Below are positions 1 through 64,000 of a stretch of DNA of 64,000 nt, one piece after another (the stretch's first letter is position 1; each line of letters begins with the position of its first letter). The DNA lies in assembly GCA_045546315.1 (NCBI GenBank), contig JAZQCN010000095.1, forward strand, positions 39,342 to 103,341, in the 5' to 3' direction. This DNA comes from Clostridia bacterium. GTDB taxonomy: Bacteria; Bacillota; Clostridia; UBA1381; UMGS1253. The position numbers were made by a program, and so were the translations under genes. The notes below the pieces were generated by a model, which saw only the letters and a program-made list of their open reading frames with translations, searched no databases and was not told where the DNA came from.

Positions 1-1
1 G

Positions 2-1234
2 TTGCGGCTGACCGTACATAAACATCGTTACCTCATAGCCACCACGGCATTTTACATCCTCGGTAATAAAGTAGCCCTCACTGCCGTTTGTGTTCGACAA
101 AGACAGCACGCGCTTATCTTCAAAGCAACCATCAATACGCATACCGATTTCAGAAAACAATTCATATGGGAAGGACGCAAATACCAGGTTGCCAAAGGCA
201 ACTACCGTCTGCTGTATCGGAATGCCTATTAGCTCCGGCTCGCTGTTTTCGTATGCAGCAATCGTATCCAATGCATATTGGCGCAGTGCGCCCTCAAAAT
301 TCACGGTATGCTCTTTGTATTTTTCGTAGAGCGCTTTCGCTTCCTCAAGTGGCAATCTTGCCTTGAGCGGCACTAAAATTTCCTTGCCTTCGCATATCAG
401 CTCTACCGCTTTGTAATCATAAATTTCTTTATAAATGCGCACGGCATCCTGCGCCGCAATATGGCCGAGCTCTTCAGCATAGCGGAAGCCCGTATACATA
501 CCGCCGGTGGTGTCTCCATTGGAAAGACGCGGGCCGACATCGCCCTCCGCTCCGTTAAAGAATGCGGTAATTGCACCGCTTTGATCCTCCAATTGGTCTG
601 TCATAAAGCCCGACCAGTCGCGGGTAATTTCCAAATTTCTGCCCGCCGCCGTACCGTGACAGCCGTAGTGAATCATATTTGCGACAACCGTGCCGGCTTC
701 ATTTTTAAAGGAAATAACGGTCATTTGCGGATTGAACGGTCCCCACGGATTCTGACCGAGCACTATGCGATTGTCCTCAGTCAGCTCGCGGCGATTTATA
801 CCCACATAGCTGTTACCGCTTGCCGTACCGACTGTTACCGCCTGCGTATTATTTATTGCCTGTTCGGCTGCCTTCAGGATGCCCGGAATCAAAATGCCGT
901 CGCAGTATTCCTTGTCAATACCGCCCCAACCGGCCTGCCCATTTGTATTTGGACCGGAATGGGTATGCGTTGCGCTGATGATACATTTCTGCTTCGGAAT
1001 ACCGAATTTTTCAGAAATCTGCGCAAGCACTGCCGCTGTCATTTCGGTGTTCAAAAGACAAACTGTTACCGAAACCATCAACGCCTGCGCTTTGCCCTGC
1101 TTAAAATAAAATGCGGTCGCCGTCAAATCATCCGCCACAGCGTTTGAAAACACATTCGGTGAATAGCCATAAAGCTGACAACCGATTTTCGGCGTAATGA
1201 TTTCGCGTGCAACGCCCATATACAGTTTTTCCAT
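2..1234 (-). CDS. Neutral/alkaline ceramidase N-terminal-domain-like metallo-hydrolase, 3' end cut by the window edge
   Basis: Absent from the ORF track because it runs off the edge. Manual translation from ATG at 1234 (GGAGG RBS): MEKLYMGVAREIITPKIG...SATHTHSGP...HYGCHGT...FFNGAEGDVGP...FPYELFSEIG...GGYE, motifs typical of this family. Confidence 0.75.
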   Translation of the reverse strand, partial: MEKLYMGVAREIITPKIGCQLYGYSPNVFSNAVADDLTATAFYFKQGKAQALMVSVTVCLLNTEMTAAVLAQISEKFGIPKQKCIISATHTHSGPNTNGQAGWGGIDKEYCDGILIPGILKAAEQAINNTQAVTVGTASGNSYVGINRRELTEDNRIVLGQNPWGPFNPQMTVISFKNEAGTVVANMIHYGCHGTAAGRNLEITRDWSGFMTDQLEDQSGAITAFFNGAEGDVGPRLSNGDTTGGMYTGFRYAEELGHIAAQDAVRIYKEIYDYKAVELICEGKEILVPLKARLPLEEAKALYEKYKEHTVNFEGALRQYALDTIAAYENSEPELIGIPIQQTVVAFGNLVFASFPYELFSEIGMRIDGCFEDKRVLSLSNTNGSEGYFITEDVKCRGGYEVTMFMYGQPQ

Positions 1235-1384
1235 AGCGATCCCTCCGCCTTGCTCTCTTTGATTTCATTATATAGCGCACCACGCATATTTTAAAGGGCT
1301 TTTCTTCTTTTATAATTCGCAAAAATTCTGATTTGCTTGACACACAAAACAAAATATAGTATTCTGTTTATAAGGATGTGAGAA

Positions 1385-2215
1385 TTGATGCTTCACCAAA
1401 AGTTATTAACCGGGCAAACGCCCTTCTACGCAACGGTCGGTACTGCAAGCGCCTTCCCACTGCATCGGCACCCGGACATTGAAATCAGCTATTGTCAAAA
1501 AGGCAGCTATAAAATTGTTATCAACAACCAAACGCATACCATCAGTGAAGGCGAATTTGCCCTAATTTTACCGCTGGACCCACATGAATATCCCGACTCA
1601 GAAAACACGGATGCACAGAGCCTCACCCTCATGCTCGGTCCGAATTTTTTAGGCGAATACTACAAGCCTTTTATTCACTCTGCGTTTGAAACAGTCTACT
1701 CCCTTAAGACAGACGCACCCGAAAGCACTACCTTGATGCACCTGTTTGAAGAAATCTTCCATTTGCGAGAACACCCTACGGAATTTTCAACATTGAAAAT
1801 TCACGGTAATCTTTATCAGATTTCTGCACTGATGCTCGAGCATTTGCCAATACAGCAAAGCAAAAAAACACATACAAAAAATCTGCAGGATCTTTCCAAA
1901 ATCGAAAAGGCGCTTGAAATCATTCATCAAGACTATGCCGAGCCGCTTTCTATCGATACAGTCAGTCATATATGCGGCTACAGCAAAAGCAATTTCTGCA
2001 CTACTTTTAAAAACATCACGGGCACAACCTTCCACAGCGTATTAAATCAGCACCGCATCGAGATTGCGTGCCTGCATTTACAGGGCAGCGACTTAACCGT
2101 GGAGGAAATTGCCGAAAAGGTCGGCTTTGCCGATGCAAAATCTTTCTGCCGCGTGTTCAAAAAGCAAATCGGCATTACCGCCGGAGAATACAAGAAAAAG
2201 CACAGAGCCATCTGA
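1385..2215 (+). CDS. AraC family transcriptional regulator with N-terminal cupin
   Basis: PLHRHPDIEI cupin; C-terminal double HTH (IAEKVGFADAKSFCRVFKK); divergent from the ceramidase-like gene. Confidence 0.9.
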   Translation: MMLHQKLLTGQTPFYATVGTASAFPLHRHPDIEISYCQKGSYKIVINNQTHTISEGEFALILPLDPHEYPDSENTDAQSLTLMLGPNFLGEYYKPFIHSAFETVYSLKTDAPESTTLMHLFEEIFHLREHPTEFSTLKIHGNLYQISALMLEHLPIQQSKKTHTKNLQDLSKIEKALEIIHQDYAEPLSIDTVSHICGYSKSNFCTTFKNITGTTFHSVLNQHRIEIACLHLQGSDLTVEEIAEKVGFADAKSFCRVFKKQIGITAGEYKKKHRAI

Positions 2216-2233
2216 GCCTCTGTGCTTTTTTTT
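2195..2233. terminator. Bidirectional intrinsic terminator
   Basis: AAAAGCACAGAG...CTCTGTGCTTTT between convergent genes. Confidence 0.7.
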
Positions 2234-2774
2234 ACCCTTCCATATGCCTTGCAAAAAACCCGGCTGCCGCCTGCGCAAGCTTTTCCTCCGCCTCGCTCGC
2301 AATCGCCTTGTCATCGGAAAAGAATACTACACTCCCTAAGCAGTCCCCCTCAGCGATAATCGGACAAACGACGCTTGCAAAGTGCTTGTCCGTGCCGTCA
2401 ATGAGCGGCACGAGCTTGTTTGTGCCGACTGCCTTGACATAGCTTGTTTTGCCGTCCATCAGTCGTTCCAACTCTGCGCTGACCGGCTTCTCCAGAATTT
2501 CGCGCTTAGAGGCACCGCTGACAGCAATAACGGTATCACGGTCGGTGATGCAGGCGGGCAGATTACTCGTTTTGGAAAGCGACTCTGCATACTGTGCGGC
2601 AAATTCGCCAAGCTCACCGATGGGCGAATATTTTTTAAAAATCACCTCGCCGTCACGGTTGGTGAAAATCTCAAGCGGGTCGCCCTCGCGGATGCGCATC
2701 GTGCGGCGGATTTCCTTCGGGATAACCACCCTGCCCAAATCATCTATTCTTCTTACAATTCCCGTTGCTTTCAT
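2232..2774 (-). CDS. spoVT: Stage V sporulation protein T (AbrB-like N-terminus + GAF)
   Basis: MKATGIVRRIDDLGRVVIPKEIRRTMRIREGDPLEIF...KKYSPIGEL signature. Confidence 0.96.
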   Translation of the reverse strand: MKATGIVRRIDDLGRVVIPKEIRRTMRIREGDPLEIFTNRDGEVIFKKYSPIGELGEFAAQYAESLSKTSNLPACITDRDTVIAVSGASKREILEKPVSAELERLMDGKTSYVKAVGTNKLVPLIDGTDKHFASVVCPIIAEGDCLGSVVFFSDDKAIASEAEEKLAQAAAGFFARHMEG

Positions 2775-2807
2775 AAAAAATGCTCCTTTTGGTTTTAGTT
2801 ACATCTC

Positions 2808-2836
2808 TATTGTGTGCAAGCAAGGAATTTTTATGT
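2808..2836 (-). promoter_or_regulatory. Putative sigmaG-type promoter of spoVT
   Basis: Minus strand ACATA-N17-CACAATA resembles GHATA...CATxHTA; spoVT is sigmaG-dependent in model spore formers. Confidence 0.45.
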
Positions 2837-2868
2837 AAGGGAAATGGTGGAAATGATTTTTTGCGGCT

Positions 2869-3345
2869 TTACGCCTCTTCAAACAACGGGTGCAAATAAT
2901 ATACCGTATCATTCGAAGAAGAGCTGCTGTCCGACGAATGACCGTAATGGTATTGCCAGAGGCCGTGCTTCTTTTTGGCTGTATGAATCGAAACATATTC
3001 ATAGCCTTTGTTGAAGGTCGGGTTTTTGGAATAAAAGGAACGGTCCACAAGCGCGATAATCCCGAAAAATGCGCCGTCCTTTACCAAAATTTCCTCGTCC
3101 TTGATTGGGCGGCAATATGTCTCGCTGTCAGCGCTGTTTTGATCATAGCCGTGGTCATCCTCATGGTAGGCATCCAAATCAATTCTCCAAAGATCTGCCT
3201 CTGCGCGTATTTTTTTGTATTCATCATCACTGTATTCTGTCTCGACAACATGAATGTCCGGCTCCTGGCTTGTCCACATAGGATATTCCGGGCTGCCGCA
3301 CACAAGCATGTCCGTTGTTTTTTCGGAAACGGTAAAAAGCTTCAT
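2869..3345 (-). CDS. Hypothetical acidic protein (158 aa)
   Basis: ATG at 3345 with GAGGGG RBS, directly after the asparaginase; no family recognised. Confidence 0.65.
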   Translation of the reverse strand: MKLFTVSEKTTDMLVCGSPEYPMWTSQEPDIHVVETEYSDDEYKKIRAEADLWRIDLDAYHEDDHGYDQNSADSETYCRPIKDEEILVKDGAFFGIIALVDRSFYSKNPTFNKGYEYVSIHTAKKKHGLWQYHYGHSSDSSSSSNDTVYYLHPLFEEA

Positions 3346-3361
3346 TGTATTTTCCCCTCTT

Positions 3362-4339
3362 CTATTCTTTAAATTCATTTGCAATTCTTTTTTGCATAAA
3401 TGCTTGAACATCCTCGCCCATACTCAGCGCTGCCCACGCCTTCATATACATGGAAACAAAGGTGCAATACGGCAGAGTGCCGATATGCAGCGCTTCAAAT
3501 AACTTTGTGCTTTCATAGCTGACACCGCCACGCACATTTGCCGCATAAACCGGGATGCCCTTTTCCGCTGCACTTTTGCAAAATTCTGCAAAGCACGCAT
3601 TTTCGGTATTGAGCGTTGCCGAATGGTAGGGCTTTACAAGCACAGCCTTCACCCTTGCAAGGTCATAGGCATAGCCGTCGCCCGGATGACTGTCAACAAC
3701 CAGTATCTCCGCACGCTCTGCATACTGCACTGCACCGAGCGCATTTATTTTTTTCGCCGTCGGCACGGCATTGACTTCAATTTTATCGGTATATATTGCA
3801 TAGGGCTGACCGTCGATACTGTGCAAATCCGCATCGCACTCGCGGTGCTGTAAAAGCCTTGTCGGAATATGGATGCCCGTAAAGCCTTCCCCATCGTTTT
3901 TATAGCTGACAAACACGCCGCCGCTTGCTTTGCTTTTGATAAATTCCACAGCAGCTTCAAAGTTTGAAAAGCCGTTCGTTCTTGCATCCTCCAACGGATA
4001 TGCCGCAGATACAAACACAATCGGGATTTTACAATCGCCGAAGGCATACTCCGCCGCTACGGCACTGTATTGCAGCGTATCCGTGCCGTGTGTTACGATG
4101 ATGCCGTCGTAATCTTTTGCAAGCTGCCGCGTAAGCTCGGCTTGCAAAAGGTTTAACGCCCCTGCCGAAAGGTTTTCACTTAATATACTGTACGGCGAAG
4201 CCGTAACAAATTCAACTTCCTTTTGGTATTGCTCAAAATGCTTCAGCAAAATATAATTTGCCGCACTGTCGACCGAAACCCAGTCTTTGTTTGCGCGACT
4301 ACCAATCGTTCCGCCCGTAAACAGCACAAGAATTTTCAC
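3362..4339 (-). CDS. L-asparaginase (type I-like)
   Basis: FTGGTIGS and VTHGTDT catalytic Thr motifs; GTG start with AAGGGG RBS. Confidence 0.9.
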   Translation of the reverse strand: MKILVLFTGGTIGSRANKDWVSVDSAANYILLKHFEQYQKEVEFVTASPYSILSENLSAGALNLLQAELTRQLAKDYDGIIVTHGTDTLQYSAVAAEYAFGDCKIPIVFVSAAYPLEDARTNGFSNFEAAVEFIKSKASGGVFVSYKNDGEGFTGIHIPTRLLQHRECDADLHSIDGQPYAIYTDKIEVNAVPTAKKINALGAVQYAERAEILVVDSHPGDGYAYDLARVKAVLVKPYHSATLNTENACFAEFCKSAAEKGIPVYAANVRGGVSYESTKLFEALHIGTLPYCTFVSMYMKAWAALSMGEDVQAFMQKRIANEFKE

Positions 4340-4570
4340 GGCCGTATGTCCCCTTTCGTATAATCCTCCGCACCAGTATACCATATTCCATACCCTTTTT
4401 CAACCGTTGCAAGCATCCTTGCGCAAAAATGCACAATAAAGCATTGTTTTTCGACAAATAATTTTTAAAAAATATCATTTTGACAAATTCTTGCAAATGT
4501 GGTAAACTATGAATACGGAAAAGACAATAATAAGCCGTATCGGCTTAAGGCAATAGCGGAGGACGACAGC

Positions 4571-5068
4571 ATGTCTTACGAAATTGGTGACAGAATTTTA
4601 TATCCTATGCACGGCGCAGGCACGATTGAAGCCATTGAGGAGCAGGAAATCCTCGGCGAAAAGCATGCGTACTATGTTTTGCGCCTTCCCGCCGGCGATA
4701 TGAAGGTAATGCTGCCGATTAAAAAACTCAGCGAAATCGGTGTGCGCGATATCATCTCTGCAGATGAAGGGCAGAAGGTTTTAGCTGCAATTCCGGGCGA
4801 AATCGCAAATGACGATACCAACTGGAACAAGCGCTACCGCGACAATATGGAGCTTTTGCGCACCGGCGACATTTACAAGGTGCTCGATGTTGTAAAAAGC
4901 TTGATGCTGCGCGACTATATCAAAGGGCTTTCCACCGGCGAGCGCAAAATGCTGTCCAACTCGAAGCAGATTTTAATCAGTGAGCTTGTTTTGTCCGGCA
5001 CGACCGAAGCAGAGGATGTGGAAAATCGTCTGGCCGATGCCATTGCAAAGGCTGCAACCGCAAAATAA
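4571..5068 (+). CDS. carD: CarD family transcriptional regulator
   Basis: IGDRILYPMHGAG...NWNKRYRDN...LSTGERKML. Confidence 0.92.
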   Translation: MSYEIGDRILYPMHGAGTIEAIEEQEILGEKHAYYVLRLPAGDMKVMLPIKKLSEIGVRDIISADEGQKVLAAIPGEIANDDTNWNKRYRDNMELLRTGDIYKVLDVVKSLMLRDYIKGLSTGERKMLSNSKQILISELVLSGTTEAEDVENRLADAIAKAATAK

Positions 5069-5081
5069 ATTGAACATATAC

Positions 5082-5114
5082 AAAACCGACATTCCTACGA
5101 ATGTCGGTTTTTTT
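5082..5114. terminator. Bidirectional intrinsic terminator
   Basis: AAAACCGACATTC-CTAC-GAATGTCGGTTTT. Confidence 0.8.
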
Positions 5115-5117
5115 GTT

Positions 5118-7016
5118 TTATTCCAATTCAAAAGCACCGGTATACAGCTGATAGTATTTTCCCTTTTCGGCAATCAGCGCCTCATGCGTGCCGCGCTCAA
5201 TGATTCTTCCGTTTTCCAAAACCATAATCACATCCGAATTCTGTACTGTAGAAAGACGGTGCGCTATCACAAATACGGTTCTGCCGTGCATCAGCGAATC
5301 CATGCCTTTTTGCACGATTGCCTCCGTGCGCGTATCAATACTGGAGGTTGCCTCGTCCAGAATCATAACCGGCGGGTCGGCAACCGCGGCGCGCGCAATC
5401 GCCAGAAGCTGACGCTGTCCCTGCGAAAGACCGCTGCCGTCGCCGGAAAGCACCGTGTCATAGCCCTGCGGCAGACGGCGGATAAAGCCGTCCGCACCGG
5501 CGAGGCGTGCAGCTGCGTACACCTCTTCCTCGGTTGCATCCAGCTTGCCATAGCGGATATTTTCCATAACCGTGCCAGTAAACAGATTCGTATCCTGCAA
5601 AACTATGCCGAGCGAGCGGCGCAGATCGCTTTTCTTTATCTTGTTGATGTTAATATCATCATAGCGCACCTTGCCGTCGGCAATATCGTAAAAGCGGTTA
5701 ATCAGGTTGGTAATCGTTGTTTTACCCGCGCCCGTTGCGCCGACAAAGGCTACCTTCTGCCCCGGCTCGGCGTAGAGCGAAACATCATGCAAAACGGTCT
5801 TGCCCGGTGTGTAGGCAAAGTCCACATCATAGAAGCGCACATCGCCCGAAAGCCTTGTGTAGGTCACAGTTCCGTCTGTATGCGGATGCTTCCACGCCCA
5901 AAGTCCGGTACGCGCGGCGCTTTCCGTTAAAACTCCGTTTTCCTCTTTTGCATTGACAAGCGTTACATAGCCGTCATCCGCTTCCGGCGCTTCATCCATC
6001 AGCTCAAATATGCGCTGTGCACCTGCAAGTGCCATAACGACGGAATTCATCTGCTGCGAAATCTGGTTAATCGGCATATTAAAGCTCTTGGACAGCTGCA
6101 GGAAGGTTGCAATCTTACCTAAGGAAATGCTCTTTGTAAACACAGCGAGCGCGCCGCCTGCAATCGCGATAATGACATATTGCAGATGCCCTAAATTATT
6201 GTTAATCGGGCCGAGGATATTAACAAACGAGTTTGCCTGCGTTGCATTTTCGCAAAGCGCCGCATTGCGGCGGTCAAACTCTGCCTTGGTTTCCGCCTCG
6301 TGGCAGAATACCTTTACAACCTTTTGCCCCTGAATCATTTCTTCAACAAAGCCGTTTACATCACCAAGCGCCTTTTGCTGCTTGGCAAAAAACTTACCGC
6401 TGTTGCCGGCAACCTTTCTGGTAATCGTCAGTACAAGGCTGACCGATACAAGCACAAGTGCCGTCAGCGGCAGGCTGGTGATGCACATAGAAGTAAACAC
6501 GGTAATAATCGTGATTACCGAAGAAAACACCTGCGGCAAGCTCTGCGCAAGCATCTGGCGAAGCGCATCGGCATCGTTGGTATAGCGGCTCATTGTGTCG
6601 CCGTGGGTGTGCGTATCAAAATAGCGAATCGGCAGTGTTTGCATATGCGCAAACATTTCGTTTCTGATATCGCGCAAAACGCCCTGCGCAATCGTAACCA
6701 TAATGCGGTTTTGCATCCAGGCGGATACAACGCCGACCGCATAAATCAGCGCCATCTGCCCGATGGCATACAAAAGCCCCGTAAACTGTGGATTGGCATT
6801 GCCCAGAAGCGGCGCAATATAATCGTCAATTAAAACCTGCAAAAACAGGCTGCCCGCTACATTGGCAAGCGTAGAAAACAAAATACACAAAAGCACCAAT
6901 GCAAATCGCATTTTATAGCGCTTTGTGACATAAGACAGCATTCTCTTTGCCGCTTTCCAGTCCATTTTCTGCCCCGGCATACGCGGCGCGTGTCTCGACG
7001 GAGGTGCATTACGCAT
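5118..7016 (-). CDS. ABC exporter, fused permease/ATPase (heterodimer partner 2)
   Basis: GATGAGKTT, LSQGQRQ, ILDEATS, AHRLST; N-terminal TM helices. Confidence 0.93.
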   Translation of the reverse strand: MRNAPPSRHAPRMPGQKMDWKAAKRMLSYVTKRYKMRFALVLLCILFSTLANVAGSLFLQVLIDDYIAPLLGNANPQFTGLLYAIGQMALIYAVGVVSAWMQNRIMVTIAQGVLRDIRNEMFAHMQTLPIRYFDTHTHGDTMSRYTNDADALRQMLAQSLPQVFSSVITIITVFTSMCITSLPLTALVLVSVSLVLTITRKVAGNSGKFFAKQQKALGDVNGFVEEMIQGQKVVKVFCHEAETKAEFDRRNAALCENATQANSFVNILGPINNNLGHLQYVIIAIAGGALAVFTKSISLGKIATFLQLSKSFNMPINQISQQMNSVVMALAGAQRIFELMDEAPEADDGYVTLVNAKEENGVLTESAARTGLWAWKHPHTDGTVTYTRLSGDVRFYDVDFAYTPGKTVLHDVSLYAEPGQKVAFVGATGAGKTTITNLINRFYDIADGKVRYDDININKIKKSDLRRSLGIVLQDTNLFTGTVMENIRYGKLDATEEEVYAAARLAGADGFIRRLPQGYDTVLSGDGSGLSQGQRQLLAIARAAVADPPVMILDEATSSIDTRTEAIVQKGMDSLMHGRTVFVIAHRLSTVQNSDVIMVLENGRIIERGTHEALIAEKGKYYQLYTGAFELE

Positions 7017-8742
7017 CGGCGCTCACCCCCTTTATCTGAGATGCATAGACTTCCTTGTAAATTGCATTGGTTTGCAAAAGCGTATCATGCGTACCGACCG
7101 CATCGACGCGCCCATTATCCATCACAATAATTTTATCGGCGTGCTCCACAGAGGAAATGCGCTGTGCAATAATAATTTTGGTTGTGTCCGGAATTTCTTC
7201 GGCAAATGCACGCTGAATCAGCGCATCCGTTTTCGTGTCCACCGCACTGGTGGAATCGTCCAAAATCAAAATCTTCGGTTTCTTCAAAAGCGCACGCGCA
7301 ATACAGAGTCGCTGCTTTTGTCCGCCGGAAACATTGCTGCCGCCCTGCTCAATATAGGTATCGTATTTTTTCGGCATTTTTTGCACAAACTCATCCGCCT
7401 GCGCCAGGCGGCAAACGCGCTCAATTTCCTCGTCGCTCGCCTCGGCATTGCCCCAGCGCAAATTTTCCTTAATCGTACCGGAGAAGAGCACATTCTTTTG
7501 CAGCACCATTGCTACACTGTCGCGCAGCACCTCTAAATCATAGTCGCGCACATCCGTGCCGCCGACCTTGACACAGCCCGCACTGACATCATAGAGCCTC
7601 GGAATCAGTTGCACTAAGGTAGACTTTGCGCTACCTGTGCCGCCGATGATGCCGACGGTTTCTCCCGAAGCAATCGACAAATTTACATCGTGCAGGCAAA
7701 TATTTTTCTTGTAGCCGAAGCTCACATTCTCAAACTGAATCGAGCCGTCCGGCACGGTGGTTACCGGATTTTCGCCGTTTTGAATGTCGCTTTCCTCCTC
7801 CAAAAGCTCTGCCACACGCTCGGCAGAGGCGCGGGAAATAACAATCATAACGAAAATCATCGACACGCTCATCAGGCTCATCAAAATCTGCATACCGTAA
7901 GTAATAAAGCTCATCAGCTGACCGGTGGTCATACTGCCGCCGACAATCAGGCGCGCACCAATCCAGGAAATGAGCAAAATGCAGGCGTACATACAGCTCT
8001 GCATCAGCGGCGCATTAAACGCAAGCAAGCGCTCTGCCTTGGAAAAATCTTTATAAATACTGTCCGAAACGGAATTAAACTTCTCGGTCTCGTATTCCTC
8101 ACGCACAAAAGCCTTGACCACGCGCATACCGCGCAGATTTTCCTGCACGACATTGTTTAAGCGGTCATAGGTTTTAAACACGCGCCCGAAAATCGGATGT
8201 GCATTCGACATAATCAAATAAAGCCCGATTGCCAGCACCGGCATCAGCACAAGAAAAATCAGCGAAAGCTTAGCATTGACAAAAACCGCCGCCGCAAATG
8301 AAAAAACCAACATCATCGGGCCGCGCACCGCAATACGGATAATCATCTGATATGCGTTTTGCAGATGCGTAATATCCGTAGTCAGACGCGTTACGATGCT
8401 TGCGCTCGAAAACTTATCAATGTTTGAAAACGAATAGTTCTGTACGCGGTAGAACGCATCATGGCGCAAATTTTTAGCAAAGCCTGCCGATGCGCGTGCC
8501 GCACTGCGCCCGGACAAGACGCCGAACAAAAGCGAAATCACGCAGGAAACTGCCAGCGCCAGTCCCACCTTCACGATATGATTCATATTGCCGACATCAA
8601 TACCGTCATCAATGAGCGTTACCATTAAAAGCGGAATCAGCACCTCCATGATAACCTCCATAGATACATAAAGCGGCGCCAAAATCGAGTCTTTTTTATA
8701 CTCGCGCACGCTTTGTAAAAGCCGTTTTATCAAAACCGTCAC
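7009..8742 (-). CDS. ABC exporter, fused permease/ATPase (heterodimer partner 1, degenerate site)
   Basis: GGTGSAKST, VSGGQKQR, ILDDSTS, AQR switch, the typical degenerate half of a heterodimeric exporter. Confidence 0.93.
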   Translation of the reverse strand: MTVLIKRLLQSVREYKKDSILAPLYVSMEVIMEVLIPLLMVTLIDDGIDVGNMNHIVKVGLALAVSCVISLLFGVLSGRSAARASAGFAKNLRHDAFYRVQNYSFSNIDKFSSASIVTRLTTDITHLQNAYQMIIRIAVRGPMMLVFSFAAAVFVNAKLSLIFLVLMPVLAIGLYLIMSNAHPIFGRVFKTYDRLNNVVQENLRGMRVVKAFVREEYETEKFNSVSDSIYKDFSKAERLLAFNAPLMQSCMYACILLISWIGARLIVGGSMTTGQLMSFITYGMQILMSLMSVSMIFVMIVISRASAERVAELLEEESDIQNGENPVTTVPDGSIQFENVSFGYKKNICLHDVNLSIASGETVGIIGGTGSAKSTLVQLIPRLYDVSAGCVKVGGTDVRDYDLEVLRDSVAMVLQKNVLFSGTIKENLRWGNAEASDEEIERVCRLAQADEFVQKMPKKYDTYIEQGGSNVSGGQKQRLCIARALLKKPKILILDDSTSAVDTKTDALIQRAFAEEIPDTTKIIIAQRISSVEHADKIIVMDNGRVDAVGTHDTLLQTNAIYKEVYASQIKGVSADA

Positions 8743-8878
8743 TTCCCTTCAGTAAACACATCTATTTTAATTTATCTCTGTATAAATTACAACAAATCCG
8801 GAAAAAATTCATAAAAGTTTCACAAACAATACGCTGCCGAATTCCATTTTCCGTTTTAAAACCACACAAAAAGCATCC

Positions 8879-9658
8879 CTACCGGGGATGCTTTTTATAT
8901 TCCATCGGCGAAACACCGACAGTTTTCCGAAACATTTTTGAAAAATTGAACACATCGCCATAGCCCGATAAAACGGCTGCTTCAGACACACTGTGCCCGG
9001 AAGCCAAAAATTCCTTTGCCTTTTCCATACGCACATGCACAATGTATTCCTTCACAGACTCGCCGTAGCGCGCTTTAAAAACTCTCGAGAGATAGCGCCG
9101 GTTCAAACCGAACCGCTGCGCCATATCCTCCACAGTTAACGCTTCCATATAGTTTAGCTTAATATAGCGGTGTACCTGCCCCGTCACATCCAGCGGCTGC
9201 TGCGCATTAAAAAACAAATGATGCATAATTTCAAAAATCGCCGCCGCACAGGAGTGCGCGCTGACCGCATTTATTTTTACCGCCTCGGCAATTTTTAAAA
9301 AGGTATCTTCCGGATAATCCACAACCGGCGCAATGGAAGAAAATTTTTCTGCAAGGCTGCCGGCAAACGAAATCCATACATATACCCACGGATCCTTCGG
9401 GTCTGCTGCATAGGTTGTAGTCTCCTCCGGACAGATTGTAAAAAATTGCCCCTCCGCTACCGGATAGGTCTCGCCCGTTTCGTGCTTTGTAAAGGTGCCC
9501 TTGCCGCTGATACAGTAATGCAAAAGATAGTATTGGCGTATACGCGGACCGAATGTATTGGTCGGCAGGCATTTCTCCATACCAACAAACAGCGGAATTA
9601 TATCATGATAAACACCGCGCTCCGCTTCTATCGGCACACTCCAAAAACGCTTATGCAT
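8879..9658 (-). CDS. AraC family transcriptional regulator
   Basis: FGPRIRQYYLLHYCISGKG binding domain; C-terminal HTH; GGAGG RBS. Confidence 0.9.
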   Translation of the reverse strand: MHKRFWSVPIEAERGVYHDIIPLFVGMEKCLPTNTFGPRIRQYYLLHYCISGKGTFTKHETGETYPVAEGQFFTICPEETTTYAADPKDPWVYVWISFAGSLAEKFSSIAPVVDYPEDTFLKIAEAVKINAVSAHSCAAAIFEIMHHLFFNAQQPLDVTGQVHRYIKLNYMEALTVEDMAQRFGLNRRYLSRVFKARYGESVKEYIVHVRMEKAKEFLASGHSVSEAAVLSGYGDVFNFSKMFRKTVGVSPMEYKKHPR

Positions 9659-9789
9659 AATTACACCTCCCATATCAAGTTACATTATAACATACACTTT
9701 CTCCAAAAGTCCATTGTTTTTCTGTAAAAATCCAAAAAACAGAGAAAAAATGACAAATTTTCATCTGTGCCCATTCAGCGTTTATTTTC

Positions 9790-9818
9790 TTGACAGCACT
9801 TTATAAAAAAGTTATAAT
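9790..9818 (+). promoter_or_regulatory. Consensus sigmaA promoter for the STAND operon
   Basis: TTGACA (9790-9795), 17-bp spacer, TATAAT (9813-9818). Confidence 0.85.
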
Positions 9819-9872
9819 AAAATCAGTAGATTTATATGCTTTTTTAAGCACGCAGATATCGGAGGAGATAAG

Positions 9873-12800
9873 ATGAGCGATTTTAATTTTGCAAAAGCCC
9901 TCGAAGGCTTTAACGGTGACGCTGCCCGCAACATCCTGTTTATAGGCGACAGCTTTGACTTTGAAAAGGACAAGCCGCTTCTGGATTTGAAATGGAATAC
10001 GGTTTTCTGCTTTTTGCAAGATGAAAGCAAGATTATGCAAGTGCAATTATATATGCAAAACGATTCGCGTCAGGTTAAACGCCTCGATAATCTGGACGAA
10101 GCAGAAAAAATAGCACACCAATTTGACTATCGCAACTTAAACTTCATCTCTCTTTGGGCGCAAAACAATCCGGATTTCATAAACGCAGTAAATGCGATTC
10201 GCTCCATTAAAAACTTTTGCGCAAAGGCCATCTGTCATTTCGGCTGCGCTTATTTTGTAGGTTATACGGAAAATTGCTGGTTTGAAAAGGCACAAATGTT
10301 TCCGTTGCTCACCGCTGTATACCCCGAGCTGCAAAGGGAAAACTGCATCATCATCGACCGTTGCAGTGCAGACAGCTTTGCAAATTTCAAAGCCACCCTC
10401 AGCAATGTTCACGAGTGCCGCTGCTTTTCCTTTATTGAGGAATCCTTAGCGGAAATGTGGTGCTCCGATGCCACGGCAAGCCAGGCAAGTCAGGATTGGG
10501 ACGACGACTATTTCGAGCCGGAGGAGACCCTCTCAAAGCATGTGCTGTTTATCAACAATAAAAGCATAGCCCTGGAAAAAAAGGAAATTCGGGACATCGC
10601 TTCCTTTGCAACGCTTCTTGACTATGAGGAGCTGACCCCTGCACCGACACCGAAGTATTTGCACCCTTCGTCCTTCGCTGCCTTTTTGAAAAACAACTCC
10701 AATTATCCGAAGTGGTACAGCTATGCCGAAAAATATGCGCTCGTTCGCAGCTACCAGAAGGACCTGACCGAAATTGTCACGAATTCTTTGCAGAATCCGT
10801 CCAATTTCGACTACCGACCGATTCTTTTGCACGGTCAGTCCGGTGCAGGTAAAAGCGTTGCGCTCGGGCAGCTTGCCTATGATATTTTCCACGAAAAGAA
10901 ATTCCCTGTAATCTATATCACAAATCCACAGGTTGCCTTCAGCCCGAAAGCACGCATCGGCACAGATGCACGGCGCCGTTTTGATGCACTGTCTCACTTA
11001 ATTAAAACACTGCAAAATGTCCACGGGGCAAAATCGACGCTGCTGATTTGGGACTGCTCCGGCTTTGAATACGAGCGCACCTGCTACCTCAATCTCTATT
11101 CGGCACTGCGCGAGGCCGGCTTAAATGTTACCTTAGTCGGCACCAACTACCAGCTTGCCGGAAACAATGCGCACCTCAAGGATTTTTATACCATCGAGGC
11201 ACCGATTCAGTTGAATCAGGACGAGCGCGCACAGTTCCGCTCGATTCTCAAAAACAAGGCCCGTTTGGACACCGAGGATATTGATGCTCTGTTTACACAC
11301 AGCACCGAAGACAGCTTCCTTGTAATTCTCTACAACATTTTCTGGGAGCTGCGCAATGATATCTCCCGCGGCATTTATGCGGAATTCCGCGAAACTGTCA
11401 AGGACATTTTACATGCGCCGACTGTCACAAACGAAGGTCTTTTCGGCGATATGTTCGTGCGTAATTTTGAAAAATTCAATGATTTTCTTGCCTCAATGAA
11501 TACCGAACAAAACGAGCAGGAAAAGCTTAAGGATTTCACAATTACCGCCGCAATGCTGACCTATTTTAATATGCCTATGTCCATCGATATGATTCACGGT
11601 CTGCTTGCTTCGGATATGGATATGCTTTTAAAGGTATTAAACGCGCCGATTTTCTCCAAGAGCGAGCAGGATGGCAATTACTACTACAAAATCCGCTCCC
11701 GCCTGGAGGCAGAGCTCCTTTTGCGTGCGCACAATCTGAACCCGAAAAGCGACAACAAAGAAAAGTATGTTGTCTGCCTTTGCCGCCTCCTTTACTTAAT
11801 CGAGCGGGAAAACTTCGGTTCTTATGCAGCAGATGAAGCCATTGAAAAAGTAACCCGCATTATCGCCGCTGTCGGTCCGAACAGCAAGCCTTCCGATGTA
11901 AGATGGAAAAACGAGGTGTTCTATGAATATGCGCCGTGTCTGATCAATGCCTTAGCTGCTGCCGGAAAAGCAACCGAGGACCCGCGCATTATAAACCAGG
12001 AGCTGACACTGACGCGTGAGCTGAAGGGCAAAGAAGCTTTATCGTGTTCCTATGAGGATTTCTACAGAATCTTAAGCGAAGCGCGTGACTATACTCCGGA
12101 TGCTGCAACAGACGATTTCTTCAGCACTTATACAAAAGAAGACTATAAACCGATTCTTTCCGATGTAAAAATTGAAGATGCAGACCGCTATTTGCGCAAT
12201 CCGGCAACCGACGATTACCATTTGAGCAGCTACTATGCACAAATTAAGGTCGAGCTGGCAAACTGTCTGCTTGCATTTGAAAAAGATCAGGAAAGAACAG
12301 ATGCGGACCGTCTGCACAGAGCGGAGCGCTTGTGTGAAGATGCGTTGCGTACACCGCATAAAACCAATGCACCGGCAACCTTAATCTGGTTGAAGGTACA
12401 CCTGCTCAGAGCAGAGCTTTCGAAGGATGAGCAAGAGAGCATCTTCCCCGAAACCATCGACAGAATTTCTTTCTTTACGCAAAAATATCCGGAGCTTGTG
12501 CACGGCGATAACAATTCCAGCTTTATCGGCGCTTGTGCAGACTTTTTCGAAGCGTTCAAGGAAAATGTCGATGTGGATTCGCTGGCAGAAAAGCTCCATA
12601 CCACGCCGACTGCCTCCATTTTGTATCTTTGCGCCTTCAGAGAGTGCATAGATGCCGGCATCATTTCCGTTGCGCCGCCGGATGCAGCCGAGCAGAAAAA
12701 GATCAACAAGAAAACCCCGCCGCCGATTGAATGGAAAGCACCGGAGAATCCGCAGCTTGCAGTCGATATCTATAACCGATTCTTCAACGAAAAATATTTC

Positions 12801-13364
12801 TCCGTCTTTAAAAATGATGTGAGATGCCTGAATCTGCAAATGCGCCTGTTCTGGGTTATGCACAACAAAGCACCGCTCAACATTTCCGGCGAAAAGCAAA
12901 AAACCACCTTCACGCAGGAGCAATGGAGCACGCTTATCAGCATCTGCGGCCTTGCAAAGATGCTCGATCCGTCGGCAAATACCTTCTATCTGCGCTTTGT
13001 GCTGGCATTGGCATACGCACAGTGCGATAATTTTGCCGACTATAATGCGGAAATTTCCAGAATCAAGGACGAAAGCACCTTCGACAGCTTTAACCTTCTG
13101 CCGTTCCCGAGATACATTCTTTGCCATCCGGACGGCACGCCGAAAAAATGCAAGGGTGTCGTAACGAAAGAGTGTAGTGGCTCTGACACCAGAGGCCGTA
13201 TGGATATCTATATGGAAGAAACAAATCTGTTCCTCCCGGATATATTCTACAACAAAAATAACCTTACATATACCCCTGCCAAGGGCGACACCGTAGAAGA
13301 CATTTGCCTCGGCTTCAGCCACAAGGGCTTATCTGCGCTGCACGATAAGGAGGATGCAAAATGA
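9873..13364 (+). CDS. Large STAND-type P-loop NTPase, SAMD9-like architecture (SIR2-like / NTPase / helical repeats / OB fold); putative antiviral sensor
   Basis: Walker A GQSGAGKS (aa 321-328), Walker B TLLIWD (aa 389-394), N-terminal LLDLKWNTVFCF, long helical region, beta-rich C-terminus ending ICLGFSHKGLSA; GGAGGAG RBS. Confidence 0.75.
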   Translation: MSDFNFAKALEGFNGDAARNILFIGDSFDFEKDKPLLDLKWNTVFCFLQDESKIMQVQLYMQNDSRQVKRLDNLDEAEKIAHQFDYRNLNFISLWAQNNPDFINAVNAIRSIKNFCAKAICHFGCAYFVGYTENCWFEKAQMFPLLTAVYPELQRENCIIIDRCSADSFANFKATLSNVHECRCFSFIEESLAEMWCSDATASQASQDWDDDYFEPEETLSKHVLFINNKSIALEKKEIRDIASFATLLDYEELTPAPTPKYLHPSSFAAFLKNNSNYPKWYSYAEKYALVRSYQKDLTEIVTNSLQNPSNFDYRPILLHGQSGAGKSVALGQLAYDIFHEKKFPVIYITNPQVAFSPKARIGTDARRRFDALSHLIKTLQNVHGAKSTLLIWDCSGFEYERTCYLNLYSALREAGLNVTLVGTNYQLAGNNAHLKDFYTIEAPIQLNQDERAQFRSILKNKARLDTEDIDALFTHSTEDSFLVILYNIFWELRNDISRGIYAEFRETVKDILHAPTVTNEGLFGDMFVRNFEKFNDFLASMNTEQNEQEKLKDFTITAAMLTYFNMPMSIDMIHGLLASDMDMLLKVLNAPIFSKSEQDGNYYYKIRSRLEAELLLRAHNLNPKSDNKEKYVVCLCRLLYLIERENFGSYAADEAIEKVTRIIAAVGPNSKPSDVRWKNEVFYEYAPCLINALAAAGKATEDPRIINQELTLTRELKGKEALSCSYEDFYRILSEARDYTPDAATDDFFSTYTKEDYKPILSDVKIEDADRYLRNPATDDYHLSSYYAQIKVELANCLLAFEKDQERTDADRLHRAERLCEDALRTPHKTNAPATLIWLKVHLLRAELSKDEQESIFPETIDRISFFTQKYPELVHGDNNSSFIGACADFFEAFKENVDVDSLAEKLHTTPTASILYLCAFRECIDAGIISVAPPDAAEQKKINKKTPPPIEWKAPENPQLAVDIYNRFFNEKYFSVFKNDVRCLNLQMRLFWVMHNKAPLNISGEKQKTTFTQEQWSTLISICGLAKMLDPSANTFYLRFVLALAYAQCDNFADYNAEISRIKDESTFDSFNLLPFPRYILCHPDGTPKKCKGVVTKECSGSDTRGRMDIYMEETNLFLPDIFYNKNNLTYTPAKGDTVEDICLGFSHKGLSALHDKEDAK

Positions 13365-14170
13365 TCACCTCCGCTGACTTTATTCCGGTTGTAAACAGCA
13401 TCAACGAAGCCTTCGCGGACTTCGAAGAGTATGCACGCAGCTTCATCTTTCTGGAATGGAATCCGCTGTTTAACGAAAGCGACACGCTGGAAAGCAAATT
13501 CTGGCGCGAATGCATCAACATACACATTCTCTTTCGCGAATGTATGCCGGGAGCATTATCCGGCGAGGACTATTCGCTCAAAAAAGCATTTTTCACTGCG
13601 CTTGGTTATCAGGATGCGGAGATACACGAGCTGAACAGCTTCTGTTTTCTTTTGCGTGAGTTACGCCTATACCGTTGCCATTTGCTGGACGGTAATATTC
13701 AAAGAACCGTAGCCAGACGCCAAAATATAGAGAAAAACTTCAGAGATATGGCGCTGACAGATGAGTGGCAGTTCCGTATGGACGAAGAGCAGTGGGAACT
13801 TACCTTCCGTCAGCTGTATGACACAGCCGCGTCTTTGCTTTACCAAATGGCAAAAAAAATCAAAGCCGTCCGTGACGAGCAGCGCGCGCAGGTGTTTGCA
13901 GCTTGGAAAACACTGTATGTAAGATGGTATGCGTCTTCGGAGATGTGCCGAACTTATTTACACAGCGGCTTTTGCGAGTATTACATTATGGAGGACAGAA
14001 TTTCCGATGTACCTTCGCAGGAAAAGCCGGCCCGAAGAGCTGACAAGGCAATGAGAAACGATGCTTTGAAGGAAAGAGCCAAAGCTGAATACGCAAATAT
14101 GACTGCGTATAAAACCTTTGAGCCTGCCCAGCTCAGCTTTGAAATTGTAAAGGCGGTTATGCGTAATTAA
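13361..14170 (+). CDS. Hypothetical helical protein with HEPN-like RxxxxH motif, coupled to the STAND gene
   Basis: ATGA overlap with the upstream stop, AGGAGG RBS; R102-L-Y-R-C-H107. Confidence 0.6.
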   Translation: MITSADFIPVVNSINEAFADFEEYARSFIFLEWNPLFNESDTLESKFWRECINIHILFRECMPGALSGEDYSLKKAFFTALGYQDAEIHELNSFCFLLRELRLYRCHLLDGNIQRTVARRQNIEKNFRDMALTDEWQFRMDEEQWELTFRQLYDTAASLLYQMAKKIKAVRDEQRAQVFAAWKTLYVRWYASSEMCRTYLHSGFCEYYIMEDRISDVPSQEKPARRADKAMRNDALKERAKAEYANMTAYKTFEPAQLSFEIVKAVMRN

Positions 14171-14176
14171 GAATAG

Positions 14177-14213
14177 CAAAAAAACAGGCGATGTTTTTTC
14201 ATCGCCTGTTTTT
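14177..14213. terminator. Bidirectional intrinsic terminator closing the STAND operon
   Basis: AAAAACAGGCGATG...CATCGCCTGTTTTT. Confidence 0.8.
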
Positions 14214-14901
14214 ATATCCAAAAGCCCAACAGCCACAGCGCCACCAAATGCACCGGGAAATAAATATAGAAAAAGTATTTCATCTTCAGTCTGCCGCGCG
14301 CACCGCTGTAGAGCATAAGCAGCGGAAGCGCCAGAAACGAAAAGGCTTGTATCGTGCCGTAGGTCACCGTTAAAAGCGCGAGCCCGACGCCGCAAAGTGC
14401 AAGCTGCTGCTTTTTGGTTTTCCCCAAATACACGCCGACCGGCAAAAGCACTCCCCAGAAGCCGTAGTCAATTGCAAAGTCTGTTCCGGAAAGCAATCGC
14501 GGTAACACCATCGTTAAAAACGCTGTTGCCGCAAGTAAAAAAGCAAACGGCAGCCACGAAAAAGCGCTGCGCTTTTTTATTGCATAATCCGCCATATAAA
14601 TCAGCCCGATGGATAGCGCAAAGGTGACCAAAATGCACTGATAAAGTGAATTTAGCGCGAAATAATAAAGAAGCTGCACCACAGCCGCGAGGGTGACAAT
14701 GCCCAAAAGGTAGCGCGTACGGTTTTTCGTATAGCGGCAGCCCTCCGCAATCATATAGGCAAACAGTGGCATTGCCACTCTGCCGATGATGCGCAAAAGC
14801 AAACACTGCGGAAACAACATCAAGCCGATATGGTCTGCCGTCATACAAATTGCCGCGATGATTTTCAATTGGTTTCCGCTCAGCCTTTGCAAACCGCTCA
14901 T
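14212..14901 (-). CDS. TraX family membrane protein (putative acyltransferase)
   Basis: LKIIAAICMTADHIG...IGRVAMPLFAYMIAEG...KYFFYIYFPVHL. Confidence 0.85.
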   Translation of the reverse strand: MSGLQRLSGNQLKIIAAICMTADHIGLMLFPQCLLLRIIGRVAMPLFAYMIAEGCRYTKNRTRYLLGIVTLAAVVQLLYYFALNSLYQCILVTFALSIGLIYMADYAIKKRSAFSWLPFAFLLAATAFLTMVLPRLLSGTDFAIDYGFWGVLLPVGVYLGKTKKQQLALCGVGLALLTVTYGTIQAFSFLALPLLMLYSGARGRLKMKYFFYIYFPVHLVALWLLGFWI

Positions 14902-15425
14902 CCCTTTACATAATGCACCAATTCCGCAATGGCGGCTCTGTCCGTAAAGTCGCCGCTCTCCTCACATAAGCGAATCAGCATTTTCTCCATTTCGTTCGGA
15001 TTTTCCTTCGCCGACATAATCTTTTTCAGCGTTTTTATCGCGGCCCTGTGCGGCAGCGACAGCTCATCTAAAATCATTTTACCCAAAAAGTTAAACACTT
15101 TAATCTTTTCCCGCATATGCGGCTTAAAGTTTTTCTCCATGACCATAACATCATAGTATTCGCGCACCTCCGGCGGTGTCAGCCCCGTTGTGTACACGAC
15201 AAGCTTTTTTCCCTCCAGCTTGTCAAAATTTTTCGTAATCAGATTCACGCCGGCTATCATTTCCGCATACAGACCGCCACCGTATACAATCGTGTCGTAG
15301 TCTTGCAAATCCGCTGGCTTTACCGCCTTTGCATCCACCACGCTGCAGCCGAGCTCTTCGGCAATCCACTCGGCATAGGTCTTTGTCGAGCCGTATTTTG
15401 ATTTGTAAATTACAATTGCGTTCAT
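14898..15425 (-). CDS. Flavodoxin-domain protein (HemG/Flavodoxin_5-like)
   Basis: IYKSKYGSTKTYAEWIA FMN loop; YGGGLYA. Confidence 0.85.
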   Translation of the reverse strand: MNAIVIYKSKYGSTKTYAEWIAEELGCSVVDAKAVKPADLQDYDTIVYGGGLYAEMIAGVNLITKNFDKLEGKKLVVYTTGLTPPEVREYYDVMVMEKNFKPHMREKIKVFNFLGKMILDELSLPHRAAIKTLKKIMSAKENPNEMEKMLIRLCEESGDFTDRAAIAELVHYVKG

Positions 15426-15646
15426 ATACTCACCTCTGTTTTATGCTTATGCTGTCTTTTTAAAATTTTGACCACGCGCGGTCGATTATAGCGCTGAATT
15501 ACGATAAACTGCCCATCAAAGAGCATTGCAAGCACTGCCGTCAGCGCAAAAATCCAAAGCTGACCCCAAAGCAAGCCGAACAAAAGGGTGCTTAGCGAAA
15601 TCACACAATACATAAATATTGCAGGGCCGCTCGGTTTTGTTTTCAT
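15422..15646 (-). CDS. Small two-TM membrane protein ending in a CrtO-like QRYNRPR motif
   Basis: Hydrophobic 74-aa ORF, AGGGG RBS, overlaps the next start. Confidence 0.6.
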   Translation of the reverse strand: MKTKPSGPAIFMYCVISLSTLLFGLLWGQLWIFALTAVLAMLFDGQFIVIQRYNRPRVVKILKRQHKHKTEVSI

Positions 15647-15659
15647 TTTTTGTCCCCTT

Positions 15660-17033
15660 TTATTCCCGGCACAATAGTGCCACTATTTCCACATGCACCG
15701 TATGCGGAAACATATCCACCGGCACAACGGTATCGATTTTGTATTCGCCGCTCTCGCACAGATATTTCAAGTCGCGCGCCAGCGTTGCCGGATTGCACGA
15801 AACATACACAACACGCTCCGGCTGCATATTTAAAATAATTTCAAGTGTTTTTTCGTCCGAGCCCTTACGCGGCGGGTCTAAAATCACAACATCAGCTCTC
15901 TCGCCCTGGCTGTAGAGATACTGAATACTTTTTTGCACATCGCCGCAATAAAAGGCGGCATTTTCTATGCCATTGCGCGCGGCGTTCTTTTTCGCATCCT
16001 TCACGGCGTCCTCGACAATTTCCACACCGATTACCTTACCGGCGCGCTTGGCGGCAAACAGAGAAATCGTACCGATACCGCAATAGAGGTCAAACACCGT
16101 ATCCGTTTTTTGAATATTTGCCATTTCAACGGCGGTTTCATAAAGCACCTGCGTCTGCACGGGATTTACCTGGAAGAAGCTGTGCGGCGAAATCTCAAAC
16201 GCCAAATCACCGATAGTATCACAAAGCGTCTCACTGCCCCACAGCACATCGTTATTTTTGCCGAGCACCAAATTGGTTTTGTCCGTATGAATATTGTGCT
16301 GAATGCTGACAAGCCCCTCTACGCCCTCGCGCAGAAGCGACACCAGCAGCTCCGGCTGCGGCAAAAACAGCGCATTTGCCACAACGACAACCATCACGCT
16401 GCCGTCCTTTGCCGTGCGCACAAATATATTACGAATTACCCCCGAATGTGTTTTTTCATCGTAAGGCTTTACCTTTGCACGGCGCATATATTCCTTCACG
16501 CAGCGCGCTGCCGCCATCGCAGCCTCGCTGCTGACACAGCAGTGCTCCGTTTCGACTAAATCGTGGCTGTGGCGGCGGTAAAAGCCGCAAACCGTTTTAC
16601 CGTCTTTATCCTTACCGACCGGCATTTGCGTTTTGTTACGGTACGCATACGGATTGTCCATTCCGCGCGTTTCCTCGACCGAAATCCCCTTAAAGCCGCC
16701 GAGACGCTCAAGTGCATCGGTCACCTGCTTTTGCTTCAGCTTCAGCTGTGTTTCATAATTTATATGCATAAAGTCACAGCCGCCGCACTTTTCAAACACG
16801 CCGCACACCGGTGCCACACGCGCAGGCGACGCCTTTAAAATTTGCTCCAATCGCCCGAAGCCATAGGTTTTATTGACCTTTACAATGCGCACGCGTGCCA
16901 AATCGCCTATTGCCGTTCGCGGTACAAACACGGCAAAGCCGTCAATACGGCATATGCCGTCCCCACCGGAGGACTGGTCTGTGATTTCCACTTCGAATAT
17001 ATCATTTTTCTGAATGCTGACGGTTTTTTCCAT
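15660..17033 (-). CDS. rlmD: 23S rRNA (uracil-1939-C5)-methyltransferase
   Basis: TRAM domain, C..CGGC Fe-S motif, FFQVN, DLYCGIG, LDPPRKG, YVSCNPATLARD, DMFPHT. Confidence 0.95.
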   Translation of the reverse strand: MEKTVSIQKNDIFEVEITDQSSGGDGICRIDGFAVFVPRTAIGDLARVRIVKVNKTYGFGRLEQILKASPARVAPVCGVFEKCGGCDFMHINYETQLKLKQKQVTDALERLGGFKGISVEETRGMDNPYAYRNKTQMPVGKDKDGKTVCGFYRRHSHDLVETEHCCVSSEAAMAAARCVKEYMRRAKVKPYDEKTHSGVIRNIFVRTAKDGSVMVVVVANALFLPQPELLVSLLREGVEGLVSIQHNIHTDKTNLVLGKNNDVLWGSETLCDTIGDLAFEISPHSFFQVNPVQTQVLYETAVEMANIQKTDTVFDLYCGIGTISLFAAKRAGKVIGVEIVEDAVKDAKKNAARNGIENAAFYCGDVQKSIQYLYSQGERADVVILDPPRKGSDEKTLEIILNMQPERVVYVSCNPATLARDLKYLCESGEYKIDTVVPVDMFPHTVHVEIVALLCRE

Positions 17034-17161
17034 ATGTGTTCTCCCTAAGCTTTTATACTAAACATTTTACCAAAAACCGCTCGTGTTGACAAGTGCTAAC
17101 TTGACGAAAACCTCCCTATATGCTAAACTAACAATATATGTAACAAAGGGAGCGTTAAATT

Positions 17162-18346
17162 ATGGATTTTATTTACTTAAAAGAATTCATGGACCATATG
17201 GCGCGTGAGCGTACACCGGGTTGTGCCGTACAGATTTATTTAGACGGCAAGCGCATATTTCGCTACGATTCCGGCTACGCAGATTTAGAGCACCAAACCC
17301 TGATTCGCGATACAAACTATTTCAACATTTATTCCTGCTCGAAGATTGCAACCTGTACTGCAGGTGCGCAGCTTTTAGAGCGCGGCAAAATTCTCCTGAC
17401 GGACCCGCTCTACGATTATATGCCGGAATTTCGCCATATGGCGGTCAAGCAGCCGGACGGCTCTATAACAGAAGCTAAAAACCCGATTACCGTCGGCGAT
17501 TTATTTTCGATGACCGCAGGCTTAACCTACAACACAAGCCTCCCCGCCTTCGACAAGGCACGCCAGCTGTCCGGCGGCAAAATGGATACCCTGACCGTAA
17601 TCCGTTGCCTTGCAGAAGAGCCGCTTGCCTTCGAGCCGGGCGAAAAATGGTGCTACAGTATGTGCCACGATGTGTTGGCAGGCTTGGTTGAAGTGGTCAG
17701 CGGGATGAAATTCCGCGATTATATGGATGCAAATCTCTTTGAGCCGCTGGATATGCGCCGCACAAAGTACCATGCGGACCAAACAGTTTTAAACAATATG
17801 GCAGAGCAATATCGCTTTGTGGCAGACGGCGAAGACACAGCAAATTTTAATTTGGTCGAGGCACAAAAGCACGGCAATGCAACAAGTGGTACATTTATCA
17901 ATGTCGGTAAGAATAGAAACCATGTTTTCGGTCCGGAATACGACAGCGGCGGCGCCGGCATTGTTACAACGGTCGGCGACTATGTTAAGCTGTTGGCGGC
18001 GCTTGCAGGCAACGGCCTCGGCTTAACGGGCGAGCGCATTCTCTCGCCGAATACCGTCGAGCTGATGAAAACCAACCGCTTAACCGAAAAGCAGCGCGAG
18101 ACTATGACCTGGAAGCAGCTTGCCGGCTACGGCTACGGTCTCGGCGTGCGCACCTTAATCGACAAAACCGTCGGCTCGGTCTGCAATTTAGGCGAATTTG
18201 GTTGGGGCGGCGCAGCCGGTGCAACCGCAATGATTGACTCGAGCATCCATCTTGCCGTATTCTTTGTGCAGCACTGCTTAAACCCGCGCGAGGAATGGTA
18301 TATGCCACGCCTCAGAAATATTGTTTACACCTGCCTCGGCAGATAA
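17162..18346 (+). CDS. Serine hydrolase, beta-lactamase-fold esterase family
   Basis: SCSK (SxxK), LFSMTAGL, FEPGEKWCYS, GWGGAAG. Confidence 0.85.
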   Translation: MDFIYLKEFMDHMARERTPGCAVQIYLDGKRIFRYDSGYADLEHQTLIRDTNYFNIYSCSKIATCTAGAQLLERGKILLTDPLYDYMPEFRHMAVKQPDGSITEAKNPITVGDLFSMTAGLTYNTSLPAFDKARQLSGGKMDTLTVIRCLAEEPLAFEPGEKWCYSMCHDVLAGLVEVVSGMKFRDYMDANLFEPLDMRRTKYHADQTVLNNMAEQYRFVADGEDTANFNLVEAQKHGNATSGTFINVGKNRNHVFGPEYDSGGAGIVTTVGDYVKLLAALAGNGLGLTGERILSPNTVELMKTNRLTEKQRETMTWKQLAGYGYGLGVRTLIDKTVGSVCNLGEFGWGGAAGATAMIDSSIHLAVFFVQHCLNPREEWYMPRLRNIVYTCLGR

Positions 18347-18385
18347 AAAAAGAGCTTCGAAGCACTTGACTTCGAAGCTCTTTTG
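18346..18385. terminator. Bidirectional intrinsic terminator
   Basis: AAAAGAGCTTCGAAG...CTTCGAAGCTCTTTT. Confidence 0.8.
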
Positions 18386-18389
18386 TTTT

Positions 18390-18617
18390 TTATTGTATCT
18401 CTCCTGCAAATTCAAAGCCGCAGCCCTCAACCGCCGCGCGCACAGCCTGTTCGTCAATCTTTGCAGCGGTTACGGTCACAGCGCCCTTTTCCAAATCGAC
18501 CTCCGCTTTTGTGCCCTTCAATTCTTCCAGCGCCTTCTTCACAGCCGCACTGCAACGCGGACAAGCCATACCCTCTACTTTAAATACTTTTGTTTCTTTT
18601 TTCCCGAAACCGAACAT
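18390..18617 (-). CDS. Heavy-metal-associated (HMA) chaperone, CopZ-like
   Basis: KVEGMACPRC (GMxCxxC); AAGGAG RBS. Confidence 0.9.
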   Translation of the reverse strand: MFGFGKKETKVFKVEGMACPRCSAAVKKALEELKGTKAEVDLEKGAVTVTAAKIDEQAVRAAVEGCGFEFAGEIQ

Positions 18618-18812
18618 AATCGAAAACACTCCTTCATAAAATTCTACTGTTATTTTACTCCTGTTTTTCGAAAAATTCAAGTATAAAACGCGCTTCCTTA
18701 TTACATTCTTTTTACATTCCGCTGTAAAACATTGACAGTTTTCCTGTTCATTGCTATACTTTTATATATATTTGTTATTATTGGGATTTTATCCTCAAAA
18801 GGGGGTATTTAT

Positions 18813-19079
18813 ATGAAACTGAAAGACGGTTTTTTGCTCAAAACTGTTGCAGGCAGCAAAATCGTAGTACCAATCGGCGAAGCAAGCGCTTCCTTTAACG
18901 GCGTAATCACGCTGTCCGGCAGCGCAGCATATCTTTGGGAAATCCTGCAAGCAGGCGCGACTGAGGAAGAGCTTTTAGAGGCTTTGCTTGTAGAGTATAA
19001 TGTAGAAAGAGACTACGCCGCTGCAGACTTAAAGCGCTTTATTGCAAAGCTGCAAAGCGCAGGTATGCTGGAAGAATAA
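18813..19079 (+). CDS. PqqD family protein (RiPP recognition element fold)
   Basis: ITLSGSAAYLWEIL...LLVEYNVERDYAAADLKRFIAKLQSAGMLE. Confidence 0.88.
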   Translation: MKLKDGFLLKTVAGSKIVVPIGEASASFNGVITLSGSAAYLWEILQAGATEEELLEALLVEYNVERDYAAADLKRFIAKLQSAGMLEE

Positions 19080-19080
19080 G

Positions 19081-19500
19081 ATGGAACGCTTTGATATGCA
19101 GGTGATTGTCGAGTATATGTACGCAGCCTTTGCACTCGGCAAACCCTTTTCCTTCACCCCTTCCGGTGACAGTATGCTGCCCACGCTGCAAAACGGCACG
19201 GATACCGTTACCGTAGTGCCTGCAGATGCTTGCAAAATCGGGGATATCATCCTTTATCGCCGTCCGAGCGGTATGTATGTGCTGCATCGCATCGTCGGCA
19301 AGGCGAAGCGCGGCTTTATGCTGTGCGGTGATAATGAAAACACAATCGAATACCCGATTCCGCAAAAGGATATGCTCGCCAAAGTTATTTCGGCAACGGA
19401 TGCAAACGGCAACGCTGTTGATTTGCACGCAAAGTCCAACCCGGGCAGATTGTGGCTGAAAAAGCTGAAATTGCACATACGACTTCTATTTAAAAAATAA
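19081..19500 (+). CDS. S24/S26 family peptidase-like protein
   Basis: PSGDSMLPTL catalytic Ser box, GDIILY, VLHRI, CGDN. Confidence 0.8.
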   Translation: MERFDMQVIVEYMYAAFALGKPFSFTPSGDSMLPTLQNGTDTVTVVPADACKIGDIILYRRPSGMYVLHRIVGKAKRGFMLCGDNENTIEYPIPQKDMLAKVISATDANGNAVDLHAKSNPGRLWLKKLKLHIRLLFKK

Positions 19501-19533
19501 AAAAACCTTGTTCGCAAAGAACAAGGTTTTTTT
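19499..19533. terminator. Bidirectional intrinsic terminator
   Basis: AAAAACCTTGTTC-GCAAA-GAACAAGGTTTTT. Confidence 0.8.
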
Positions 19534-19545
19534 GTATGCTTTGAT

Positions 19546-20229
19546 TTATCTGTTCAAAATCAGCTTGGTCAGCTCAACCGGCTCAACAATCTTGTCGCCC
19601 TTATATACGCGCATATTGCCGGAAGCAATTTCATCAATTAAGATAACCTCGCCGTTGTGGTAACCAAACTCAAACTTAATATCCCACAAATCAAGACCGA
19701 TGGTCTTTAAATCGTCTGCAACGATTTTTGTAATCTTTAAGGTCTGCTCCTTCATGCTTGCAAACATTTCCTCACTCATAACGCCGAGCGCAGCCAGACC
19801 TTCGCTCGTTACAAGCGGATCGCCCTTCTCATCGTTTTTGAAGGTACACTCTACATAGCCGCCCTCAAGCACTGTGCCGTCCTCAATGTATTCACCGTAT
19901 CTGCGAATAAAGCTGCCGGTTGCAACCAAGCGGCAAATAACCTCTAAGCCGTGACCGAATACAGTACCCGGAAGCACTTCCATCGTTGCTTCGTCCACAT
20001 TTGCGCTCACATAATGTGTCTTAATGCCGGCCTGCTTTAATAAATCAAAATAATATACAGAAGTTCTTAAGTTTGCTTTGCCGATGCCTTCAATTGTTAA
20101 ACCAACGCTGTTTTCGCCCGGATCGAATACGCCGTCTTTACCGGTGCAATCGTCCTTGAACTTCAGCATTACATTGCCGTTGTCCAGGCTGTAAACATCT
20201 TTTGTTTTACCCTCATAGATCTTCTTCAT
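19546..20229 (-). CDS. purC: SAICAR synthetase
   Basis: [22 protein letters not shown]. Confidence 0.92.
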
Positions 20230-20428
20230 ACAACAAAACTCCTTTATTCTTCAAAATAAATTCCTTTATTATCATAGCACTTTTCCAAAAAAAAATCAAT
20301 GTAAAATGAAAAGATACACACCATTTTGTCATTTTGTACAAAAAATGGTAAATCCGTACGATTGAATTTACACATTTTCTATTTATTTCATTGCATTTTT
20401 ATGCTATACTGACATAGAGGTGATTGAT

Positions 20429-21607
20429 ATGCAATACCGCAAGGATAAATACGGAAACGACCTATCCATGCTTGGCTTCGGCTGTATGCGCTTTACAGGC
20501 AAGCTGGGCAAGATTGACTTTGACAAAGCCGAACACGAAATTATGACTGCCTACAAAGGCGGCGTGAATTATTTTGATACAGCATATATCTACCCCGGCA
20601 GCGAAGCGCTGATTGGTGAAATTTTCGAAAAAAACGGCATTCGCAAGGATATTCATATCGCAACCAAGCTGCCGCATTATTTAATCAAAAGCCGCGAAAG
20701 CGCGGAAAAGCTTTTCGCCGAGGAGCTGCGCCGTCTGCGCACGGACTATGTAGACTATTATTTAATGCATATGCTCACAGATATTGACGCCTGGGAGCGC
20801 ATGAAAGCACTCGGAGTGCTCGATTGGCTGGAGGAAAAGAAAAAAAGCGGTCAAATCCGTCAGCTCGGCTTTTCGTATCACGGCAACACGGAAATGTTTT
20901 GCCGCTTAATTGATGCATACGACTGGGACTTTTGTATGATTCAATATAACTATATGGACGAGCACTCCCAAGCCGGTAAGCGCGGTCTGCAGTATGCCAA
21001 CCAAAAGGGGTTGCCGGTCATCATTATGGAGCCGCTGCGCGGCGGCAAGCTGGTCAGCCGCCTGCCGGAGGAAGCCAAGCGCATCTTTTCAGAATATAAA
21101 ACGCAGTATACCCCTGCACAGTGGGCATTTCGCTGGCTGTTTAATCAGCCCGAGGTAACCACCGTACTCTCCGGTATGAATTCGGAGGCAATGATATTAG
21201 ACAACATCCACACGGCTTCTACAGCGCAGATTGGAGCTTTGAGCGCCGAAGATGAAGCGATGCTGCAAAGTGTATCCGCTGCCATAAACGCAAAGATGAA
21301 GGTCGGCTGTACAGGCTGCGGCTACTGCGTGCCGTGTCCAAAAAATGTAGATATTCCCGGCACCTTTGCCGCGTACAACCGCCTGCACAGCGAAGGATGG
21401 TTTGCCGGCACGAAGGAATATATTATGTGCACCACCCTGCGCAAAACGCCAACCGCCGCCTCCAACTGCATCGGCTGCGGCAAGTGCGAAAAGCATTGTC
21501 CGCAAGGCATCCCGATTCGCGAAAAGCTCGCCGACGCACAAAAGGAGCTTGAGCGCACACCATACAAAATCGTGCGCAAGCTCGCAAAATACTTCGTTAA
21601 ATTCTAA
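20429..21607 (+). CDS. Aldo/keto reductase with C-terminal 4Fe-4S dicluster
   Basis: LGFGCMR, YFDTAYIY, IMEPLRGG, CTGCGYCVPCP and CIGCGKCEKHCPQ. Confidence 0.9.
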   Translation: MQYRKDKYGNDLSMLGFGCMRFTGKLGKIDFDKAEHEIMTAYKGGVNYFDTAYIYPGSEALIGEIFEKNGIRKDIHIATKLPHYLIKSRESAEKLFAEELRRLRTDYVDYYLMHMLTDIDAWERMKALGVLDWLEEKKKSGQIRQLGFSYHGNTEMFCRLIDAYDWDFCMIQYNYMDEHSQAGKRGLQYANQKGLPVIIMEPLRGGKLVSRLPEEAKRIFSEYKTQYTPAQWAFRWLFNQPEVTTVLSGMNSEAMILDNIHTASTAQIGALSAEDEAMLQSVSAAINAKMKVGCTGCGYCVPCPKNVDIPGTFAAYNRLHSEGWFAGTKEYIMCTTLRKTPTAASNCIGCGKCEKHCPQGIPIREKLADAQKELERTPYKIVRKLAKYFVKF

Positions 21608-21638
21608 AATATTTTTATTCTGTATAAGGAGTTATATT

Positions 21639-21824
21639 ATGTTAAAAAACAAATGGACTTCGTTTTTTCTTTGCTTGTTTTTCGGCTGCTTCGGCGTGCA
21701 CAAATTTTATGAGGGAAGAATACTTTTGGGCATTCTCTACCTGTGCACCTGCGGTTTGTTCTGCATCGGTGTATTTATCGACCTGATTGTTCTGTTTTTC
21801 AAGCCGAATCCGTATTATCCCTGA
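21639..21824 (+). CDS. TM2 domain-containing small membrane protein
   Basis: KNKWTSFFLCLFFGCFGVHKFYEG...GVFIDLI; AAGGAG RBS. Confidence 0.85.
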   Translation: MLKNKWTSFFLCLFFGCFGVHKFYEGRILLGILYLCTCGLFCIGVFIDLIVLFFKPNPYYP

Positions 21825-21851
21825 TTTTTTTACGCATAAGAGAAAATTAAA

Positions 21852-21880
21852 GCATACGCACCCCTCATTTTGCATACGAT
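21852..21880 (+). promoter_or_regulatory. sigmaE-type promoter of spoIIID
   Basis: GCATACG-N14-CATACGAT fits the mother-cell sigmaE consensus; spoIIID is an established sigmaE target. Confidence 0.7.
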
Positions 21881-21910
21881 GAAGTAGAGCAATCCATGAG
21901 GGGTGTTTGC

Positions 21911-22171
21911 ATGAAAAACTATATCAGCCGCCGCGCGTTACTGCTTGCAGAATACATCGTCGAACACAAAAGCACTGTGCGCGAGGCCGCAAAAGAATTC
22001 TCCATATCAAAATCAACCGTACATAAGGATGTAACCGAGCGACTGCGCTATTTGGATTCCGCCCTCTTTGGCTCTGTCAAAACCGTTTTGGAAAACAACA
22101 AGGAGGAACGCCACATTCGCGGCGGAATGGCAACACGCGAGAAATATTTAAGCCGGAAAAAGAATGCATAA
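21911..22171 (+). CDS. spoIIID: Sporulation transcriptional regulator SpoIIID
   Basis: STVREAAKEFSISKSTVHKDVTERL...ERHIRGGMATREKY. Confidence 0.96.
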   Translation: MKNYISRRALLLAEYIVEHKSTVREAAKEFSISKSTVHKDVTERLRYLDSALFGSVKTVLENNKEERHIRGGMATREKYLSRKKNA

Positions 22172-22217
22172 TTTTTGGATTTTCGCGGCATACTTTTAGT
22201 AAATTTTCAAAAAAGTC

Positions 22218-22246
22218 TTTACAAACCAAAAAATGTGTGCTATACT
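22218..22246 (+). promoter_or_regulatory. sigmaA promoter of tRNA-fMet
   Basis: TTTACA-N17-TATACT with extended TG. Confidence 0.7.
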
Positions 22247-22272
22247 ATCATAGTCGCAAGAGCGAAATATAT

Positions 22273-22350
<78 letters not shown>

Positions 22351-22354
22351 AGAT

Positions 22355-22385
22355 AAAAGCAGTCATCGTAAGATGGCTGCTTTTT
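22355..22385 (+). terminator. Intrinsic terminator after tRNA
   Basis: AAAAGCAGTCATC-GTAA-GATGGCTGCTTTTTT. Confidence 0.8.
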
Positions 22386-22480
22386 CTGTTTACGGCACAA
22401 GCTTCCCCATAAGCCTTTCGAGGGTTATGAGACCGGCGAGCGTGGCTCGCCCGGGTAGCAAAGCAAAAACAATTCATCAT

Positions 22481-22510
22481 AAAAAGGTCCTGCAAAAGCA
22501 GGACCTTTTT
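22481..22510 (-). terminator. Intrinsic terminator of the symporter gene
   Basis: AAAAAGGTCCTGC-AAAA-GCAGGACCTTTTT. Confidence 0.8.
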
Positions 22511-23899
22511 CTACGCTTTATTTTTAAAGAAATCCTTCACCAGCTTGATTGCCACCGGTGAAAGTAGTGCAACCGCAATCAGGTTCGGGATAACCATCAA
22601 GCCGTTAAAGGTATCGGCGATGCTCCACAAAAGCCCCAAATCCACCGTTGCACCGATTACGGCAACTGCCGAATAAATCAGCATAAACGGCTTGTTCACC
22701 TTCGATCCAAAGATGAATTCAATACAGCGTGTACCGTACAATCCCCAGCCGAGAATGGTAGAAAACGCAAAGCAGCACATCGCCACCGCCGTAAACACGG
22801 AAACCCAGCTACCGTAGGTCGAGGTAAAGCCACTGATGGTCAACTCTGCACCGGCAGCAACGCCGTACTGCAGCGGCACGCCGCTGCACAGAATAACCAA
22901 CGCCGTCAGCGTGCAGATGATAATCGTATCTGCAAACACTTCAAAAATACCAAAGAGTCCCTGCTTTACCGGCGAATCCGTTTCTGCGGCTGCGTGCGCA
23001 ATGGACGCTGTACCGAGGCCCGCCTCATTTGAGAAAATACCGCGGGAAACGCCGCGCTTCATAGATTCAAACATCGACCCGACAATACCACCCGTTACAG
23101 CCAGCGGATTGAATGCGCCCTTAAAAATTGAAACAAACACAGACGGAATGTTTTTATAATTGATTGCAACGACACCGATACCCAACAAAATATACAAAAG
23201 CGCCATAAACGGTACCAGCTTTTCATTTACGCGACCGAGGCGCTTAATGCCGCCGAGCAGCACCAGCGCAACCAAAGCTGCAATCACAATACCGATAATC
23301 AGATTCGCGGTTGCATTACCGCCGCTCTGCACAACACCGAAGCTTGTAAGCGCTGTGTTGATTGCGGCAATAATGGTGTTGACCTGCGTTGCATTGCCTG
23401 TACCAAACACGGTCAGCACGCCGAGCACAGCGAAGGTATACGCCAGCCACATCCACTTTTTGCCCAGGCCGTTTTTGATAAAATACATCGGTCCGCCGAC
23501 ATAATCGCCTGCCTTATTGCGTTCGCGGAAATGCACCGCCAGCGTAACTTCAATAAATTTCGTGCACATACCGAGCAGTGCGGAAATCCACATCCAGAAT
23601 ACGGCGCCCGGACCGCCGATGGCGATTGCACCGGCAACACCGGCAATATTGCCCGTGCCGACTGTGGCCGCCAGAGCCGTACATACCGCCTGAAACGGCG
23701 TGATGCTGCCGCTCTTCGCTTCGCTCTTTTTTAAAATCTTACCCAGGGTTTCACGCATCGCATACCCGAACTTCCGAAGCTGCACAAAGCCGAGGCGCAG
23801 CGTGAGATACAAGCCGACGCCGATGATGAGCACCATTGCCGGCGCACCCCACACAACAGCGTTTACCTTGTCATTCAAATTCGCAATCCATTCTAACAT
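22511..23899 (-). CDS. Alanine/glycine:cation symporter (AGCS)
   Basis: ALAATVGTGNIAGVA, GGPGAVFWMW, RGIFSNEAGLG. Confidence 0.93.
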   Translation of the reverse strand: MLEWIANLNDKVNAVVWGAPAMVLIIGVGLYLTLRLGFVQLRKFGYAMRETLGKILKKSEAKSGSITPFQAVCTALAATVGTGNIAGVAGAIAIGGPGAVFWMWISALLGMCTKFIEVTLAVHFRERNKAGDYVGGPMYFIKNGLGKKWMWLAYTFAVLGVLTVFGTGNATQVNTIIAAINTALTSFGVVQSGGNATANLIIGIVIAALVALVLLGGIKRLGRVNEKLVPFMALLYILLGIGVVAINYKNIPSVFVSIFKGAFNPLAVTGGIVGSMFESMKRGVSRGIFSNEAGLGTASIAHAAAETDSPVKQGLFGIFEVFADTIIICTLTALVILCSGVPLQYGVAAGAELTISGFTSTYGSWVSVFTAVAMCCFAFSTILGWGLYGTRCIEFIFGSKVNKPFMLIYSAVAVIGATVDLGLLWSIADTFNGLMVIPNLIAVALLSPVAIKLVKDFFKNKA

Positions 23900-24048
23900 A
23901 ATAATACTCCTCAACTAAAAGATATTACCATTATATTTTAAAGCAACGCCCATGTCAAGGAACATAGTACAAAAAAGAAGGAAATGCAACTAAAAATACA
24001 GGCTTGAATTTCACGCTAAAATGCAGTACAATATAGACAATTTCTTTT

Positions 24049-24834
24049 TTGGAAGTGATATTTTTGCAAATACAGGATCACGCAAAATTTATGACTACGG
24101 TTTTGGATTTCGGCGAAGCTATGATGGGCTGCGGTGCTGAGGTCAGCCGCGTAGAGGACAGCATCAGGCGCATCTGCGAAAGCTACGGCTGCAAGGTGCA
24201 GCTGATGGCCATCAGCGTCGGCATTGTGTTAACACTCGAGCTCGCAGACGGCGATACGCGCACCGAGCTGCGCCGTTGCACCTCCGGCGGCAACAATTTT
24301 TCCCGCTTAAGCGACTTAAACGCACTCTCGCGCGAGGTCTGCGCTACCGTGCCCCCGGTGGAAGCCTTTTCAGAAAAGCTGACAGAAATCGTAAAGCCGG
24401 ACACAACCAGGCGCAACGCCTGGAAGCGCTGTCTCGGCGCAATTTTAGCAGCGTGCAGCTGTACGGTATTTTTCGGCGGCAGCTTAAAAGACTGCCCGGC
24501 AACTGCCGTCTGCGCAGTTTTGATTTACCTTTTGGATATGGTATTAAAATCGAAGCTGCCCAACGCATCTGCCTTCAATTTCGTAAGTGCGCTTTTGTCG
24601 GGGCTTGTAGCCGTAGGGCTGTGCAACCTGTTTCCGTTTAACCGGGATATGGTGATTATCGGCATCATAATGCTGCTGATTCCGGGCATTCTTTTAACGA
24701 ACTCTATGCGCGATATGCTCTTAGGCGACACCTTAACCGGCAGCGCGCGACTGTTTGAAGCCGTACTCGGTGCTGCTTGCCTTGCCGCAGGCATCACTGT
24801 TGCAATCTTGCTTTTCGGAGGTGTGCAGCTATGA
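24049..24834 (+). CDS. Threonine/serine exporter family protein (ThrE N-type)
   Basis: GAEVSRVEDSIRRI, MLLIPGILLTNSMRDML.GD; start uncertain. Confidence 0.88.
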   Translation: MEVIFLQIQDHAKFMTTVLDFGEAMMGCGAEVSRVEDSIRRICESYGCKVQLMAISVGIVLTLELADGDTRTELRRCTSGGNNFSRLSDLNALSREVCATVPPVEAFSEKLTEIVKPDTTRRNAWKRCLGAILAACSCTVFFGGSLKDCPATAVCAVLIYLLDMVLKSKLPNASAFNFVSALLSGLVAVGLCNLFPFNRDMVIIGIIMLLIPGILLTNSMRDMLLGDTLTGSARLFEAVLGAACLAAGITVAILLFGGVQL

Positions 24835-25283
24835 CAACAAACGAAATCTTGACCGGGCTGCTTTCTGCCTGCGTAATGACGCTCGGCTTCGGTTTATATT
24901 TTAACCAGCGCATAAAGCACGCCTTGCTTGCTTCGGTGGTCGGGCTGCTCACCTGGGGCGTGTACCTTTTGTTTATGCCGACGACGGACAATATCTTTTT
25001 GCTCTCCGCCGCTGCTACCGTTTTTGCGGGCATCGCCTCCGAGGTAATGGCGCGCATTTTAAAAATCCCGGCAAGCTCATTTTTGACGGTCTCCGTCGTG
25101 GTGCTGATTCCAGGACGCGCGCTGTATTATACGCTGTATTACGCAATTGCGGGCGAACGCGCCGCTTCCGTGCAGTTCGGCATTGACACGCTGCTCGTTG
25201 TGCTCGGCATTTCCGCCGGCATCGTTTTTACAAGCGTGTGCGCAAAGCTTTTTACGCATCTTTGGCATAAGCATCAAAAGTAA
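24831..25283 (+). CDS. Threonine/serine exporter family protein (ThrE_2)
   Basis: SEVMARILKIP...VLIPGRALY; ATGA overlap. Confidence 0.85.
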   Translation: MTTNEILTGLLSACVMTLGFGLYFNQRIKHALLASVVGLLTWGVYLLFMPTTDNIFLLSAAATVFAGIASEVMARILKIPASSFLTVSVVVLIPGRALYYTLYYAIAGERAASVQFGIDTLLVVLGISAGIVFTSVCAKLFTHLWHKHQK

Positions 25284-25369
25284 TATAGCCCTAAATATTG
25301 CGCCCAAACTACAAACCACCACAAGAAATTGCGCTTATAATTTTTTTCTTCTTTCCGCGCAAAAAAAGC

Positions 25370-25398
25370 TTGACAATTTCCCTACACCAATGTATAAT
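25370..25398 (+). promoter_or_regulatory. Consensus sigmaA promoter of the rpmH operon
   Basis: TTGACA-N17-TATAAT. Confidence 0.85.
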
Positions 25399-25496
25399 AT
25401 TAAGCGTATTCGCGTTTATATTTTAAACGCTAAAACAGACGGAGTGCGCTTTGGGCGCTTTCCATAGAAACGAATGATTCGGCAGGAGGTGCAAAC

Positions 25497-25631
25497 ATGC
25501 TTAGAACATACCAACCTAAAAAGAGACAGAGAAGCAAGGTTCACGGCTTCAGAAAAAGAATGAGCACTGCCAACGGCAGAAAGGTTCTGGCTAGAAGAAG
25601 ACTCAAGGGTAGAAAAAGATTGTCAGCATAA
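25497..25631 (+). CDS. rpmH: 50S ribosomal protein L34
   Basis: Below the ORF-track cutoff; [44 protein letters not shown]; AGGAGGT RBS. Confidence 0.98.
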
Positions 25632-25684
25632 AAGGCCACTCTGTGGTCTTTTCTTGTAGTTAGATGTTTTTTGGCGGTGAGAGA

Positions 25685-26023
25685 ATGCTTTTTACAAGTT
25701 CGATGAAATACAACCGCGATTTCAAGCGGCTCTACGGCCGCAGCAAATCCATTGCGGCAGGCTATCTTGTTTTGTATTATCAGAAAAATAAGCTTGGCAA
25801 AAACCTTCTCGGCATCACCGTAACCAAAAAGTTCGGCAAAGCGGTTGAGCGCAACCGCATTCGCCGGCTCATCCGCGAGTGCTATCGCTTGCGGGAAGGT
25901 GAGATGCACATCGGCTACAACATGGTAATCGTCGCGCGCAACCGTGCGATTGATGCCGATTTCGAAAAAATCGGTCGCGACCTAAGCTATTTGCTGAAAA
26001 AAAGCGGCATAATCGGGGAATGA
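25685..26023 (+). CDS. rnpA: Ribonuclease P protein component
   Basis: [23 protein letters not shown] (RNR motif); synteny. Confidence 0.96.
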
Positions 26024-26060
26024 GCAATCAGTCCCCTTCTTTTGCTGGAAAGGCATCTGT

Positions 26061-26285
26061 ATGAAAAAGGCTTTACTTTGGTGCATCCGCGCCTATCAAA
26101 AGCATATTTCTCCGCTAAAGGGGCATCCTTCTTGTAAATATATACCGACCTGCTCGGCCTACGCCTACGAAGCTATTCAAATCCACGGTGTTTTCAAAGG
26201 GCTTTTGTTGGCAATCTGGCGCATTTTGCGCTGTAATCCGTTCAGCCGAGGCGGCTATGACCCCGTGCCTCCGAAAAAGCAATAG
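26061..26285 (+). CDS. yidD: Membrane protein insertion efficiency factor
   Basis: [10 protein letters not shown]...[17 protein letters not shown]. Confidence 0.96.
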
Positions 26286-26315
26286 CTTACATATGAACAT
26301 AAGAGAGGTAAAACT

Positions 26316-27332
26316 ATGAATTTGTTTTCTTTGCTGATTTTCCGCCCGATGGGTTGGCTTCTTCAGCTTTTATACTCCTTTATTCAAAATTACGGTCTGG
26401 CATTGATTGCCTTTACCGTATTGATTAAACTTCTGATTCTGCCTTTAAACATCAAGTCGCAAAAAGCAATGCTTAAGCAGCAAAAGCTGCAGCCGCTGAT
26501 GCAGGAGATTCAGAAAAAGTACGCACACGACAAAGAAAAGCAGAGCCAGGAGCTGATGAAGCTTTATAAGGAAAACGGTGCCAGCCCGACGGCAGGCTGT
26601 CTGCCGATGCTGATTCAGTTTCCGCTGATTATCGGCTTATATACCGTATTGCGTATGCCGCTTTCCTTTATGTGCGGCGTAAACTTCAACACACCGGAAA
26701 ACATCAATAAGGTGCTTGAGCTGCAAAAGCTGGTAAAAGGGATTCCGGAGCTTGCAAAAAATGCGGGTGAAACCTTTTTAAACTCCAATATGAAAACATT
26801 GGCAGACAATTTCCAGATTGAAATGAGTAGCTTTGCCTCTTCCCTGGCAGATATGGGCTATACCCAGTTTGCCGACTGGAAAGTCAACTTTAATTTCCTC
26901 GGCTTGGATTTATCGAGATATCCGAGTGAATTCCCGCTTTTAAGCTTTATTTTCGGCGGTGAAAGCATTCCGGTAGAAACCATTTTGTCGACGCTTCCGC
27001 TTTTGATTATTCCGGTGCTCGCCGGTGTAACCAGCTGGATTTTGGCAAAAATGACACAAAACAAGCAACAGGCCTCGGCTGCACAGGCAAACGGCGGTCA
27101 GACAGAGGATACTGCTGCACAGATGAATAAATCCATGACCTTAATGATGCCGATTATGTCGCTTGTGTTTTCCTACACACTGCCGTCCGGTATCGGTATG
27201 TACTGGATTGTATCGAATGTAGTACAAATGATTCAGCAAAAAGTAACCGCTGTGATATTTAAAAAGAAAGAGGATGAGATCGTTGTTATCGACACAATTA
27301 AAAAGAACGGAAAAAACGGCAAAAACCGTTGA
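26316..27332 (+). CDS. yidC: Membrane protein insertase YidC/SpoIIIJ
   Basis: GCLPMLIQFP, FLGLDLS, LPSGIGMYWIVSN. Confidence 0.95.
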   Translation: MNLFSLLIFRPMGWLLQLLYSFIQNYGLALIAFTVLIKLLILPLNIKSQKAMLKQQKLQPLMQEIQKKYAHDKEKQSQELMKLYKENGASPTAGCLPMLIQFPLIIGLYTVLRMPLSFMCGVNFNTPENINKVLELQKLVKGIPELAKNAGETFLNSNMKTLADNFQIEMSSFASSLADMGYTQFADWKVNFNFLGLDLSRYPSEFPLLSFIFGGESIPVETILSTLPLLIIPVLAGVTSWILAKMTQNKQQASAAQANGGQTEDTAAQMNKSMTLMMPIMSLVFSYTLPSGIGMYWIVSNVVQMIQQKVTAVIFKKKEDEIVVIDTIKKNGKNGKNR

Positions 27333-27927
27333 TGAAGCAATAGAACTGGCACTGGCTGAGCTCGGTGCAAGCAAAGACCAGGTAGAAATCGAAGTGCTCG
27401 ATGAGGGCAGCAAGGGTCTTTTCGGTATTTTAGGCGGCAAAGACGCTCGCGTTATCGTAACGAAGAAGGATTCCCCGGCAGATAAGGCAACCGCCTTCTT
27501 AAGTGAGCTGTTTTTGAGCATGGGCATCCGCGTGCAGATTGATGCAGAATTAAACGGCGATGTGCTCAACATCAACTTAAGCGGTAACGATATGGGCATT
27601 GTAATCGGTAAGCGCGGCGACACGCTCGATTCCATCCAGTATCTGACCAGCCTGGTTGTAAACAATGCAAAGGGCAGCTACATCAAGGTAACCATCGACA
27701 CCGAAAACTACAGAGAAAAGCGCAAGGAAGCACTGGAAGCGCTGGCTGTACGCATTGCAAACAAGGTTGAAAGAACCGGCAAGCGTCACACCTTCGAGCC
27801 GATGAATCCGTATGAAAGACGCATCATCCACTCGAAGCTGCAGGCTTATGAAAATGTAACCACCTATTCCATCGGCGAGGATCCGAACCGTAAGATTGTG
27901 GTTATGTTAAAGGACAAGGAAAAATAA
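27283..27927 (+). CDS. jag: RNA-binding protein Jag/EloR/KhpB
   Basis: AKTVDEAI Jag_N, IGKRGDTLDSIQYL KH, PMNPYERRIIH R3H; TTG start at 27283 (or ATG 27274). Confidence 0.95.
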   Translation: MLSTQLKRTEKTAKTVDEAIELALAELGASKDQVEIEVLDEGSKGLFGILGGKDARVIVTKKDSPADKATAFLSELFLSMGIRVQIDAELNGDVLNINLSGNDMGIVIGKRGDTLDSIQYLTSLVVNNAKGSYIKVTIDTENYREKRKEALEALAVRIANKVERTGKRHTFEPMNPYERRIIHSKLQAYENVTTYSIGEDPNRKIVVMLKDKEK

Positions 27928-27933
27928 GAAACT

Positions 27934-27962
27934 AAAAAAGGTCGCGGTTGCGACCTTTTTTT
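27934..27962 (+). terminator. Intrinsic terminator between jag and mnmE
   Basis: AAAAAGGTCGCGGTTGCGACCTTTTTTT. Confidence 0.7.
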
Positions 27963-27982
27963 GAAATGAGGCGTATTGATTT

Positions 27983-29365
27983 ATGCATATATCAGATACT
28001 ATTGCCGCAATCGCAACGCCGGCAGGTGTCGGCGGTATCGGCACCATCCGCATCAGCGGGCCGGATGCCATTTCTGCAGCAGATTGCATCTTTTTTGCGG
28101 CAGACAAGAAAAAGCTTGCCGACTGCCCGACCCACACTGTACACTACGGCTTTATCAAAAACCCGGAAACCTTAGAAAAAACCGATGAGGTGCTGGTTAC
28201 GCTGATGCGCGCACCGCGCACCTTCACTGCCGAGGATGTCGTCGAAATTTCGACTCACGGCTCCCCGACGGTCCTTGCTAAGGTGATGGATTTGCTCTTC
28301 GGCTGCGGTGTGCGCATAGCGGAAGCCGGCGAATTTACAAAGCGCGCTTTTTTAAACGGCAGAATTGACCTAACGCGCGCAGAGGCGGTGCTCGATGTAA
28401 TCCACGCGGATTCTGACGCTTCCTTAAAAAGCGCCATTGCGCAGTTAGACGGCGGTCTGCAGCGCAGAATCGACGAAATCCGTCAGCCGCTTTTATACTG
28501 CTGTGCGCAGTTTGCGGCAGCTGTGGACTACCCCGACGATGACATTGCCGAGCTGACCGATGCGGCGCTCGCTGAAATTTTGGAAAAGGCCGTTGCCGAT
28601 TGCGACCGCTTGCTTGCCACCGCGCAGGATGGCTGCAGCGCAAAAAACGGCATAGTGTGTGTCATTGCAGGCAAGCCGAACACCGGCAAAAGCTCGCTTT
28701 TAAATGCACTGACCAATTCCGACCGCGCAATTGTGACCGACATTCAGGGCACAACGCGCGATGTGATTGAGCAAACGATTTCCATCGACGGCATTGCCCT
28801 GCGCCTGTTTGATACGGCAGGCATCCGCGAAACAGAGGACGCTGTCGAGCAAATTGGCGTAAGAAAAACAATGGACTATATTCACGCCGCCGACTTGGTG
28901 CTGCTGATGCTTGACAGCAGCGCAAGCATTACCGATGAGGATAAAGAATGCATTGCAGCCGCAAGCGGCAAGCCGTGCATCCTTGTGTTAAACAAGTCCG
29001 ATTTAGAAAGCAAAATCACACTCTGCGATGCCGAAGCCCTGGCAAACGGTGCGCCGATTGTGCAAATCAGTACGCACAGCGGCGAAGGGTTGGATGTGCT
29101 TCGTCAAACGATTGCCAAGCTTTGCCGCACAGAGCAGATTCGCAGCGCAGACAATATTCTTTCCAACCTGCGCCACATTCGCGCCCTGCGCGATGCGCGC
29201 GCCGCACTTGCAGCTGCCGCACAAACGCTTGCCGACGGTATGCCGGCAGATATGTGCGTCATTGATGTAAACGATGCTTTAGAGCACCTCGGTTTAATTA
29301 CGGGGCTCACCGTTTCTTCAAACATTGTCGACGAAATTTTCGCAAACTTCTGCGTCGGAAAATAA
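27983..29365 (+). CDS. mnmE: tRNA modification GTPase
   Basis: [33 protein letters not shown]-terminal FCVGK. Confidence 0.97.
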
Positions 29366-29399
29366 TAAAAACAGCAACTCTTATGAGTTGCTGTTTTTA
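29366..29399. terminator. Bidirectional intrinsic terminator
   Basis: AAAAACAGCAACTC-TTAT-GAGTTGCTGTTTTT. Confidence 0.8.
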
Positions 29400-30833
29400 T
29401 TATTTTATATTCACAAATGTTTTTCCGCCTTTGCCGAACAGAAGCAGCATCGGTGTGTCCTTCACCGGCAAATGATTAAACTGAATGCAACCGAATGCAT
29501 CCTTTTCCATCATATCCTCCGGCAGCTCGTAGATGCTACCGTCAATTAAGTCTGCTAAATAAACCGTGTCGCAGTCGCACACAATCTGCAAAGTGACCGT
29601 TGCCTGGAAATCCGTTGTTAAAACCTCACACGGCTTCCAGTATGCAAATGCATAGCAGCCGTCCTTTTCAAAACTCCCGTATAAAAGGTCAAAAGCGCGT
29701 TCGTCCATACGAAACATCGGCTCATACATCTGCGGCAAAAATACAGCCGGCAGATTTGCGTTCTTCACATTGCCCGAGAACATCGAGGCAATGTTTTGCA
29801 GTACATAGTACGACGGCTTCGGCGCATAGGTGCCGACGGAATTGCCATCCTCGTCAAAATCGGCACGCATAACGCCGAAATGCCCATAATCCAGATACGA
29901 ATTCTTTTCTCTTTTTTTGCCGTTGAGTGCTTCTATCATATCGAGCGCTGTAAAATAGTTGGTAAACTTGCACCCCATCAGAAGGTCGGTTACTAAGTGT
30001 CGCGCCATAATCTTACACTGTGTCTTTGGCGTAGTTGCACGCATTTTTAGTGCACCATACAGGCCATACTCCGACTGAGAACCACCTTCCCCTTGGATAA
30101 TTTCAATATTCGGGTTGTACTGATCCAAAACGGCGCGCAGTGCCGCAATGCGGCTCAGCATCAATGTTTCATCTACAACATAAGCGTGAAAAGAAATCGC
30201 GTCTACCCAATCACCCATACCGGTTTTCATCGCTTCGTTAATAAAACCAACCGGCTCCATACAAATTGCGCCGCCGATGACCTTCGCCTCCGGGTCAGCC
30301 TTTTTAACGGCTTTCGCCGTTGCGATGTTAAACGCGCCAAGCTCTGTTGCGTTTACGCCGTGCTTCCAACACCAAACGCCGTCCGGCTCATTCCATATCT
30401 CATAATCGCCAACTCTACCCTTGAAATGCTCAACCGTTGCACTGACATAATTTGACCAAGCCGTCTTTTGCTCCTCGTTATGTACCGGCGGACAGCCAAC
30501 CGCACCGTAAACCTCTGCGGCATACTCATCGTAGAGCTCATTGCCGTAGCAAAGGCACATCCACGGCTTTAATCCGCGCACAATCAGGTTATCTACGATT
30601 TCATCCAGCCACGCAAAATCATAGACGCCCTTTTCCTTTTCCGTGCGCTGCCAGCCGGACTGAATGCGCACCCATTTCACGCCGATTGCTGCAACCGGGT
30701 CATACGCCTTTTTCGGGTCAAACACATTTCTGTCGAGCTTTTCAAAGCCGATACCGATACGCGATTTTTCAATGTCGGATGCGTGTACCGGTGCAATCTC
30801 AGAAACCTTTTTCAATCTGTACATACAAATCAA
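29400..30833 (-). CDS. Clan GH-A glycoside hydrolase (GH39/GH5-like)
   Basis: GVKWVR, YDFAWLDEIVD, YEIWNEPD acid/base, ISFHAY, QGEGG nucleophile. Confidence 0.8.
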   Translation of the reverse strand: MICMYRLKKVSEIAPVHASDIEKSRIGIGFEKLDRNVFDPKKAYDPVAAIGVKWVRIQSGWQRTEKEKGVYDFAWLDEIVDNLIVRGLKPWMCLCYGNELYDEYAAEVYGAVGCPPVHNEEQKTAWSNYVSATVEHFKGRVGDYEIWNEPDGVWCWKHGVNATELGAFNIATAKAVKKADPEAKVIGGAICMEPVGFINEAMKTGMGDWVDAISFHAYVVDETLMLSRIAALRAVLDQYNPNIEIIQGEGGSQSEYGLYGALKMRATTPKTQCKIMARHLVTDLLMGCKFTNYFTALDMIEALNGKKREKNSYLDYGHFGVMRADFDEDGNSVGTYAPKPSYYVLQNIASMFSGNVKNANLPAVFLPQMYEPMFRMDERAFDLLYGSFEKDGCYAFAYWKPCEVLTTDFQATVTLQIVCDCDTVYLADLIDGSIYELPEDMMEKDAFGCIQFNHLPVKDTPMLLLFGKGGKTFVNIK

Positions 30834-31504
30834 AGTTCCTCTCTTTTATAAATCGTCAGTTCCATTTTCTCCCACGGATAAATGTCTGCCGTAAAGTCAT
30901 CGAGCATGCCCCAGTGCAGCGGCACAACGGTTTTTGCGCCGCACTTTTCTGCAAAGCGCTTTGCATCAACCGCGTTCATATTGTTGCCCATACCGTTGAC
31001 CGGCACAAAAATATAGTCAATCTTTTCCGGCAAATCCGCAAAAATTTCCGTATTGTACAGCGTATCGCCCGTGATATACAGCGTTTTGCCCTCTGCCTCA
31101 ATAAGCACACCGATGGCAGATAAGTCGGAATGCTCCGCCTTTACCGCGGTCAGGCGAATACCATCTGCAAGCGTCCACTCCGTATGGCGGTTAAACAATA
31201 CATAGTTGTGATTGCCGCCGTATTTACGCAGTGCCTGCCAGCCGTCCCACGGCACAAGCACCGTAATCTCCTTTTCCTGCTTTAAAATCGGCTCCACGCT
31301 CTCCGGATCAACATGGTCTAAATGATTATGTGTGCAAACCAGCGCATCAATGTCCATATGCAGATAACTTTCGTCCACCGGCATACGGCGATGCTTCTCA
31401 GAATTTACTTTCCCCACACTGTCGGAAAGGTACGGGTCAATCATAATTTTCTTATCCCCGATTTCAATGAAAAGGCCAGCCTGGCCAAGCCAAGTCATAA
31501 ACAT
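30830..31504 (-). CDS. MBL-fold metallo-hydrolase (UlaG-like lactonase)
   Basis: TWLGQAG, IDPYLSD, THNHLDH, TGDT, PLHWG. Confidence 0.85.
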   Translation of the reverse strand: MFMTWLGQAGLFIEIGDKKIMIDPYLSDSVGKVNSEKHRRMPVDESYLHMDIDALVCTHNHLDHVDPESVEPILKQEKEITVLVPWDGWQALRKYGGNHNYVLFNRHTEWTLADGIRLTAVKAEHSDLSAIGVLIEAEGKTLYITGDTLYNTEIFADLPEKIDYIFVPVNGMGNNMNAVDAKRFAEKCGAKTVVPLHWGMLDDFTADIYPWEKMELTIYKREEL

Positions 31505-31634
31505 AAAAAATCCCCCTTTTTCTTTTTATTTTAGCATCTTCTCTGTTTTGCGTCTACGCATGTTATTACTGTGTTTTTTAGAAATATTACTAAAAAAGCG
31601 GAATCCGGCGGATTCCGCTTTTGTTTTATTGCTC

Positions 31635-32408
31635 TTACTTCAGGAACTGCTTTAAGTAGTCTGCAGACTGCTTCAGGCTCGGTACGAAATCTTCCGGACA
31701 GTTATCCTGCTCTACGCAGTAATACTTTACGCCGCATCTTTCCGCTGTAGCAATAATTTCTGCCCAGTTTAAGTTACCGTTACCGATTTCGGCAATCTTC
31801 GGCTGAACAACCATATTTTCATCGTAGTATACCTGCATATCCTTCAAGTGCAGAATGTCGATTCTGCCCGCAAGCTTTTCAATCCACGCACAAACATCGC
31901 CGCCACCGCGCTGTACCCAGTGTGTGTCCAAAACAAAGCTTGTGTTTACCGGATCAAGTCCCTCAACGAGCATTTCCATTGCTGTTCTGCCGTTGTCGAG
32001 CTTTACAAACTCCTGATGATGGTTATGATATGTAAACTTCATGCCTTCCTTTGCAATGCGCGCAGCGATTTTATTGGCAATCACAATAAAGTCCTCTACA
32101 TCCTTTGCGCAGGTCGGTTTGAAGCCGCCGATACCCATATTGGTTGTGCCGAGCTTTTTATGATTCTCAATCGCACCCTCGATGTCCTTTTTCATCATGT
32201 CGAAATTATCGTGCGTACCAACAATTTCAATGCCTGCATCTGCAGCCATTTCGCGGAACTTGTCATAAGCAAATCCGTAGCAGCCGGCTGTCTGCGCTTC
32301 GCTGTAGCCGAGCTCAGCGAGCTTTTTAAATGTAGCTCTTGCTTCTTCCTCGGTACCAAAGTGCGATCTTACGGTAAACAACTGTAAACCGATTTTCTTC
32401 ATTTCCAT
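31635..32408 (-). CDS. Sugar phosphate isomerase/epimerase (TIM barrel)
   Basis: GLQLFTVR, YHNHHQEF, LDTHW, LHLKD, VEQD. Confidence 0.88.
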   Translation of the reverse strand: MEMKKIGLQLFTVRSHFGTEEEARATFKKLAELGYSEAQTAGCYGFAYDKFREMAADAGIEIVGTHDNFDMMKKDIEGAIENHKKLGTTNMGIGGFKPTCAKDVEDFIVIANKIAARIAKEGMKFTYHNHHQEFVKLDNGRTAMEMLVEGLDPVNTSFVLDTHWVQRGGGDVCAWIEKLAGRIDILHLKDMQVYYDENMVVQPKIAEIGNGNLNWAEIIATAERCGVKYYCVEQDNCPEDFVPSLKQSADYLKQFLK

Positions 32409-32582
32409 ATTTCTCTACCCCTTTTTGAAAAATAGTGTTTATGAGTGTATTGTATCACCTTTTTATGCACATTTCAATAGCAGAATAACGCATTTTTTTG
32501 CACAAAACGCTCATGCTTTTGCGACCGCAGCTTAATTTTCCTCTAAAAAATGCATCCGTACAAATCGCACGGATGCATTTCA

Positions 32583-32936
32583 TTATTCCTTCCAGGCTAC
32601 GAAGCCGTAGCTGTCCAAAATCTGAAAATACTTTGCAAGGCGCTCATACAGCGGATGTGCCGCTTCGCCGAATTTTTCATCGACCAGCTTACCAAGCTCG
32701 ATGATATTTTTCTCTCCATCCAACAGCGGCCAGACAAAACTGCCGGTTTCATCCAAATGCACATAGCTTACGCGCGGCTTTTTAAAAAGCTTTTGCGCTA
32801 TGCGATTAAACAGCCCCGTATTTTCAATTTCCAGCGTAACCTTCCCCTCCGCATCCGTGCTCCAGCCAAGGTGCGCCGGGCGCATAGGGATACGCTCAAG
32901 ATAGTTTTTAGAAATTATATTTTTCTTTTTCTTCAT
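32583..32936 (-). CDS. PqqD family protein downstream of OPT transporter
   Basis: VHLDETGSFVWPLLDGEKNIIELG...ERLAKYFQIL winged-helix/RRE pattern. Confidence 0.8.
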   Translation of the reverse strand: MKKKKNIISKNYLERIPMRPAHLGWSTDAEGKVTLEIENTGLFNRIAQKLFKKPRVSYVHLDETGSFVWPLLDGEKNIIELGKLVDEKFGEAAHPLYERLAKYFQILDSYGFVAWKE

Positions 32937-32939
32937 AGC

Positions 32940-34844
32940 TTACTTACGCTTCTTCCACAGCGAGAACATCAGCACGGTAACAATCGTGATGGCAAACAGC
33001 ACGAGACCGCCGATATTCATAATGGCCGGAGAAAGACCGAGCCTTGCGGAAAGGTCAATCGCTTCGCCTACGCCGAATACGGCGAGAACCGCCAAGAGAA
33101 TGCCAACCAGGCCTTCGCCTGCAATCATACCCGAGCAGAACAGGATGCCGTCGTTGGTGATTGCCTTCTTCTCTTCTTCCGGCTTCTTTAATTTATCCAT
33201 TGCAAGTCTTACAAGACCACCGACCATAATGCAAGCGTTTAACTGTACCGGCAGATATACACCGATGGCAAACGGAAGCACCGGCAGACCGACAAGCTCC
33301 ACAACCACTGCAATACATACACCTACCAAAACGAGCGACCACGGGAGGTTGCCTTCCATAACGCCCTCAATAATCAGCTTCATCAAGGTTGCCTGCGGTG
33401 CTGCAAGCTCGTCGCCGCCGAAGCCCCAAGCCGTATCCAGCAGATACAGCGTGCCGCCGATGGCAAATGCCGCCGCAATAACACCGAGAATTTCACCAAA
33501 CTGCTGCTTCTTTGGTGTTGCACCAAGCAAGAAGCCTGTCTTTAAGTCTTGCGAGGTATCACCTGCAATCGCAGATACGATACAGATAATCGAGCCGATA
33601 GCAATCGCGCTCTGCATACCCTTCGCGCCTGCCATACCCGTAAACTTCAAAATCAAGGTTGTGATAAGCAGCGTTGCAATCGCCATACCGGAAACCGGGT
33701 TGTTACTGCTGCCGACCAAACCAACCATACGCGAGGACACCGTTGCAAAGAAGAAACCAAATACCACAACGATGATTGCGCCAATCAGTGTGACCGGAAT
33801 TGCCGGAACGAGCCAAACGAGAATCGTTAAAATTGCAATTGCAATCAGCACAATCTTCATGCTGATATCCTGCTCTGTGCGCGCGGAGGAACCGCCCTTT
33901 GCGCCTGCAACACTCTTCATTGCGCCGGCAAAGGTTTTCACAATCAGCGGCAAAGATTTAATCAGACTGATAATACCGCCTGCTGCGAGTGCACCTGCAC
34001 CGATATAACGCACATAGGTACCCCAAAGCGCACCTGCACCACCCTCGGCAAACAATGTGCCGATTGGCGCTGTACCCGGCGCAAGCGTTGTGTCTGCGCC
34101 AAAGAGCATCATCAGCGGAATGATAACCATCCAGGAAAGCACACCGCCTGCAAACATATACGAAGAAATTCTTGCACCGCAAATGTAACCAACACTCATA
34201 ACCGCCGGATAAATCTGCGTACCGATTGTGCCGGCGAAGCCCTTAAATGTATAGGAAATTTCACCTGCAACCAGCTTTAAGCCATCGATAATAAACTTAA
34301 ACAGTGCAGCAAAGCCCATACCTGCAAATACGGTAGAAGCCTTTGCGCCGCCTTCCTCGCCTGCCAAAAGCACCTCTGCGCAAGCTGTGCCCTCCGGATA
34401 CGGCAGAACACCGTGCTCCTTTACGATGAGTGCATTTCTTAAAGGCACAATAAAGAATACGCCCAAAAGACCGCCCAAAAGCGCAATCAGTGTAATACTG
34501 ATTATATCCGGCTTGTCCATTACGCCTTCCTTCGCCCACAAAAACAGCGCCGGCAATGTGAAAATCGCACCTGCTGCAAGCGACTCACCTGCAGAACCAA
34601 TCGTCTGCACAACATTACTTTCGAGAATTGAATTTTTGCGCATAATCACGCGAATGACACCCATTGCGATTACGGCTGCCGGAATCGAGGCAGACACCGT
34701 CATACCGACTCTTAAGCCCAGATACGCATTGGCTGCGCCGAAAATTACGGAAAGCAGAATACCCATAATAATGGAAGTGACCGTGATTTCCGGGGTAATC
34801 TTCTCTGCCGGAATATACGGCTTGAAGTTTTCGTTGTTGTTCAT
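32940..34844 (-). CDS. OPT family oligopeptide transporter
   Basis: ANAYLGLRVGMTVSASIPAAV, LPYPEGTACAEVL, GSSNNPVSG, SQDLKTG, APQA. Confidence 0.94.
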   Translation of the reverse strand: MNNNENFKPYIPAEKITPEITVTSIIMGILLSVIFGAANAYLGLRVGMTVSASIPAAVIAMGVIRVIMRKNSILESNVVQTIGSAGESLAAGAIFTLPALFLWAKEGVMDKPDIISITLIALLGGLLGVFFIVPLRNALIVKEHGVLPYPEGTACAEVLLAGEEGGAKASTVFAGMGFAALFKFIIDGLKLVAGEISYTFKGFAGTIGTQIYPAVMSVGYICGARISSYMFAGGVLSWMVIIPLMMLFGADTTLAPGTAPIGTLFAEGGAGALWGTYVRYIGAGALAAGGIISLIKSLPLIVKTFAGAMKSVAGAKGGSSARTEQDISMKIVLIAIAILTILVWLVPAIPVTLIGAIIVVVFGFFFATVSSRMVGLVGSSNNPVSGMAIATLLITTLILKFTGMAGAKGMQSAIAIGSIICIVSAIAGDTSQDLKTGFLLGATPKKQQFGEILGVIAAAFAIGGTLYLLDTAWGFGGDELAAPQATLMKLIIEGVMEGNLPWSLVLVGVCIAVVVELVGLPVLPFAIGVYLPVQLNACIMVGGLVRLAMDKLKKPEEEKKAITNDGILFCSGMIAGEGLVGILLAVLAVFGVGEAIDLSARLGLSPAIMNIGGLVLFAITIVTVLMFSLWKKRK

Positions 34845-34924
34845 AAGCTACTCCGTTCCGCCGCAGGTCTGCGGCTGTTTTTTATCTTAATTATTTTACC
34901 ATATAAAAAGGCTTTTGTGAATCC

Positions 34925-36370
34925 TTATTTGCATTTCTTTAAAATTTCTTTCACCAGCGCAAAGGTTTCCGCCGTTGAGGAAATGCTGAGGCGCTCTTTT
35001 ATCGTATGCACATCGAAAAGCGCAGGTCCGATTGCGATGCAGTCGAGTCCCGGAATCTTCGATGCAAACACACCGCACTCCAGTCCGGCGTGGATGGCTT
35101 CTACCTTCGCCTCACCGCCGCACAAATCCTTGTAGCACGCTTTATAGTGCTCGCGCAGCACTGAATCTGCCTTAAACTCCCAGGACGGGTAGTGCCCGTC
35201 GGTTTTTGTGCTGCAGCCAAAGGTCTTTGCCAGCGCAAACAACCGCTTTTCCAAAAAGTCAAGCGCCGTCTGCTTATTGGAGCGCAAGGTAAAGAGCAGC
35301 TCTACGGCATCGCTCTGCGTTTTAAGAATACCAAGGTTTAACGAGGTTTCCACAAGCCCCTCGATGCTGACGCTCATATCCATCACACCGCACGGTGCAC
35401 ACAAAAGAAGCTGCGAAAGCTTATCACTGTCCGCCTGCGGTAAAACATCAAATTCACCCATCTCGCCTACGCTTACCGTTAAGGAAGCGTTTGGCTCACG
35501 GTCGATGATTTCCTTTTGAATCATGTCCATGCTGTATTGCAGCTTCTGCGCGAACACCTGCGCATTTTCCACAACAAGCTCTGCGCTGCACGCAAGCGGA
35601 ATCGCATTGCCCTTGTCGCCGCCATTTACGCCGATGAGCCTGAAATCGCCTACGGCCCTTGCCTCGTGCAGGATTCTGCCCATCAGCATATCTGCATTGA
35701 CTCTGCCCTTGTGGATTTCGATGCCCGAATGTCCGCCCTGCAAACCGGCGATGCGCAATGTGATGTGTGTTCCGCGCACGCGAATCGGCGTATAGGCAAG
35801 CGTCATCAAAAAGTTGCTGCCGCCTGCACACGATACCGTCACCGTGCCCGGTTCTTCCGCGTCCATATTGATCATCCTTTTGCCGGACAAAAGCTTTGCA
35901 TCTAATGCCATCGCACCGTACATACCGGTTTCTTCATCCGTGGTAAACAGCGCTTCAATCGGCGGATGTGCAATATCGTCGCTTGCCAGAATTGCAAGCG
36001 CCATTGCAACCGCAATGCCGTTGTCTGCACCCAGGCTCGTCCCTTCAGCGGTCACAAAATCGCCGTCTACATACGGACGGATACCATCGTTTTCAAAATC
36101 GATATTACAATCCTCTGTCTTTTGGCATACCATATCCAGATGCCCCTGCAAAATCACAGGCGCCGATGCCTCGTAGCCCGCAGTGCCGTTTTTGTATATC
36201 ACGACATTGTTTGCCGCATCGCGCACCGCGCGCAAGCCATGCCTTTTTGCAAAATCCAAACAATACCGGCTGATTTGCTCCATATTGCCGGAGCCGCGCG
36301 GAACAGAGCAAATTTCTTCAAAATATTCAAATACGCGCTTCGGTTCAAGCGCGGATAAATTTTTCATCAT
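34925..36370 (-). CDS. pepD: Aminoacyl-histidine dipeptidase (M20C)
   Basis: LQGHLDMVC, LGADNGI, TDEETG, GGHSG, IHAGLECG. Confidence 0.92.
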   Translation of the reverse strand: MMKNLSALEPKRVFEYFEEICSVPRGSGNMEQISRYCLDFAKRHGLRAVRDAANNVVIYKNGTAGYEASAPVILQGHLDMVCQKTEDCNIDFENDGIRPYVDGDFVTAEGTSLGADNGIAVAMALAILASDDIAHPPIEALFTTDEETGMYGAMALDAKLLSGKRMINMDAEEPGTVTVSCAGGSNFLMTLAYTPIRVRGTHITLRIAGLQGGHSGIEIHKGRVNADMLMGRILHEARAVGDFRLIGVNGGDKGNAIPLACSAELVVENAQVFAQKLQYSMDMIQKEIIDREPNASLTVSVGEMGEFDVLPQADSDKLSQLLLCAPCGVMDMSVSIEGLVETSLNLGILKTQSDAVELLFTLRSNKQTALDFLEKRLFALAKTFGCSTKTDGHYPSWEFKADSVLREHYKACYKDLCGGEAKVEAIHAGLECGVFASKIPGLDCIAIGPALFDVHTIKERLSISSTAETFALVKEILKKCK

Positions 36371-36468
36371 TTCTCGCCTCCGTTGTTAGTATAACCTTAC
36401 TTTTCTATTATAATGGATTTTTGTTAAAAAAGCAACAAAAAAGGATGCCCAGGCATCCTTTTTAAAAA

Positions 36469-37836
36469 CTATTGCTGTTCTCTTAATCGCTTCATCGCCC
36501 GCGGCTTGATAATCGCAAGCGTAATTAAATGACATACAATTACAAATATCCACGAAATCGGCCACGCAATAAACAATGCCCACTCCTCACGGAAATACGG
36601 AAGCACAAACAATACCCACATCATGCGCACACCGCAGGTGCCGATAAAGCTGGTAATCGCAGGTATCGTCGAAGAACCGAGGCCGCGGATGGCGCCCATT
36701 AAGCACTCCATTGCGCCCACCAAAAAATACGGTGCCGTCGTCATCCAAAGACGGAGCACACCAATTTCGATTGCCTCCGGCGAGTCGGTGATATAAATAC
36801 CCAAAAGCGGCCGCGCAAACAGCACGCACAAGCCGCCAAGCACAAGACCTGCAGCCACCGCACAAATGAGCGGGATGTAGATAAACTTATTGATGCGCTT
36901 TTCATCCTTGGCGCCGTAGTTTTGGCTTACACCGGTTAAAACCGCCTGATAAAAGGCGTTCATCGACACATAGACAAAGCCTTCAATATTACCGCCTGCC
37001 GTCGAGCCCGCAATCGTCACCGGACCGAAGGAGTTTACGCCCGCCTGCACCACCGTGTTCGACAGTGCAAAAAACGAAGACTGCACGCCTGCCGGCAAGC
37101 CGACGCGCAGGATTTCCTGCAAAGCTTTTTTATAAATCTTAAGCGAGCGGATGTCTAAGCGATACGCGCCCTCCGAGCGCATCAGTGTAAATAAAACTGC
37201 CACCGCAGATAAGTAGTTTGCCGCAATCGTTCCTATCGCAACACCGGCAACATCCATATGAAAACCGATAACCAAAATCAGGTTCAGCACCACATTCACC
37301 AAGCCGGTCACCGCCAAAATGTAAAGCGGTCTTTTCGTATCACCAATGGCGCGCAGAATGGAAGCACCAAAGTTATAAATAAGCGATGCCGGAACGCCGA
37401 CAAAAATAATGCGCATATATAAAACTGCGCCCTCCAGCACGGCGCCCTCCGGCGTGCCCATCAAAACCAGCAGCGGGCGCGCAAACACGAAGCCCACAAT
37501 ACCGGCAAACACACCGACAATTACGGAAAGCAGCATCGCCGTATGTACCGTTTCATGCATACTTTTCACATCTCTTGCACCAAATGCACGCGAAACCGCA
37601 ACACTGGCACCAAGCGAAAAACCGATAAACACATTAACCAGCAAGCCGGAAACCGAGCCGGTTGCACCGACGGCAGCCATTGCATTCGAGCCGGCAAAGC
37701 GGCTAACTACAATCAAATCCGCCGCATTGTACAAAAGCTGCAGCACGCTCGCCAAAATCAGCGGAATCGCAAACAAAAGCACATTTTTCAAAACCGAGCC
37801 GGCACACATATTCAATTCATACTTTCGATTTTCCAT
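36469..37836 (-). CDS. MATE family efflux transporter
   Basis: LQLLYNAADLIVV, ILRAIGDTKRP, about 12 TM. Confidence 0.92.
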   Translation of the reverse strand: MENRKYELNMCAGSVLKNVLLFAIPLILASVLQLLYNAADLIVVSRFAGSNAMAAVGATGSVSGLLVNVFIGFSLGASVAVSRAFGARDVKSMHETVHTAMLLSVIVGVFAGIVGFVFARPLLVLMGTPEGAVLEGAVLYMRIIFVGVPASLIYNFGASILRAIGDTKRPLYILAVTGLVNVVLNLILVIGFHMDVAGVAIGTIAANYLSAVAVLFTLMRSEGAYRLDIRSLKIYKKALQEILRVGLPAGVQSSFFALSNTVVQAGVNSFGPVTIAGSTAGGNIEGFVYVSMNAFYQAVLTGVSQNYGAKDEKRINKFIYIPLICAVAAGLVLGGLCVLFARPLLGIYITDSPEAIEIGVLRLWMTTAPYFLVGAMECLMGAIRGLGSSTIPAITSFIGTCGVRMMWVLFVLPYFREEWALFIAWPISWIFVIVCHLITLAIIKPRAMKRLREQQ

Positions 37837-37980
37837 CTTTCCGCCTCCCGAGCTACAGCATTCACGGACATTGTAGCACAGTCAATCTTGTTTTTCAATA
37901 CTTTACAACAAATTTACTTTTCTGTACGATTTCGGTAAAGATCTTTTTTGCTCGTAACATGTGACGCCCAACGCCGTTTT

Positions 37981-39237
37981 TTACTTTATATCAATATCTA
38001 TATAATGCGCATCCAACTTGGAATACACGATTTTTTGACTCTTGTATAGACTGAAGCTGCCCGACATCATATAGCTGATGGCACATATCAGTGCAAAAAT
38101 TAAAATATTTTCGCTGCCGAACACTTCCAAAGCAAGCATCGTCGATGCAAGCGGACAGTTGACCACGCCGCAAAATACCGCCACAAACCCAATCGCCGCG
38201 GCAAAGCCTGCATCCATTCCCAAAAGCGAGCCTGCAAGGCAACCGAAGGTCGAACCGATAAAGAATGCCGGCACAATTTCGCCGCCCTTAAAGCCGGCAG
38301 CAATGGTAATCGCGGTAAAGACAATCTTTAAAAGAAACGCCTCCCAATTTACCGCACCGCCGATGGCGCGCGTAATCACATCCATACCTGCGCCGTTATA
38401 GTCTCTTGTGCCGACAAGCAATGTCAACAATACAATCACTACCGCGCCGACAAATGCGCGCAGATACTTGTTTTTGAATAGCTTTTCCATGCTGTGCTCA
38501 CAGTAGTGAATTGCCGTGCAAAACAATATGCTGACTAAAGCGCAGAGCACGGCAATAACGACAATTTTACCGAGTAAAAGCGCATCAATATTTGCAAGCA
38601 CAACCCCGTCAAAATGCACAGGCGAAAGCCCGAACAAGCCGGCAATGCCAAAAGCGACCATCGCCGAAATTACACACGGCACAAGCGCCGCATAGTGCAT
38701 TACGCCGACACAAACTACCTCTAAGGCAAAAACCGCCGCTGTCAGCGGTGTGCCAAACAATGCCGCAAACACCGCACTCATACCCGCCATTACGATGATG
38801 TGCATATCATTTTGATTTAAGCGAAGCACCTTGCCGATATTGTAGCCGATGCTGCCGCCGAGCTGCAGCGCTGCACCCTCGCGCCCCGCAGAGCCACCAA
38901 GCAAATGTGTCAGCACTGTGCTTACAAAAATCAGCGGCGCCATTACAAGCGGTACCTTTTCCTCGCTTGCAACCGCCTCCAAAACGCGGTTGGTGTCGAG
39001 CTTTCCCTTTTTCTTAAAAATACCGTAAATCGCAGCAATCACCAAGCCGCCGACCGGCAACAAATACAGAATCCAGCTATGCTCTGTGCGCAGCTCGGTT
39101 ACATAATCAATTGCAATGTGAAACACGCTGCCGATACAGCCACCGATGCCGCCGACCACAGCCGCAACAAAAATCCACTTAATAAATGTTTTTAAATATT
39201 CCCATGAAAATTTCAAATTGGTTTTAAATATTCCCAC
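37981..39237 (-). CDS. ClC chloride channel/transporter family protein
   Basis: GGSAGREGAALQ, FGTPL, GFKGGEIVP. Confidence 0.9.
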   Translation of the reverse strand: MGIFKTNLKFSWEYLKTFIKWIFVAAVVGGIGGCIGSVFHIAIDYVTELRTEHSWILYLLPVGGLVIAAIYGIFKKKGKLDTNRVLEAVASEEKVPLVMAPLIFVSTVLTHLLGGSAGREGAALQLGGSIGYNIGKVLRLNQNDMHIIVMAGMSAVFAALFGTPLTAAVFALEVVCVGVMHYAALVPCVISAMVAFGIAGLFGLSPVHFDGVVLANIDALLLGKIVVIAVLCALVSILFCTAIHYCEHSMEKLFKNKYLRAFVGAVVIVLLTLLVGTRDYNGAGMDVITRAIGGAVNWEAFLLKIVFTAITIAAGFKGGEIVPAFFIGSTFGCLAGSLLGMDAGFAAAIGFVAVFCGVVNCPLASTMLALEVFGSENILIFALICAISYMMSGSFSLYKSQKIVYSKLDAHYIDIDIK

Positions 39238-39293
39238 GGTTGTTCCCTTCCTTCAAAGAAAAACCGAACACCGGACCGGTGTTCGGTTTTGAA

Positions 39294-40598
39294 TTATGCG
39301 TTTTCTTTCTTGTTTTTTGCTTCTTCCAGCTTTGTCTGGCGGCGCATCTTCACTTCGTCGCTCATCGGCTGGATATCGCCTGCAGCCTGCAGTGCCATAC
39401 GCGTAAACAGCGGGCCGAACAACTCATAAATCAACACGGCAAAAAGCGTAATGTTTCGAATCAGCGCACCCTCCGCCGGCCAAGCTGTTGCCGCAATTGT
39501 ACACATACCAAGTGCCACACCTGCCTGCGGCAGAAGCGTAATACCGAGGTATTTGCAAATCTGCGGCGCACATTTTGTTGCCTTCGCACTCATGAAAGTA
39601 CCAAAATACTTACCGAGCGAACGGAAGATGATATAAATGATACCAATAACAACAATTGCCCAATCGGCAAATACATTTAATTCAAGCTCCGCACCACTAA
39701 TAACAAAGAACAGCGCCAACAGCGGCGAGGTCCACTTTTCTGTTCTTTCCATTACATCGTGTGACAGCGGACAGATATTGCAAAATACTGTGCCGAGCAT
39801 CATGCAGACGAGCAATGAAGAAAAGCCTACATGCACCGGACCGATGTTAAACTTAATCATCGAAAGTGCAACCGTTACAAATACAAACGCAATCGACATA
39901 TTGAGTCGGTTGGTATTGGAGTTAAACAGCTTCTCAATCTGGGTTAAAATCCAGCCCATAATTGCACCGAGACCCAAGGAGCAAACAATCTCCACAAGCG
40001 GATTGACAAGGATGGAAACCATATCCACCTGCCCGCTGGTCAGCGTCTTTGCAATACCGAAGGATACGGCAAAAACAATCAAGCCCACAGCATCGTCGAG
40101 CGCAACAATCGGCAAAAGCAAATCGGTTAAAGGACCCTTTGCCTTGTACTGGCGCACGACCATTAAGGTTGCCGCCGGTGCAGTCGCCGTAGCAATTGCG
40201 CCAAGAGTAATCAGCTGCGGTACGGAAAGCTTATCCGGCATAATCATATGCACAACCAGAAGTGCAAGGTCTACAAACAGTGTTGCCACAAGCGCCTGAA
40301 AAATACCGATAACAAACGCCTGCTTACCGATTTTCTTTAAATCCTCCATACGGAATTCACTGCCGATGGAAAAGGCGATAAAGCCGAGCGCTACATCGGA
40401 CACAAGCCCGAGCGCATGCACTGCTTCAGCGCTTGCAAAGCCAAGCCCTTCAATGCCCAACTGCCCGAGGCAATACGGGCCGATTAACACGCCGGCAATC
40501 AGATATGCCGTTACACTCGGCAGCTTTAAAGGCTTAAACAGTCTTGTCATTAAAAGACCGCCTAAAAGCGCAATGGAAACAGACAATAATGTACTCAT
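39294..40598 (-). CDS. Cation:proton antiporter (CPA family)
   Basis: ATAPAAT, VALDDA, LLPQAGVALG. Confidence 0.9.
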   Translation of the reverse strand: MSTLLSVSIALLGGLLMTRLFKPLKLPSVTAYLIAGVLIGPYCLGQLGIEGLGFASAEAVHALGLVSDVALGFIAFSIGSEFRMEDLKKIGKQAFVIGIFQALVATLFVDLALLVVHMIMPDKLSVPQLITLGAIATATAPAATLMVVRQYKAKGPLTDLLLPIVALDDAVGLIVFAVSFGIAKTLTSGQVDMVSILVNPLVEIVCSLGLGAIMGWILTQIEKLFNSNTNRLNMSIAFVFVTVALSMIKFNIGPVHVGFSSLLVCMMLGTVFCNICPLSHDVMERTEKWTSPLLALFFVISGAELELNVFADWAIVVIGIIYIIFRSLGKYFGTFMSAKATKCAPQICKYLGITLLPQAGVALGMCTIAATAWPAEGALIRNITLFAVLIYELFGPLFTRMALQAAGDIQPMSDEVKMRRQTKLEEAKNKKENA

Positions 40599-40748
40599 TT
40601 ATATTCCCCCTCTTTAAAAAGAGCTTCCTGTTAAAATATGTATTTTAAAAAACACACAAGGCTTATTATACCACCATTTTTCAAAAAGTCAACTTATTTT
40701 TGGCAAAGAAAAGGCAATGGATGTTTACACCTTCATTGCCGGTTTCTT

Positions 40749-41741
40749 TTATAAATGTTTTATAATTTCCCGATGCAGGTTTTCCGCATAATAAGCAAAG
40801 CCTTCATCATTCGGATGCAGCCATGCATCGTGGTAGAGCGCCGTGTCATGCGGCACCAAATCGCGCCCCGGTATCACCGTCACATTGGCAAAATCCTTCG
40901 TGTTTTCGCAAATGTATCTTTCCAAATCCGAAAACGGTCCGAGCGGGCGCTCTGTATCCTCATCCGCACGCCAGATTGGCGTGATGGCAAAAATTTTCGC
41001 GTTCGGGTATTGCTTTGAGAGCGCACCGTAGAACGCACGCACATCCGCACAGTACTTTTCTGCTGTCTTCTTGCCCCAGTCATTCGAGCCGTAGGCAACC
41101 GTGATATAATCCGGATTAAACTCCGCCTCGTCCGTACACTGTGCAAGTGCCGGGAAGAATGTATCGCCGCCGATGCCTTTGTTTCTGGCCTCCGCATCCA
41201 GCTTTTCGGAAAGACGCACTGCATAGGAATTCTTCTGTCGAATTGCAGTTACCCCGTGCGTAATCGAATCACCGAACATCAGCATTTTTTTGCTCGGGCG
41301 AAGCGGCTTTATATACGCGCCGTCATCTACCCAAAGCTCTGCAATTCTTGCACACGCCTGCCACGGCAGATAAATGCGCACTGTCTTTACCCCTGTACCG
41401 AGCACATAGCTTTCCTTAAATTTCCCTTCTATACCTCCATCCGGCCACATATCTATGCTGCCGACCAACGCATCGCCGGCATATACATCGAGCACAAAGC
41501 CCTTGCTTTTGCTGCCCGGCGAAATGCTGACGCCAAGCTGCAGATTTTCTGCATCCGTTTCAAACGCAAGGCGAATGCCTGCACTTGCCACGGTTTTCAT
41601 ATAAAATTCAGCGCTTGTTTCCTTGTACGCCTGCTCCTGCGCCGGCGTAAAGCGGTGCAAAAACACACCGTCTGCTTCCTCGGTCGCATAGGCTGCCCCG
41701 ATAGTAACAGACTGAATTTCCTCAAAAGTAAGCTTTTTCAT
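40749..41741 (-). CDS. SGNH/GDSL hydrolase
   Basis: FGDSITHG, GIGG, YGSND, DAWLHPN. Confidence 0.88.
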   Translation of the reverse strand: MKKLTFEEIQSVTIGAAYATEEADGVFLHRFTPAQEQAYKETSAEFYMKTVASAGIRLAFETDAENLQLGVSISPGSKSKGFVLDVYAGDALVGSIDMWPDGGIEGKFKESYVLGTGVKTVRIYLPWQACARIAELWVDDGAYIKPLRPSKKMLMFGDSITHGVTAIRQKNSYAVRLSEKLDAEARNKGIGGDTFFPALAQCTDEAEFNPDYITVAYGSNDWGKKTAEKYCADVRAFYGALSKQYPNAKIFAITPIWRADEDTERPLGPFSDLERYICENTKDFANVTVIPGRDLVPHDTALYHDAWLHPNDEGFAYYAENLHREIIKHL

Positions 41742-41774
41742 TTTATATACCTCCAAATTAAAACTTTGTATCCT

Positions 41775-42443
41775 TTAATTTTTCTCCTCACACAAACGGA
41801 TAAAATACTCAAAAATCGCACTGCCGTCAGCGGTGTCGTCGCGCTTTCTTGTGCAGCACATCCGCTCCGGGTGCCACTGCACACCAAAAACCGGCAGTTT
41901 CTCGTGCTCGTAACCTTCAATTACACCATCGTCGGCGCGCAAGGTTACAAAAAAGCCGTCCGCCAAGTCCTGTACCGCCTGATGATGCCAGCTGTTGACG
42001 GTAAAGCTTTCTCCGTAGAGCTTTTCAACAATACTGCCTTTTTGTGCGATAACCTCATGTACAATATCGCGCCCTGCAAGCACTGTGCTGTGCTCTAACG
42101 CATTCGGCAAATGCTGCACAAGCGTGCCCCCGAAAATCACATTTAAAAGCTGATGTCCGCGGCATATGCCGAAAATCGGCTTGCCTGCCTTTAGAAAGGC
42201 TTCCACCAATGCAATTTCCGCCGCATCGCGCGCTTCATCCATATTGACTGCACCGTCTACCGCTTCGCCGTATCGCGCAGGATGCACATCCACGCCGCCG
42301 CAGACAATTAACCCGTCATACTCTGTCGAAGCTGCCGGGCAATACATACGCGTCGGCTCTGCGCCGCACGCGCGGATTGCATCAACATACAGCGCGTAGC
42401 TTTCCGGATTGTTATCGGTAGACAATAAAATTTTGACACCCAT
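41775..42443 (-). CDS. Gamma-glutamyl-gamma-aminobutyrate hydrolase family (peptidase C26)
   Basis: GGVDVHP, GICRGHQ, VNSWHHQ, GVQWHPE. Confidence 0.9.
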   Translation of the reverse strand: MGVKILLSTDNNPESYALYVDAIRACGAEPTRMYCPAASTEYDGLIVCGGVDVHPARYGEAVDGAVNMDEARDAAEIALVEAFLKAGKPIFGICRGHQLLNVIFGGTLVQHLPNALEHSTVLAGRDIVHEVIAQKGSIVEKLYGESFTVNSWHHQAVQDLADGFFVTLRADDGVIEGYEHEKLPVFGVQWHPERMCCTRKRDDTADGSAIFEYFIRLCEEKN

Positions 42444-42444
42444 T

Positions 42445-43785
42445 TTACAAGCTGCACCCCTTCACCTCTGCTACGCCGTCCTCGCGGTATACGATGCGGT
42501 CGCCCGAAGAAAACAGACTGTCCATATAATCGAGGTAGTCTTGTGCCGATGCAAATTCCGGCACAAAGCGTTCTTTAATTTCCTTTGCGCGCACAGCGCC
42601 GTCCTTTAAAAGCAGCTCCAGCATTTTAAGCTGCCATTTTGCCGAGGTCACACAAGCGAGCTCCGGATTTGCAATGCGGTAATTGTCGCCATGCGAGATG
42701 CCCTCTGCGCCCGGACAGTACGGATGCACCGCCGGCAAAATGCCCGACAAATCACCCATATCCGTGCTGCCGGAGCCGACCACAGGCGTGTATGTACACG
42801 GCAGGTCGATTTCCTTTGCCGCATCCAACACGAGCTGCTTCATACCTTCCGAATTCTTCAGCGGTGCATAGCCCGGCGAGTCTATAATTTCAACATTTGC
42901 ACCGAGCGACAGTGCCGCACCGCAAAGCGCACGGTTAACCTTTTTGTTTGCTTCTTCAATTGCTTTAAAGGTTTTGCCGCGTACATAGCTTTCCAAAATC
43001 ACTTCGTCCGGAATGGCATTCACTGCGCCACCGCCCTTGGTGACAATCGGGTGTACGCGGATAATATCCTGCTCTGCAAAGGTTTCGCGGATGGCGTTAA
43101 TCGCCGAAAGCCCCTGCGTTGCCGCATATAATGCATTGCAGCCGTTCCATGGTGAGCCGCCTGCGTGCGCAGATTTCCCTTTATAAATAATGCGTTTTGC
43201 CATACAGCCGACGGAGCCGTCACGCACGCCGGCGCTTTCCGATACCGACGTATGTACCATCAATGCAATATCCACGCCGTCAAAATAACCGCGGTGCAAA
43301 AATTCGCTCTTGCCGCCGAAATAACGGATTTTACCCTCCGCAATCAGCTTGGAACGGTACTCAATCTCAATCAGCTCCTCCGCCGGCACTGCGCAAAGGC
43401 GGATTTTGCCGCAAAGACCGTCTAATGCACCTTCTGCCTTCAAGGCAGCAGCAATGCCTAAAAGCGCTGCACTCTGCGCCGCGTGACCGCAGCAGTGTAC
43501 TGCGCCCGTCTCGGGGTCAGCTTCCGGATGCGTCGGGCAAAGCAGCGAATCCATTTCGCCCAAAACCAAAATCTCCGGACCCGGTCTGCCGGTATCTACC
43601 ACGCAATAAAAGCCCGGAATGTCGCCTGCCTTTACAAGCTCGTAGCCGAGCGCTTCAAATTTATCTTCCAGATATGCGCTCGTTTTTACCTCTCTGTAGC
43701 CCGTCTCCGGGTTTTTCCAGATGTAATCGAGTGCCTCCAAAATCAAAGCCTTGTTCTTTTCTGCCGCCGCAATCAGCTTGCTCAT
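42445..43785 (-). CDS. M20D amidohydrolase (AbgA/B-like)
   Basis: NPETGYRE, HCCGH, PAEE, GKSAHAG, GSTDMGD. Confidence 0.88.
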   Translation of the reverse strand: MSKLIAAAEKNKALILEALDYIWKNPETGYREVKTSAYLEDKFEALGYELVKAGDIPGFYCVVDTGRPGPEILVLGEMDSLLCPTHPEADPETGAVHCCGHAAQSAALLGIAAALKAEGALDGLCGKIRLCAVPAEELIEIEYRSKLIAEGKIRYFGGKSEFLHRGYFDGVDIALMVHTSVSESAGVRDGSVGCMAKRIIYKGKSAHAGGSPWNGCNALYAATQGLSAINAIRETFAEQDIIRVHPIVTKGGGAVNAIPDEVILESYVRGKTFKAIEEANKKVNRALCGAALSLGANVEIIDSPGYAPLKNSEGMKQLVLDAAKEIDLPCTYTPVVGSGSTDMGDLSGILPAVHPYCPGAEGISHGDNYRIANPELACVTSAKWQLKMLELLLKDGAVRAKEIKERFVPEFASAQDYLDYMDSLFSSGDRIVYREDGVAEVKGCSL

Positions 43786-43800
43786 AATAAAACGCCTCCG

Positions 43801-44001
43801 TTAATTTTGTTTTTGTACCATTTTATATTCATCATAGAAACGGTAGTACGGACATGCGCGCCGCGCGCCGCCGTATACACTTGCCATCTCATCCTCATCA
43901 AAATTGACAAGGCAGATGTAAGCGTCCATTTCCTCATCATAGTCGTAATACGCGCAGGTTTCACACTGCGTTATTTTCTTTTTCTCCTGCATTTTCATCA
44001 C
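43801..44001 (-). CDS. Small Cys-rich protein (DUF6472-like)
   Basis: CETCAYYDYDEE...C...DEDE...CPYYRFYDEYK; start uncertain. Confidence 0.7.
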   Translation of the reverse strand: MMKMQEKKKITQCETCAYYDYDEEMDAYICLVNFDEDEMASVYGGARRACPYYRFYDEYKMVQKQN

Positions 44002-44094
44002 CGTTTTTTATTTTATCACATAGCTTTAAAAAAGTAAACAATACTTGATTTTTTGTACTCGGCGTAGTACAATACATCCTTGTGGGGTGAAATT

Positions 44095-44946
44095 ATGCAA
44101 TATTTATGGGTAATATTTGTCGTCATCTACAGCTTTTTAAAAGGCTCGCGCGACGGTATGAAAAAGGCGGCGCTGAAAAAAAGCTCGTCGACGGAAATTC
44201 TGTTTTTTTACACGGTACTCGGTTTTATTTTTACAATTCCGTTTTCCGCAGGTGCGTTTAATGTTGCACCGATATTCATTTTCTGGTCGTTTGTAAAGGC
44301 CGGCGTTGTCAGCATCGCATGGCTGTTTGCGATGTGGGCATTAAAGGAAATGACCGTCAGTCTTTACGGCATTATGGACCTATCGCGCGTCGTGTTTTCC
44401 ACGCTGCTCGGCGTATTCGTGCTCGGCGAGAACATGACCTGGGCAAAAGGCATTGGCCTCTTGCTGGTCATCACCGGTCTTTTGCTGGTCAATCTAAAAA
44501 AGAACACCGCGACCAAGGGCGTAACCCTCGTTACGCTGACCGCCGCGCTGTTAAACTGCTTTTTTAACGCCATTTCCGGCACGATGGATAAAATTCTAAT
44601 GCAGTATATGACCTCGGCACAGCTGCAGTTTTGGTTTATGCTTTTCTCCGCAGCAATTTACGGCGTTATCCTGCTTTGCCGCAAGGAAAAGATATCCGTA
44701 AAATCCATTAAAACCAACTACTGGATTCCGCTGATGAGCCTTTCTTTGGTTGTCGGTGACCGCCTTTTATTCGAGGCAAACGCCGACCCGGAAAGCCAGG
44801 TTACTTTAATGACCATCATCAAGCAATCCTCCGTGTTTGTCACCGTACTGACCGGCTGGCTGTGCTTTAAAGAAAAGCATATTTTATACAAGCTGATGTG
44901 CACGGCAATCGTTTTAGCCGGCATCTTCGTAGCACTGCTGTGGTAA
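44095..44946 (+). CDS. DMT/EamA family transporter
   Basis: About 10 TM helices in two repeats. Confidence 0.85.
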   Translation: MQYLWVIFVVIYSFLKGSRDGMKKAALKKSSSTEILFFYTVLGFIFTIPFSAGAFNVAPIFIFWSFVKAGVVSIAWLFAMWALKEMTVSLYGIMDLSRVVFSTLLGVFVLGENMTWAKGIGLLLVITGLLLVNLKKNTATKGVTLVTLTAALLNCFFNAISGTMDKILMQYMTSAQLQFWFMLFSAAIYGVILLCRKEKISVKSIKTNYWIPLMSLSLVVGDRLLFEANADPESQVTLMTIIKQSSVFVTVLTGWLCFKEKHILYKLMCTAIVLAGIFVALLW

Positions 44947-44989
44947 GCAAAAAAAGCTTCGTCGGGAAAATCCCGTCGAAGCTTTTTAA

Positions 44990-46369
44990 TTAGTCTTGTT
45001 TGATTGCTTTTGTCTTCCACTTGCCGCGCGCATAGAAAATCGCAGTTAAAACCGCGCCGAGCACCCAAGTAATTAACAAAGAAATCTGAATACATACACT
45101 CTGTCCGTGCGGCAGTTCCGGCGTTGTGGTCGCCCAGGAAATGCCGTATGCAATCGGAATACGAACCAGAACCGTTGTAATCAACGAAATCCACATCGGT
45201 GTCATCGTATCGCCCGCGCCGCGCATAATGCCCGAAAGGCTCTGCGTTACCGCCATTGCAATATAACCGACCGCCAAAATCTTCATTAGATTACAGCTCA
45301 ACTCCACCAGGGCAGGCGTGTCCGTAAACATGCCCATCAGATATTTACCGAACAGCAAAATAATGCCGGTAATTGCCGCAGAGCAAACAACCGCCATCAG
45401 CGTGCCCTGCTTTGCGCCCTTGGTTACGCGATCGTAAAGACCTGCACCGACATTCTGCCCTGCGTAGGTCGTCAATGCCATACCGAATGAGAAGTTCGGC
45501 ATCATCGCAAAGCCGTCTACGCGCATAACAACCACATTTGCCGCAATAAACATTTCGCCGAACTGATTTGTCAGCGACTGGACAATAATCATCGCCGACG
45601 ACATAATCGCCTGCGTTGCACCTGAAGGCAGCCCGAGGCGAATCAGCGTTTTTACATAGCTGCCGACCGGCTTTAAAAACTTCAGCTTCAAATCAAAATA
45701 CTCGCGCATTTTCGAAAGCTTGATTAAGCAAAGCACCGACGAAACCGCCTGTGCAATCACAGTTGCAAGCGCAACGCCCGGCACGCCCATTTTTAAAGAA
45801 GCAACAAAATAAATATCCAGGAAAATATTGATAACCGTTGCGACCAGCAAATAAATCAGAACGGAAACCGAATCGCCCATACCGCGGATGATACCGGATA
45901 AAATATTGTAAAACGCCATACCTGCAATGCCGACGAGCGAAATAATCAAATACCCCGCGCAATCCTCAAGGATGCTTGCCGGCGTATTTAAAAGACGCAA
46001 AAGCGGGCGAATCAGCGGCGTCGCGATAATAATAAGCCCGACACAGGCAATCAGCGTCACCGTAATGCAATTGCCGATGGTATGCGAAAGTGCTTCACGG
46101 TTGCGCGCACCGTAATACTGCGCTACCATAATGCTCGCTCCGGCGGAAATGCCGATAAACAGCACCAGCAGCAAATTCAGAATCGGCATCGCACTGCCGA
46201 CCGCGGCAAGCGCATTATCGCCGACATACTTGCCGACAACGATACTGTCGACCGTGCTGTACAATTGCTGTGCAATATTGCCGATAAGCATCGGCAGCGT
46301 AAAGCTTAATATACCTTTCCACGGCGCACCCTCACGCATATCCGTAGGCGCAAATAAACTCTTCATCAT
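44990..46369 (-). CDS. MATE family efflux transporter
   Basis: GNIAQQLYSTVDSIVVG, IIRGMGDS, MRGAGDT. Confidence 0.92.
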   Translation of the reverse strand: MMKSLFAPTDMREGAPWKGILSFTLPMLIGNIAQQLYSTVDSIVVGKYVGDNALAAVGSAMPILNLLLVLFIGISAGASIMVAQYYGARNREALSHTIGNCITVTLIACVGLIIIATPLIRPLLRLLNTPASILEDCAGYLIISLVGIAGMAFYNILSGIIRGMGDSVSVLIYLLVATVINIFLDIYFVASLKMGVPGVALATVIAQAVSSVLCLIKLSKMREYFDLKLKFLKPVGSYVKTLIRLGLPSGATQAIMSSAMIIVQSLTNQFGEMFIAANVVVMRVDGFAMMPNFSFGMALTTYAGQNVGAGLYDRVTKGAKQGTLMAVVCSAAITGIILLFGKYLMGMFTDTPALVELSCNLMKILAVGYIAMAVTQSLSGIMRGAGDTMTPMWISLITTVLVRIPIAYGISWATTTPELPHGQSVCIQISLLITWVLGAVLTAIFYARGKWKTKAIKQD

Positions 46370-46478
46370 TCTGTCATCCCTCTGTTTCCCAAATAAACTC
46401 GCATTATACAGTATAGCACAAAACGGAAAAATTTTCAAGTGGAATAAAAAAGACGGTTTTTACAAACCGTCTTTTTTA

Positions 46479-47180
46479 TTAAAGCAACACTTCTTTATTT
46501 GTACCGTAGAAAATATCGTCATGTCCGCTCATCATTTTTAAAAACTCCTCAAACTGTGCCCAGCGCTCCGGATAGATATCGAATTCATAAGCGTGTCCCC
46601 AGATGTAGAACACCTGTGGTGTTTCGGCTTTCAGTTCCAAAAACGCCTTGCCCAGCTCAAGCATTTTATCCCACTGCGCATGGTGATACACCGTGCCCTT
46701 GTATTGATACAAGTCGGGATACACCGAAAAGCTTTCCGTCGTCGGTACGGTGCGGGCATATTTTATGCCGGTGTTTTCCCGGATAAGCTTTGCCACGCGA
46801 TCGTCGCAGTTTATGCCGCCGCACGGATACGCCATACCAATAACCTCATAGCCTGCAAGCTCTGACAGCGCAAGCCTGTCCTGCTCGACCTGGCGGATGA
46901 CTTCTTCATCCGTTTCCTTTACCAAAAGCGGGTGCGTCAGTGTATGCGCTGCTACCTCGTGCCCTGCATAAATTGCGCGAACATCCTGCGCTTTTACTTT
47001 ATTGTGCGTAATCTCCACACCGTTGCGCACAAGATTATTCTGCCCGCCAAGAAATTCGGAATTCAGGTTAAACGTCGCCTTTAAGCCATATTTATTAAAA
47101 AGCTCTATCAGGCGTATATCCTGCGTTACACCGTCATCGTAGCTGAAGGTCAGCGCTTTCATTTTCCCGCCAAACATCAA
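46479..47180 (-). CDS. Polysaccharide deacetylase family protein (CE4)
   Basis: TFSYDDG, HEVAAHTLTHP, AYPCG, WGHAYE. Confidence 0.88.
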   Translation of the reverse strand: MMFGGKMKALTFSYDDGVTQDIRLIELFNKYGLKATFNLNSEFLGGQNNLVRNGVEITHNKVKAQDVRAIYAGHEVAAHTLTHPLLVKETDEEVIRQVEQDRLALSELAGYEVIGMAYPCGGINCDDRVAKLIRENTGIKYARTVPTTESFSVYPDLYQYKGTVYHHAQWDKMLELGKAFLELKAETPQVFYIWGHAYEFDIYPERWAQFEEFLKMMSGHDDIFYGTNKEVLL

Positions 47181-48280
47181 ATCATCTCCAGAATTTTATT
47201 TTCTTCCATCCAGTCGCCGATGGCTTTTGCCATCGAGAAAAAGCCAAAGTCCGTCGGGTGACAGTTATCTACCGTACCTTCATCTCCGCAAAGCGCCATC
47301 AGTTGTTTGCCATCCATAAACCATACACGCTTGTCTCCTGCTGCAATTGCATTTTCGTACGTTTTCAACGCAATTTCACGACGCGTGACACCAACGGAAT
47401 TGAGATAATAGCGTGGTCTGGTTAAAATCAGAATCGGAATGTCCGGATGCGTCGCGCGAACGGCCTTAAACAGCTTTTCGTGCGTTTGCGCATAATGTTC
47501 GTTATTATTTGCGTTATGGTCATAGTCATAAATAAAGAAAGACATATCTAAGCTTGAAAGATACTCTATCATAGCATCCTCTGCTTTTGCACCGCCCGAA
47601 AAACCAAGGTTGATATGGTCATAGCTGAAACGGCGACTCAGAATAGAAGGATACGCATTACCCGAACGGGATGCACAGCCGCCCTGCGTAATCGAAGAGC
47701 CGTAAGTCACAAACGGTTTTGTATATTTATATTCCTCCGCTGCTTCCAGCATTGCGCCTTCTTTAATACCGATATACACTTCCGAAACCTTACTGTAGGT
47801 CGGAAAATGAATCAGATAGGTGCGCATCTTGTCCGGGGCTGCCTGAAATTCCGGAGTTAAAAGATTGGTCTCCTCGAAGTCTAAAAGACTTTCATACCCT
47901 TCCGTCATACCGACTTTCGGCATAAACGTTTTAACATAGCGCACACCCTCGTCCGTTTCTTCGTACAAATCAAAACCGCTTGCCCCGGAAAGCGCAAAAT
48001 GTGCGCCGTGGTAAACCTCCGGCATCTTTGCGCACAGTGCGATAGCCCTGCTGTTTGTTTTAAATCTCAATCTGCCGCCGGCAGGTCTGTCGTGCAAGCT
48101 ATGAACGCCCGAACTTACCTGCGCAGCAACTTCTTCCGGCATACGGCGGAACCTGCCCTCATGCATATATATGCCATAGATTTTAAATGGTGCTTCCAAT
48201 ACATTATAAAATGCAAGACCTGTTTTATCTATCGTAGATGCCACCGCTAAGTTTTTATCAATTTTTTCGATATTTGACAT
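47177..48280 (-). CDS. SGNH/GDSL hydrolase with GxDLY N-terminal domain (paralog B)
   Basis: SGFDLY, YGSSITQG, NLGFSG, YDHN, DNCHP. Confidence 0.88.
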   Translation of the reverse strand: MSNIEKIDKNLAVASTIDKTGLAFYNVLEAPFKIYGIYMHEGRFRRMPEEVAAQVSSGVHSLHDRPAGGRLRFKTNSRAIALCAKMPEVYHGAHFALSGASGFDLYEETDEGVRYVKTFMPKVGMTEGYESLLDFEETNLLTPEFQAAPDKMRTYLIHFPTYSKVSEVYIGIKEGAMLEAAEEYKYTKPFVTYGSSITQGGCASRSGNAYPSILSRRFSYDHINLGFSGGAKAEDAMIEYLSSLDMSFFIYDYDHNANNNEHYAQTHEKLFKAVRATHPDIPILILTRPRYYLNSVGVTRREIALKTYENAIAAGDKRVWFMDGKQLMALCGDEGTVDNCHPTDFGFFSMAKAIGDWMEENKILEMI

Positions 48281-48299
48281 AATGCGTTCCTCCATCCCT

Positions 48300-49376
48300 T
48301 TATGCTTTTTCAATCATATCCAGAATTTTATATGTATCTATCCAATTCGCAATTGCTTTTGCCATAGAGAAAAAGCCGAGGTCTGTCGGATGTGTATTGT
48401 CCACCGTGCCCTCATCTCCGCAAAGCGCCATCAGCTGCACACCATCCATAAACCATACACGCTTATCCCCGGCTGCAATTGCATTTTCATAGGTTCTGTA
48501 TGCAATTTTCTTGCGGGAAAGCGCAACCTCGTGCAGATTGTAGCTTGGGCGCGTCATAATCAGAATCGGGATATCCGGATGCGCTGCACGCACCTTTTTA
48601 AACATTTTTTCGTGTGTATTTAAATAAAGCTCATTTGATGTTGCATTATGGTCGTAATCGTACAAAAAGAAGGACATGTCCAGCCCTGCCACGTAGTCCG
48701 CAATCGGATCCTCCGCTCTTGCACTACCGGAAAAGCCGAGATTGATATGGTCGATGTCATACCAGCGCGACAAAAAGGATGGATAAGCATTGCCCGACCG
48801 CGAAGCGCAGCCCCCCTGTGTAATCGACGAGCCATAACACACAAACGGTTTTTCGTACTTATAGTCATCCGCCTCTTCGATTACAGCGCCGTCCTCTATA
48901 CCGATATACAAGTCGGAAACAGCACTATATGTCGGAAAATGAATTAAAATCTCGCGCATTTTACTTTCTCCGAGCTCTAAGAGACTTTCATACCCCTCGG
49001 TAATATCCACAGTCGGCATAAAGGTTTTGATGTACTTTAAACCGTTTTCGTCCTTCGCGTACAAATCAAAACCGATAGAGCCGGAAAACGCAAAGTGCGG
49101 CATTTTTCCGAGCGCCGGCATCTTCGCCGAAATTGCAACAAAGCTGCTGTTCGTTTTAAAGCGAATTCTGCCGCCCGCGGTGTTGGCGTGTAATCGAGCT
49201 ACACCGGGATTTACCTGCTCGGCAATCGCCTGCGGCATACGGCGAAACTGACCGTTTTCCATATACACACCGTAGATTTTAAACGGTGCTTCCAGGGCGT
49301 TATAAAACTTTACATTTTCCTTTTCAATTTTAGACCCAACCTTAAAATTCGGGTCGAGCTGCGAAATATTAGACAT
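48300..49376 (-). CDS. SGNH/GDSL hydrolase with GxDLY N-terminal domain (paralog A)
   Basis: IGFDLY, YGSSITQG, NLGFSG, YDHN, DNTHP. Confidence 0.88.
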   Translation of the reverse strand: MSNISQLDPNFKVGSKIEKENVKFYNALEAPFKIYGVYMENGQFRRMPQAIAEQVNPGVARLHANTAGGRIRFKTNSSFVAISAKMPALGKMPHFAFSGSIGFDLYAKDENGLKYIKTFMPTVDITEGYESLLELGESKMREILIHFPTYSAVSDLYIGIEDGAVIEEADDYKYEKPFVCYGSSITQGGCASRSGNAYPSFLSRWYDIDHINLGFSGSARAEDPIADYVAGLDMSFFLYDYDHNATSNELYLNTHEKMFKKVRAAHPDIPILIMTRPSYNLHEVALSRKKIAYRTYENAIAAGDKRVWFMDGVQLMALCGDEGTVDNTHPTDLGFFSMAKAIANWIDTYKILDMIEKA

Positions 49377-49474
49377 AACAATACTCCCTTTCCCTTTTTC
49401 TTTGCGCCCATTGTACCACACCCCACAAAAAAAGTAAATGCTTGTACCAATAAAAAAAGCCCAGCGGGCTTTTT

Positions 49475-50482
49475 TTATTTCATAATCTCATCAATAAAGT
49501 ATGCATTTGTATAAGAACGCTTTCCGTCCGTGCCGACAACGGTGATACGGAAGTAGTCTTCATCCTCGCGCACATCGAACACAGCACTTGTAATCAGCTT
49601 GCCGTCGCGCCACACGCGCTGAGAGCGGCGCACATTTTTAGAAATAAACGCTTCGCGCGCGGCATCAAAGGTCACATACACCTTGCCGTCCTCGTAGTAA
49701 AGCTCATGAATGTCCGGTCCGCCCTCGGAGGCGTAGAAGTTGCCGTCTAAAAGCGCTTGCATCACGGTGCGGTACTCCAGCTTTTCTGCCTTAATCATCG
49801 TATAGCCGCCGAAGGAATCATATGCGCCGCGGTTATGGTTATCGTCGGCTGCAATGGCATAAATGCGGTTGCCGAGGCGCAAAAGCTCATCGTATTCCTT
49901 GGAATTATGGTCATCATAACCCTCATAATAAGCAGCATGGTTGTAAATCTCCATCGCGTGCATATATTTAAATTTGCTGTAGGTTTCATACCCTTCGAGC
50001 GACCAGGTCGGGTGGTTGTAGGTTACAAAAAAGCCCTTATCCATCGCCGTTTTCATCATATCATTGATGCAATCTGTCGAATACACGCGTTCGTAGTCCG
50101 GCTCAGTTTCGTCAAACTTGACCTCGTCGCGGTGCAATACGGCGTTTTGCAGCTGATACTTTTCTCTGTGCCAGCACGGCTGGATATCATTGTCCGGGTC
50201 AATGGCTAAAATACACCAGTGCGCACAGCGCGTATGATTCCAGCGCTTTACATCCTCGTCAATATCGATTTCCGTGCCCAGGATGGCAAGAAAGTTTTCA
50301 TCCGTCAGCTCGTGGTGCGGAATTAAAACATTGTGGTCGGTGTACGCCACAATCGAATACCCTTGCCGCATATACGCCTTTTTGATTTCCTCCGGCGTCC
50401 AGCGGCCGTCCGAATAGGTCGAGTGGCAATGTAAATTTGCCTTATAAAATGTGCCGCTCTCCGGCAATAAGTACTTTTTCAT
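49475..50482 (-). CDS. PHP-domain metallohydrolase (CehA/McbA-like)
   Basis: KANLHCHSTYSDG, YTDHN, NHP, EIYN, ADDNH. Confidence 0.85.
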   Translation of the reverse strand: MKKYLLPESGTFYKANLHCHSTYSDGRWTPEEIKKAYMRQGYSIVAYTDHNVLIPHHELTDENFLAILGTEIDIDEDVKRWNHTRCAHWCILAIDPDNDIQPCWHREKYQLQNAVLHRDEVKFDETEPDYERVYSTDCINDMMKTAMDKGFFVTYNHPTWSLEGYETYSKFKYMHAMEIYNHAAYYEGYDDHNSKEYDELLRLGNRIYAIAADDNHNRGAYDSFGGYTMIKAEKLEYRTVMQALLDGNFYASEGGPDIHELYYEDGKVYVTFDAAREAFISKNVRRSQRVWRDGKLITSAVFDVREDEDYFRITVVGTDGKRSYTNAYFIDEIMK

Positions 50483-50622
50483 TTTGCTCACCTCTGTGCC
50501 TTCATTGTAGCACAAATGTGCAAAATTGCAATGTTTTTTTGTAACTATTTCCTGTCTTTTTGTAACGGATTGACTTTTTTCATCCAGTATGCTAAACTCA
50601 TTTGCAAAGGGAGTGACTATCT

Positions 50623-51843
50623 ATGAAACCAATGATTATTCTGCCGGATACCGTGTATATCCTGCGCGAAAAAACAAACCAGGACATTGCGCCGCAGCGC
50701 GAGGAGTATAACATTTACTACAAAAACATTCTGTTCCCGTATACCGAGGATTTCGATGTGAAAATCGACTGTGCCTACGGTAAAAATTTAGGGCATTGCT
50801 GGAGACTGGATACCTTTGGCGAGGAAAACGATTTTCCGCTGCGCATCCGCATCTATCTGCACGCAGAGCTTTTGGCGGACAAGACCGTAAATATTCATCT
50901 AACCGAGCGCACCGAAAAAAAGGCGAGCCTTCTGTGCATCGGCGATTCGATGACGCGCGGTGAGGAGTATGTATTCCAGGCGGCATGGAAATCGGAAAAC
51001 ACCGATACCGTCGGTACAAGACAATTACGCTATGCAAACCACGAAGGCAGAGGCGGCTGGAGAATTCAGTTTTACTTAGAGCGCTTTTGGGATAACAGAG
51101 GCGATGTGTCTCCGTTTTTGTTCCCGAAGGGCATTGCCGCAAAGGACTACTACGGCAGCTACGATTTTTGGGAAAGAGTGCACGAAACGCCAAACTCCTA
51201 CTACACCGCCGGCTACACCTACTCCCCAATTGCCGAGGGTATGTATGCGATGAAGGACGGCGCATTATGTAAGTTTGAAAACGGTGCATTTACTGTTGTA
51301 GATGAAAATCCGGATTTTGAATTCAATTTTGAAAAATACCTTGAAAAGCACAACTTTGACCGCCCGGACATCGTCACCTTCCTGTTCGGCGCAAATGAGC
51401 TGCAAATGACAGCGTATGAGGATTCCGAAAAGGACATTGCCGCAATGCTGGCGCGCTACGAAACCATTATCGGGTACATTAAAAAAGACAATACCAAAAT
51501 CGTAATCAACCTGCCAGTCTGCGGCGCAGACCAGTACTGCTGGGGTATGGGCTGTGGCTGCAGAAGTACGGTAAAGCAGTACGATTACAACATCAAAATG
51601 CTTTCCAAGGCCATTATTGAAAAATATGGAAACCGCGAAGCCGAGGGCTACTTCGTTTGCCCGATGCTCGCCGTATGCGATCCGGAAAACGGATTTACAA
51701 GCAGCGTGACCATCGACAGTCTCTATACCGAGCACCAGTCCCGCCACCTGAACAACTGGGTGCATCCGAGCGGTAATGTCGGCTACAAGCAAATGGGTGA
51801 TGCCCTTGCAGGCGTCGTTTGCAGAATTAAAGAGGATATGTAA
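50623..51843 (+). CDS. SGNH/GDSL hydrolase with insertion domain
   Basis: IGDSMT, HEGRGGW, FGANE, NWVHP. Confidence 0.8.
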   Translation: MKPMIILPDTVYILREKTNQDIAPQREEYNIYYKNILFPYTEDFDVKIDCAYGKNLGHCWRLDTFGEENDFPLRIRIYLHAELLADKTVNIHLTERTEKKASLLCIGDSMTRGEEYVFQAAWKSENTDTVGTRQLRYANHEGRGGWRIQFYLERFWDNRGDVSPFLFPKGIAAKDYYGSYDFWERVHETPNSYYTAGYTYSPIAEGMYAMKDGALCKFENGAFTVVDENPDFEFNFEKYLEKHNFDRPDIVTFLFGANELQMTAYEDSEKDIAAMLARYETIIGYIKKDNTKIVINLPVCGADQYCWGMGCGCRSTVKQYDYNIKMLSKAIIEKYGNREAEGYFVCPMLAVCDPENGFTSSVTIDSLYTEHQSRHLNNWVHPSGNVGYKQMGDALAGVVCRIKEDM

Positions 51844-51882
51844 ACAAAAAAACAGAGAAACGAGGGTTTCTCTGTTTTTTGT

Positions 51883-52173
51883 TTACAGCAATACCTTCAC
51901 GATTTCCGGATGGTTTACATCGCCTGCATTGAGTGCACGAATTTCCTCCAAGGTCATTTCTGCAATACTGCCTTCTGCGCCGGTGGTTCTGACTACCGCA
52001 GCATCGTGCATCAAAACCAGATAACCATCCTTGGAAAGGCGGACATCTGTTTCAATCATATCTGCACCCACCTCGATGGATTTTTCAAATGCAGTTATGG
52101 TATTTTCATAATAGTTATACGAATCGCCTCTGTGCGCAGCAACCGTCATCGCATGTTTGTATGGTAATCTCAT
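51883..52173 (-). pseudogene. 3'-truncated glycerophosphodiester phosphodiesterase
   Basis: AAHRG, ENT, IETDVRLSKDG, VLMHD present; stops at 96 aa just before the usual IPTLEE and the rest of the barrel, with no continuation seen. Confidence 0.75.
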
Positions 52174-53435
52174 AAGTCTTCCCCACCGAATAAATCATAA
52201 TATAGCCACAAAACCGTATATCGGTCCTTTAATTCCTTTGCATATAAAATCGCGTTTTTGATCTTCTCTTCGCCGTATAGCCCGGTAAATGCTTTCATAT
52301 CCAGGCCGACAAGCGCCAGCAGCGCTTGCAGCTTCTCTGCCTTCGGCATTTCTGCAAGTACTGTACGGATTTTATCTTCCTTCTCCTTGTAAATCGGCAG
52401 TCTGTTTGCCACATAGTTGCCGACCTTCTCCTGAAGCTCAATACACCCCTTTGCTGCACTACCGTAGATTTCCTGCATTTTCTTTTCGTATGCCTCGCGT
52501 GCTTCTCTGTAGATTGCATTCGGAAAAGCTTTCTGCACAAGCTTTTCACGAAGTGCCGCCGTTGCAACAGTGGAATATACAACATCAATACCGTGTGCAA
52601 GGTACGGCTCGTTTTTCTCTATGCCAACAATTTCAAAATAGTGCGATAAGTGATGTTCACTGCCGGATGCCGGGCGCGACGAACCTGCAAAGCTCATCAT
52701 AATGCCGACGATGATGAGCGCCTCCATCAATTTTTTTACGCTTTCTTCATCCCGCGCCGCAATTCCCTTTGCGGCGAACACAACCGCATCAATCTGCGCA
52801 TAAGTGGTATCGTAAATATAATCACAAAAATACTCATTATTCACCACACGCGAGAGCTTCCAATCATTTAGAGCAGAATACTTGCCGAGGATATCGCCGT
52901 AGCCTGCCTGCAGCATTTCGTACGGTGCAGCCGCAAGTACCTGTGTGTCGGCAACGATTGTTTTCGGAAGTCCTGCCTTTTCCGTTACCTTCATACCACC
53001 CAAAATCATTGCCGCACCGTCGGAAGCATAGCCGTCCATTGAAGGTGCGGTCGCAACAACCATATACGGCACACCTTCTCTGCTCGACACACATTTGCAC
53101 AAGTCCTGAATTACACCTGAGCCGATACCGACGATTAAATCTATGCCGACAAGCTTTTCCGTTACCGCATCAATGGCAACCTCGTTCGGAATCAAAACAG
53201 TCTTGCCGCTGAAAATGACCTTTTCAACCGCCTTAGCTGTAAGCGCCGCTTCCGTTTGCACACCTGCTGCGGCATAAGTATTTTCATCTGCCACAAGCAA
53301 AATCTTGTTATACTGCGCACACAGTTGCGCTAAATGCGCAATTGCGCCACGTTCGATATGCACCGCTTCAATCGGGCAGGTGTGGCGCTTACCACAGCCA
53401 CAATCCATTCCTTTTAATATTTCATTGATGTTCAT
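52170..53435 (-). CDS. sn-glycerol-1-phosphate dehydrogenase (EgsA/AraM family)
   Basis: CGCGKRH, GIGSGVIQD, TAPSMDGYAS, SRPASGSEHHLSH, HG. Confidence 0.9.
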   Translation of the reverse strand: MNINEILKGMDCGCGKRHTCPIEAVHIERGAIAHLAQLCAQYNKILLVADENTYAAAGVQTEAALTAKAVEKVIFSGKTVLIPNEVAIDAVTEKLVGIDLIVGIGSGVIQDLCKCVSSREGVPYMVVATAPSMDGYASDGAAMILGGMKVTEKAGLPKTIVADTQVLAAAPYEMLQAGYGDILGKYSALNDWKLSRVVNNEYFCDYIYDTTYAQIDAVVFAAKGIAARDEESVKKLMEALIIVGIMMSFAGSSRPASGSEHHLSHYFEIVGIEKNEPYLAHGIDVVYSTVATAALREKLVQKAFPNAIYREAREAYEKKMQEIYGSAAKGCIELQEKVGNYVANRLPIYKEKEDKIRTVLAEMPKAEKLQALLALVGLDMKAFTGLYGEEKIKNAILYAKELKDRYTVLWLYYDLFGGEDL

Positions 53436-53584
53436 ACACAGCCCTCTTTCAAAAAAGCTTTACTTTTTTTCACGGCTACAGTATAATAAAACCGTCAAAA
53501 TAAATCAAGAATACGCCATAAATCAGTCATATAATTGACAAAGCGCCACTTTTAGCGGCTCGAACAATCAAAATCAAGCAAAGG

Positions 53585-54346
53585 ATGAATACGATGCTCA
53601 AAAACGAACGCTTACGCGAAATTGTGAATATACTCAGCACACAAAACGGTTTTGCAACCGTAGCGCAGCTTTGCGCTACGCTCTACGCAAGCGAATCCAG
53701 CATACGCAGAGATTTAAGCGCTCTCGAAAGCCGCGGCTTAATCAAACGCAGCTACGGCGGCGCAGAGCTGATTTACAGCGCGTCCAACGTAGTTGCCTTT
53801 CATCAGCGCGCGCACGAGAACACAGCGGCAAAAAAGGCAATTGCAAAAAAGGCCGCCGCTCTAGTAAAAGACGGCGATATCGTTTTTATCGACCAATCAT
53901 CAAGCGCATACTACCTTGCAGAGTTACTCAGAAGCAAAAACAACCTAACCGTTGTTACCAATGCCATTCAGGTCATCAACCTGCTTGCAGATACGGACAT
54001 TAAAGTCATCTCCTCCGGCGGGCAATTAAGCCGCGAAAACCGCACGTGCCTGATTGGTGCGGATGCGTGCCTCGCTTTTGAAAACACCTATGCCGACATC
54101 GCTTTTTTCTCAACCAAATCCCTCGCTGAAGACGGCACAATTTCCGACTGCACGCGCGAGGAAACTTTCGTGCGAAAGCCGATGCTGAAAAACGCGGCGA
54201 AAAAGGTGTTTTTATGTGACAGCACAAAGCTTTGCACGCGCTCTGCGTATGTGCAATGCACACTAAAGGATGTAGACTACCTTATCTGTGAAAATGAAAA
54301 AGCGCAGGCATTTTCTGCCTGCGCCAAAAATCTGATTATTTTATAA
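53585..54346 (+). CDS. DeoR/GlpR family transcriptional regulator
   Basis: SESSIRRDLSALE...RSYGGA; VVTNA; CDSTK. Confidence 0.92.
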   Translation: MNTMLKNERLREIVNILSTQNGFATVAQLCATLYASESSIRRDLSALESRGLIKRSYGGAELIYSASNVVAFHQRAHENTAAKKAIAKKAAALVKDGDIVFIDQSSSAYYLAELLRSKNNLTVVTNAIQVINLLADTDIKVISSGGQLSRENRTCLIGADACLAFENTYADIAFFSTKSLAEDGTISDCTREETFVRKPMLKNAAKKVFLCDSTKLCTRSAYVQCTLKDVDYLICENEKAQAFSACAKNLIIL

Positions 54347-55135
54347 TTACTGCAAGTCCTCGTAAATTGCGCGGATATTGTCATAGACAAATTCCGGCTT
54401 TACCTCGCTTTTTTCCAAATCCTCCAGCGTACCTTCACCGGAGAGCACGAAAATACTGCTGATACCGGCGTTTACACCGCAAGCAATATCCGTATAGAGT
54501 CTGTCGCCAATCACGACAGCCTCTTCTTTTTTATACCCCGTCTTATCCAGTGCAAGCTCTACCATCGCCGGCTGCGGCTTGCCGATAAAGGTCGGGCGGC
54601 GCTTCGTTGCAGTATAAAGCATTTCGCTCACTGAGCCGCAATCCGGCACAAAACCGTACCAGGTCGGGCAAACCCAGTCCGGGTTGGTTGCAATATAGTC
54701 CACGCCTCTGCCAAGAAGGATGCATGCATCCTCGAGCTTTTGATATGTAAGCTCCGTATCGTAGCCCATACATAAACAATCAATATCTTCCTCCAGCTTG
54801 TCCGTCACCGGCAAACCGGCAGCTTCAAGCTGGCCGATAAAGGATTTTGTGCCAAAGGCATAAATCTTGTGATAATTCTGCTTTTTCAAGTGCACAACCG
54901 TTGCGTGCACAGAGGTTAAAAAGTCATCATCCGTTGCGGTGATGCCGAGCTTTGCGAGCTTTTCAACATACTTATCCACGCCCTTGGACGAGTTGTTTGT
55001 CAAAAAGATGTATCTGCCGCCAATTTTTTTTACATGCTCCAAAAAATCGAGCGTACCGTCAAAAAGGTCATTGTCTAAATAAATCGTACCGTCCATATCT
55101 AATAAAAACAGCTTTTTCTCTTTTAATGTGCCCAT
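54347..55135 (-). CDS. HAD-IIA family phosphatase (NagD/AraL-like)
   Basis: LDMDGTIY, FLTNNS, IGKP, IGDRLYTDI. Confidence 0.92.
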   Translation of the reverse strand: MGTLKEKKLFLLDMDGTIYLDNDLFDGTLDFLEHVKKIGGRYIFLTNNSSKGVDKYVEKLAKLGITATDDDFLTSVHATVVHLKKQNYHKIYAFGTKSFIGQLEAAGLPVTDKLEEDIDCLCMGYDTELTYQKLEDACILLGRGVDYIATNPDWVCPTWYGFVPDCGSVSEMLYTATKRRPTFIGKPQPAMVELALDKTGYKKEEAVVIGDRLYTDIACGVNAGISSIFVLSGEGTLEDLEKSEVKPEFVYDNIRAIYEDLQ

Positions 55136-55184
55136 AATTTTTTCCTTTCTGCATAGACCATCACCAAATTTACCGTCGAAAAAA

Positions 55185-55225
55185 ATGCATCAAAATAATA
55201 AACCATGTTTATCATTTTGATGCAT
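55185..55225 (-). terminator. Long hairpin with U-tract between the Ntn-hydrolase and HAD genes
   Basis: ATGCATCAAAATAATAAAC-CAT-GTTTATCATTTTGATGCAT (18/19 paired). Confidence 0.6.
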
Positions 55226-55277
55226 CTCCGTTTCTCCTGTGTATCAGTCTATCATAACTTCACTAAAAACGCAAGTT

Positions 55278-56330
55278 TTACTTTAAAGAAATTTTGAACT
55301 TGTCCATTTTATAGCCTTCAAATGCGCCATCTTCACGCACAGCTACAACCTCGAGCTTCCCCTCTTTAAGTAAGGTGCGCACCACTTCATACAGCACCGG
55401 CTCTTTCTGCCCTACCACACCTTCCGGCCAAAGACCTTCAAATGCGTCAAGCGCTTCCCATAAAGCAACCGGCGCACCGTTTTTTTCCTTAAGATATGCT
55501 ATAAGGCGGTGATACGCCTCAATCCAGATGTCCGGCGTATTCGGTGCGATGTTGTGAATTTTCAGCGGCTCTGTTGCAACGCGGTAACCACCTTCAAACA
55601 CTTCAAAGGTCGTTGCCGGCGGCAACATTTCTATTGTATGAAACTCCACATCCTCCGGAAAGGCAAGTGCCGTTGTCGCAAGATAGGTTTCGCCGTCTGT
55701 TGTGATACCGATCATCATCGGATAGTTGATTCTGGTCACAAAAATACTGCGCGGATTTTCCTTGCGGATGATAAGACCGACTACCTCACTCGGAAACTCC
55801 GAGTTTGCCTTGCTCATCGCCGCAGTCGGCGAAAGACCTTCATCCATCAGGCAAGCGATATACTGGCACATCAAATCGCTCATATGAATGGCAGTGCCAT
55901 CCGCAAGTGCCGGATAATCGCCGATTACGCCTTCACATCTTGAAAGAAAGTTATAGCCCTTTGCTTCCAATTCCAGCGCAAGCGCACAGCGCTTTTCCTT
56001 CATTTCCTCGGTTAAAAATACGCCTGCCGCGCCATTGGCAATATAGGAAACATCGCCATCCTTTGCTAAAAACGGCTGTCCCCACTCTACACCGCCGCCG
56101 GATTTGGAACGACTGTGCAAAAAGCCCATTGTGCCCGGATAGTGTAAAGCATCGGTTTCATTAAGTAAGTTCTGCATATCACCGATGACCTTTGCGCTGT
56201 GCATACTTACGCCATCGTGCGTCGTAATACCGGTATAATATCCACCGGCAAAGCCTTCCTGCTTTTTCATCATCGCGCACAAAATCGGTGCCGCATCTTT
56301 TTTACCAATATACCCCGCTATATTACACAT
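55278..56330 (-). CDS. Stand-alone class II glutamine amidotransferase-like Ntn hydrolase
   Basis: N-terminal MCNIAGYIG nucleophile Cys, HSRS, QPF, ANG; no SIS or synthase domain. Confidence 0.75.
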   Translation of the reverse strand: MCNIAGYIGKKDAAPILCAMMKKQEGFAGGYYTGITTHDGVSMHSAKVIGDMQNLLNETDALHYPGTMGFLHSRSKSGGGVEWGQPFLAKDGDVSYIANGAAGVFLTEEMKEKRCALALELEAKGYNFLSRCEGVIGDYPALADGTAIHMSDLMCQYIACLMDEGLSPTAAMSKANSEFPSEVVGLIIRKENPRSIFVTRINYPMMIGITTDGETYLATTALAFPEDVEFHTIEMLPPATTFEVFEGGYRVATEPLKIHNIAPNTPDIWIEAYHRLIAYLKEKNGAPVALWEALDAFEGLWPEGVVGQKEPVLYEVVRTLLKEGKLEVVAVREDGAFEGYKMDKFKISLK

Positions 56331-56341
56331 AGTCTGTCACC

Positions 56342-57391
56342 TCAAATTTCTGCAACACAACCGTTGTCCGAAGCGGCATATGCTGTCTCGATAATCTTTT
56401 GTACAAAGATGCCGTCCTCTGCCGTAATCTCCGGCGCTGTGTCGTTTATAATTGCATTGGCAAACGACGAGATTTCCTTTTCATACATATTGCCACCTGC
56501 ATTAACTTCGACAAGGTGTGCTGCATTTCCTTCTCTGTTTTGCTGTGCATCGTAGCCTGCGTCCGCACTCATCGTCAGCTCCAACTTGCCGGTTTCATCC
56601 TGCCCGATGGTGCCCTCTGCCAGAATGCTGCCCTTCGTGCCGTAAAACTCCATCCGGCAATGCGCCGCATCATCCGGAATGTTAAAGTTTGCATCCACAT
56701 ACGCGGTCGAGCCGTTGTCCATCTTCATCAAAAGTGCCGCAGAATCATCTACTGCATAATTAAAGGTCTGGCTCTGCGCAAAGCAGGTCAGCTTTTTCGC
56801 CTTCAAACCGCTGATGTACTGCAAAAGGTCGATGCAATGCACGCCCATATCCATCAGCGCACCGCCGCCGGACTTGTTTTTGTCCTGGCGCCAGCTGCCC
56901 GGAATTTCCGGATACCAGCAGGTAAACTGCGCGCGCATGGAAACCACATCGCCGATTGCTCCATCTGCAATCAATGCCTTCATCTTCTGATGGTATGCAG
57001 AAAAACGCATCATCAAACCAACGCCGAGCTTCACGCCCTTTGCTTTGCAATACTCCGCAATTTCCTGCGAATCCGCAACAGAAAGCCCCATCGGCTTTTC
57101 CAAAAGAATGTGCTTTTTTGCATCCGCAGCCGCCATTGCCTGTTCTTTATGGCAAAATACCGGCGTTGCAATATATACCGCATCAACTTCATCTAAAGCG
57201 AGCACTTCTTCAACGGTTGCAAAGGCATACTTTGCGCCGAATTCGTCCTTTGCTTTTTGTGCGGCGTCAAAGTTTGTATCCATTACGGCAACCAGCTCGC
57301 TGTTTTCCGAAAGCATCATACCCGGAATCGTGCGGCGGTATGCAATACCGCCACAGCCGATTACGCCCCATTTAATCTTCAAATCAAACAC
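56342..57391 (-). CDS. Gfo/Idh/MocA family oxidoreductase
   Basis: GVIGCGGIA, LLEKPMG, GGALMDMGVHCID. Confidence 0.92.
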   Translation of the reverse strand: MFDLKIKWGVIGCGGIAYRRTIPGMMLSENSELVAVMDTNFDAAQKAKDEFGAKYAFATVEEVLALDEVDAVYIATPVFCHKEQAMAAADAKKHILLEKPMGLSVADSQEIAEYCKAKGVKLGVGLMMRFSAYHQKMKALIADGAIGDVVSMRAQFTCWYPEIPGSWRQDKNKSGGGALMDMGVHCIDLLQYISGLKAKKLTCFAQSQTFNYAVDDSAALLMKMDNGSTAYVDANFNIPDDAAHCRMEFYGTKGSILAEGTIGQDETGKLELTMSADAGYDAQQNREGNAAHLVEVNAGGNMYEKEISSFANAIINDTAPEITAEDGIFVQKIIETAYAASDNGCVAEI

Positions 57392-58694
57392 CTCTCTGCA
57401 TTTCGTCTACCGATTCCAATACAGCATCCGCCATATACTCAAGCTGTTCGTCGCTTAAGCCGTACAGCGGCAGATGTGTAAATCTCTTATAGAATACCTC
57501 TTCGCAATTCGGGCAGGTCTTTGCGATTTCATCCGAATCGTAGCCCATATCCTGCACAACCTTGAAGCGGTAAAGCGGACCGAAGTGCGCAATCTGGGTT
57601 ACGCCCTTTTCCTCGAGCTTCTTTTTAAGCACCTGCACATCGCCGCCTGCCTTTGCAGGATCGATCTGCAACAGATAAAGGTGGAATGTCGGCTTCAGTT
57701 CATCATTGCCCAGATCCTGCGCAATAATCGCATCGTTGCCGGCAAAGCGCTCTGTCAGATACTTTGCCGCTCTCGCTCTTTCAGCGATAATTTCTTCATT
57801 ACGCGCAATCTGCAGGGTAAGACCGAGACCCTGAATTTCCGTTGTAGAGGAGTTGCCTGCAACAAACGGCGCTTCCTTACCCGGGATTGGTGTAATGTTG
57901 TAGAGCCAATCCTTGATCGGGCAGCTGAAATCCAGACCGAGGAAACGCGCGCGCTTCATATCCGGACCAAAACCCGGAATGGTTGTGGTTAAGATACCAC
58001 CTTCACCGAAGGAGGTGATATTTTTAACCTCGTGCATAGAAAATGCCGCAAAATCACCGATTGTACCGATTTTCTTGCCCTTATACATTGCGCCGAATGC
58101 GTGCGCAGCATCTTCTAATACGAGAATGTTGTGCTTCTTTGCAAGCTCCATAATCGGATCCATATCCACCGGATAACCGCCGATATGTACCGGAACAATC
58201 ATCTTGGTTTTCGGCGTAATCTTTCTCGCAACATCTGCCGGCTCCATATTGATAGTTTTCGGATCAACATCCGCAAATACGAGCTTACAACCGATCGAAA
58301 GCGGATAAGCCATCGTTGCAACAAAGGTAATCGCCGGAACGATAACCTCGTCGCCTGCCTTTAGGTTTGCATACTTATATGCAATTTCAAAGCCTGCGGT
58401 TGCATTGGTTACAAAGGTAGAAGTCTCTGTGCCGAGATATTCGTTGCAAGCCTTTTCCGCCGCCTCTACCTTGCTGCCGAGCGAAAGCTTGCCCGGCGGC
58501 GTTGCGAGTGCATCCAGCTTTTTCACCTGCTGCCACACAGCCTCGAGCGCCGCATCATACTCTGCACCCTCGCCCTGCATCAAAAAGCGGATAATTTCCA
58601 TCAAGTCTGCCACATTGTAGTTTTCACCGACTGCCGCCCACGGTACCTTTGTCGCGCCCGTGTTATAGCGAAAATCTGTTGTTTGTTTTCCCAT
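57384..58694 (-). CDS. DegT/DnrJ/EryC1/StrS family PLP aminotransferase
   Basis: VPAITFVAT, PVHIGG, EDAAHAFG, FSMHEVKN...GEGG. Confidence 0.9.
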   Translation of the reverse strand: MGKQTTDFRYNTGATKVPWAAVGENYNVADLMEIIRFLMQGEGAEYDAALEAVWQQVKKLDALATPPGKLSLGSKVEAAEKACNEYLGTETSTFVTNATAGFEIAYKYANLKAGDEVIVPAITFVATMAYPLSIGCKLVFADVDPKTINMEPADVARKITPKTKMIVPVHIGGYPVDMDPIMELAKKHNILVLEDAAHAFGAMYKGKKIGTIGDFAAFSMHEVKNITSFGEGGILTTTIPGFGPDMKRARFLGLDFSCPIKDWLYNITPIPGKEAPFVAGNSSTTEIQGLGLTLQIARNEEIIAERARAAKYLTERFAGNDAIIAQDLGNDELKPTFHLYLLQIDPAKAGGDVQVLKKKLEEKGVTQIAHFGPLYRFKVVQDMGYDSDEIAKTCPNCEEVFYKRFTHLPLYGLSDEQLEYMADAVLESVDEMQRGV

Positions 58695-58865
58695 AATCTT
58701 TTTCCTCCTCATTGTATAATTTAAAATATATGCCTCGCTCTTATTGTAGCAAAATACCATCAGAAAAAAAAGATTCATTCTTCCTTGTTTTTTGTCCTAT
58801 ATTCCTTACATTTGAAATCTATTGACAAAAATCTGCTTTGTGTTAAAATAAAGGCAGGTGATTTT

Positions 58866-59693
58866 ATGCTGATTAACTATGATACAATCAAAATCAATGC
58901 TGCACTGCAGGACTTTTTTAACGCAACCGGCATCTATATGGATATGCTGAAGGCGGATTTTACCTCCGTCAGCAACCGCTTAAACTGGGCGGATAACCGC
59001 TATTGCAAGTGCGTGCAGGACACGCCGGAGGGCAAAAAAGCGTGCCGGGCTTCCGATTTAAATTTGCTTAGGCGTTGCCAAGAGGAGAAAACCCTACAAA
59101 TTCACACCTGCCACGCCGGCCTGACGGATGTGGTTGTTCCGATTTTGTACGACGACACCATCCTCGGCTACATTTTGTTCGGGCAAATTAAAACCGATAC
59201 AGATTTTAGCATGCTGCAAAGCTATATCACCTCGCTCGGTTTGGATGCCGGCGAAATGCAAAAGCTGTACCAAGCCATTCCGCTCTATACAAACGAAAAA
59301 ATCCAAAGCATTTCCAACATCGCAACTATGCTCGTAAAGCATATTCTTTTGGAAAACCTGCTGCGCCCCGACTATGATGAGAGCGTGCAAAAAGCAGTCA
59401 GCTACATTCACGAGCACTTAGACCAAACGCTTTCCATCCGTGCACTTTCCCGCGGTGCAGGTGTTTCAAAAAGTGTTCTGTACAAGAAGTTTCACGCCTG
59501 CTTTCAGTGCACGGTCAGCCAATATATTCATTTAAAGCGCGTCGAGCGTGCCGCCGAGCTTTTAAAAGCCGGCGCAATGTCCGTCGAGGAAATCGGGCGC
59601 AAGCTCGGCTTTACCAGCACCTCGTATTTCAGCAAAATCTTCAAAAAGCATATGGGTATGTCACCGCTAAACTACAAAAAATCGAAGCAATAG
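58866..59693 (+). CDS. AraC family regulator with PocR ligand-binding domain
   Basis: YCKCVQ...CRASD...CHAGL...GYILFGQ, then AraC HTH; divergent from the aminotransferase operon. Confidence 0.9.
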   Translation: MLINYDTIKINAALQDFFNATGIYMDMLKADFTSVSNRLNWADNRYCKCVQDTPEGKKACRASDLNLLRRCQEEKTLQIHTCHAGLTDVVVPILYDDTILGYILFGQIKTDTDFSMLQSYITSLGLDAGEMQKLYQAIPLYTNEKIQSISNIATMLVKHILLENLLRPDYDESVQKAVSYIHEHLDQTLSIRALSRGAGVSKSVLYKKFHACFQCTVSQYIHLKRVERAAELLKAGAMSVEEIGRKLGFTSTSYFSKIFKKHMGMSPLNYKKSKQ

Positions 59694-59749
59694 CATCGCT
59701 TTGAATAGATAATTCTTCATGCGCATAAACTAAAGCAAAACTGCCTTAG

Positions 59750-60310
59750 GTGATGCGCATGAAATTTTATAAAGCAATTACAATTACTGCAATTCTGTTT
59801 CCGCTGCTCTGGGGCATAGGCTGCCTGCTGCTCAGGCACAAAGATGCGGCAGTCACCTCATTTCTAACCTCCGGCATTATAGCGCTGTTTTCTTTGCTGC
59901 ATAAAAAGTTTCCGCTACTTAGCCCCATAACCTTCTGTGCAATAATTTTGTTTGTGCTATTTTCCCACTTTGCAGGCAAGGCGCTGCACTTTTACAGCTT
60001 CATTCCGCATTGGGATAAGATATTGCATCTGCTGTCCGGCTTTTTACTCTACAGCATCGGCAAACAACTCGGTACACGGCTGCAAAAGAGCAACTTGCAA
60101 TGCGTGCTGCTTTTGGTTTTCGCATTTTTGTTTTCCGTAGCCGGTGCCGGCATCTGGGAGCTATACGAATTTGCAGGCGATACGCTGTTTGGCCTGCACG
60201 CGCAAAATAATTCCCTGTCAGATACGATGCTGGATATGCTTTTTGGCAGCATCGGTGCAATTTTAATGCTGGCTATAAATTTTTGGCAATATAAAAATCC
60301 CATTCGTTAG
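59750..60310 (+). CDS. Membrane protein, DUF2238/VanZ-like
   Basis: FYSFIPHWDKILHLLSG, IWELYEF, DTMLDM. Confidence 0.75.
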   Translation: MMRMKFYKAITITAILFPLLWGIGCLLLRHKDAAVTSFLTSGIIALFSLLHKKFPLLSPITFCAIILFVLFSHFAGKALHFYSFIPHWDKILHLLSGFLLYSIGKQLGTRLQKSNLQCVLLLVFAFLFSVAGAGIWELYEFAGDTLFGLHAQNNSLSDTMLDMLFGSIGAILMLAINFWQYKNPIR

Positions 60311-60322
60311 AATGGGATTTTT

Positions 60323-60901
60323 TTAGCCAATGTCTTTTAATTCGCGGATATCCATCGGCGCATCGTCATAGGTTTCAATGTATTTCAGCATCTCCTCTGC
60401 ATCGGTAAACACCTCAAACAGCTCCATACTCTTCGGGCGCATAAACTTGCCGTCAACCGTTTTTTGCAGCAGCTCCAGCATCACATCATAATAGCCGTTA
60501 ACATTGTAGATTGCAATCGGCTTGTTGTGACGCTCCAGCTGTTTCAGTGTCAGAATTTCAAAAAACTCATCATAAGTACCAATGCCGCCCGGCGCGATGA
60601 TAAACGCGGCAGCGCGCTCCTCTAAAATCTTTTTTCTTTCGCGCATCGTTTCCGTATACACAAACTCCGTACAATGCTCGTAAAGCACACCGTCGACGGT
60701 GAAAAATGTCGGCGCAATGCCGATAATCTCGCCGCCCGCGTCATGCATACCGCGTGCCGCAGCGCCCATAACGCCGTTGCCGCCGCCACCGTAGACCAAG
60801 GTATGCCCGCGCTGTGCCATGCAAACCGCCAAATCATAGGCCGTATCTAAATATACCTTATCAATGCTGTTGCTCGATGCTCCGTAAACACAAATATTCA
60901 T
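60323..60901 (-). CDS. LOG family protein (TIGR00730)
   Basis: LVYGGG..GVMG, MRERK, PGGIGTYDE. Confidence 0.92.
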   Translation of the reverse strand: MNICVYGASSNSIDKVYLDTAYDLAVCMAQRGHTLVYGGGGNGVMGAAARGMHDAGGEIIGIAPTFFTVDGVLYEHCTEFVYTETMRERKKILEERAAAFIIAPGGIGTYDEFFEILTLKQLERHNKPIAIYNVNGYYDVMLELLQKTVDGKFMRPKSMELFEVFTDAEEMLKYIETYDDAPMDIRELKDIG

Positions 60902-61014
60902 AATTTCCCTCCTTGTCGCGTCCTTTACACTGATGTAATTATATCATTTTTTATAAGTAAATATGCCTAACCATACCACACGCATACGAACTCGCCTGTA
61001 AGGGCGCGTTATGC

Positions 61015-61761
61015 CTATGCATCCTCACGCTGATACATTGTGCTTTCCTGCGCGGCGCAGAAACCGTCTGCATCCCTGAAGATAATTTCAAACAGCATAT
61101 CCGCAAACAAATGATGCATTTCCCTCGTCGGGTGATTGATGCCGTTGGCAAGCAGCTTCGTTGTGTCCTGCGTTTTGCTCATTTCCTTCCAAGCCGCATA
61201 GCAGTCGCAAACCTCCACCTGCATTTCCTTTGCAAGCTTAACGGCGGCTTCCATATACAAATCCATTTTGCCCTCGTTTTGACAGCGCGCGGTCTTTTCA
61301 GCATAGAGAACATGCTCCGGTGCAGTATCTGCCGTAACATAGGTGTTAAGCATATTCGGTGTCATAAAAATCACTTCTGCGCCGCTTGCAATACATTTTT
61401 CAAAAATCGTTTTCAGCGACTCTAAATAATCCTCTAACGGATTATTCACATCATTTAAGCCAAAGCAAACAATAACCAAATCCGGCAAGTGGGTAAGAAC
61501 ATGTTTTTCCAGGCGTTCCACACCTTTTTTTGCAGTTGTCCCGCCAATACCCGCATTGATGACATTGACCGGCATATAATCGCGCACAGCAAGAATCTTC
61601 TTTCTGAGCAAATTCCAATAAGCAGCCTCATAATCCAGCTCGCCGATACGAAATGCGCCGTGTGTCACGCTGTCGCCAAAGGCAACAATCGTAATCGGGC
61701 CTTCCGACAGAAGTCCGTTTTTGTTCAAATTGATTTTTTCACAAATACGCATAATTTTCAC
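61015..61761 (-). CDS. SGNH/GDSL hydrolase
   Basis: FGDSVTHG, NAGIGG, FGLND, NGINHP. Confidence 0.88.
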   Translation of the reverse strand: MKIMRICEKINLNKNGLLSEGPITIVAFGDSVTHGAFRIGELDYEAAYWNLLRKKILAVRDYMPVNVINAGIGGTTAKKGVERLEKHVLTHLPDLVIVCFGLNDVNNPLEDYLESLKTIFEKCIASGAEVIFMTPNMLNTYVTADTAPEHVLYAEKTARCQNEGKMDLYMEAAVKLAKEMQVEVCDCYAAWKEMSKTQDTTKLLANGINHPTREMHHLFADMLFEIIFRDADGFCAAQESTMYQREDA

Positions 61762-61889
61762 CTCTTTGTTTTATTATAACAAAAATGCCCTTAACACGCA
61801 ACAAAAATGCACATATAAATTTTTTTAATAACGCATAATTCATTCAATATTGCAGAAAATAATCAAAACTGAAATTGGAGGTAAACAAA

Positions 61890-62552
61890 ATGTTTAAGCA
61901 TGAAAAACAACTTTTTCGCCCTGTAGAAATTGAAAGACCGAATCCGCAGTATGCCGCACTGCTTCAAGAGCAGCTCGGCGGCGGTAACGGTGAGCTGAAG
62001 GCTGCAATGCAGTATATGTCCCAAAGCTTTCGCATTAAAGACCCGGAAATCAAGGACTTATTTCTCGACATTGCCGCCGAAGAGCTCGGGCATATGGAAA
62101 TGATTGCGCAAACGATAAATCTGTTAAACGGACACGAGGTAGATGCCTCGCAGGTGCCGGCAGGTGAGATTCAAACCCATGTGATTTTAGGCCTGAACCC
62201 CGGGCTTATAAATGCCTCAGGCTACTCCTGGACGGCAGATTATGTTACGGTGACCGGAGATTTATGTGCCGATTTATTAAGCAACATTGCATCTGAGCAG
62301 CGCGCAAAGGTCGTTTATGAGTACCTGTATCGCCAAATAGAGGACAAAAAAGTGAAAGAAACGATTGATTTTCTCCTGAATCGCGAGGAAGCGCACAACC
62401 AAATGTTCCGCGATGCTTTTAATAAGGTGCAAAATACCGGCTCGAACAGAGATTTCGGCACAACAAAGGCCGCAAGAATGTATTTTTCAATGTCCGACCC
62501 GGGAGAAAATGCCTTTGCCAATCACCAAACAACACCCCCGTCGTTTAATTGA
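61890..62552 (+). CDS. Manganese catalase family protein
   Basis: EQLGGGNGELKA, DIAAEELGHMEM, NIASEQRAK, REEAH. Confidence 0.92.
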   Translation: MFKHEKQLFRPVEIERPNPQYAALLQEQLGGGNGELKAAMQYMSQSFRIKDPEIKDLFLDIAAEELGHMEMIAQTINLLNGHEVDASQVPAGEIQTHVILGLNPGLINASGYSWTADYVTVTGDLCADLLSNIASEQRAKVVYEYLYRQIEDKKVKETIDFLLNREEAHNQMFRDAFNKVQNTGSNRDFGTTKAARMYFSMSDPGENAFANHQTTPPSFN

Positions 62553-62580
62553 TAACGGCCAAGCTTCAGATAAATAATAT

Positions 62581-62624
62581 AAAAAGAAACGACAATTTTT
62601 CTCGTAAAAATTGTCGTTTCTTTT
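62581..62624. terminator. Strong bidirectional terminator at the island boundary
   Basis: AAAAAGAAACGACAATTTTT...AAAAATTGTCGTTTCTTTTT. Confidence 0.8.
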
Positions 62625-62689
62625 TGGAAGCGCTGAACGGTTTAGATGCAAGTTTTGTAATATTATTAGTGTCGGATTTAATTTATTTT

Positions 62690-63454
62690 TTAACTTTTTT
62701 GTTCTCTAAAAATGTAAAAACCAAATATACTAGCTAAAAAAAGTATCACACTAATCCATTGCGATGTAGAGAAAATCAAAAATCCGCCACGAATCAAATC
62801 ACCACGAAAAAATTCAAGCATAAATCGCAATATAGGATAAAAAAGCAAATAAACACAAAGAATATGATAGGTATTGCGTTTCTTTTGTACGTACCATAAA
62901 AGAAATAGAAATATTCCCAAATTCAAAAGTGCCTCGACCAACTGAATGGGAAAATATGTTTTTTCTGGGGAAACAAGAAAATTTCTTACCGCTAAAGGGC
63001 CGGTATATTCAAACCCGTGGCAACATCCGGCAAAAAGGCAACCAATTCTACCAACAGCGTGCCCCAAAGGAAGAAAGGGAATAATGCATTGCTCAACATC
63101 CCTTACATCAAGTTGCTGCCATCGTAAAGCTATAATTGCACCAATGACACCCCCAAAAAGTCCCCCATAAAAAACCAAACCTCCATTTTTGAGAAAGGAA
63201 AAATTTCCGTTAACAACACTGTTAATTAGTTCTTTTATTGAATATGAAACAAAAATATATAACAATCCAGCGCAAAAAAGAGCCATTCCCAATGATATAG
63301 ACATTACAATAATTATTTCTTCTTTCCCAATTCCTATATGTTGTGCTTTTAGCAAAATCAAAAACCCACACAGTAAAACTCCTATGGCCATCATTAAACC
63401 ATAAGATGGGATACAAAGATTACCAAAATATATATATTGACACAAAATAATCAC
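62690..63454 (-). CDS. Prolipoprotein diacylglyceryl transferase (Lgt)-like protein, AT-rich
   Basis: SYGLM, GGLVFYGG, GRIGCLFAGCCHG, PIQLVE, RFMLEFFRGD, SQWIS. Confidence 0.85.
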   Translation of the reverse strand: MIILCQYIYFGNLCIPSYGLMMAIGVLLCGFLILLKAQHIGIGKEEIIIVMSISLGMALFCAGLLYIFVSYSIKELINSVVNGNFSFLKNGGLVFYGGLFGGVIGAIIALRWQQLDVRDVEQCIIPFLPLGHAVGRIGCLFAGCCHGFEYTGPLAVRNFLVSPEKTYFPIQLVEALLNLGIFLFLLWYVQKKRNTYHILCVYLLFYPILRFMLEFFRGDLIRGGFLIFSTSQWISVILFLASIFGFYIFREQKS

Positions 63455-63493
63455 CTACGATAAAAACCGCCCTGTTACCAAGGCGGTTTTAGA

Positions 63494-63745
63494 TTACGCG
63501 AGACTCGCAAGTCCCCCAATGCAAGCAGCACATGCCAACCACATAATTAGACCTAATGCTACCGAAATGATAGACATAACCATACCTGCAGTTGCCATGC
63601 CCTTCTTCTCAAGATTTTTGCGACCTAATGCACCAAGAATTGTGCCAACAATCCCTAACAAGCAAGAAAGCCACCCTAAACCGATAAAAGGAAATGCTAA
63701 AGAACAAATTCCCAATACCAAAGAAGCTACAGCCATAATTTTCAC
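63494..63745 (-). CDS. Small membrane protein (DUF4190-like)
   Basis: MAVASLVLGICS...GIVGTILG...GMATAGMVMSII. Confidence 0.75.
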   Translation of the reverse strand: MKIMAVASLVLGICSLAFPFIGLGWLSCLLGIVGTILGALGRKNLEKKGMATAGMVMSIISVALGLIMWLACAACIGGLASLA

Positions 63746-63845
63746 CCCCTCTTAATTTGACATCTTGTGAATGTCATATTTTGTTCTATTATAGCATATA
63801 ATTTTATTATTGACAAGCACTAAATGTCAAAAAGAGGAGTTTTTT

Positions 63846-64000
63846 ATGTTTATAAACAAAAGCAAAGACGGACTAAATAATATTTGTGGTAAAAATATAA
63901 CAATTTTAAGAAAAAACTTAAATATATCTCAAAGAATTTTAGCGGATAAATTGCAGTTATCCGGACTTGATGTAGACAAAAATGCAATCCAACGAATTGA
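63846..64000 (+). CDS. XRE family HTH regulator, cut by the window edge
   Basis: Manual translation MFINKSKDGLNNICGKNITILRKNLNISQRILADKLQLSGLDVDKNAIQRI; GAGGAG RBS. Confidence 0.85.
   Translation, partial: MFINKSKDGLNNICGKNITILRKNLNISQRILADKLQLSGLDVDKNAIQRI

Follow-up and report, generated by a model that had tools for sequence, protein, structure and literature searches.

What does a SAMD9-like STAND NTPase do when no nuclease is fused to it, and could the protein encoded by the gene coupled to it supply the effector in trans? The question is raised by two adjoining genes, here called gene A and gene B, in a 64-kb stretch of DNA from a Clostridia bacterium (the window). The answer we favor, at somewhat better than even chances, is that the two genes are a self-contained two-gene STAND-type immune module with a HEPN-type effector in trans.

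Promoter, gene A, gene B and terminator form a single unit that is convergent or divergent with respect to its neighbors (Table 1). A preliminary description of the locus had called it a stand-alone unit with a perfect promoter, two ORFs joined at an ATGA and a terminator, lying between oppositely oriented and unrelated genes; each of these elements was found in place, as were the two minus-strand neighbors. The exact TTGACA-17-TATAAT sequence occurs three times in the window, counting both strands, compared with a mean of 0.03 and a maximum of 1 in 100 shuffles, and the terminator folds at -21.4 kcal/mol (z -6.74), with none of 200 shuffles folding equally well. The ATG of gene B overlaps the TGA of gene A, an arrangement that couples the translation of the two genes.

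Table 1. Features of the two-gene unit and its neighbors, in window coordinates.
Feature	Position	Strand	Basis or remark
Upstream neighbor, AraC-family regulator	8879-9673	-	Unrelated to gene A or gene B
Promoter, sigma-70-type TTGACA-17-TATAAT	9790..9818	+	12/12 consensus positions
Shine-Dalgarno GGAGGAG of gene A	9861..9867	+	Read from sequence
Gene A (P0001), 1163-aa SAMD9/Avs5-like STAND NTPase	9873..13364	+	ORF, Foldseek, VIA
SIR2-like Rossmann domain, predicted catalytically dead, gene A aa ~1-200	9873..10472	+	VIA, profile
P-loop NTPase core, gene A aa ~280-500	10710..11372	+	Pfam sub-threshold, invariant motifs, VIA
Walker A GQSGAGKS, gene A aa 321-328	10833-10856	+	K327 invariant
Helical repeat (TPR-like) array, gene A aa ~760-1070	12150..13082	+	Model secondary structure
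C-terminal beta domain, gene A aa ~1078-1160	13104..13352	+	Strands E1080-1157 in model
Shine-Dalgarno AAGGAGG of gene B, within 3' end of gene A	13347..13353	+	Read from sequence
Gene B (P0002), 269-aa all-helical HEPN-like partner	13361..14170	+	ORF, model pLDDT 81.7
Rx4H motif, codons R102-L-Y-R-C-H107 of gene B	13664..13681	+	Invariant 44/44
Hairpin terminator, 14-bp stem, T runs on both strands	14180..14213	.	Common to convergent gene B and TraX
Downstream neighbor, TraX	14212-14901	-	Unrelated to gene A or gene B

Human SAMD9 and SAMD9L are the best structural match to gene A over its whole length, at an identity of ~12-13% in the structural alignment. The top six Foldseek rows for the gene A model are six SAMD9 chains (cryo-EM 9zjw_A, E 2.8e-19), followed by EfAvs5 (9jap_A, 7.6e-10), the AVAST5 filament (9nc9, 2.7e-8), and Avs3 (8dgc, 3.4e-7). 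VIA likewise ranked SAMD9 first (Z 15.6, 764 aligned, model 1-1160 on SAMD9 chain 390-1588) and EfAvs5 next (Z 15.0). These model-based comparisons support the reading of gene A as a STAND NTPase whose domains, from SIR2-like through to C-terminal beta, are co-linear with those of SAMD9, in the order SIR2-like, STAND NTPase, helical/TPR and OB position seen in SAMD9/SAMD9L (9zjr, 9zjs, 9zjw, and others), and the SAMD9-like character first proposed from the letters holds along the whole model. Residues ~250-667, which include the NTPase core, resemble CED-4, Dark, Apaf-1, and plant NLRs (VIA Z 11-13; 12.3-12.9 for CED-4 and Dark). The NTPase module is already catalogued in Pfam as nSTAND_NTPase5, which gave a sub-threshold match to aa 278-358. 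G321, Q322, G326, K327, and the Walker B D394 are invariant among gene A relatives, bearing out the Walker A lysine picked out in the preliminary description; this canonical Lys sets gene A apart from SAMD9/SAMD9L. The helical repeat array is co-linear in VIA with the TPR and helical region of SAMD9 and is presumed, from the model, to be the sensor, while the beta domain lies at the SAMD9 OB-fold position, as assigned by the alignment extending to SAMD9 residue 1588.

As had been argued from the sequence, the SIR2-like domain of gene A starts near aa 20, too close to the N terminus to accommodate a fused nuclease, and there is no AlbA nuclease because the protein begins directly with this domain. 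The domain matches a SIR2 fold (model 1-200 against the DSR2 SIR2 domain in VIA, Z 11.0, rmsd 4.0, 178 aligned), and a profile alignment to the SIR2 NADase KomC, itself weak (E 0.023), placed TTNYD opposite TssqD and His146 opposite F. On the mapping from that weak alignment (E 0.02-0.06), the equivalents of the catalytic Asn and His are L48 and W95 in gene A, and both catalytic positions appear to be lost family-wide: among 153 relatives of at least 1,000 aa, the Asn column holds A57, S41, R10, L8, and N7, and the His column holds F99, Y22, N12, and W5, with His in none. The degenerate domain probably acts as a scaffold for assembly or docking, and the SIR2-like domain of SAMD9 has been reported, in the accessible text of a preprint, to be a non-enzymatic scaffold (bioRxiv 10.64898/2026.02.01.703102).

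Could gene A nevertheless be a plain Avs5 with an NAD-degrading SIR2 effector, and gene B an incidental accessory? Gene A is co-linear with Avs5/AVAST type 5 (9jap, 9nc9) too: in both, an N-terminal SIR2 fold leads directly into a STAND NTPase, with a helical sensor after it, and Avs5 members are among the best structural matches by both Foldseek and VIA. Avs5 is, however, a single gene whose effector is SIR2, whereas gene A has lost the catalytic residues, so that the term effector-less is true even against the Avs5 model, and it comes with an obligatory partner. At E <= 0.01, PADLOC models, including those for Avs, gave only noise-level P-loop matches to gene A and to 15 relatives. Given the residue counts and the presence of gene B in every informative locus, we give this alternative hardly any credence.

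The pairing of the two genes is strict. Of 60 loci, 44 have a partner gene directly after the NTPase gene; 13 of the 16 exceptions have at most 227 bp after the NTPase ORF and the other 3 have broken NTPase frames, leaving the partner in place in 44/44 loci that extend far enough. It is also present on 4/4 IMG/VR contigs and in 2/2 divergent copies from the same genus, so the co-occurrence expected from the preliminary description was found throughout. A partner profile matched only NTPase-adjacent ORFs among 1,969 ORFs, and the start-stop gap was -4 in 15 of the 44 loci and between -29 and +16 in 43. Profile search gathered 919 clusters of gene A relatives at 50% identity, with a uniform architecture of ~1,150 aa in the 150 clusters listed, and the arrangement of gene A with gene B is the architecture of a large family, no singleton.

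Whether the two proteins also touch was addressed by co-folding gene A residues 1-720 with gene B, which scored 0.47 (runs of 0.41, 0.47, and 0.48) compared with 0.00 for the best of three controls. The runs share at least 57% of contacts, with a partner pLDDT of at least 78. Of 80 solved complexes, 58 reached the mark used, as did 2 of 110 mismatched pairs, but passes at or below 0.60 comprised just 7 of the 80 solved complexes together with both mismatches, counts that hold roughly here because our own alignments were used for gene A and gene B. The physical pairing implied by the preliminary description thus passes, in a zone where a pass lends weak support to the modeled binding.

Gene B was predicted as all-helical. 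Among 44 distinct partner sequences, only two polar residues are invariant, R102 and H107, spaced as Rx4H; they are accompanied by an invariant F47, by E60 in 42/44 (D in the other two), and by E44 in 41/44. In the accessible text of Anantharaman et al. (PMC3710099), HEPN proteins are described with Rx4-6H closing their third helix, an acidic position in the second, and inserted sequence between these two helices. The gene B model agrees with that description: Rx4H ends helix H85-106, the third core helix, the acidic residues fall within H43-61, and these two helices are separated by a helical insert (H68-81). These features are shared with HEPN RNases, including the PrrC/RloC anticodon nucleases; there is, in contrast, no profile or fold tie to a named HEPN family, and the residue after R102 is Leu in P0002, where HEPN proteins typically have a polar residue and the main family branch has Thr. 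Foldseek of gene B against PDB and BFVD returned no match at E <= 0.001, its profile found no HEPN among PDB sequences, and neither these searches nor VIA gave a significant HEPN match. Seven of the 50 VIA rows listed are HEPN entries (Z 4.6-5.8), tied with many unrelated ones below generic helical bundles (best Z 6.8), and among named ESM-Atlas clusters those closest to gene B are all RnlA/LsoA HEPN (0.76-0.80), a lead only. The label HEPN-like is therefore partly supported, by the motif, its helix-3 position, the helix-2 acidic residue, and weak structural and language-model leads: the RxxxxH reading of the preliminary description is real and invariant, and the fold assignment is the part that searches did not secure.

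For that reason, gene B might be a regulator, adaptor, inhibitor, or co-sensor, with the output coming from gene A itself, through nucleotide depletion, non-canonical SIR2-like chemistry, or OB-position nucleic-acid binding, or from an unlinked host factor. The missing HEPN fold match favors such a role, and so, as weak evidence, does our failure to find a fused A-B form, which would show effector-like placement. Avs7 reportedly recruits the host component EF-Tu (PMC13581612, accessible text), indicating that STAND systems can use non-effector partners. We still regard a non-effector gene B as unlikely, as an Arg and a His kept invariant at the HEPN position point to a catalytic site more than to a binding surface, and gene A lacks both the SIR2 catalytic positions and any recognizable enzymatic domain other than the ATPase. 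The tight coupling to a HEPN-like candidate toxin could also suggest a toxin-antitoxin-like pair, in which gene B would be a constitutive RNase toxin and gene A its ATPase antitoxin or chaperone, with no specific phage sensing; pairs of a HEPN toxin and a protein antitoxin have precedent, such as RnlA/RnlB, which is annotated in E. coli K-12. Gene A, with its repeat array and OB-position domain, has a full pattern-recognition STAND architecture far beyond the needs of neutralization, which makes this pairing very improbable.

We prefer the immune module with an effector in trans, which could work as follows. Gene A, comprising the degenerate SIR2-like domain, an Apaf-1/NB-ARC-like ATPase, the repeat array and the OB-position beta domain, would be sensor and switch and would keep gene B inactive. 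A phage-derived ligand on the repeat/OB part may trigger nucleotide-dependent oligomerization of gene A, which would assemble gene B protomers into an active HEPN RNase. Cleavage of cellular and/or phage RNA, possibly tRNA in the main family branch, would then stop translation (abortive infection). An RNase acting on translation is also the output to be expected from the likeness to SAMD9/SAMD9L.

The components of the STAND conflict systems of Kaur et al. (2020/2021) are reportedly linked by shared effector-associated adaptor domains. Gene A and gene B resemble the multi-gene systems in the accessible text of PMC8195603 in having the NTPase and the effector, here a candidate one, on neighboring genes, but no shared domain was detected between them (hhalign probability 1.5%). 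Unlike SAMD9/SAMD9L, gene A has neither SAM nor the AlbA_2 tRNase, its candidate nuclease being instead the HEPN-like product of gene B. Bacterial Avs9, also a SAMD9-like STAND protein, is toxic through an N-terminal nuclease and, in the accessible text of Legrand et al. 2025 (PMC12680541), is defined by a fused AlbA_2, whereas gene A lacks AlbA_2 and always has its second gene. HEPN is known fused to STAND-ATPase, TPR, and S1 (Table 1 of Anantharaman et al. 2013, as accessible); in the present pair a separate, translationally coupled gene encodes the HEPN-like protein, alongside the ATPase and OB-type domain. The logic would be that of SAMD9/Avs9, except that a second polypeptide, and not an N-terminal AlbA domain, would contribute the nuclease. 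As the preliminary description had suspected, the arrangement matched no named system: no PADLOC model fits, and our literature search found no published description of the pair.

A defense function would also have to be preferred over a module for stress responses or signal transduction that acts on host RNA, through regulated RNA turnover for instance, and is patchy by chance. Neighbors in the window are of housekeeping type (ABC exporters, AraC, TraX, flavodoxin, RNA methyltransferase), as are many elsewhere (CPSase, DNA ligase, histidine kinase), tblastn against 72,556 plasmids and 50,697 phage records found no homologues, and signal transduction has been proposed for bacterial SAMD9-family members (Mekhedov et al. 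2017, accessible text). Several findings make a non-immune role improbable. The nearest structural relatives (SAMD9, Avs5, Avs3) are antiviral, no conserved third gene or pathway context surrounds the pair among the loci examined, and the IMG/VR contigs carry it. Its distribution is very patchy, with 2/401 genomes of a phylum sample and 4/41 relatives, all of one genus. Restriction-modification genes adjoin it in several independent loci, with Type I HsdM in three (L021, L028, L030) and an MmeI-type IIG enzyme in L024/L027; a C5 methylase fragment lies near it in L003. The pair also diverges much faster than its surroundings: at L002, identity is 85% and 70% for the flanking genes, compared with 52% for gene A and ~40% for gene B.

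The pairing claimed in the preliminary description, a SAMD9-like STAND NTPase (gene A, product P0001) with a coupled downstream partner (gene B, product P0002), recurs across the family. A partner profile, which converged after two rounds of iteration, matched among 1,969 ORFs only same-strand ORFs directly downstream of the NTPase gene. The partner was present in 44 of 60 loci (L001 to L060), a tally in which L001 is the window itself, L045, L046, and L047 are identical, and L024/L027 and L051/L053 are near-identical. Thirteen of the 16 loci without it end 0 to 227 bp past the NTPase ORF, and the remaining three (L029, L050, and L055) hold broken NTPase pieces, so that a partner was found in every locus able to show one (44/44). 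All four loci on IMG/VR contigs and both divergent copies in genomes of the same genus (G404 and G405) also carry the partner, with a 4-bp overlap. An intergenic gap of -4 is estimated for 15 of the 44 loci, and 43 of them fall in the range from -29 to +16. We hold it nearly certain that the two genes constitute a conserved module.

These loci were drawn from one GTDB genome (L002), a phylum scan (L003), 57 metagenome contigs, four IMG/VR contigs, and the same-genus genomes; a sequence-pattern scan of genome contigs, with narrow patterns, recovered only L002. The family itself is large. A word-indexed search returned eight relatives each for P0001 and P0002, and an exhaustive NTPase profile search returned 919 clusters at 50% identity (E <= 1e-3), 537 of them with E <= 1e-30; among the 150 listed of these 919 clusters, nearly all NTPases are 1,030 to 1,214 aa long and match end to end. 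No recurrent third gene accompanied the pair, the largest cross-locus cluster among 144 neighbor ORFs having three members. No fused forms with a longer partner appeared among 8,000 scored candidates, a result that the tool grades as weak evidence, and comparison of the two proteins for a shared adaptor domain gave an hhalign probability of 1.5%. The same-genus copies (L067 to L070, on G404:C182 and G405:C3) are strongly divergent, with an NTPase frame of 1,260 to 1,288 aa and a partner of 326 to 329 aa. Their NTPase matched the profile at both ends only, and the sequences suggest that the middle, or sensor, part of the protein is diversifying rapidly within one genus.

In the window, the pair sits in a compact transcription unit whose elements were all found as first described: promoter, gene A, ATGA-coupled gene B, and terminator, with both flanking genes on the opposite strand and unrelated to the unit. 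Exact matches to the promoter pattern occur three times in the 64-kb window, compared to a mean of 0.03 per shuffle (100 shuffles). The terminator hairpin has a predicted stability of -21.4 kcal/mol (z -6.74), which none of 200 shuffles equaled. GC content of the unit is not distinct from its surroundings in the window.

Positions of the A-B unit and of other window features discussed in the text
Feature	Position	Strand	Description
Promoter TTGACA-17-TATAAT	9790-9818	+	sequence pattern
Gene A (P0001)	9873-13364	+	ORF, 1163 aa, preceded by GGAGGAG
Gene B (P0002)	13361-14170	+	ORF, 269 aa, start overlaps gene A stop (ATGA), preceded by AAGGAGG
Hairpin terminator	14180-14213	both sides	14-bp stem, T runs on either side, ends the unit
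TraX	14212-14901	-	
CrtO-like ORF	15422-15646	-	74 aa, possible gene remnant or short paralogue
Promoter TTGACA-17-TATAAT	23930-23958	-	perfect match
Promoter TTGACA-17-TATAAT	25370-25398	+	perfect match

Structure searches place gene A among the antiviral STAND proteins named in the preliminary description. Its AlphaFold2 model (mean pLDDT 72.8, pTM 0.54) retrieved human SAMD9 cryo-EM chains from the PDB as the best six Foldseek rows (9zjw_A, E 2.8e-19), followed by the EfAvs5 SIR2-STAND protein (9jap_A, 7.6e-10), the AVAST5 filament (9nc9, 2.7e-8), TPR-STAND (6mfv), and Avs3 (8dgc, 3.4e-7). [quoted passage not shown] The whole-chain SAMD9 alignment backs the domain order originally proposed, with a SIR2-like domain from about aa 20, the NTPase, TPR/helical repeats, and a C-terminal beta domain at the OB position. 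Global TM-scores are low (0.27) and rmsd values large, as expected where domain orientations differ, and the claim is therefore one of domain colinearity and not of the same quaternary shape.

The NTPase assignment draws on both motif and fold. The Walker A sequence GQSGAGKS occupies aa 321 to 328 of P0001, and three alignments (8, 26, and 16 sequences) show no variation at G321, Q322, G326, K327, or the Walker B residue D394. In the VIA search, model residues ~214 to 723 matched NB-ARC/Apaf-1-like proteins, plant NLRs included (Dark, Z 12.9; WRR4A, 12.6; CED-4, 12.4; Apaf-1, 11.4). Carrying both Walker motifs and, in its predicted structure, an NB-ARC-like fold, gene A belongs to the STAND NTPase superfamily. 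The Pfam family nSTAND_NTPase5 (PF25199) scored 29.9 bits on P0001 against a cutoff of 34 (aa 278 to 358) and appears in the precomputed labels of seven of the eight relatives from the word-indexed search. Other library matches of gene A amounted to generic P-loop noise in Pfam and nothing meaningful in PADLOC or NCBIfam.

The earlier claim that gene A lacks a fused N-terminal nuclease agrees with the domain layout, as the SIR2-like domain begins near aa 20, leaving no space, and Pfam found no AlbA_2 match. Whether the protein is effector-less hinges on the state of the SIR2-like domain as well, since SIR2 is the effector in Avs5. Model residues 1 to 200 aligned to the SIR2 domain of DSR2 (Z 11.0, rmsd 4.0, 178 residues), and the family profile gave a weak alignment to the SIR2 NADase KomC (E 0.023 to 0.062), in which GAGxS falls on LGQnf, TTNYD on T-s-s-q-D, and H146 on the F of "yLfG." The Asn of TTNYD is a SIR2 catalytic residue, and PDB entry titles (H146N, H171A) identify the catalytic His. 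At the equivalent positions, mapped through this weak alignment, P0001 has L48 and W95. Among 153 relatives of at least 1,000 aa, the Asn column holds mainly A (57), S (41), R (10), L (8), and N (7), and the His column holds F (99), Y (22), N (12), and W (5), His not being among the commonest residues. Because both columns have been lost, the SIR2-like domain is, as judged from the alignments, a pseudoenzyme throughout the family, and the description of gene A as effector-less extends to SIR2 catalysis as well as to AlbA. A recent cryo-EM preprint reports the SIR2-like domain of SAMD9L to be likewise a pseudoenzyme (bioRxiv 10.64898/2026.02.01.703102).

The identity of gene B is less firmly fixed, and here conservation is a stronger argument than fold searching. 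Across the 44 distinct partners of 230 aa or more, only F47, R102, and H107 are invariant, with E60 (42/44, D in the other 2), E44 (41/44), and W145 (42/44) nearly so. The model is all-helical (pLDDT 81.7), with helices at residues 4 to 19, 43 to 61, 85 to 106, and 113 to 129 and an insert helix at 68 to 81. R102 to C106 close helix 85 to 106, H107 is the first residue of the loop leading to helix 113 to 129, and E44 and E60 lie in helix 43 to 61. These features agree with the HEPN layout set out in a survey of the superfamily (PMC3710099), which gives an Rx4-6H motif at the end of helix 3, a conserved acidic residue in helix 2, and inserts between helices 2 and 3. The motif reads L-R-T-x-x-Q-H-N-L in the larger group of partner sequences, here called the main branch, and R-L-Y-R-C-H in the sub-branch that includes the window. 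Because the residue after the motif Arg is Leu in P0002 and its sub-branch and Thr in the main branch, where HEPN proteins typically have a polar residue (N/D/H), we class gene B as HEPN-like, at moderate confidence. Another possible motif of P0002, R49x5H55, was rejected: H55 is not kept beyond the sub-branch, and only 37 of 44 partners have R49.

Fold and profile searches were less specific. Gene B matched nothing in Pfam, PADLOC, or NCBIfam, and its model found no Foldseek match at E <= 0.001 in the PDB or BFVD. An exhaustive VIA search gave a best Z of 6.8, to generic long-helix bundles; seven HEPN proteins were among the best 50 rows (5yep_B, Z 5.8; 5hy3_A, 5.2; 7aex_A, 5.0; 8xdj_A, 4.8; 1wwp_B, 4.7; 1jog_A, 4.6; and 8oz7_A, 4.6), tied with unrelated bundles. 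By name these are SO_3166, LsoA, RnlA, an AMPylated HEPN toxin, 1wwp, HI0074, and the C-terminal region of AbiA. All named ESM-Atlas neighbors of gene B are RnlA/LsoA HEPN clusters (0.76 to 0.80), which the tool grades as a lead only. Partner profiles searched against PDB sequences with hmmsearch found no HEPN protein, only weak matches to the tails of CCA-adding enzymes, and hhalign gave a probability of 0.2% against Escherichia coli RnlA, which was entered as a single sequence. The HEPN_RnaseLS family (PF18869) was detected in 0 of 301 genomes, a search in which the 14 control genomes were silent as well. [quoted passage not shown] On balance, we somewhat favor the reading that gene B encodes a HEPN-type RNase effector.

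Residues 1 to 720 of gene A, cofolded with gene B from our own alignments, scored 0.47 (runs of 0.41, 0.47, and 0.48) compared to 0.00 for the best of three controls, a value in a weak zone, since passing scores of 0.60 or under came from 7 of 80 solved complexes and from both mismatched pairs that passed. Overall, 58 of the 80 solved complexes reached the mark, as against 2 of the 110 mismatched pairs. Runs agreed in at least 57% of contacts, with a partner pLDDT of at least 78. Because of translational coupling and strict co-occurrence, the prior for binding was already high, and the prediction lends weak support, modestly raising the odds, to a physical complex of gene B with the N-terminal two-thirds of gene A.

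These observations can be assembled into a model, the most likely in our view, in which gene A would act as an autoinhibited STAND switch. Its repeat/OB part would sense an infection cue and drive nucleotide-dependent oligomerization, and gene B, carried by the dead SIR2-like domain and the NTPase platform, would thereby be clustered into an active HEPN RNase, leading to translation arrest. HEPN enzymes generally require two Rx4-6H motifs brought together, hence the clustering step. As a whole, the model of an immune module in which a gene A switch licenses a gene B RNase is one we lean toward only slightly.

What such an RNase might cut is hinted at in the main branch. Domain 2 of tRNA nucleotidyltransferases (PF13735, tRNA_NucTran2_2) matched 17 of 34 partners at E <= 1, scoring 13.5 to 23.7 bits against a cutoff of 27 over ~30 to 110 residues in the 10 partners checked. 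The match falls on a conserved LPITGxD...PGPxVGxLL element in the C-terminal ~60 aa of main-branch partners, noted in ORFs of eight loci (L006, L007, L011, L022, L024, L041, L045, and L049), and profiles of this C terminus weakly matched the tails of human and other CCA-adding enzymes (E 0.13 to 0.39). Such sequence similarity hints at tRNA binding by main-branch partners. As the element is absent from the window's sub-branch, P0002 included, the lead is confined to the main branch. A further proposal for the family is a split SAMD9 design: a SAMD9-like STAND sensor whose SIR2-like domain is dead would dock a separately encoded HEPN RNase and license it to act, on tRNA at least in the main branch. 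We consider this design less likely than not.

The bacterial relatives of SAMD9 so far described, Avs5, Avs6, and Avs9, carry their effector in cis, whereas the candidate effector here is separate. By analogy, the module resembles SAMD9 and Avs9 in placing a translation-stopping nuclease, in this case a candidate one, under a STAND switch. However, it is not a member of Avs9, because it lacks the AlbA_2 domain that defines that system, and although its scaffold resembles that of Avs5, the absence of SIR2 catalytic residues and of Avs HMM matches sets it apart. No model in PADLOC-DB v2.0.0 fits either gene, in keeping with the original impression that the arrangement was unnamed: 16 NTPases matched only mad8, TRIP13, DinG, and REase_I at E 3e-4 to 7e-3 and no Avs, and 34 partners matched nothing credible. 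Parts of the pattern have precedents. The NTPase module is already cataloged by Pfam as nSTAND_NTPase5, and the literature searched did not contain the terms nSTAND5, PF25199, nSTAND_NTPase5, or Novel STAND NTPase 5. The HEPN survey lists HEPN domains fused to STAND-ATPase+TPR+S1 proteins (PMC3710099), and multigene STAND systems are known from another study (PMC8195603). A SAMD9-like NTPase with a dead SIR2-like domain and a separate HEPN-like partner was not found in the literature, where supplementary STAND lists (PMC13581612, 589 clades; PMC12680541, 238 SAMD9-like hits) may well include the family.

In humans, SAMD9 and SAMD9L are genes of antiviral defense and of disease, and structural work has only recently begun to resolve how they are regulated. 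If our reading is correct, the module would be a candidate defense system missed by PADLOC v2, and its separable sensor and effector would allow tests of how SAMD9-type switches activate nucleases. It would also make it possible to ask whether the SIR2-like domain is the docking or assembly platform, and would extend translation arrest by RNA cleavage as a theme of STAND immunity. The split SAMD9 design, if correct, would in addition provide a tractable bacterial model for working out the function of the enigmatic SIR2-like domain in SAMD9, and it would mean that tRNA-cleavage shutoff under a SAMD9-type switch arose on two or more occasions from unrelated nucleases (AlbA in cis, HEPN in trans).

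The module is patchily distributed. Sampling across the phylum found it in 2 of 401 genomes, and among 41 relatives it occurred in 4, each in the genus of the window (where 3 of 5 other species have it); 35 genomes of other genera had none. In the window, an AraC-family regulator and two ABC exporters lie upstream, and TraX, a flavodoxin, the small CrtO-like ORF, a TRAM/U5-type RNA methyltransferase, and a beta-lactamase-family protein lie downstream. The flavodoxin, RNA methyltransferase, and beta-lactamase-family genes recur next to the module in L002; identity between the two loci is 85% (386/456) and 70% (277/395) for these flanking proteins, compared to 52% for gene A and ~40% for gene B. 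In these comparisons, the module behaves as an accessory cassette that evolves quickly and sits at a variable junction beside conserved genes. TraX, which separates the module from the flavodoxin gene in the window, is absent at the equivalent L002 junction (12313-12894) and was seen in the window only. The upstream sides differ as well, L002 having CarD-like, MFS, SpoVT, and HflX-type genes. Of the CrtO acyltransferase profile, the CrtO-like ORF covers just the C-terminal stretch (positions 70 to 123 of 123).

A defense role for the module is, in our judgment, probable. The nearest structural relatives of gene A are antiviral proteins, and four module carriers are IMG/VR contigs, which are putatively viral. 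The patchy distribution and the cassette-like behavior described above point the same way, as do integrase or transposase domains in a few neighbor ORFs. Several of about 50 loci have restriction-modification neighbors: Type I HsdM lies near the module in L021, L028, and L030, HsdS-like ORFs in L028 and L030, and a C5-methylase fragment in L003. Against this role, the module's neighbors in the window, and many of those in other loci, are housekeeping genes, and tblastn searches at 1e-10 found no match for P0001 in plasmids or phages, or for P0047 in plasmids.

Some individual neighborhoods are distinctive. In L021, a caspase-PD40/beta-propeller-PKD protein lies upstream (774-3539) and the Type I HsdM with a DUF4357 protein downstream (10054-13067), surroundings that look like a conflict-system island. 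Directly downstream of the pair in L024 (9991-14342) and L027 (3871-8222) are an MmeI-type IIG restriction-modification enzyme of 956 aa and a 485-aa metallo-beta-lactamase nuclease of the beta-CASP/RMMBL type. Hen1_L, a Pfam family of the Pnkp/Hen1 RNA-repair system, matched 3 of 144 neighbor ORFs (best E 5.4e-106), a possible pairing of RNA repair with a candidate RNase that makes the loci concerned worth identifying.
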